In this document: in pieces, positions 1-27,857 of the stretch
Position numbering within the stretch: the stretch's first letter is position 1
Layout of the letters: each line of letters starts with the position of its first letter
NCBI GenBank assembly: GCA_964649915.1
Contig: CAZYQZ010000001.1
Coordinates: forward strand, 1-27,857
Direction: 5' to 3'
Origin: an uncultured Gammaproteobacteria bacterium
Lineage (GTDB): Bacteria > Patescibacteriota > Microgenomatia > 2-02-FULL-39-11
Length of the DNA stretch: 27,857 bases
Notes under the pieces: model-generated
Told to the model about the DNA's origin: nothing
Database searches by the model: none
What the model saw: only the letters and a program-made list of their open reading frames with translations
Program-made: the position numbers and the translations under genes

Positions 1-370
1 GCGCCCACGCTCGAAACTTTTTTTCATTATACACCGTCACCGCGCACGCAATAGCGAACCTCACCCGCTGCTCGGTTGTTGGCTTGACTACTGGCAGCTC
101 TTTCGATAAGCGCATGGCTGTATAGCCGACCTTTAGCCCGCGATCTCTCTTAGGTCGTCCATTTACCTCAACCTCCCATAGTCTCGGGCTTTGAATATCA
201 GCATGAATCGGGTTCATGAACAGGGCCAGCGCCGGGTCAGTATAGGCATGCAGCCAGCCAGGACTGCACAAGTCGCCTTCCCCGTTCGTTTTCTTCCATT
301 CCCCCACCACCCATTGACAGCCGTTGTGCGTGGTTAGATCCTGCTTCGTCAGTTTGTACGCAATTTCCAT
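1..370 (-). CDS. Phage hypothetical protein, 3'-truncated by the window edge
   Basis: Read by hand: AAGGGG SD, ATG at 370, then MEIAYKLTKQDLTTHNGCQWVVGEWKKTNGEGDLCSPGWLHAYTDPALALFMNPIHA...EQRVRFAIACAVTVYNEKKFRAWA with no stop before position 1. Not in the ORF track. Confidence 0.85.
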   Translation of the reverse strand, partial: MEIAYKLTKQDLTTHNGCQWVVGEWKKTNGEGDLCSPGWLHAYTDPALALFMNPIHADIQSPRLWEVEVNGRPKRDRGLKVGYTAMRLSKELPVVKPTTEQRVRFAIACAVTVYNEKKFRAWA

Positions 371-448
371 TATTAATCCCCTTCTTGGTCTGTTCTGTGA
401 CGTGCGCTGTCTGTATACGTGACGGTTACTTTGCCAGGGCAAGGGCCT

Positions 449-769
449 TCACCGGCCTTCGGCCTTGGCAACGGCAGCTTCTATCATGTGGTATGCCTCT
501 GTTTCGTCGTCCGTTGCGCTTCCGTCACGCGAACGATCCCCAAGACACGCCCTAGCATACAGTAGCGCATCGTACATCTCTTGATGGGCATTGCAGGCGC
601 GGACGATGAAACGGCCGTTTTCAACTTGCTCGGTTGCAATAATGTTTCCCCCTATACCTGCCCATCCTTCGCTACTTTGTATTTTCGCAATCACGCCTTC
701 GTTAGTGCCGATATATCCGCTTGTTCGGTCATAAGTCCACGGTCCCGGCGTATGTGTCGGTGTGCTCAT
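449..769 (-). CDS. Phage hypothetical protein (N-terminal HTPGPW motif)
   Basis: 106 aa ORF with SD AAGGGAGG. The HTPGPW N-terminus and AKAEG C-terminus are common in small phage accessory proteins. Confidence 0.85.
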   Translation of the reverse strand: MSTPTHTPGPWTYDRTSGYIGTNEGVIAKIQSSEGWAGIGGNIIATEQVENGRFIVRACNAHQEMYDALLYARACLGDRSRDGSATDDETEAYHMIEAAVAKAEGR

Positions 770-771
770 GG

Positions 772-1251
772 TTAGGCCCTCCCTTCGGCTTGTGTCAGCG
801 CCGGTTCCGTCCAGACCTTAACCCCTCTGTTATGGGGGAGTTTCCGCGTCTTAATCCGCTTCTCTGCCGCTGCCTTGCGCCACCGTTCTTCCGTTCTTTC
901 TGCGCCATTCCGCTGTCCTTCTTCGTGTGCATGGTAGATACTGTTCAAGAGCCAGTATCGGGCATGGCTGTCTAATGATTCTAAGATCGGGCGCAGTGCC
1001 TTGCTATTGGAGATCCTGATTCTTCCTTCACCCCCTCCATGCTTATAGAGTAGATCCAGCCTCAACTGTCCAACAACGCGATAATGGTGACAATGCGAGT
1101 CTTGGCCTCCACAGCGCCCCGGTTCGTCATAGAGGAGTGAATCATGCTCTGTCAGTGCAGGCGGATCGGGTCGCCTTACGCTCGGCCTGTCGTTCGGTTG
1201 CCACTTATACCCTAATTCCCCGTTAATGTTTGGCTTATCACAGCAACACAT
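772..1251 (-). CDS. Phage hypothetical protein
   Basis: 159 aa ORF with SD GAGGAGGG. Its stop lies 2 nt before the next start in the leftward operon. Confidence 0.8.
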   Translation of the reverse strand: MCCCDKPNINGELGYKWQPNDRPSVRRPDPPALTEHDSLLYDEPGRCGGQDSHCHHYRVVGQLRLDLLYKHGGGEGRIRISNSKALRPILESLDSHARYWLLNSIYHAHEEGQRNGAERTEERWRKAAAEKRIKTRKLPHNRGVKVWTEPALTQAEGRA

Positions 1252-1253
1252 AA

Positions 1254-1427
1254 TTAGTCCCTCCTCTTACTTGTATCCGTATCCGCCTCATCCTGCACGC
1301 CAAGATCTATCCCTTCCCCGGTCTGGCATTCATAATACAGGTCCGTCCCTTTCTCCGCCTCCGCGCATGGCCCCGGCGTGTCGCCAAGGGCCAAGAGAAG
1401 GAACAGGGCCAGGGCCGGGGCCGTCAT
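1254..1427 (-). CDS. Small protein with hydrophobic, signal-peptide-like N-terminus (57 aa)
   Basis: Read by hand: MTAPALALFLLLALGDTPGPCAEAEKGTDLYYECQTGEGIDLGVQDEADTDTSKRRD. ATGA overlap with the upstream gene, and it fills the gap to the 1251 start. Below the ORF-track size cut-off. Confidence 0.7.
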   Translation of the reverse strand: MTAPALALFLLLALGDTPGPCAEAEKGTDLYYECQTGEGIDLGVQDEADTDTSKRRD

Positions 1428-1687
1428 GCGGGCACCTGCTTGGCCTCAAACACTCTCGCAAACGTATCCTTGCGGAAATAGGCTGATGACATGAGGCCAT
1501 GCTTGACAGGCTTACGCCGGTAGAGTTCATAGACCGGCACGTTCTTTTCGCTATAGGTGTCAATCGTCGCTTCGCAGACCCCATAGTTCGACATGCGATC
1601 TCCAAAGAACTTCATCGTGTCTCGGGTGAAGAAGTGGCGATCGTGTCCGGCCTGTTCAACGTGATATTTCAGTTCCGATGCAGTCAT
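1424..1687 (-). CDS. Phage hypothetical protein (FFTRDTMKFFG motif)
   Basis: 87 aa ORF with SD AAGGGAG. The HFF(S/T)R.TM.FFG motif recurs in small phage proteins. Confidence 0.85.
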   Translation of the reverse strand: MTASELKYHVEQAGHDRHFFTRDTMKFFGDRMSNYGVCEATIDTYSEKNVPVYELYRRKPVKHGLMSSAYFRKDTFARVFEAKQVPA

Positions 1688-1708
1688 GGCGCAATCTCCC
1701 TTCTTGAA

Positions 1709-2047
1709 TTATTCTTCAATCTCTTCCAGCAATGATTCAGCAATTTCATGCCAGTTCACGCGACTGAGACCGGCATTAAAAATATCAGCAAAGAATGAGG
1801 CTTGATTGCCCATCCATTCCTCGGCCTGTTCTTCAAATTCAGCCTTCAACCTCTCGGCTAAGGCGTGCACAATGCGCCGATCCAGGGCCATGTACTCATT
1901 CTCCATCGGATGCTCCTTGGCCTCGATCGCTTGCCCTCGCCAGTACTCTTGACTGCCCTGGTCATTGTCGATCCAGAACTTACAATTCCATGTCTCATAA
2001 TTCGTCCAGCCGTTGTAGGTATCTTTCGTTTCCATGGTCGTGCTCAT
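1709..2047 (-). CDS. Phage hypothetical protein (YNGWTNYETW motif, acidic)
   Basis: 112 aa ORF with SD AAAGGA. The YNGW(T/S)NYETW motif is typical of a widespread phage family of unknown function. Confidence 0.88.
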   Translation of the reverse strand: MSTTMETKDTYNGWTNYETWNCKFWIDNDQGSQEYWRGQAIEAKEHPMENEYMALDRRIVHALAERLKAEFEEQAEEWMGNQASFFADIFNAGLSRVNWHEIAESLLEEIEE

Positions 2048-2076
2048 GGGCTGGTCCTTTCGCGTGGGGAAGCGGG

Positions 2077-2358
2077 TTAAGACTTTCTGAGTCCAGGATT
2101 ATTAGGCCATGTCGGATGGGACTCGCAATAGTCAGTTTTGCTGCTCAATTCCCCTTGCTTCGTGACTTCAAAGTACGTGTGTGCAAGCCAATCAGCATCA
2201 TCAGCAAACTGAACAGGGTATGCCGTTAATTGCAGTGACTCATTTTTGAACGGCTTATAGGCCCATGCGGGCTTGTGCTCGCCCGTGAATCTATGAACAA
2301 ACCTGGCCTTGCATTCCGCTTGCAGTTTTGGCCCCAAGTGCTTGCCGAGTATTCTCAT
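2077..2358 (-). CDS. Phage hypothetical protein (ARFVHRFTGEH motif)
   Basis: 93 aa ORF with SD GGGGGAG, co-oriented with the leftward operon. Confidence 0.8.
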   Translation of the reverse strand: MRILGKHLGPKLQAECKARFVHRFTGEHKPAWAYKPFKNESLQLTAYPVQFADDADWLAHTYFEVTKQGELSSKTDYCESHPTWPNNPGLRKS

Positions 2359-2398
2359 GCTCTCCCCCTTGCTCTGCGCCTGTGGGCGCGTGAATGCG

Positions 2399-2560
2399 TT
2401 AATGGTTCGTCTTGGCGTAGACCTCTTGGCCGAACTCCGTTACGGCATAGGTGTTTTCTCCGCCAATATAGCTGACTGTCACCGCTCCACTTGCAAGCCA
2501 GTGCGCTAACGTTTTCTGTTCAATTAACCGTGGGACTCGCAAGGTACTTTTAGGTCTCAT
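2399..2560 (-). CDS. Small hypothetical protein (53 aa), first gene of the leftward operon
   Basis: Read by hand: MRPKSTLRVPRLIEQKTLAHWLASGAVTVSYIGGENTYAVTEFGQEVYAKTNH, with a perfect AGGAGG SD 7 nt upstream. Below the ORF-track cut-off. Confidence 0.75.
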   Translation of the reverse strand: MRPKSTLRVPRLIEQKTLAHWLASGAVTVSYIGGENTYAVTEFGQEVYAKTNH

Positions 2561-2828
2561 GTCCATCCTCCTGTGTCTGGCCTGTTGTTCGCTTGCGATT
2601 CAGAAGAGATGCATGCCCCATACCAGACACGGTAGATAGCGTGCTAACCTGTAACTCTTTGATATTGTTACCAGTATAAAATTAGTACGCAGTCCACACC
2701 CACATCTAGAGCCCTGCCATTCCGCCACACTGAGGCATTCTTGTCTGCATAATTGCCACACTCGATACCCTTATGACATGAAACGATGCCAAAAGCGGGC
2801 GTGGGGGCGTGCGTCCCTGTCTTCTCCC

Positions 2829-2906
2829 CCATTCCGTCAATTCCACCCACTCTAACACGTTGATTCCCTGTGCAATCTCGTCCCATGGCATATAGAAGTA
2901 GAGGGT
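2829..2906 (+). repeat. 78-bp degenerate direct repeat, copy 1
   Basis: CCATTCCGTCAA + 44 nt + ATGGCATATAGAAGTAGAGGGT. Both exact blocks recur with the same 44-nt spacing at 3756-3833. Confidence 0.9.
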
Positions 2907-3273
2907 GTGCGTATCATGGTGCCCTCTCCGGTCCTAACCGACTCCTTCCGGGCAGCAATGGAGAACGTGTGCTCGTCCAGTCAAATAGGCTGGATCAAGG
3001 GGAGTCCAAGAGCTTTCGCCTGAACCTGTGCCGGATCAGGACTTTCTCTCTTCCCCGCCCACGCTGGCCCGGTAACGGTCTAGTTCTTGAGCGGGATCCT
3101 CGACCGGATACGCTACCTACTACGGGAGCTGATCCCGCGCCTATTCTGGCCGCTATGAATACCAGATGGGAAAAGAAAGCCGAGTTATGCCCAATTGCAG
3201 AGACAGCAGCAGGACCAGGGCCAGGGCCGTCCCCGCTTAGTGTATCCAGAAGCCTACACCCACCCCACCACGT

Positions 3274-3289
3274 GTTACCTTTTCGTAAC
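3274..3289. promoter_or_regulatory. Operator-like palindrome GTTAC-N6-GTAAC, copy 1
   Basis: tGTTACcttttcGTAACgt; the same arms and flanks occur at 3836-3851. Confidence 0.55.
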
Positions 3290-3387
3290 GTCACAGGAGT
3301 AGCGCTGGATCCTTTTTGATACAGTATCAGGTCAGTCCAGGGACAGGGACGCGACACTGCCCCTGGCCATAGCCGACTAAACAGGTC

Positions 3388-3431
3388 GGGCATGGGCCTG
3401 GCCTGGGGCTGGGCATGGGGCTAGATCGGGG
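3388..3431 (+). other. Putative G-quadruplex-forming sequence (six G-tracts)
   Basis: GGG-cat-GGG-cctggcct-GGGG-ct-GGG-cat-GGGG-ctagatc-GGGG. Positions 3405-3431 alone fit the canonical G3+N1-7 x4 pattern. Confidence 0.5.
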
Positions 3432-3755
3432 CACGGACCTGGACCTGTGCCAGCCCCCTATACTGGGCATGGCGGGCCAGGACCGGGGCCGGTCCAGTAC
3501 CAGTTGACATAACAATTCTTATCAGACATTGATTAAGTAGCTGATTCTGTTCACGTTTCAGCCTAACGCCATGGCCAGGACCGGCCGGGTAGATCGGTTC
3601 ACCCCCTGCCGTCATGTGGCACGGGTCCCATATGGCTCATGCAGCAGAAAGACAAAAGGGCCCCGGATCTGGCTCGGGACCCGTTTCTGCCCCATAACAA
3701 AATCAAGCACTTGTGCAGGGCCATCCCCAGGACCAGCCTTGTATCCAACCCGATA

Positions 3756-3833
3756 CCATTCCGTCAAGTTGACCCTATCTAAGCCATTGAAAGTAGAAGT
3801 AACTTTGTCTTATGGCATATAGAAGTAGAGGGT
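3756..3833 (+). repeat. 78-bp degenerate direct repeat, copy 2
   Basis: Exact 12-bp (3756-3767) and 22-bp (3812-3833) blocks. The spacer keeps ACCC..TCTAA....TTGA in register with copy 1. Period is 927 bp. Confidence 0.9.
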
Positions 3834-3835
3834 CT

Positions 3836-3851
3836 GTTACGTTTCCGTAAC
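3836..3851. promoter_or_regulatory. Operator-like palindrome GTTAC-N6-GTAAC, copy 2
   Basis: tGTTACgtttccGTAACgt, starting 2 nt after direct-repeat copy 2. Confidence 0.55.
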
Positions 3852-4017
3852 GTGGAGGGCCTTGATCGACATGGCAGAGGACCTGGGACGGTCCTGTTAG
3901 ACACTGCGTTAGACGGCCATAAGAGGCCGCACATGAACGTACGCTGAACCCGTACGAGTACCTGAAGGCAGCATATCACCGACAGGCCGTCCCCCTCAGT
4001 CAGTTAACGTAATCCTT

Positions 4018-4422
4018 ATGCCGCCACCGAAGAAGTTTAAGCCGCTGTACCAGGAACAGGCCCCGCCGCCGCCGGTGAAGCTGGACCCGATCACGGTCCC
4101 GGAGAAGCGGAAGTACAGCAAGGACGAGCTGAAGGCGGATGTTCAGTACTTGTCCCAGCGCCTGGTCGATTACCTCAAGGAGGGGGATCGGTTTGAGCGG
4201 CTGATGGCCGAGTCGAAGGTGAAGGATATTACGGTCATGCTCGGGATTTTGACGGACAAGATGCTGGTCTTAGATGGACAGCCGACGCAGATTATTAGCC
4301 AGCAGATGCACCAGAAGATGGATACGGTCATGCCTGCATTGCTGGAAGAGATGAAGCGCCGGGGCATGACGGCGCAGTTGACAGAACGGAAAATCGATAT
4401 TCAGGTCCAGGGACAGGCATGA
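4018..4422 (+). CDS. terS: Probable terminase small subunit
   Basis: 134 aa helical protein directly upstream of the large terminase (ATGA overlap). It contains the LGILTDKMLVLDGQPT motif seen in proteins at this position. Confidence 0.65.
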   Translation: MPPPKKFKPLYQEQAPPPPVKLDPITVPEKRKYSKDELKADVQYLSQRLVDYLKEGDRFERLMAESKVKDITVMLGILTDKMLVLDGQPTQIISQQMHQKMDTVMPALLEEMKRRGMTAQLTERKIDIQVQGQA

Positions 4423-6089
4423 ACCCGGAAGTCCTCCAACATCTCGACCACCTCGACGCTACGAACCTCAGCACCCTCTCGGATGCGGAGCTGGTGGCGT
4501 TGGCGAATGAGATGTTGGCGATTCAGTCCTTTGACCGGCAAGTCAATCAGTTGCGCTATTACATCCCGGTCAGCCCGACCGCGATCAAGGTCCATACCTG
4601 TACCGGCAAAGTTATCGGCGTGGGAGGCGGCAATGGAGCCAGCAAGACAGACACGGCTTTGGTCGAACTGGCTATTAGAGCCACGGGACAAATTCCCCTT
4701 TCTCTACGAGACGTCTATCCGCGAGACAAACTGCGCGGGCCTATCAATTGTCGCGTTGTGGTTGAGTCCATCACCAATACTCTCGAAACTATTATATTGC
4801 CGAAACTCCAATGGGAGAAGTGGCAAGGGGTCGATGCTCCAGGCGGGAACCGAGGGCATTACGGCTGGATCCCGAAGCACTGTTTGAAGAAGGGGGAATG
4901 GTCCGAATCCTGGACGGCCAGGACCCGGACCTTGGAAGTGCTCTATCACGACCCCGACACCGGAGTCTATCAAGGCATCTCCCGTATCCAGTTTATGTCC
5001 TATGACCAGGACAGCAAAGACTTCGCCTCCGGTGACTTCCACTTTGTCCTGCACGATGAGCCGCCCAAGGAAAGTATCTGGATCGAGAACATGGTCCGGG
5101 CCAAGCGCGTGGACGGGACGATGATGATGTCCATGACCTGGCCGGACGACCCGACCACGCCCGTGGACTGGATCATTGATCGGGTCTGGGAGAAGTGCCA
5201 GCCCGGCAAGGACAAGGACCCGAACTATTTCTGGTTCGATATGTTTGCGACGGACAACATGAACCTGAACCAGACCGCCCTGGCGGAACTGGCCAAGGAC
5301 CTGTCGGCCGAAGAGAAGGCGAGACGTATCTATGGACAACATCTCCGACTCTCCAACCGAGTCCACCCCAACTTTACCGACACCGACAAGATCTGGTGCT
5401 TTCACTGTCACGACCTCACCATTCTCGATGATGGGGGTGCCTGTGGGAAGTGCCACGGGTCGGATACCTGCAAATTTAATCATGTCGATACCGTCAAATG
5501 CGACCCCTCTTATCCTGTGGTCTGTCTCTTAGACCCGCACCCGAGAAAACCTCATATGCTCCTCTTCGTGCAGATCGACCCCAACGACGACTGGGGCGTC
5601 ATCCATGAACTGGAAGTCCTGGGCTCACCGGCCGATGTGAAGCAGCGGGTCCAGGATATTGAAAGTGATTATGGCTGGTCGAGTATCACGCGGTTGATGG
5701 ACCCGAACATGGGCCGCTCCCCGTCCGGGACGGATCGGGAAGTGACCTGGCAAGACGCCTTTGAGCGTGAGGGGCTGACCTTTGACCTGGCCAACGACGG
5801 TGCGGCGGGGCGACAGATCATTAACGATCTGCTGAAGCCGGACCCGTTCACGCACCGGCCCCGGATCACGTTTGACTTACGATGTATGAAGGCCATAGGG
5901 CAAATGAAACGGTACGCCTGGAGCGACCACAAGCTCAGTTCTGACAAAGACCAGAAGCAGATAACGAAAATGAAATGGGACGACTATCCCACTTTGCTCA
6001 AATATCTCGCCAACTCACAACCTTCCTTTCGCGCCCTGAAGTCGGTTGGCCAAGTGTGGCGGCGTGATGTTGGGAGTTACCTCAAGTGA
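4419..6089 (+). CDS. terL: Terminase large subunit
   Basis: 556 aa. Walker A-like GGNGASKT, Walker B FVLHDEP, and C-terminal RNase H-like nuclease acidic motifs (LLDPH, LMDPN, WDDYP). Lies upstream of the portal. Confidence 0.93.
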   Translation: MNPEVLQHLDHLDATNLSTLSDAELVALANEMLAIQSFDRQVNQLRYYIPVSPTAIKVHTCTGKVIGVGGGNGASKTDTALVELAIRATGQIPLSLRDVYPRDKLRGPINCRVVVESITNTLETIILPKLQWEKWQGVDAPGGNRGHYGWIPKHCLKKGEWSESWTARTRTLEVLYHDPDTGVYQGISRIQFMSYDQDSKDFASGDFHFVLHDEPPKESIWIENMVRAKRVDGTMMMSMTWPDDPTTPVDWIIDRVWEKCQPGKDKDPNYFWFDMFATDNMNLNQTALAELAKDLSAEEKARRIYGQHLRLSNRVHPNFTDTDKIWCFHCHDLTILDDGGACGKCHGSDTCKFNHVDTVKCDPSYPVVCLLDPHPRKPHMLLFVQIDPNDDWGVIHELEVLGSPADVKQRVQDIESDYGWSSITRLMDPNMGRSPSGTDREVTWQDAFEREGLTFDLANDGAAGRQIINDLLKPDPFTHRPRITFDLRCMKAIGQMKRYAWSDHKLSSDKDQKQITKMKWDDYPTLLKYLANSQPSFRALKSVGQVWRRDVGSYLK

Positions 6090-6487
6090 GTATGACAAAA
6101 GAGCAACGGGCTGTCGCTCATCGAGAAGCGAATAGGAAGTGGCAATTAGCCAACCCGAATAAAGTGCGGCAGATGAGACGCGACTACGCGAACAAAGACA
6201 ATGAACTGCTCAAGATCGCCGTCATGAATGTTTACACGAATGGAGAGCAGACGTGTCGGCATTGCGGCCAAGGCGACATTGACGTGCTGTGCCTTGACCA
6301 TATTAACGACGATGGGGCTGCGCACAGGAAAGAGACTGCGCAAGGCACGAGATGGCAAACGGCTTATAAATGGATCATCAAGAACGACTACCCTCCTAAT
6401 GTGCAAGTGCTTTGCTACAACTGCAACATGAAGAAGGAAGTAGTACGTCGTCGCAACTCACGTAAGAGTAACACGTTACATGCCTGA
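6086..6487 (+). CDS. Free-standing HNH (His-Me finger) endonuclease, copy A
   Basis: CRHC...LCLDHINDDG...QVLCYNCN motif. AT-richer than its neighbours, overlaps both the terL stop and the portal start, and is a paralog of 15827-16312. Confidence 0.8.
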   Translation: MSMTKEQRAVAHREANRKWQLANPNKVRQMRRDYANKDNELLKIAVMNVYTNGEQTCRHCGQGDIDVLCLDHINDDGAAHRKETAQGTRWQTAYKWIIKNDYPPNVQVLCYNCNMKKEVVRRRNSRKSNTLHA

Positions 6488-8915
6488 CCAAGAAAAAGAT
6501 ATAGAGTTACCCGGCGAGTTTGAAGGCCCTGGTCAAGACGACAGCGCCGCGCATGAGTCTGGCGAACCGCCCGAACTCTCGCGCAAGCGCACGTTCACGT
6601 TCGACAAGACCGAACTGATTAACAAAGTCATTGACGAATACGAACAGGACCTGACCGACCGCGAGGACTGGTCAGAACACCGTCTCCAACTCTATGCCAA
6701 ACTTCGTGGCTGGCTGGAGCACAAGACCCAGCCCTGGGACGGAGCCAGTAACGCCCATATCCCGCTCATGATGACGGACTGCCAGCGCATGATTGATACG
6801 CTGGTCAATGCCGTCCTGACCCAGCGCCCGGTCATGTCGGCCCAGGCCACGACCGAAGCGGACAAGGACAAGGGCGAGATCGTGGACGAGTTGACCGACT
6901 TTCAGTTCTTTGTCGAGCAGAACGGCGAAGAGAAGGTCCAGGAGTTTGCCGACAGTTTCGTGACGGACGGTACTGCGATTGCGTTTATCCCGTACATCAA
7001 AGAAGACCGCAAGGTCTCCGATGTCCGCACGTTCCCCCCGCTCAACCCCGACGCGCCCGCTGAGATCCAGATACGCCTCATTCTAGACCAGGCGTTTCCC
7101 AAGTCGTATGCGACGAAGACGGGGGAAGATAACTGGGGCTGGAGCGTGCGCTGGCTCGATGAGAACCGGCAGGACCAGATGGCCAGCGTCGAGTTCTATA
7201 CCGACGAGGACAACCATCTGGTCATGGTGGCTGAACGTGAGATGAGGTTATTTGATGGCCCCTGTTTTCTCCCGAAACAACTTGAAGACATTGTGGTGCC
7301 CGCACGATCCAGCAATTTGCAAATGCCCGGACCATCCAACCCCGGTGGGGCGGATCACGTCACCATGGTGGATTATCCGTCGTGGGACGAAATCAAACGA
7401 CTCCAGCATCAAGGATACTATGACCAACTTACCGACGAGGATGTGGCGGCGATTGATGAAGACCCTCGCAAAGGCGATGCCGTGGCGTCGCAAAGCCAGG
7501 ACCCGGCCGAGCACAAAGTCCAGCGCGATGCCCTCGCCGGACAAGATTACCAGCCGGGACCGCATACGCCGTCATCGTTCACGCGGCTAACCTACTTCGG
7601 CCGCTACGATGTCGATAACGACGGGCTCGAAGAAGATGTCGTCTTCTGGGTACTCAAGGAACAGCGCAAGCTCCTGAAGGTCTGCTTGCTCACGGAAAAG
7701 TGGCCGAGCATTCCCCCGCGCCGTCCCTTTGCCGAAGCGCGGCTGATTCCTGTTCCTGGTCAGTTCTATGGCCTAGGGATGCTGGAACTGCTTGAGCATC
7801 TCCACGACACGATGAAAGCGATTCTCGATCAGTCCCTGGACAAGAACACGCTCGTCAACACGCCCTGGTTCTTGTACCGTGCCGCATCCGGCATGCGCCC
7901 TGAAGTCATCAAGTGCGCCCCTGGTGAAGGCTATCCGGTCAGCAACCCTGGCCAGGATATGGTCTTCCCGCAGATTCCGAATCCTGACCAGACCACGTCC
8001 TTTAACTACCTCGCCCTCCTCCAGCAATGGGCGGACAAGCAAGTCGTCCTTGGGGATATGCAGTTCGGCCGCGTCCCGCAAGGGAAGGCGTCCGCCCTCC
8101 GGACGGTCGGCGGCATGATGTCGGTGCTGCAACAGGGCGACGCCCGCCCCGAACGGCTCTTGCGCCGGTTCTTTGCTGGTCTCGCCCAGGTCTATCAACA
8201 GTTCCATGAACTGAACCAGGCATTCCTCCCGCCCAAGAAGCAGTACCGCGTCTCTCCGATGACGCAACCTGGCAAGAACCCGTACAAGACCCTCGATGAT
8301 CCCTCGCAGATCAGGGGTCGGTTCCAGTTTGAGTTCAAGGCCAATTCGCTGAACACGAACAAGGCCACGCAAGCGCAGACCATCCAAGGCCTGATGCCGA
8401 TTGTGTTTAACGGCATGACATTCCAGATGGGCCTAGCCGATCAAGAGAACCTGTATAGCGTCATGCGGAAGCTGATTACCGCCGCAGGCCAGGACCCGCA
8501 CGATTGGATCAAGCCGCCGTCACCGGACAGTGACAAGCCGAAGCTCACGGCTGATGTCGTGCTGCAATCGGTCGTCCAAGGGTACATGCCTCAGGGCGTG
8601 CCACAAGAAGGCCCGCAGGCTCAGTTGCAGATCTTCCAAGATTTCATGGTCACGCCGGAATACGCCATGCTCCATCAAGGGAGCAAGGTGCTGTTGCAGA
8701 AATGGCTCCAGCAACTCCAGGTGCAGATCCAGAAACAGGCCCAGATGGCCGCGCAGGCCCAGGCCTTTGCCCAGATGCAAATGGGCGGGGGTGGCGGGCC
8801 GATGAATCCCCAGGGCCAGAGCGAACCGGCCGGTGATGGCATGACCATGGGCGTGCAAGGGCCAGGGCAGGTGAACGATGAGAGCCTACCTGGGGCGAAA
8901 GGGCAGATCCTGTGA
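6480..8915 (+). CDS. Portal protein (large, P22-like, with Gln/Gly-rich C-terminal tail)
   Basis: 811 aa following the terminase, with motifs typical of large podovirus portals (PWDGASNAHIP, FYGLGMLELL, DMQFG, FQFEF). Ends in a Q-rich helix. Confidence 0.9.
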   Translation: MPDQEKDIELPGEFEGPGQDDSAAHESGEPPELSRKRTFTFDKTELINKVIDEYEQDLTDREDWSEHRLQLYAKLRGWLEHKTQPWDGASNAHIPLMMTDCQRMIDTLVNAVLTQRPVMSAQATTEADKDKGEIVDELTDFQFFVEQNGEEKVQEFADSFVTDGTAIAFIPYIKEDRKVSDVRTFPPLNPDAPAEIQIRLILDQAFPKSYATKTGEDNWGWSVRWLDENRQDQMASVEFYTDEDNHLVMVAEREMRLFDGPCFLPKQLEDIVVPARSSNLQMPGPSNPGGADHVTMVDYPSWDEIKRLQHQGYYDQLTDEDVAAIDEDPRKGDAVASQSQDPAEHKVQRDALAGQDYQPGPHTPSSFTRLTYFGRYDVDNDGLEEDVVFWVLKEQRKLLKVCLLTEKWPSIPPRRPFAEARLIPVPGQFYGLGMLELLEHLHDTMKAILDQSLDKNTLVNTPWFLYRAASGMRPEVIKCAPGEGYPVSNPGQDMVFPQIPNPDQTTSFNYLALLQQWADKQVVLGDMQFGRVPQGKASALRTVGGMMSVLQQGDARPERLLRRFFAGLAQVYQQFHELNQAFLPPKKQYRVSPMTQPGKNPYKTLDDPSQIRGRFQFEFKANSLNTNKATQAQTIQGLMPIVFNGMTFQMGLADQENLYSVMRKLITAAGQDPHDWIKPPSPDSDKPKLTADVVLQSVVQGYMPQGVPQEGPQAQLQIFQDFMVTPEYAMLHQGSKVLLQKWLQQLQVQIQKQAQMAAQAQAFAQMQMGGGGGPMNPQGQSEPAGDGMTMGVQGPGQVNDESLPGAKGQIL

Positions 8916-9175
8916 CACTACTTCAACTGGCATCAAATGATGAAATTTTAGACGAACTCATGAAGCGATTCGATCATGCGATCTTTGCCGGGATGCTTGT
9001 GGCTGTTACCGATGAAAAAGCGTCGGGGCAACTAGATGAGATCAGGCGCATGACCGGCAACACCAGGACGTGTCAAGGACTGGCCATGGGCCATATCATG
9101 ATGGCACAAGCTCGATACGACCAACAGTGCGTAGAGCACGATAAAGACACGCACGGAGAACAGAGTGGATCTTGA
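8912..9175 (+). CDS. Small hypothetical protein (paralog of 9651-9851)
   Basis: 87 aa, GTGA overlap with the portal. Shares L...S.(D/E).....KR....V/I and GN..TC.G with 9651-9851. Confidence 0.75.
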   Translation: MTLLQLASNDEILDELMKRFDHAIFAGMLVAVTDEKASGQLDEIRRMTGNTRTCQGLAMGHIMMAQARYDQQCVEHDKDTHGEQSGS

Positions 9176-9326
9176 AGCCGAAATCTGGTGCCCTGGATGC
9201 CGCGCCCTTTACGGCCGCATCTTCCGCAAGCAGATCAGCGAGACCGTCTGTGAGCATGTGACCGACCCCGTAAACATCCCCAAGTATTGTGGCGTCTGCG
9301 AACGCCCGACCGAACGGAAACGCTAA
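9165..9326 (+). CDS. Small zinc-finger protein (53 aa)
   Basis: Read by hand: GTG start with GGAG SD, MDLEAEIWCPGCRALYGRIFRKQISETVCEHVTDPVNIPKYCGVCERPTERKR. Two CxxC motifs and a TAATG overlap with the next gene. Confidence 0.75.
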   Translation: MDLEAEIWCPGCRALYGRIFRKQISETVCEHVTDPVNIPKYCGVCERPTERKR

Positions 9327-9670
9327 TGCCCCCGACCAGACAAGAGTGCTTATCGCTCATCAAGAAGCAGGTTGGCCAAGAGCGGGACATTGCTGTGTCC
9401 TTGCTCGAAACCGCAGCCGTGCGGGCCGCTGAACTGACCGGCCATCCTGGCTGGGATCGGTTCCTGGAACAGTGCCAGGCCATGCTCAACCAAGCCGAGA
9501 AGGACCAGGCGGCGTGGACGGAGAACACCGTGAACGCCTATAGCACCGACGACATGCGCCTGGCGCAGCGGAACGTGGAACGGGCCAAGGCCCAGGTCGA
9601 GATCCTGAAGAAGATTATGAATATGCCCACTGAGATCGTGAAGGAGCGCGATGCCACTCAATCTCGATGA
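9326..9670 (+). CDS. Helical hypothetical head-module protein (start revised to 9326)
   Basis: MPPTRQECLSL... coiled-coil-like. ATG 9326 overlaps the upstream TAA. Small helical genes are usual between portal and scaffold. Confidence 0.8.
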   Translation: MPPTRQECLSLIKKQVGQERDIAVSLLETAAVRAAELTGHPGWDRFLEQCQAMLNQAEKDQAAWTENTVNAYSTDDMRLAQRNVERAKAQVEILKKIMNMPTEIVKERDATQSR

Positions 9671-9851
9671 AGTGCCGTCATCGGATCTGATCCAGGCCAT
9701 TTGCAAGCGCCATGAAGCCACCGTCGTGATTGCGACGAACGGCGAGACGTGGAGCATCACCCTCGATGGGAACGGGTTTACGTGCTACGGCATGATGCAG
9801 TGCGCGTTGCAGGACATGAAGTTGGCCAGCCTGCAACCAGGGACCGAATAA
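9651..9851 (+). CDS. Small hypothetical protein (paralog of 8912-9175)
   Basis: 66 aa, AAGGAG SD 4 nt upstream. Confidence 0.75.
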   Translation: MPLNLDEVPSSDLIQAICKRHEATVVIATNGETWSITLDGNGFTCYGMMQCALQDMKLASLQPGTE

Positions 9852-9918
9852 GCCAACGCGGGATCACTCCCCCACAAGCGAGTGCGGCAGCTACGCCAGA
9901 AGTAGGAATGGAGGAGTC

Positions 9919-10809
9919 ATGTTAGAAGGGGACGAACTCGATGTACAACAACCATCTCCCGCTGAAGCCTCAGCAGACGTTCAGGAAGCCCAGCCTCAAG
10001 CTCAAGAAGCCCAAGCTGAACCTGAACAATCCGGCCACCAACCTGAGCCGAAAGCTGACGACAAACCGCACCCCCTCGACCCAGATGGCGACCGATTCAA
10101 GCAGGTCTGGGCCAGGGCTAAAGCCGCCGAAGCGAAAGCTGCCCAAGTAGAAGCGGAAGCCCGTCAGGAACGGGAAGAACGCATTCGCTTGGAAGAGCGG
10201 TTGCGGGCGCAGGTCGAAGCGCGGAAACAGGTGGAGCCGGAATATAGCTGGGAGCAGCTCCAGGCAGCAGTGGAGGCAGGCACGATCACCCAGGCGAAAG
10301 CCTTTGAGATTCGTGACCAGCAGCTCTACGCCAAATGGGAGGCCAAGCAGCAGGCCCGTGAGGAACAATCGCGGGTGCTGTCCAGTGTCTCGACGGAGAT
10401 GAGCGAGTACAAGAAGTTGGTGCCGAATGCGACCGTGCCGGGGTCTGAGGAACGGCAGAAGGTCGAGCGCGAGTTTGGCTACTTGGTGCAGCGCCTGGGA
10501 CAGCCCCAGACCAAGGAGCAGGAACTGTCGTATGAACTGGCGGCGGCACGGGCCGCGTTCGGGGATCTCGACACGCTCAGGACCAAGCAGTCGCTGGCCG
10601 CTAAACCTCTTTCACGGGAAGCCTACATGGAAACCTCCAGTGCCAACAAGAAACCAGCCGAGACGAAGAAGGATTTCCGATCCACGCTCTCGACGCGAGA
10701 AGTGCAACACTATGAACGGCTCATGCGGAACGGGCGCTATCCCGGTGGCTGGGACGATGTCAAGAAGGAATACGAGGACTACGACACGTTCAAGAAAACG
10801 GGGGTGTAA
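9919..10809 (+). CDS. Probable capsid scaffolding protein
   Basis: 296 aa with a strong GGAGGAG SD, an acidic Q/P/E/A-rich disordered N-terminus and long coiled coils. It sits upstream of the capsid genes, and no prohead protease is visible. Confidence 0.75.
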   Translation: MLEGDELDVQQPSPAEASADVQEAQPQAQEAQAEPEQSGHQPEPKADDKPHPLDPDGDRFKQVWARAKAAEAKAAQVEAEARQEREERIRLEERLRAQVEARKQVEPEYSWEQLQAAVEAGTITQAKAFEIRDQQLYAKWEAKQQAREEQSRVLSSVSTEMSEYKKLVPNATVPGSEERQKVEREFGYLVQRLGQPQTKEQELSYELAAARAAFGDLDTLRTKQSLAAKPLSREAYMETSSANKKPAETKKDFRSTLSTREVQHYERLMRNGRYPGGWDDVKKEYEDYDTFKKTGV

Positions 10810-11165
10810 TGAACATCCTGATTGCCAGGACCTGGACCGAAGCGGAACTGTTAAAGGACGCCGAAGGCGGCGGCAAGAAACGGGGCCGTGCGGCTGGGGG
10901 CTGGGTCGATGACATTGCGGCCCAGAAGAAGGTCATTACGCTGTGCCCGCTCTGCACGAACAAGTTCAACCCCGCCAAGGTCCATTACCGGAAGGAAAAA
11001 GAATTTCCGGTCTGTCAGGCCAAGTGCGACGGGTGCAGCACGTTCGACTCGCGGTGCAGTTGGTACATTTACGATGAACTCTACTCGTCAGTGCGCTCCA
11101 CGGCGGACGAACGCCGCGCCCTGGCCAAATCCAGAGCCGCCCGAGTCAGGAAGGGCTACCTCTGA
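10809..11165 (+). CDS. Cys-rich (putative Zn-binding) hypothetical protein
   Basis: 118 aa with CPLC...CQAKCDGC...C and a TAATG overlap with the scaffold gene. Confidence 0.75.
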   Translation: MNILIARTWTEAELLKDAEGGGKKRGRAAGGWVDDIAAQKKVITLCPLCTNKFNPAKVHYRKEKEFPVCQAKCDGCSTFDSRCSWYIYDELYSSVRSTADERRALAKSRAARVRKGYL

Positions 11166-11209
11166 CGGTCACACCCCTGGACCGCTGAAGCAGGGTACGA
11201 AAGGATCAT

Positions 11210-11914
11210 ATGCAGTACTTTGGCAATCTCAGTTCTTCGACGCCGATCATCAAGAAGTATAAAGCCTCGGCCGCCTTGGCGGAAGGCATTGTGGTTATCA
11301 AGTCCGCCGCGAACGCGAGCGGCCAGATGTCCACCTCCACCACGACCTCCATCGCAAACGCGCTGGGCCTGGTGGTCGATAACGGTCTGTCGTCCGCAGC
11401 CGGTGGCCCGATCACGTACAGCACCACCCAGGGCGCTGATGAGGCCGTGTTCGGTGTCATTGTCAACCCTGATGCCATTTTGCGGGCCAAGATGGTGACG
11501 GGCGCAACCGGTACCGGCATTACCGCTGACACGATTGTGACCGCGTCCTCCAACGGACTTACGGCGGTCGGCGGCACATCCGTCGCCTCGCCTGATATGG
11601 ACGAAGGTATCCTCTGGTACACCTCCGGTTCAAACGTCGGCAAGAGCCGGAAGATTACCTCCACCTCGTCTGTCACCGCCACCGTCCTGGTGCCGTTCGC
11701 GGCCAATGCTGTAGGCGATACCTACTGTTACGCTGGCGTCAACATCGGGTTGCAGGGCGTGACCCTGACGACCGATCTCAAGAACGTGCGGGCCGACATT
11801 GCCGTCTCGACCGGAGCCACGTTCAGCATCATCGATCTGGAATTGAACGGCGCGAATGACTCGTATGTGCACTTGGTCATGGGCGGGAACGCCTGGTTGC
11901 AAGTCCAGTCATAA
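11210..11914 (+). CDS. Putative capsid cement/decoration protein
   Basis: 234 aa, beta-rich and high in A/T/S/G, directly before the major capsid gene. AAAGGA SD. Confidence 0.65.
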   Translation: MQYFGNLSSSTPIIKKYKASAALAEGIVVIKSAANASGQMSTSTTTSIANALGLVVDNGLSSAAGGPITYSTTQGADEAVFGVIVNPDAILRAKMVTGATGTGITADTIVTASSNGLTAVGGTSVASPDMDEGILWYTSGSNVGKSRKITSTSSVTATVLVPFAANAVGDTYCYAGVNIGLQGVTLTTDLKNVRADIAVSTGATFSIIDLELNGANDSYVHLVMGGNAWLQVQS

Positions 11915-11946
11915 GCCGCTGATTAACACGTAAGGAGACATGACAG

Positions 11947-12861
11947 ATGCCGAGTCCAATGAATAGTGCAGGCTTTGGTGATTTGCTCGATAAGCGAGTC
12001 ACGAAGCTGTTCAAAGACAAATATACCCAGCTCAAGGATCGGGTGCCGGATTTCTACAATATGCAGAACTCCAGCGACTCGTTTGAACGCTGGTCCGAGA
12101 TCGGGGCCTTGCCGGACTTTACCGAGTTCGGGGGCACGGTCGGGTACCAGAGCCAGAGCCAGGGCTATGACGTGACAGCCACGCACAAGGAATTTGTGAA
12201 TGGCTTCCAGATTACCCGCGACTTGTACGATGACGACCGGCACGGCGTCTGGGAGCGCAAGCCCCAGGCCTTAGCTGAGGCGTATGTCCGTACCCGCCAG
12301 AAGTACGGCGCTCGGGTGTTTAACAACGCCGACAGCGTGGACACGTACTTCTACAACCACAGCGAAGGGGTGGCGCTGGTCAGTGACTCGCATACGACCA
12401 CATCAGGAGCCTCGACCGCGACGGGATTTGATAACAAGGTCACGTCGGCCTTGACGGCGACGGCTGTGGAAGCCGCCCGGATTCAGTTCCGGGGCTTTCG
12501 CGGGGACCAGGCCGAACGCATCTCCACGATGCCGGACATGCTCCTGATTCCGGTCGATCTCTACGGCCGCGCCTACGAGATTACCGCCTCCAGCGGCAAG
12601 GTGGATACCGCCAACAACGACGCGAACGTCCACAAGGGCGCGTACACGGTCGTGGACTGGGAGTATCTGACCGATTCCAACGACTGGTTCATGATCGATT
12701 CCAGCGCGATGAAGGACAACCTGTACTGGTTTGACCGCATCAAGTTGGAGTTCGGGATGGCAGAAGAACTCGATACGCTCGTGGCGAAGTGGCGGGCCTA
12801 TGCCCGCTTCTCCAACATGTATCGTGACTGGCGTTGGATTCTCGGAGCGTCGGTATCCTAA
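11947..12861 (+). CDS. Major capsid protein (HK97 fold, Mu gpT-like)
   Basis: 304 aa with an AAGGAG SD. Motifs FTEFGGTVGY, HKEFVNGFQITRDLYDDD, LA.A..RT....GARVFN, LLIPVDL, DSNDWF and DWRWILG resemble Mu-like gpT capsids. Confidence 0.88.
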   Translation: MPSPMNSAGFGDLLDKRVTKLFKDKYTQLKDRVPDFYNMQNSSDSFERWSEIGALPDFTEFGGTVGYQSQSQGYDVTATHKEFVNGFQITRDLYDDDRHGVWERKPQALAEAYVRTRQKYGARVFNNADSVDTYFYNHSEGVALVSDSHTTTSGASTATGFDNKVTSALTATAVEAARIQFRGFRGDQAERISTMPDMLLIPVDLYGRAYEITASSGKVDTANNDANVHKGAYTVVDWEYLTDSNDWFMIDSSAMKDNLYWFDRIKLEFGMAEELDTLVAKWRAYARFSNMYRDWRWILGASVS

Positions 12862-12868
12862 TTGATTA

Positions 12869-12893
12869 GATCGGGGAAGTGACTAACCCGATC
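12869..12893 (+). other. Stem-loop just downstream of the major capsid gene
   Basis: GATCGGG-(11 nt)-CCCGATC, 7-bp stem. There is no U-tract, so it is more likely a stability or processing element than a terminator. Confidence 0.4.
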
Positions 12894-12904
12894 ACAAGGA
12901 TGAC

Positions 12905-12934
12905 ATGAAGAAGAAAAAGAAACGAGGCTGCTAA
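12905..12934 (+). CDS. Basic 9-aa mini-ORF MKKKKKRGC
   Basis: AAGGA SD 4 nt before ATG 12905. Its TAA overlaps the ATG of the next gene (TAATG). Confidence 0.45.
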   Translation: MKKKKKRGC

Positions 12935-13134
12935 TGGCCAGTAACTATCACAGCTACCAGCCGGAGCGAAAGATCAGCGCCGGAGACGGGCCCAAGCTCA
13001 AGAAACAGGGTGGATCTCAGGCCATGGCCGAGAAGGCTGGGCCGTTCGGGGGATGCCCTGGACCGTGCCAGTCTGGCAATCGGTCTTTGGGCGTGAAGAA
13101 GGTCAAGATATACGCGAACAGCGACGGATTATAG
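12934..13134 (+). CDS. Small basic hypothetical protein
   Basis: 66 aa, G/K-rich, with a GAGG SD. Confidence 0.7.
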   Translation: MASNYHSYQPERKISAGDGPKLKKQGGSQAMAEKAGPFGGCPGPCQSGNRSLGVKKVKIYANSDGL

Positions 13135-13200
13135 CCACGTCAGGACCGCGTGACGCTTGGCTGCTCAATGATGAGCGAATCTAATCGTGGTGTGAGGACT

Positions 13201-13641
13201 ATGAGTGAAGCTGAATTGTTAGCTTGGGCAGCAGGGTTTATTGACGGAGAAGGAACAATAAGCCTGTACAAGAGGACCGACAGAAAGAACGAGTTCACCG
13301 TTCGGTTGAGCGTTGTCAATACAAAGATAATCGCATTAGAGCGGTTACAGGCGATGTTCGGCGGGTCAATCCATCCTATGTACAAGGAGAACGATCGGCG
13401 GAACTGGAAGTCTTCGTTTATTTGGGTATGCAGTCATAAAGGTGCTCACGATGCAATAGCACGTCTTGAGCCGTATCTTCTGCTGAAGCATGAGCAAGCT
13501 CTACTTGCATTGCAAGCACGAAGCAATATCGGGTCTGTCGGGCCTCGCATTTCGGAGAGTGCCGTCAAAGCTCTGGATGAGATTCTTCTGAAGTTCAGGG
13601 TTTTGAATAAGAAAGGACGGGTAGCAACATCGGCTTCTTAA
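13201..13641 (+). CDS. Free-standing single-motif LAGLIDADG homing endonuclease
   Basis: LAWAAGFIDGEGTI motif followed by the typical beta-strands. GAGG SD before ATG 13201 (preferred over 13150). AT-richer than its neighbours. Confidence 0.9.
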   Translation: MSEAELLAWAAGFIDGEGTISLYKRTDRKNEFTVRLSVVNTKIIALERLQAMFGGSIHPMYKENDRRNWKSSFIWVCSHKGAHDAIARLEPYLLLKHEQALLALQARSNIGSVGPRISESAVKALDEILLKFRVLNKKGRVATSAS

Positions 13642-14594
13642 CAAAATATGGGACGTTCTGGGGAACGATCCCGCAGACGACTGGACGCATTTTCTGGGTC
13701 GCACCGTCCGCGACGTACTACGTCGAAGGCCGGAGCTATTCCGCTTCAGATAACAATGATGGCCTCTCGCCGGAGCGGGCATTGCGGACCATCGACTACG
13801 CCGTGGGCCTGTGTACCGCCAACATCGGTGACGTGATCGTCGTGATGCCTGGGTCGCATACCACGACCGGCACCATTACCGTAGACGTGGCGGGCGTGAC
13901 CATTACCGGCATGCCTGGCGGACCTCGGCACATGGCCGACAAGATGGCCGCTGGGGCCAGCAAGATGCGGTCCTCCGTGACACAAGCGACCGCGACGACG
14001 GATGTGTTCACCGTCACGGCTGCTGACGTGGAAATTGCCTATCTGCATTTAATCCCGGTGGCCGGGGCGGCGGCGGTCAGCGCCAGTAACGCGGCTGACC
14101 GGGTCTATGTGCATGACTGCACCTTCAACATGACGACCGCCGCGAACACCGCGACGTTCGGCATCACCTTCCCGCTCGGGACAGGCACCACGACCGCCAA
14201 TGACGATTCCGTGATTCGGAACTGTTACTGGTATGTGTCTGACAACCAGGGTCCGGCGATTCGCGCAGCCGGGACCTTGATCGGCTGCTCGATTGAGTCG
14301 AGCACGTTCTACTTGGCTGGGACGACTGCCTGGGACGATGTCATTGAAATCACCCTCGCCGGATCGCTCGGCAACCACATCCGTGATTGCGACTTTATCC
14401 AGCAAGGCTCCGGCACCGTGATGACGGATTGCATTGACGTGACCGGGTCCACCACCGATGGCGGCACCCAGGTCTATCGCTGTTACTTCCCCGCTGGCTC
14501 TGACGCCATTGAAGCGTCGGCCACTGCCGATGTCTACGCGGCAGAATGTTACCTCGCCACCACCACGGGTGGAGCCCTGACAGGGAGCGTCTAG
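13629..14594 (+). CDS. Putative virion protein with pectin-lyase-like beta-helix; probable non-canonical ATC start
   Basis: The frame is open from 13611. The conserved-looking N-terminal motif IFWVAP...SDNNDGLSPERALRTIDYA lies upstream of the track's TTG 13782. No ATG/GTG/TTG/CTG occurs in frame before 13782, and AAGGA (13613-13617) precedes ATC 13629. Confidence 0.7.
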   Translation: MGFLTKYGTFWGTIPQTTGRIFWVAPSATYYVEGRSYSASDNNDGLSPERALRTIDYAVGLCTANIGDVIVVMPGSHTTTGTITVDVAGVTITGMPGGPRHMADKMAAGASKMRSSVTQATATTDVFTVTAADVEIAYLHLIPVAGAAAVSASNAADRVYVHDCTFNMTTAANTATFGITFPLGTGTTTANDDSVIRNCYWYVSDNQGPAIRAAGTLIGCSIESSTFYLAGTTAWDDVIEITLAGSLGNHIRDCDFIQQGSGTVMTDCIDVTGSTTDGGTQVYRCYFPAGSDAIEASATADVYAAECYLATTTGGALTGSV

Positions 14595-14598
14595 TTTT

Positions 14599-15378
14599 AT
14601 GATCCACGTCCAATCCAAGCACGGGCCAGGCACCATTATTGTCCCCGCCGCCGCACAGCCACGCTACTGGGAGTTTTCGAGTTCCATGGAACGCCTGCTG
14701 GTTCCAGAAGGGACCCGATACTTCATTGAGCGCGGCTGCTCCGTGGTGGACAACTTCAACAGCGCCATGAAGAAGGCGACGGGCGACTGGGTCTGGTTCT
14801 TGGGCGATGACCATGAATTTCATGAGCACACGCTGATGCGGTTCCTGGATCATCAGGTGGACGTGGTCGTGCCGATCTCACCCACCAAGGTTGCTCCGTG
14901 GGTGCCGTGCGTCATTCACGGCCCTGCGGACGACCGGGTGTGGCACGAAAATATGGATCTCTACACCTGGGACGAACTCTCCGGTGACGGGTTGATGGCC
15001 TTGCCGAAGGGCGACTTCATCGGCCAGGCCGGGATGCTGGTCCGTATGCCGATTCTGAAACAGATCGGGACGCCGACCTTTAAGTGCGGGCAGCTTGATC
15101 CAGGTCGGCTTCAGGAAGACCTGTACCTGTGCCATGAACTGCAACAGATGGGCGTGACGGTCTGGATTGATCGGGACGTGATCTTCGACCACTGGTTCAT
15201 CATGGGCGTGACGGCCAGAAAGCACAACGGCCAGTACGTCCCTGCGCTCAAGACCGGGGGCAAGGTCGTGGTCCTGCCGGATGCGAAAGGCGTGCGAGAC
15301 CTCAACCTTGGTGACGGCATGTCACGGGTCAAGTGGCTGCCCAAGAGCCCTGAACAATTGGAAGAGGCCGTGCTGTGA
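14599..15378 (+). CDS. Glycosyltransferase, GT-A fold (GT2-like)
   Basis: 259 aa with FNSAMKKATGDWVWFLGDDH (DxD-like), AGMLVR, EDLYLC and IFDH motifs. No transmembrane segment. Confidence 0.82.
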   Translation: MIHVQSKHGPGTIIVPAAAQPRYWEFSSSMERLLVPEGTRYFIERGCSVVDNFNSAMKKATGDWVWFLGDDHEFHEHTLMRFLDHQVDVVVPISPTKVAPWVPCVIHGPADDRVWHENMDLYTWDELSGDGLMALPKGDFIGQAGMLVRMPILKQIGTPTFKCGQLDPGRLQEDLYLCHELQQMGVTVWIDRDVIFDHWFIMGVTARKHNGQYVPALKTGGKVVVLPDAKGVRDLNLGDGMSRVKWLPKSPEQLEEAVL

Positions 15379-15830
15379 TCGTGAACGGCCCCTGCATGAT
15401 TCATCCTGACGCGACCATCGCGAGCGACTGCACGCTCTGGCAATTTTCCACGGTCTGTGACGGGACCGTGATCGGGTCCAACGTCGTGATCGGCTCCGGG
15501 GCCTGGATCGGGAAACGGGTCGTGATCGGCACCGGCACCCGCATCCAGCACGGGGCATTCATCCCGAACGATGCCGTGATTGGCTCGCATGTCTTTGTGG
15601 GGCCGAACTGCACCCTCACTGACGATAAATACCCCAAGGCGGGCAACCATGCCTACCGCCCTGAACCGCCCATCCTCCGTGACGGCTGCTCCATTGGAGC
15701 GGGAGCCGTCATCTTGCCAGGAGTCGTGGTTGGCGAAGGGGCCATGATTGGAGCCGGTGCCGTGGTCGTCAGAGATGTCGCCCCGCATGAAACCGTTGTA
15801 GGGGTCCCGGCGCTGAGAATCCAAGTATGA
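15375..15830 (+). CDS. Hexapeptide-repeat (LbH) acetyltransferase, WbpD/WxcM-like sugar acetyltransferase
   Basis: 151 aa with repeated [LIV]-G-x4 hexapeptides, VFVGPNCTLTDDKYP and the C-terminal VVVRDV...VVGVPA. Confidence 0.9.
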   Translation: MIVNGPCMIHPDATIASDCTLWQFSTVCDGTVIGSNVVIGSGAWIGKRVVIGTGTRIQHGAFIPNDAVIGSHVFVGPNCTLTDDKYPKAGNHAYRPEPPILRDGCSIGAGAVILPGVVVGEGAMIGAGAVVVRDVAPHETVVGVPALRIQV

Positions 15831-16312
15831 GACAAGAAGCGAAACAGTTTACTTGTTCAAAATGCAAAATCGTCAAAGCAAGGACGGAGTATCACGTTTA
15901 CAAAGGGAAGAGAAACACCAGATGCAAGCGGTGCAGGCTTGACCTGTGGAACCAGTACAACCGTTCGACAGGGTGGACTACTCAAACTAGATGGAAAAAC
16001 AACCTCAGAAAGGAAGTTCTTAGTCACTATTCTGGCGGGACGCCGTCATGCAAGTGCTGCAATGAGACGCATTATGAATTTCTCACTCTCGACCATATAA
16101 ATGAAGACGGAGCAGAGCAGAAAAGGAAATTGTTCGGGAACAGGACATCTTCCTATCAGATGTACAACTGGGTAAAGAAGAACGGATACCCAGGCGGGTA
16201 CCAAGTGCTTTGCTACAACTGCAATTGCGCTAAACATCATTTTGGTGTGTGCCCCCATACCAAGATGCGGGACATCTCGCCCATAACTGAGAAGGAGTTG
16301 ATAACCGCATGA
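15827..16312 (+). CDS. Free-standing HNH (His-Me finger) endonuclease, copy B, with extra N-terminal zinc finger
   Basis: CSKC...CKRC at the N-terminus, then CKCC...LTLDHINEDG...QVLCYNCN. AT-rich, with ATGA overlaps at both ends. Confidence 0.82.
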   Translation: MRQEAKQFTCSKCKIVKARTEYHVYKGKRNTRCKRCRLDLWNQYNRSTGWTTQTRWKNNLRKEVLSHYSGGTPSCKCCNETHYEFLTLDHINEDGAEQKRKLFGNRTSSYQMYNWVKKNGYPGGYQVLCYNCNCAKHHFGVCPHTKMRDISPITEKELITA

Positions 16313-17001
16313 AACCGTTAGACCGCGTATTGCTCAAGGCCGAACAGATCCAGGACCTGCATGAAGAGAAGGACCAGATTGATGCGGCCCTCGCGCCGAC
16401 CAACCCGTTCCGTAGCAAGATCAGCAAGCCCCAGCTCATGCACCAGCGCCGGAAGGCGATTGACCGGCAGCTCGAAGATTATGCCCCTGAAAAGCTCGAC
16501 GGCATGGAGAAGGACAAGCTCGCCAACCTGGAAAAGGAACTGCGAGCGGCCTGGACCACGAACATGCCGACCGAAGAAGAGATGCGGAAGAATCCTCCCG
16601 GCATGGTGGACCGGCACCGGAAGTGGGAAAAGCTGAACAAGAAAATCATCGGGCAATGGAAGAACGTGCGCCGACAACTGGAGCCGGATTCGGACGACAA
16701 GGACTTGGCCAATATCGAGCGGTACCGCCCCTCTGGCGTGATGGACCGACTGGTGGCAGGCGCACAGATCAGTGGCGCGATGAACTATCGTAATATCCCG
16801 CAAGAGAATTGGGACACGGCCTTTGAAGGCAAGAAGCCGGAGAATACGGCCCTGGAGCAGGCTAAGCGCGTGCGACGGGAGATGAGCGAAGAAGCGAAGG
16901 ATCGGGCTCGGGCCAACCTGGCGCGGGCACGGGAACTAAAAAAACAACAGGCCGAACAGGCGCAGGCGACTGAGACTGAACCGGCGTTAAGCGAGGCGTA
17001 A
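16309..17001 (+). CDS. Charged helical hypothetical protein
   Basis: 230 aa, K/E/R-rich and coiled-coil-like, with the same high-GC3 codon use as the structural genes. Confidence 0.8.
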   Translation: MKPLDRVLLKAEQIQDLHEEKDQIDAALAPTNPFRSKISKPQLMHQRRKAIDRQLEDYAPEKLDGMEKDKLANLEKELRAAWTTNMPTEEEMRKNPPGMVDRHRKWEKLNKKIIGQWKNVRRQLEPDSDDKDLANIERYRPSGVMDRLVAGAQISGAMNYRNIPQENWDTAFEGKKPENTALEQAKRVRREMSEEAKDRARANLARARELKKQQAEQAQATETEPALSEA

Positions 17002-18018
17002 ATGGCGTTCCCCTATATTTTTGAATCAAATTTTGAACAGGGCACCAATGCCGAGTGGGATTCCGAAACGGATACCGGCTCGCTCCTGGACTTCCCGCAT
17101 TACAGCGAACTGTCCAAAATCACGAACGCCCCCGTCCCCTATCGCGGAGCTTATTGCATGCGGGTCCGGTGCGGCGACACGAACGATCATGTGCTGATCG
17201 AAGGCGACCTGGACATTGCGGACGGGGCAACAGCCCATACCCGTTTCTATCTCTGGGCCGCGTCGGACTTTACCGCGACGGCAGACGACACGTTCAATAT
17301 CTACGAACTGCAACAGGCTGGAGGCACGACCGAGATCAGCCTTGGGATGCGCGTCACCGCGTCCAGCAACCTGCTCGAAATCGGGATCGGCGACGGCACC
17401 GCGCCGTCAACATTCGTGTCGTTCCCGCGTGGGAAGTGGGTCTGCGTGGAATTACTGGCGACGGTTTCAACGGGAGGCGCAGGGGTCATTACGCTGTTCC
17501 TGGATGAAACGCAGGTCTTGACCTTAACCTCACAGACCCAGGCCGCTGCCGTAGGCCGTGGCGTGCTCGGCACGCAGGACACGTTGGCGACCACGACGGG
17601 CGCACTCTACTTCGATCAGTTCGTGTTCGATGATGCCCGTATCTACGGGCTCCCGATCCAGTACCCGCAAGAGGTCTACATGACCAAGACGGGCCATGTC
17701 TTTGTCGGATCTGGGACGATTGAGAATATCTCGCTCCTGTCAGGTGGCGCAGCCGATAACGTCCTGCAAGTGTTCGATACCGATGTGAACAACACCAACC
17801 ATGTCGGACGCATGAAGCTGGAACTCAAGAACACCGCTGCCTCTGAACTGGTGGATCCCGCAGGCGTGCCTGCCGACTTCCAGCGCGGAGCCTATGTAGT
17901 CCTGAGCGGGACCAACCCACGGGCCTTGGTCAAGATCGGTCGAGCCCAAGGGTACTGGAGCAAAGGCCGGATCAAACAGCATGGGGCTGATCGGAAACCT
18001 TCCCCTGGCAACTGGTAA
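17002..18018 (+). CDS. Putative virion protein with LamG/concanavalin A-like domain
   Basis: 338 aa, beta-rich. WVCVEL...ITLFLDE...LYFDQFVFDD pattern of LamG-like jelly rolls, followed by a second small beta-domain. Confidence 0.6.
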   Translation: MAFPYIFESNFEQGTNAEWDSETDTGSLLDFPHYSELSKITNAPVPYRGAYCMRVRCGDTNDHVLIEGDLDIADGATAHTRFYLWAASDFTATADDTFNIYELQQAGGTTEISLGMRVTASSNLLEIGIGDGTAPSTFVSFPRGKWVCVELLATVSTGGAGVITLFLDETQVLTLTSQTQAAAVGRGVLGTQDTLATTTGALYFDQFVFDDARIYGLPIQYPQEVYMTKTGHVFVGSGTIENISLLSGGAADNVLQVFDTDVNNTNHVGRMKLELKNTAASELVDPAGVPADFQRGAYVVLSGTNPRALVKIGRAQGYWSKGRIKQHGADRKPSPGNW

Positions 18019-18039
18019 CGAAGAGAAAAGGGCCTTCGC

Positions 18040-19503
18040 GTGGCTTTCGATACATCAGATTACCGCCAGAACACGTACGGATCGACGCCGGACTATTACT
18101 GTGACTGCACCCGTTCTTTGGCATCGAGTGGGGCTGGCACGCTCGGGGATCCCTACAACCTGAATCAAGCGATGGGCGTTCCTGGAGGGTCTCTGGTCTG
18201 GTTTCTCCCGGTCGGAAGCGGCACGCCGGTGCAACTCACAGGCCCGAGTACGAGCGGGTATAGTGAAATCCCTGCGTTCCAGCCTACGAACAGCGGGACG
18301 AGCGGTAACAAGACCGTGTTTGTGACGAAATATGCGGCCGTGACACTGGACCGGGCGACGATTGCCAGTAATCAGAACCGGACGGAATTGCGCCATAACG
18401 GGACGGCCACTGTAGCCGCAGGCCCAACGGAGACCGGCACGGGTGGGGCCATCTACGGCGCACATACGAAGAACCATATTGTGTACGACGGGTTCTTTAC
18501 CGATATGGCGCAGTGCCAGATTCGCAGTGACGCTGGGCACCTGGCCGCGCAGGCTTGCACCGGCATTGAGTTCCGCAACTTTGTCGTGAAGGGTACGACA
18601 ACGAACTGCCAAAGTAACGCGATCATCTATCGGCCTGAAAACGCCGTCGGTACGGTCCTGTCGAACTTTCGCGCCTACGACTTTAGCAACGACCCCACCG
18701 GATCAGACGTGCCACAGGCCGGTCTGTTTAGCGACCAGTACGGAGACCAGAACTTCCTCATCGAACATTTCGACATCGACAATATCGACATGGGGATCTT
18801 CCTGAAAGGCACGTCCAGCGGGCCGGTCTTCAATTATGGAACGATCCAATACGGCATTGTTCGGAATAGTTCGTCATTCGTGCGGTTCAATGACTTAGAC
18901 GCGACGAACCTCACGACCGTCCAATACTGTCTCTTCTATAATTCAATCGGCGCACGGCCTAAGGCGCTCTCCCCTGACGGGATCGTGTTTGATGTGATTT
19001 CCTCGGCCCCACGCAACCTGACCATTGACCATTGCACCGTCGCTAAGATTGATTCGACGGATATTAATCTCAACGCGGCCCTCTATTACGACCCTGGCGC
19101 GTTCTCGTTCGGCAGCGGCGTGACGATTACGAATAATCTGTTCGACATGGATGCTGGGTCGAACGGGCACATGGTGGCCTTCAGTACCAGCTTGCCGTCG
19201 TCCATGAATTACAACGGCTATTACAAGAATGGCAGCACCGAGAGTTATGTCTACAGCGGGTCCCAGCATAACACGTTTGGAGACTGGGACGCGGCAGTTG
19301 GCTCACTGGAAAATAACAGCACCGAGTTATCGAGCGGCCCGTTTACGGACCGCGCCAATGACGATTACACGCTCGCGGTCGGACATGCCGCCAGGACAGC
19401 TTCGTCAACCGGCGGGCAACTTGGCTGCTATGCCACGAGCGAAACGATTGGGGTCATGACAGCGGCGGCGGCATCTGGCACGCTCGCCTTATTCTTGAGG
19501 TAG
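18040..19503 (+). CDS. Right-handed beta-helix (pectin-lyase-like) putative spike or fibre protein
   Basis: 487 aa, N/T/S/G-rich. GAGTLGDPY N-terminal motif, repeated beta-helix rungs (ITNNLF, TIDHCTV) and C-terminal FTDRANDDYTL...LGCYA. Confidence 0.7.
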   Translation: MAFDTSDYRQNTYGSTPDYYCDCTRSLASSGAGTLGDPYNLNQAMGVPGGSLVWFLPVGSGTPVQLTGPSTSGYSEIPAFQPTNSGTSGNKTVFVTKYAAVTLDRATIASNQNRTELRHNGTATVAAGPTETGTGGAIYGAHTKNHIVYDGFFTDMAQCQIRSDAGHLAAQACTGIEFRNFVVKGTTTNCQSNAIIYRPENAVGTVLSNFRAYDFSNDPTGSDVPQAGLFSDQYGDQNFLIEHFDIDNIDMGIFLKGTSSGPVFNYGTIQYGIVRNSSSFVRFNDLDATNLTTVQYCLFYNSIGARPKALSPDGIVFDVISSAPRNLTIDHCTVAKIDSTDINLNAALYYDPGAFSFGSGVTITNNLFDMDAGSNGHMVAFSTSLPSSMNYNGYYKNGSTESYVYSGSQHNTFGDWDAAVGSLENNSTELSSGPFTDRANDDYTLAVGHAARTASSTGGQLGCYATSETIGVMTAAAASGTLALFLR

Positions 19504-19504
19504 C

Positions 19505-20194
19505 ATGGCAGCATTTGTCTCGGGACATGCCGATACGGTCGGCGACAAGTTTGCCGGTACAAGTACATACACCTATTCATTCGGTGGCAATTCCATTGCC
19601 AGCGGTGAATTTGTAGTGCTGTCGATGGGGTCCACAACGCGGAATATCAACAGCATTGCCGGGACAAATCTGACGCTGGCACAGCTCGGCACGCATTCCA
19701 TTAATGGCGCGGGGATGCGCGAATCGACCTGGTATGGGTTTGCCACAGGGACCTGCACTTCTGTCACTGTCACCGCGTCTGGGAATACCAATGATGATGC
19801 CGCCGCGAGTTATGTCTCGTTTAGCGGGATGGCGTCCGATCAATCGGCGGCGACTTCAGGTGCATCTATCGGAGACAACGTCACGACTCACGACGTGTCA
19901 ACAGTTACACCAGGGACCGCCAATAATGTCATGGTGTGCGGCTCGTTCCGAACGAACGCCACATGGACGGATGACTCGACGTTCACGGCCGTCTCGTCTG
20001 CGGATGCGAATAAAATGATTGCTTACGTGATCCAGACTGCCGCGACAGGGCAGAACTTCACGATGTCCAGCGATATTAACCGCTACAGCACCCAGCGGCT
20101 CGCCGCCTTTACGTCCAACGCGGCTGGCCGCACGACGCGCAACACACGCTCGGCTCCCCTCGGCGTGAATCTCGGGATGAATTGGAGGAGCTAG
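19505..20194 (+). CDS. Putative virion protein, Ser/Thr-rich beta-sandwich
   Basis: 229 aa, very S/T/A/N-rich, with a basic C-terminal tail GRTTRNTRSAPLGVNLGMNWRS. Confidence 0.7.
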   Translation: MAAFVSGHADTVGDKFAGTSTYTYSFGGNSIASGEFVVLSMGSTTRNINSIAGTNLTLAQLGTHSINGAGMRESTWYGFATGTCTSVTVTASGNTNDDAAASYVSFSGMASDQSAATSGASIGDNVTTHDVSTVTPGTANNVMVCGSFRTNATWTDDSTFTAVSSADANKMIAYVIQTAATGQNFTMSSDINRYSTQRLAAFTSNAAGRTTRNTRSAPLGVNLGMNWRS

Positions 20195-20195
20195 C

Positions 20196-21119
20196 GTGCA
20201 ACTACAGCATTGGATGAAAAAGGAACATTCCGGCCTCGCCGCCACGACGCTGGAGCTGGTCAAGTACGAAGAACGGATCGGGCATCAGGTCGAGGTCCGG
20301 CAACCGGGAGAGGACAATGTCCTGTACGGTGGCGTGACCAACCCCGACATTCATCTGGTCCATAGCCAGCTCGGGATGAAGGCGTACCACGACGGCAAGC
20401 CGAAAGTGATGTGGATGCACGGCGAACCGATCTCCAGCGTCGGCAACGGCATCAGTATGAAAGCGATCTGCGACCTGGCGCCGTCCATGGACGCCTTTAT
20501 CGCCATGCGCAAAGACGAAATGCCGATCTGGAGTTCGATCAAGCGCACGTTCCTGGTCCCCAAAGGGATTGACCTGGAGAAGTTCAAGCCATTGGGCGCG
20601 AACGTGAACAAACTGGAAGGCTCCCCCGCTGTCCTCTATTACGAGAACTGGCGCGGGCAACGGAATCCGCTCTATGTCTGTCGGGCCATGGAAGAGGTCT
20701 TTAAGAAGTACCCGGACGCACGACTGCATCTGGTGAACTGCAAAGACCAGAAGATGAAAGAGACGTTCCAGGCCATGATTAAGCAATGTAAATGGTGGCC
20801 GTTTATTCGCACCCTCATGGGGCCGGTGACGGACGTGAACGCGGTCCTGAACAAAGCCGATATTGTCGTCAGCGGCCTGTTCCCGCTCTATGCCCGTGGC
20901 ATCGAAGCCTTTGGGGCTGGCAAAGCCTTTATCGGGGCAGGCTACAAGGAGCATGACTACCCGTTCACCTGTGACTATGAACCGCTCAGTATGGCCAACG
21001 CCATTATCAAGTGTTATGAAAATTACGATACTGTAAATTATAGACAATGGGCAGAAAAGCACCACAACGTTGAAGAAACCGTGCGTCAATCACTGGCAAT
21101 ATATAACAGATACCTTTAA
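20196..21119 (+). CDS. Glycosyltransferase, GT-B fold (GT4-like)
   Basis: 307 aa, GGAGGAG SD and GTG start. Motifs VPKGIDLEKFKP and ADIVVS...GIEAFGAGKAFI (E-x-x-x-x-G-x-P-like). Soluble. Confidence 0.82.
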   Translation: MQLQHWMKKEHSGLAATTLELVKYEERIGHQVEVRQPGEDNVLYGGVTNPDIHLVHSQLGMKAYHDGKPKVMWMHGEPISSVGNGISMKAICDLAPSMDAFIAMRKDEMPIWSSIKRTFLVPKGIDLEKFKPLGANVNKLEGSPAVLYYENWRGQRNPLYVCRAMEEVFKKYPDARLHLVNCKDQKMKETFQAMIKQCKWWPFIRTLMGPVTDVNAVLNKADIVVSGLFPLYARGIEAFGAGKAFIGAGYKEHDYPFTCDYEPLSMANAIIKCYENYDTVNYRQWAEKHHNVEETVRQSLAIYNRYL

Positions 21120-21667
21120 CTAACGGATATCCAATTAACATTTCTTACTATAGCACTAATGGTTGGCTGAGAAACGCCGAAGAGGTTAGCGACAGCCAGT
21201 TGTGTCTTGCCAGCCTTGCACAGTCGTCGTATCTCTACAACCTCATTAACGTCCAATTTTGCAGCCCCAGCTCTAACCCCAGTCGCATATCTCCCGTTTT
21301 TCGCCATATCCTGTTTATTTGCCATTGGAGAATCCCATCTCAAATTTTCTATAGCATTATTCATAGCGTTGTCATCAGCGTGGCATGCCTGGCTCCCTGG
21401 TGGGCATGGGCCAACAAATGCCTCCAGAACAATTCTGTGGATGTAAGCTTTAATAGACCTCCCGTTTTTGCGAAGGTAAACATGCAGATGAGAGCTTCTG
21501 GAACTGTTTTTGGCAGGTCTCAACTTCCTCCATGCGGAAGATATTTGCCCCCATCTCCCCTGCACCTTGCAGGACCAGATATGCCCATCATTAGAAACGG
21601 CATACCCTGGCCAGTTATTAAGTTCTACTATCTTCACACCATTGATAATGGGAAGTTCTAGTTTCAT
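21116..21667 (-). CDS. Antisense HNH homing endonuclease (NUMOD4 + HNH + C-terminal HTH)
   Basis: WPGYAVSNDGHIWS (NUMOD4), IHRIVLEAF...CHADDNAMNNAIENLRW (HNH) and LFGVSQPTISAI (HTH). AT-rich. ATG 21667 is preferred over TTG 21703 because of the promoter geometry. Confidence 0.9.
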   Translation of the reverse strand: MKLELPIINGVKIVELNNWPGYAVSNDGHIWSCKVQGRWGQISSAWRKLRPAKNSSRSSHLHVYLRKNGRSIKAYIHRIVLEAFVGPCPPGSQACHADDNAMNNAIENLRWDSPMANKQDMAKNGRYATGVRAGAAKLDVNEVVEIRRLCKAGKTQLAVANLFGVSQPTISAIVRNVNWISVS

Positions 21668-21673
21668 GGGAGA

Positions 21674-21703
21674 ACTATATAGCAATGAGGGCTGAGTTTG
21701 CAA
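21674..21703 (-). promoter_or_regulatory. Putative sigma70 promoter for the antisense HNH gene (leaderless)
   Basis: Minus strand TTGCAA (21703-21698) - 18 nt - TATAGT (21679-21674) - 6 nt - ATG 21667. The -35 box lies inside the methyltransferase codons. Confidence 0.55.
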
Positions 21704-22314
21704 CTATCGAGGCTCTTACCACCGAAATCCACGAGATGGGGACGCACTCGGCCGAGTACTGGGACAAGCAAGTCCATGCAGTGGCCCCGTCCGTGACCGT
21801 GGACCGGATCGACTTCTTAGTCAAGCTCTGCACCGGCAAGACGGTTCTGCATGTGGGCTGCACCGGGCTGCTGGACAAGGCGCTGATGAAGGTTGCGACC
21901 AAATGCTACGGCATCGACAAAGGCCCGAGCGAGCGGCTGGACTATTACGACATGGACCTGGACCGGCTGGACGGGACGTTCCCTACGGTTGATGGGATCG
22001 ACCTCATCGTGTGCGGAGAAGTGCTGGAGCACCTGAGTAACCCTGGACATTTCCTTGACGCATTACGGAACGCGTACCAGACCGTGCCCGTTGCCATTAC
22101 CGTGCCGAACGCCTTTTGCGAGGCTGGCCAATCCTGGGTCCTGACGCGGCACCGTGAAAACGTCCACCGCGATCATGTGGCCTATTACAGCGTCACGACT
22201 CTAACCACGCTCCTGAAGCGGGCCAAGTATTCCGTCACGAAGCATTACTGGTACGGCGGGAAGCCGTACGTCTCTGAGGGCCTGATCGTCCTCGCCACCC
22301 CCACGAAGGACTAG
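21685..22314 (+). CDS. Class I SAM-dependent methyltransferase (polysaccharide-cluster type)
   Basis: 209 aa with KTVLHVGC (motif I), CYGIDK, DLIVCGEVLEHLSNPG, ITVPNA and H..YYS..TL..LL. No DNA-methyltransferase motif IV (DPPY/NPPY/PC). Confidence 0.88.
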   Translation: MRAEFATIEALTTEIHEMGTHSAEYWDKQVHAVAPSVTVDRIDFLVKLCTGKTVLHVGCTGLLDKALMKVATKCYGIDKGPSERLDYYDMDLDRLDGTFPTVDGIDLIVCGEVLEHLSNPGHFLDALRNAYQTVPVAITVPNAFCEAGQSWVLTRHRENVHRDHVAYYSVTTLTTLLKRAKYSVTKHYWYGGKPYVSEGLIVLATPTKD

Positions 22315-22316
22315 GA

Positions 22317-24005
22317 ATGGCAGAACAATTCTACAAGGGCCGTACTAATAATCACCTCACCTGGGTCATGGTCGATGCGACCGACTTTGCCACGCCGGAA
22401 AGCGCGTTATCGGCGGCGACGAAGATCAAGATTTATGGGAAGCTCAGGAGCGGTACAGGCGTGAACTTCGTCTCATCCGGCACCGGCTCCTTGACAAATG
22501 ACATCCAGCACGTCGGGGCATCAGCGTTGGGGATCTACACCATCGCCCTCGCCAAGGCCGATCTGAGCGATGCGTCAGCCGCCTGGTACGATCAATATAT
22601 TATCTCACTGTCCGCCACCGGCGCGGCCTATCAAACGCTCATTGCCGATGGGGGGATCGACAATAGCTATCTGTCCAACGTCAACAGCTACCTCTCGAAC
22701 GTCATCTCCAATATGTCTGGGATACTCTCGGACTGTTACAGTGCCGTAGTCGTGTGCCAGTCCGGGGCCAGTGACGCGGCCAGCGCCGCGCAGCAAGCGA
22801 ACTCCCGTGTCCTGGTCATTCAGTCACTGGTCTCGGATGTCGATTCGGCTCTGACCAGCCGGTTCAGCGACATCCAATCCCTTATCACGACGACTGGCGT
22901 CCAGTTGAATGCCTCGACGTTGAGCGATTTGCGATCCGCGATCAGCGCCGGTGCTGGCGCGACCGTCACGGCCTCAGACATCTCCGACATCGCCTCGGCA
23001 GTGTGGGCCAACACGATTGGCGCACGGGTCGATAGCCGCGTCCGTCTAATTCAGAGCGATACCAGCGATCTGACCTCTCGCGTCACCGCCGCCACCGCGA
23101 CGAAATCGCAAGTGGCCAGTGCGACCTATGCCCTGTTTGCCTCATTCATCAGTGACGTGACAAGCGCCTTCGCCGCAAATAGCGACGCGATCTCAGACTT
23201 GAAGAGTGTCGTGACCGTGACCGGCGTACAGCTCAATGCTAGCTCGCTGTCTGACATTCGCAGCGCCATTTCCGCAGGCGCGGCCGCGACCATCACCGCC
23301 TCCGACATCAGTGACATTGCCAGCGCCGTCTGGGCATACACTCTGGCGAATAAGATTGTGACCTTGAATAGTAGCGACATCAGCGATATTCGCAGCGCCA
23401 TCACGGCAGGCGCAGCAGGCACCTTAACCACAAGCGACATCAGCGATATTGCCTCGCGGGTTCAGGCGGTTCTCGCCTCCGATCTCAGTGACATTCTCAG
23501 CGCCGCGCAGCAAGCGAACTCTCGCGTGCTCGTGACGCAATCCCTGGCCTCCGACGCACATTCCGTCGCCGTGGCGACGCGGTCACTGGCGTCTGACGCG
23601 CACTCGATGGCGACAGCGAACAGCGCGGCCCTGTCGGACATTTACAGCCTCTTGAGCGATCTCCAGAGCAAGGTGGGCGTGACCAGCGGCATTATCAGCG
23701 ACATTGCCAGCGCCGTGCTGAATGCGGGCGTCAAGAAGAATACCGCTCTCAGTAACTTCACCTTCTTGATGGTCAGCAGTTCGGACCATATCACGCCGAC
23801 GACAGGCCTGACCGTGACGGCATCTCGGAGTATCGAAGGCGGGGCCTTTGCCGCCTGCACAAATAGCGGGACGATTGCCGAAGTCGGGAACGGGGTCTAT
23901 CGCATCAATTTCTCAACCACAGACCTGAACGGGGACGTGATTACGGTACGGTTTACGGCCACCGGAGCCGATGACCGCTACCTCACGATTAAGACCCAGC
24001 CATGA
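22317..24005 (+). CDS. Ser/Ala-rich repetitive putative fibre protein with related N- and C-terminal beta-domains
   Basis: 562 aa. The central region has about 28 SD dipeptides (hand count). The termini resemble each other (LTWVMVDATD...GIYTIAL...DL versus FTFLMVSSSD...GVYRINF...DL). Confidence 0.8.
   Translation: MAEQFYKGRTNNHLTWVMVDATDFATPESALSAATKIKIYGKLRSGTGVNFVSSGTGSLTNDIQHVGASALGIYTIALAKADLSDASAAWYDQYIISLSATGAAYQTLIADGGIDNSYLSNVNSYLSNVISNMSGILSDCYSAVVVCQSGASDAASAAQQANSRVLVIQSLVSDVDSALTSRFSDIQSLITTTGVQLNASTLSDLRSAISAGAGATVTASDISDIASAVWANTIGARVDSRVRLIQSDTSDLTSRVTAATATKSQVASATYALFASFISDVTSAFAANSDAISDLKSVVTVTGVQLNASSLSDIRSAISAGAAATITASDISDIASAVWAYTLANKIVTLNSSDISDIRSAITAGAAGTLTTSDISDIASRVQAVLASDLSDILSAAQQANSRVLVTQSLASDAHSVAVATRSLASDAHSMATANSAALSDIYSLLSDLQSKVGVTSGIISDIASAVLNAGVKKNTALSNFTFLMVSSSDHITPTTGLTVTASRSIEGGAFAACTNSGTIAEVGNGVYRINFSTTDLNGDVITVRFTATGADDRYLTIKTQP
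22896..23336 (+). repeat. Two 38-codon intragenic repeats (22896-23009 and 23223-23336), followed by a partial third copy
   Basis: GVQLNASTLSDLRSAISAGAGATVTASDISDIASAVWA versus GVQLNASSLSDIRSAISAGAAATITASDISDIASAVWA: 34/38 aa identical, with many synonymous differences. A separate exact 24-nt repeat CAGCGCCGCGCAGCAAGCGAACTC occurs at 22781-22804 and 23498-23521. Confidence 0.9.
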
Positions 24006-24199
24006 TTATTGTCTGGTCCTACTGGAATAAGGAGCAAGGCCAATGGGGCACGAACGTGACCTGGGCGGTTTCCTCGAACGCCTCGGCTGGAGACGGGGGA
24101 GTGCCAGCGACGGTCGAGGTGCAGCGCAAGATTGCCCCGATAATGAACCGCTTCAAGCGACGGCCACCGAAAGGAACAACACGGACATGGGGACGTTAG
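24002..24199 (+). CDS. Small hypothetical protein
   Basis: 65 aa, ATGA overlap with the upstream gene, W-rich N-terminus and basic C-terminus. Confidence 0.6.
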   Translation: MIIVWSYWNKEQGQWGTNVTWAVSSNASAGDGGVPATVEVQRKIAPIMNRFKRRPPKGTTRTWGR

Positions 24200-24396
24200 C
24201 CGATACCCGAGACGCCTTGAAAGACCCCGCCATTGCCAGGCGTGCCGCCTGGTGGGCGCAGAAGTATAACGAGGACCGGACGCAGACCAAGGACCAGCGC
24301 CAGCGCAAGATCCAGGACCATCTGATGCGTGAATTCCCCCTAGACCGGAAAGTCGCCCGTGGCTTGGTCACGTATGCGACCAGAGAGTGGGTATGA
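24187..24396 (+). CDS. Small hypothetical protein (69 aa; start revised to 24187)
   Basis: MGTLADTRDALKDPAIARRAAWWAQK..., with AAAGGA upstream of ATG 24187. Confidence 0.7.
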   Translation: MGTLADTRDALKDPAIARRAAWWAQKYNEDRTQTKDQRQRKIQDHLMREFPLDRKVARGLVTYATREWV

Positions 24397-24400
24397 GCAG

Positions 24401-25021
24401 CTACGCAGAATTTCTCTTCATGGCGCGAGCAGCTACCCCTTTCATCGCAAAGGCAATCCGCTGTTCTGGCGTGAGATTAGCAAAAGCTTCTCTCTTTAGT
24501 TTGCTCATTCTTGCTCTATCTTCTTCGGTCCATATTCTTGGTGTTGCCATAACCCGCGCTTTAGCCAGAGAGATACGGGCTTTAGCCCGCCATTGCTCGG
24601 TAGCTGTCATGGCTTTACATCTGGCTGTCAATTTCTCCAGATGCTCCTTGCTGAAGGATCTTTTCTTGCCTCTCGTTGCATCGCCAATCTTTTTGCGCGT
24701 CTCATCTGACGGGTTCCTCAACCCATCTCCTCCTTTAGTGCCGTTCGTTAAAGAGGCCCCGACAAATTTCATATATTGTATCCAGAACATTTCTGCTTCC
24801 TCCCACTGGTCATCGCGCACTTCCTCAATAACAAATACCTCTGGCTTTAACCCAGAGGCAAGCAACCCTCTTATCCAATTGTTCTTGTACGTGACAGGTC
24901 TCAACTGGCTGTCACATAGATGTGCATACTTTCGCTTGGTAGGGTTCTTGGACTTGCCGACGTATCGGATATGGCCAGTGCGTGGGTCTATTAGACCGTA
25001 TATAAATACGTTAGATGCCAC
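24401..25021 (-). CDS. Antisense GIY-YIG homing endonuclease with NUMOD3-like motif
   Basis: FIYGLIDP...RYVGKS, conserved R and E...E..WI...LTN, then NPSDETRKKIG. AT-rich, GTG start. Confidence 0.9.
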   Translation of the reverse strand: MASNVFIYGLIDPRTGHIRYVGKSKNPTKRKYAHLCDSQLRPVTYKNNWIRGLLASGLKPEVFVIEEVRDDQWEEAEMFWIQYMKFVGASLTNGTKGGDGLRNPSDETRKKIGDATRGKKRSFSKEHLEKLTARCKAMTATEQWRAKARISLAKARVMATPRIWTEEDRARMSKLKREAFANLTPEQRIAFAMKGVAARAMKRNSA

Positions 25022-25026
25022 GTCAT

Positions 25027-25056
25027 ATTATGGGGGTGCAACAGCTTGAATGTCAA
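25027..25056 (-). promoter_or_regulatory. Putative sigma70 promoter for the antisense GIY-YIG gene (leaderless)
   Basis: Minus strand TTGACA (25056-25051) - 18 nt - CATAAT (25032-25027) - 5 nt - GTG 25021. The -35 box is the complement of the adaptor gene's aTG TCA Aca. Confidence 0.65.
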
Positions 25057-26075
25057 CAACTTCTCAAGTAACTGATTTCCTAGACATTTATACCGACTTA
25101 CAGAATCGTGTTCGAGTGGCAACTGGGGTGACAGCTACGTCTAACCAGGCTAAACGGTACTGCAATATCGCTTTGCAAGACATCCATATCGGCACCGATT
25201 ACGTGTTCCCCTGGACCGAACGCCGGGCCTTTCTCACGACCAAGGCCCCGTACACGACCGGCACGGTCTCCATTGCGGCCGGGAGCTTGTCTTTGACCGG
25301 ATCCGGCACGGCCTGGAATACGGCTAATACCTATAACCAGAATAACCTGCGCGTGGGTTCAAAACTCACCATCGCTGGAGCCACCGACATCTACCGCGTG
25401 TCAGCCGTCTCTGGCGATACCGCCGCGACGCTTGAGACCCGGTACGTCGCCTCCAGCGATGCTTCGTCCGCTGAGTATCGGGCGTTTGAAGATGAATACG
25501 CCCTGGCGAGCGACTTTCTCCGGCCGATTGACTTTGCCTTGTTCAGCACGGATTGGAATATTCCCCTGCTGGACCGCAAGGAATTTCGCCGGTTGCATAC
25601 GCGGGGCAATATCAGTGGCAGACCCACGTCGGCTTCGATCCTGGACCTGTCCTTTAGCGGGTCCACCACGCCCGTGCGTAAGGTCGTGTTCTACCCCTAT
25701 CCGGACCAGACCTACATTATCCCCTACTCGTATGTGACCAGTAACCTGGTCGTCACCAGCGCCGGGGTCGAACAATCGGCCATGTCCAGCGACACGGATG
25801 AGCCCATGATGCCGCTCCGGTACCGGCACATTATCGTACTCCATGCCCTCGCTAACTGGTATCGGGACAAGCGCGATGACGCCCGCAGCCAGGAGGCGAA
25901 GGCTGAGTTTGGCGAGCTGATGAGCCGGATGATTGCCGACCACGATATGGGCACGCACAATCGGGTCCGTATCCAGCCGAATGAAGGACTGTACCGTGCT
26001 CATGCCGTGCGGCCGTACCGGCGACAGGGCGGGACCCGGTACTCGATCAATAACCGTTTTGATAGCTTCCGATAA
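25050..26075 (+). CDS. Probable head-tail adaptor / tail tubular protein A with inserted beta-domain
   Basis: 341 aa with a helical N-terminus (AKRYCNIALQDI), EYALASDF, FYPYPD and P..YRHIIV..AL..Y...D motifs typical of P22 gp4 / T7 gp11-like adaptors. Confidence 0.72.
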   Translation: MSTTSQVTDFLDIYTDLQNRVRVATGVTATSNQAKRYCNIALQDIHIGTDYVFPWTERRAFLTTKAPYTTGTVSIAAGSLSLTGSGTAWNTANTYNQNNLRVGSKLTIAGATDIYRVSAVSGDTAATLETRYVASSDASSAEYRAFEDEYALASDFLRPIDFALFSTDWNIPLLDRKEFRRLHTRGNISGRPTSASILDLSFSGSTTPVRKVVFYPYPDQTYIIPYSYVTSNLVVTSAGVEQSAMSSDTDEPMMPLRYRHIIVLHALANWYRDKRDDARSQEAKAEFGELMSRMIADHDMGTHNRVRIQPNEGLYRAHAVRPYRRQGGTRYSINNRFDSFR

Positions 26076-26077
26076 CC

Positions 26078-27655
26078 ATGCCACAACAACGCTCACAATT
26101 CGTGACTCACCAATTTTCTGGCGGCTGGGCTACGGACTTTGGCCCGACCTATTACGGCGCACCGGACGGCACGGCCATGAAGCTGCCCTGGCTCAATACT
26201 GCCACGAACGTAGTCTATGAGTTCGACGGCGGCCCTCGCAAAGCGCCGGGCACGAATAAACTCAATGCCAGCGTCATCGAGTCCTCCCAGACCGTCACGG
26301 GCATCTATGATTACTGGCGGCTCGGGACCGGCGCGACCCCGTCCCAGCGCCGGGTCGTGCATGTCAACGATAAAATCTACCACGACGGCGGCACCGGCTC
26401 CTTTTCAAGCTTGACAAGTGGGCTTGAAGTCGGTACAATCCCGCACTATAGCACGTTTAATGACCTGCTCATTATCGGGTCAAGCAGTACCACGGACGTG
26501 CCGAAATCGTGGGATCAGTCCACGTTCCAAAATCTCGCAGGCTCCCCACCCCGCTTCAGTTTCAGTATCAAGCACCAGGGCAAGCAATGGGCCGCTGGCA
26601 ACTGGGCGGTTCCGTACCGGCTCTATTACAGCGTCACGGGCAACCCTGAAGACTGGACCAGTACCGGCTCCGGGTCGATTGATATTGACCCAGGCGACGG
26701 AGACCGGATCGTGGGCTTATTCTCCTGGCGGAACGAACTCTGGGTCTTTAAGGGGCCGAATAAGCTCAGTATCCACCGCATTACTGGGGCCACCCCCAGC
26801 ACATTTGCTAGAGCCACCTTCACAGAAGGGATTAGTGCGGCGAACCAGTCGTGCATCTTCCCGATGGGCGATGATGTCGGGTTCGTCTCCCCGCGTGGCA
26901 CGATCCATTCGCTGAAGACCACCTCCAACTATGGTGATTATGTCCAGTCGTATATCAATTACCCGATCTTAAGTTGGTGCCGCGATTATATGAACCAAGG
27001 CCGGGCTCAGTATTGGCAGGCGGCAACTGATCATTTGCGTGGGTATACGCTGGTTACGTTCCCATTGTCCGGGGTCACGAACAATACCCGCTGTCTCATG
27101 ATGGATTGGCGCTTCCTCGCGCAAGGGGAACCGTACCCGCGCTGGGCCTTGTGGGACTTTGCCTCACTGGCCTCATTGGGGTATGGGCTCGATACCAGCA
27201 ACCGCCCGAGAATCTTCGCGGGAGGCTATAACGGCTACGTCTACCGGCTCGATCAATCAACGCGCTCGCACAATAGCACCAGCATTAATTACAACGTGAA
27301 AACTCCGTTTCTGACCTACGGCAGCGAATACGAGACGAAAACCGTCAACGTCGCTAGTGTCGGTATGGCCCCTCGCTCCAGCACGAATACCTCTACGTTT
27401 GGCTGGACCAGAGATAGCGCGGCCGAACAAACCACGACGTTTACACAACGCGCCGGGGGCACGTTCGGCACGGCCGTGTTCGGGACCGATGTTTTTGGCG
27501 GGTCATCCTTTACGCAGCGGTTCATGGAATTGGAAACTGGCGGTGACTTCCGCAGTATCCAGTACCGGATCAGCGACAACAACAACGACGGTGACTTGGA
27601 AGTCCATAATCTTGGCGCGGTTCTGACCGGAACCGGCTACAGCACGGAGAACTAA
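26078..27655 (+). CDS. Probable tail hub / tail tubular protein B (P22 gp10-like beta-propeller)
   Basis: 525 aa starting with QFSGGW. Propeller-like blades (LYYSVTGNPEDWT, IVGL..WRNELWVFK), located directly after the adaptor. Confidence 0.75.
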   Translation: MPQQRSQFVTHQFSGGWATDFGPTYYGAPDGTAMKLPWLNTATNVVYEFDGGPRKAPGTNKLNASVIESSQTVTGIYDYWRLGTGATPSQRRVVHVNDKIYHDGGTGSFSSLTSGLEVGTIPHYSTFNDLLIIGSSSTTDVPKSWDQSTFQNLAGSPPRFSFSIKHQGKQWAAGNWAVPYRLYYSVTGNPEDWTSTGSGSIDIDPGDGDRIVGLFSWRNELWVFKGPNKLSIHRITGATPSTFARATFTEGISAANQSCIFPMGDDVGFVSPRGTIHSLKTTSNYGDYVQSYINYPILSWCRDYMNQGRAQYWQAATDHLRGYTLVTFPLSGVTNNTRCLMMDWRFLAQGEPYPRWALWDFASLASLGYGLDTSNRPRIFAGGYNGYVYRLDQSTRSHNSTSINYNVKTPFLTYGSEYETKTVNVASVGMAPRSSTNTSTFGWTRDSAAEQTTTFTQRAGGTFGTAVFGTDVFGGSSFTQRFMELETGGDFRSIQYRISDNNNDGDLEVHNLGAVLTGTGYSTEN

Positions 27656-27857
27656 ATGGCCCTGTCGAGAGTTAAGATCTTTGTTGATGGCGAAGTCATC
27701 TACGCCGCCGATGTCAATGCTGAGTTCCAAAACATTATCGACAACGCGGCCTCGCTGATCTCGCCGCTCCCCGGTTCCTTGGACTGGGACGGGTACGCGC
27801 ATACGCTCGATGCCGCTGGCGTGACCACAGCCCAATCCACCGCCGCGATTGCCTGGA
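27656..27857 (+). CDS. Probable tail fibre/spike N-terminus, truncated by the window edge
   Basis: ATG immediately after the upstream TAA. MALSRVKIFVDGEVIYAADVNAEFQNII resembles the GE.L.A.DLNAEF anchor of podovirus fibre proteins. No stop before the window end. Confidence 0.65.
   Translation, partial: MALSRVKIFVDGEVIYAADVNAEFQNIIDNAASLISPLPGSLDWDGYAHTLDAAGVTTAQSTAAIAW

Follow-up and report, generated by a model that had tools for sequence, protein, structure and literature searches.

How can a selfish nuclease gene be expressed when it lies antisense to a late structural operon, and how did the promoter-like site in front of it come to overlap the first codons of the neighbouring adaptor gene? 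The locus that raises these questions is contained in the window, by which is meant the whole stretch of DNA analysed here, bases 1-27857 of the 37979 that make up a phage contig (C1 of assembly G000). The GC content of the contig is 57%, compared to 39% in the other 196 contigs, and the tetranucleotide correlation is -0.43; it is a phage contig that was mis-binned in a 39%-GC genome. The bin is therefore uninformative on the host, and a host assignment read from it was ruled out by the same two measures. The elements of the locus are as follows.

24043-24396, plus strand: upstream gene of 117 aa, from the ORF list; it stops at a TGA (24394-24396) that forms an ATGA overlap with the old adaptor ATG.

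24393-24401, plus strand: the relic start, ATGAGCAGC (M-S-S), left from the ancestral adaptor gene; in three relatives (L083-L085) that gene opens with the same 9 nt.

24401-25021, minus strand: free-standing GIY-YIG homing endonuclease gene of 206 aa with a GTG start (25021) and no SD (Pfam, PHROG and an alignment of homologues, A2).

25032-25027, minus strand: -10-like hexamer CATAAT, 5 nt before the GTG; the two divergent starts are 28 nt apart, and the hexamer lies between them.

25056-25051, minus strand: -35 hexamer TTGACA, complementary to adaptor codons 1-3 (aTG TCA Aca).

25050-26075, plus strand: probable SU10-type head-tail adaptor gene of 341 aa (Pfam PF24175, E=1.2e-5).

25050-25180, plus strand: 5' tract of the adaptor gene, recoded and probably acquired by co-conversion (identity, GC3 and difference counts against L083).

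The nuclease matches the PHROG 'homing endonuclease' profile (E=2e-6) and Pfam GIY-YIG (PF01541, E=3e-4), the latter with 21.5 bits, just below the curated cut-off of 22.6 bits, and a PDB sequence search returned no match. The GIY-YIG catalytic motifs (GIY, YIG, and the catalytic Arg, Glu and Asn) are present with all catalytic positions invariant, and the residues conserved without exception across the 15-16 homologues of alignment A2 are I7 Y8, R19 Y20 G22, R30, H34, E77 and N93. GTG 25021 is taken as the real start because the homologues begin at a like distance from the FIYGL motif, 3-6 residues ahead of it and in several cases more. The GC3 of the gene is 0.50. Relative to the copy in a second nuclease-bearing genome (L087), the pN/pS of the ORF is 0.14, which points to purifying selection, and the gene is therefore presumably expressed. 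The sequence-only reading had described a selfish gene running antisense to the structural genes, and the orientation, the invariant catalytic residues and the low pN/pS all agree with that description.

The adaptor assignment is similarly close to a threshold, with the PF24175 match at 26.2 bits just under the cut-off of 27, and many close homologues carry a precomputed PF24175 hit. The order of the genes, with the adaptor followed by a nozzle-like gene, fits that of SU10 (PMC9509320). The search for adaptor homologues returned 1223, from which 84 loci were fetched; in the viral_contigs collection, the adaptor recovered only one truncated locus, and relatives of the nuclease sought in viral_contigs and genome_contigs were not found. 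The DNA of the locus had no match among 50,697 phage records. Four sequencing runs were also covered, all in the form of Logan contigs without direction and one of them from an RNA library.

Comparison to relatives that lack the nuclease indicates what the site looked like before insertion. The five closest of these (L003 and L083-L086) are 89-92% identical to the window in the adaptor body, and in each of them the stop of the upstream gene overlaps the adaptor start (ATGA), with the start reading ATGAGCAGC or ATGAGTACC and the L083-type junction containing …GGGCATGAGCAGCACGTCACAAGTC…. In L003 and L083-L085, the gene that directly adjoins the adaptor is the same 117-aa upstream gene. The nuclease is absent from all five and present in the window, in L087 and in a contig from a drinking-water run (X8), in each case at the identical junction, 24393. 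The genes on the far side of this junction differ: the upstream gene of L087 is unrelated, with the relic kept as ATGAGTAGC, and in X8 the junction is joined to a third, L086-like upstream gene. From exactly 24393 to ~25132, the window and L087 are ~97% identical, diverging beyond. The relic in the window overlaps the stop of the upstream gene on one side and the stop codon of the nuclease on the other, and the working adaptor start, ATGTCAACA, lies 657 nt beyond the start of the relic.

The 5' end of the adaptor gene has a history distinct from the remainder of the gene. Identity to L083 is 77% in the first 131 nt and 92% in the rest, which corresponds to 14-17 differences per 60 nt over the first 120 nt and ~4 thereafter, and nearly all of the changes in the recoded tract are synonymous. 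GC3 is 0.40 over codons 1-40 and 0.74 after. A relative only 52% identical in protein matches the recoded tract as well as L083 does. The serine codon TCA at position 2 had been singled out previously as unusual in these genes, and it does account for only 10% of Ser codons in the plus-strand genes, but it is not an isolated oddity; codons 2-5 (TCA ACA ACT TCT) are all rare (10%, 8%, 6% and 7%, respectively).

Since the recoded tract, the L087 block and the X8 junction all coincide with the presence of the nuclease, the new start belongs to the travelling unit. As delimited by these comparisons, that unit is the interval from 24393 to ~25130-25180 and includes, besides the relic and the nuclease gene, the 28-nt gap in which the -10 box lies, the new start, which holds the -35 box, and ~100-130 nt of adaptor codons. 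A divergent flank inherited with the nuclease is thus found (77% against 92%, and L087 ~97% identical to ~25132), and a unit of this composition is what co-conversion during homing would produce. The view that the promoter was written into a pre-existing essential start codon does not survive this comparison, as the start, the gap and the ~100-130 nt of codons came with the nuclease and the old start is the relic.

The promoter-like site was confirmed in both sequence and coordinates. The minus strand reads TTGACA, 18 nt, CATAAT, ATGAC (5 nt) and then GTG 25021, the TTGACA is the complement of the adaptor aTG TCA Aca (ATG 25050-25052), and, as had been claimed, no GGAG-like SD occurs in the 20 nt before the GTG. 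The adaptor SD had been placed between the two boxes, and a candidate does occur there, a run of five G (25032-25036), but at 13 nt before the ATG it is weak and poorly spaced. The -35 and -10 hexamers fall within the spacer range of 16-18 nt expected for a primary sigma factor, and in a consensus scan the site matches 11/12 positions of the sigma-70-type consensus, which may not be that of the host. This is the top score in the window, tied with one other site. The pattern TTGACA-N15-19-NATAAT occurs once against 0.03 expected, and sites with at least 11/12 matches occur twice against 0.14 expected per window; at local composition their rate is ~0.01 per kb per strand, which gives a chance of ~0.001 for a right-strand site within 100 nt of the nuclease start.

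Part of this match can be traced to the adaptor protein. Because the protein begins M-S-(T/S), part of the -35 'comes free', and at least 5/6 of TTGACA is already present at the same position in 17/65 (26%) distinct nuclease-free adaptor 5' ends. None of the 65 reaches 11/12 over the full site and one reaches 10/12. As judged from these counts, what stands out here is the presence of a -10 box and its spacing from the GTG, rather than the -35. The expectation that nuclease-free relatives would lack the ATGTCAA start held, with ATGAGC or ATGAGT in the five close relatives and ATGTCAA in only 1/65 of the distinct 5' ends. CATAAT is identical in L087 and in the X8 variant; box conservation carries little weight because the three nuclease-bearing copies (window, L087 and X8) are so highly similar.

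The geometry of the site resembles that of leaderless mRNAs, such as that of lambda cI from PRM and those of many actinobacterial and some alphaproteobacterial genes, in having a -10 box 5-7 nt before the start and no SD; it differs in that the start codon is GUG and not AUG. Leaderless translation in E. coli strongly prefers AUG, while GUG is tolerated in some other phyla; the start is GTG in both the window and L087, such that the 5'-terminal AUG required in E. coli is lacking. Counted from the -10 box, the modal transcription start is the 7th nt, and the G of GTG 25021 is the 6th, one short of the usual position; an SD is lacking, and initiation at 25019 would remove part of the codon. The 18-nt spacer is suboptimal and also counts against a promoter. 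An alternative -10 box, TAATAT (25030-25025), was rejected, as it matches only 4/6 positions and would start the transcript inside the ORF. A 258-nt contig with 100% identity to 24874-25131, from a wastewater library labelled RNA-Seq, crosses the predicted minus-strand start; it is directionless and could be DNA carry-over, and it does not decide for or against a start there.

Evidence from outside the locus is provided by other nuclease genes that lie antisense in this window and in related phages.

21116-21667, minus strand: HNH nuclease with a C-terminal HTH and an ATG at 21667 (Pfam HNH_3, E=2e-10; PHROG HNH, E=2e-32).

21674-21703, minus strand: promoter-like site of the HNH gene, TTGCAA, 18 nt, TATAGT, 6 nt, ATG, with no SD (consensus scan).

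L010:4034-4519, L029:697-1191, L034:1206-1655, L037:1048-1554 and L056:2483-2989, minus strand: antisense HNH genes between adaptor and nozzle in the loci of relatives.

The HNH gene of the window is absent from L083, where the flanking genes abut. The A of its ATG is exactly at the 7th nt after the -10-like box, and the ATG of the methyltransferase gene on the other side (21685) lies in the spacer of the promoter-like site. Here too the 5' end of the neighbour is divergent, with 19 differences to L083 in the first 60 nt of the methyltransferase gene and 4-5 in each of the next two 60-nt segments. Among the relatives, -10-like boxes occur 7-8 nt before ATGs that lack an SD, as TATAAT (L037/L056), TATACT (L029) and TATTAT (L010). 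The antisense HNH of L034, with a normal SD and its -10-like box at a distance of 21 nt, counts against a leaderless rule. In total, a -10-like box 6-8 nt before an SD-less start is found at 4/5 other independent antisense nucleases (the window HNH and those of the relatives), and adding the window GIY-YIG gene, with its 5 nt, gives 5/6. The same geometry occurs in 0/23 ordinary plus-strand genes and at 1-3% of random positions, and ordinary minus-strand phage genes have strong SDs. The predicted leaderless promoter for the antisense nuclease is therefore well supported by comparison, and this part of the sequence-only reading was strengthened.

Antisense nucleases of this phage group have a second hotspot at the adaptor-nozzle junction. 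Whether AT-rich recoding at the 5' end of the downstream gene occurs only alongside a nuclease was also examined, and this held only in part: the lowest GC among nozzle 5' ends is found in L037, L056 and L029, but the nuclease-free L039 has almost the same codons as L037.

The nearest homologues of the window nuclease (48-54% identity) occupy the same site in the opposite orientation, immediately upstream of adaptor genes and in the sense direction.

L088:1239-1811, L089:2693-3229 and L090:1023-1775, sense: GIY-YIG homologues that begin with a duplicate of the adaptor codons.

The first 3-7 codons of these genes duplicate the N-terminus of the adaptor (e.g., MSTTQLT in L089), and the adaptor beside them has a new start, in a copy with synonymous changes, located at the 3' end of the nuclease or slightly within it. 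In L089, the nuclease starts ATG AGC ACA ACG CAA CTC ACG and the adaptor restarts ATG TCT ACA ACC CAA CTG ACC. A normal SD is present in two of the three (L089 and L090). Since the sense nucleases are fused to the first codons of the adaptor, the family is inserted just a few codons down the adaptor ORF and takes over the initiation signals there; the window nuclease, as an inverted copy, cannot use them.

The reading favoured here, to which we assign a probability of about 0.6, is that a GIY-YIG cassette lies antisense within a podophage adaptor gene, a few codons from its 5' end, travels with a replacement start for that gene and is predicted to use a leaderless promoter of the host type. 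The recoded tract would be a co-conversion flank from a donor of lower GC; such a flank could make the genome immune to its own nuclease and may alter the nuclease's own target. Sense members of the family borrow the adaptor start and first 3-7 codons, and in two of three cases the SD as well, an arrangement that the inverted copy has lost. Antisense to a late operon, the inverted nuclease needs its own promoter, and host RNA polymerase with the primary sigma factor would initiate from TTGACA-18-CATAAT at or next to the G of GTG 25021. The resulting mRNA would have neither leader nor SD and would probably be translated poorly, as would suit a nuclease required at low dose. As a leaderless promoter must fit the 28 nt between the divergent starts, its -35 box falls in the first codons of the neighbour, where the M-S-T codons supply 4-5/6 of the hexamer and TCA completes it. 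Given that M-S-(T/S) yields at least 5/6 in 26% of nuclease-free genomes, the promoter probably grew on pre-adapted sequence.

The same 26% can be read against a promoter altogether. It is possible, though we consider it unlikely, that the site is a by-product of composition in which M-S-T codons and an AT-rich gap mimic a promoter, with the nuclease silent or expressed from rare read-through or distant antisense transcripts. The T4 segD gene, for which no promoter was found, sets a precedent, and read-through or a distant antisense origin has been proposed for it (PMC2988022). The second 11/12 site in the window (26411-26439, plus strand; TTGACA, 17 nt, TACAAT) lies inside the nozzle-like gene with no obvious downstream start, and its stretch is not conserved in L003, L083, L084 or L086, so near-consensus matches can arise without an obvious role. 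A by-product is harder to reconcile with the absence of any 11/12 match, and a single 10/12 match, among the 65 nuclease-free 5' ends, with the ~0.001 chance of a right-strand site this close to the start, with the recurrence of the -10-to-start geometry at 4/5 other independent antisense nucleases and 0/23 controls, and with the purifying selection on the ORF, which implies expression.

A further reading concerns how the adaptor itself is translated downstream of the insert.

24393-25049, plus strand: open frame of 218 codons (the bridge ORF), which begins at the relic ATG, crosses the antisense nuclease and closes with a TGA (25047-25049) immediately before the adaptor ATG (TGAATG).

The bridge ORF contains 0 stops against 2.9-3.5 expected from synonymous permutation of the nuclease gene (P=0.008-0.02) and is open in L087 too, which hints at translational coupling or may be chance. 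On a fuller version, which is doubtful to a similar degree as the compositional by-product, the locus would be an inverted form of the start-hijacking nuclease that combines a leaderless promoter on the recoded start, a bridge ORF headed by the relic and UGA-AUG termination-reinitiation to the adaptor. If true, ribosomes would stay on the late mRNA across the 650-nt insert, such that Rho polarity would not arise, and termination-reinitiation from the bridge ORF would offset the poor adaptor SD. The proposal that a bridge ORF accompanies every antisense nuclease was rejected, as the corresponding frames contain 3-14 stops in L010, L029, L034 and L037; they are open at both window nucleases. The frame opposite the HNH gene (21107-21661, plus strand) is open for 184 codons between stops, and 24 nt separate its end from the methyltransferase ATG, with no canonical start until TTG 21200. 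Because this frame is codon-aligned, the permutation test is inapplicable to it.

The earlier proposal for the significance of the overlap was entrenchment, in which a promoter overlaid on the essential adaptor start is protected by selection on the adaptor and so cannot easily be lost; this now appears improbable. The overlap is physically real, as the TG of the ATG accounts for positions 5-6 of the -35 and changes at positions 1, 3 and 4 are non-synonymous, and embedded promoters in T4 have been held to favour nuclease retention, but those are host-gene promoters inside nuclease genes (PMC2988022). The -10 lies in the 28-nt gap outside both genes (though inside the unproven bridge ORF) and is, as far as the two genes go, free to mutate. 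Position 2 of the -35 falls on a third codon base where changes are synonymous, and the adaptor works with other codons, with Ser2 encoded by AGC, AGT, TCC, TCT and TCG in relatives. The start and the surrounding tract arrived with the nuclease and did not predate it, recombination with nuclease-free relatives could remove the whole unit, and the 28-nt spacing forces an overlap in any case. Least probable of all is that the site is mainly regulatory, as an operator for I-TevI-like self-repression of the nuclease or a source of antisense RNA modulating the late genes: the promoter does overlap the adaptor 5' end, whose counterpart in nuclease-free genomes is the presumed homing site, and I-TevI autorepression at an operator overlapping its own promoter is documented (PMC2988022), but the sequence offers nothing to tell an operator from a plain promoter, and regulation would add to the leaderless-promoter explanation rather than replace it.

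The leaderless-promoter reading has its closest parallels in T4. As with segD, which lies between genes 23 and 24, the window nuclease is a free-standing GIY-YIG gene that runs counter to a late operon of essential structural genes (PMC2988022). T4 has no other antisense nuclease gene, and segD lacks an identifiable promoter and is presumed to have a very low transcript level (PMC2988022). segD has an RBS-like sequence and sits between genes; the window gene, in contrast, is placed inside the first codons of its neighbour, and its SD-less start directly adjoins a near-consensus promoter of the host type. The nuclease-specific promoters of T4 are middle or late, and co-conversion of flanks is standard (PMC2988022); the fixed-site presence and absence and the divergent flank inherited with the nuclease likewise recall the intronless homing of SegF, SegG and MobE (PMC2988022). 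The seg and mob genes lie between genes or split them (as mobE does in Aeh1 nrdA), whereas the insert here is within the target ORF with the start duplicated, and homing here is predicted.

The sharing of regulatory and coding sequence between a nuclease and an essential neighbour is also seen for the gene 32 promoters inside segG, where it has been argued to favour retention (PMC2988022). The polarity here is reversed, as the promoter of the nuclease lies over the start of the host gene, and the retention argument is weak because the key -10 element is outside both genes. The overlap between a GIY-YIG nuclease promoter and homing-site-related sequence, presumed here, is shared with I-TevI (PMC2988022), which differs from the window nuclease in being intron-encoded and sense-oriented, with an SD sequestered in a hairpin and a T4 late promoter. 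What is variant in the window is that several features come together: the gene is antisense, its promoter is of the host type, its mRNA is probably leaderless, and it is inserted in the first codons of the target, whose start is duplicated and recoded.

The expression programme of a phage is tightly packed, and free-standing homing endonucleases have to find a place in it; in the best-studied case, T4, only one of them does not point the same way as its neighbours. The comparisons above suggest a recurrent solution for antisense copies in late operons, a host-type promoter set against an SD-less start and reaching into the recoded 5' end of the neighbour. One nuclease family occupies one target site in both orientations, with the sense copies fused to the target start and the antisense copy self-promoted, and this natural orientation pair makes the acquisition of expression signals by selfish nucleases directly testable. 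It also carries a warning for annotation, in that odd 5' codons of a gene can be the footprint of a neighbouring mobile element.

Within the GIY-YIG ORF, on its own sense strand, a terminator-like hairpin occurs at 24836-24860 (minus strand), with a 9-bp stem followed by TTTGTTATTG, ~160 nt from the nuclease start. Terminator-like sites in the region are not above chance in number. The only difference in L087 keeps the pairing (U-A to U-G), and the hairpin recalls the internal terminator of T4 mobE.
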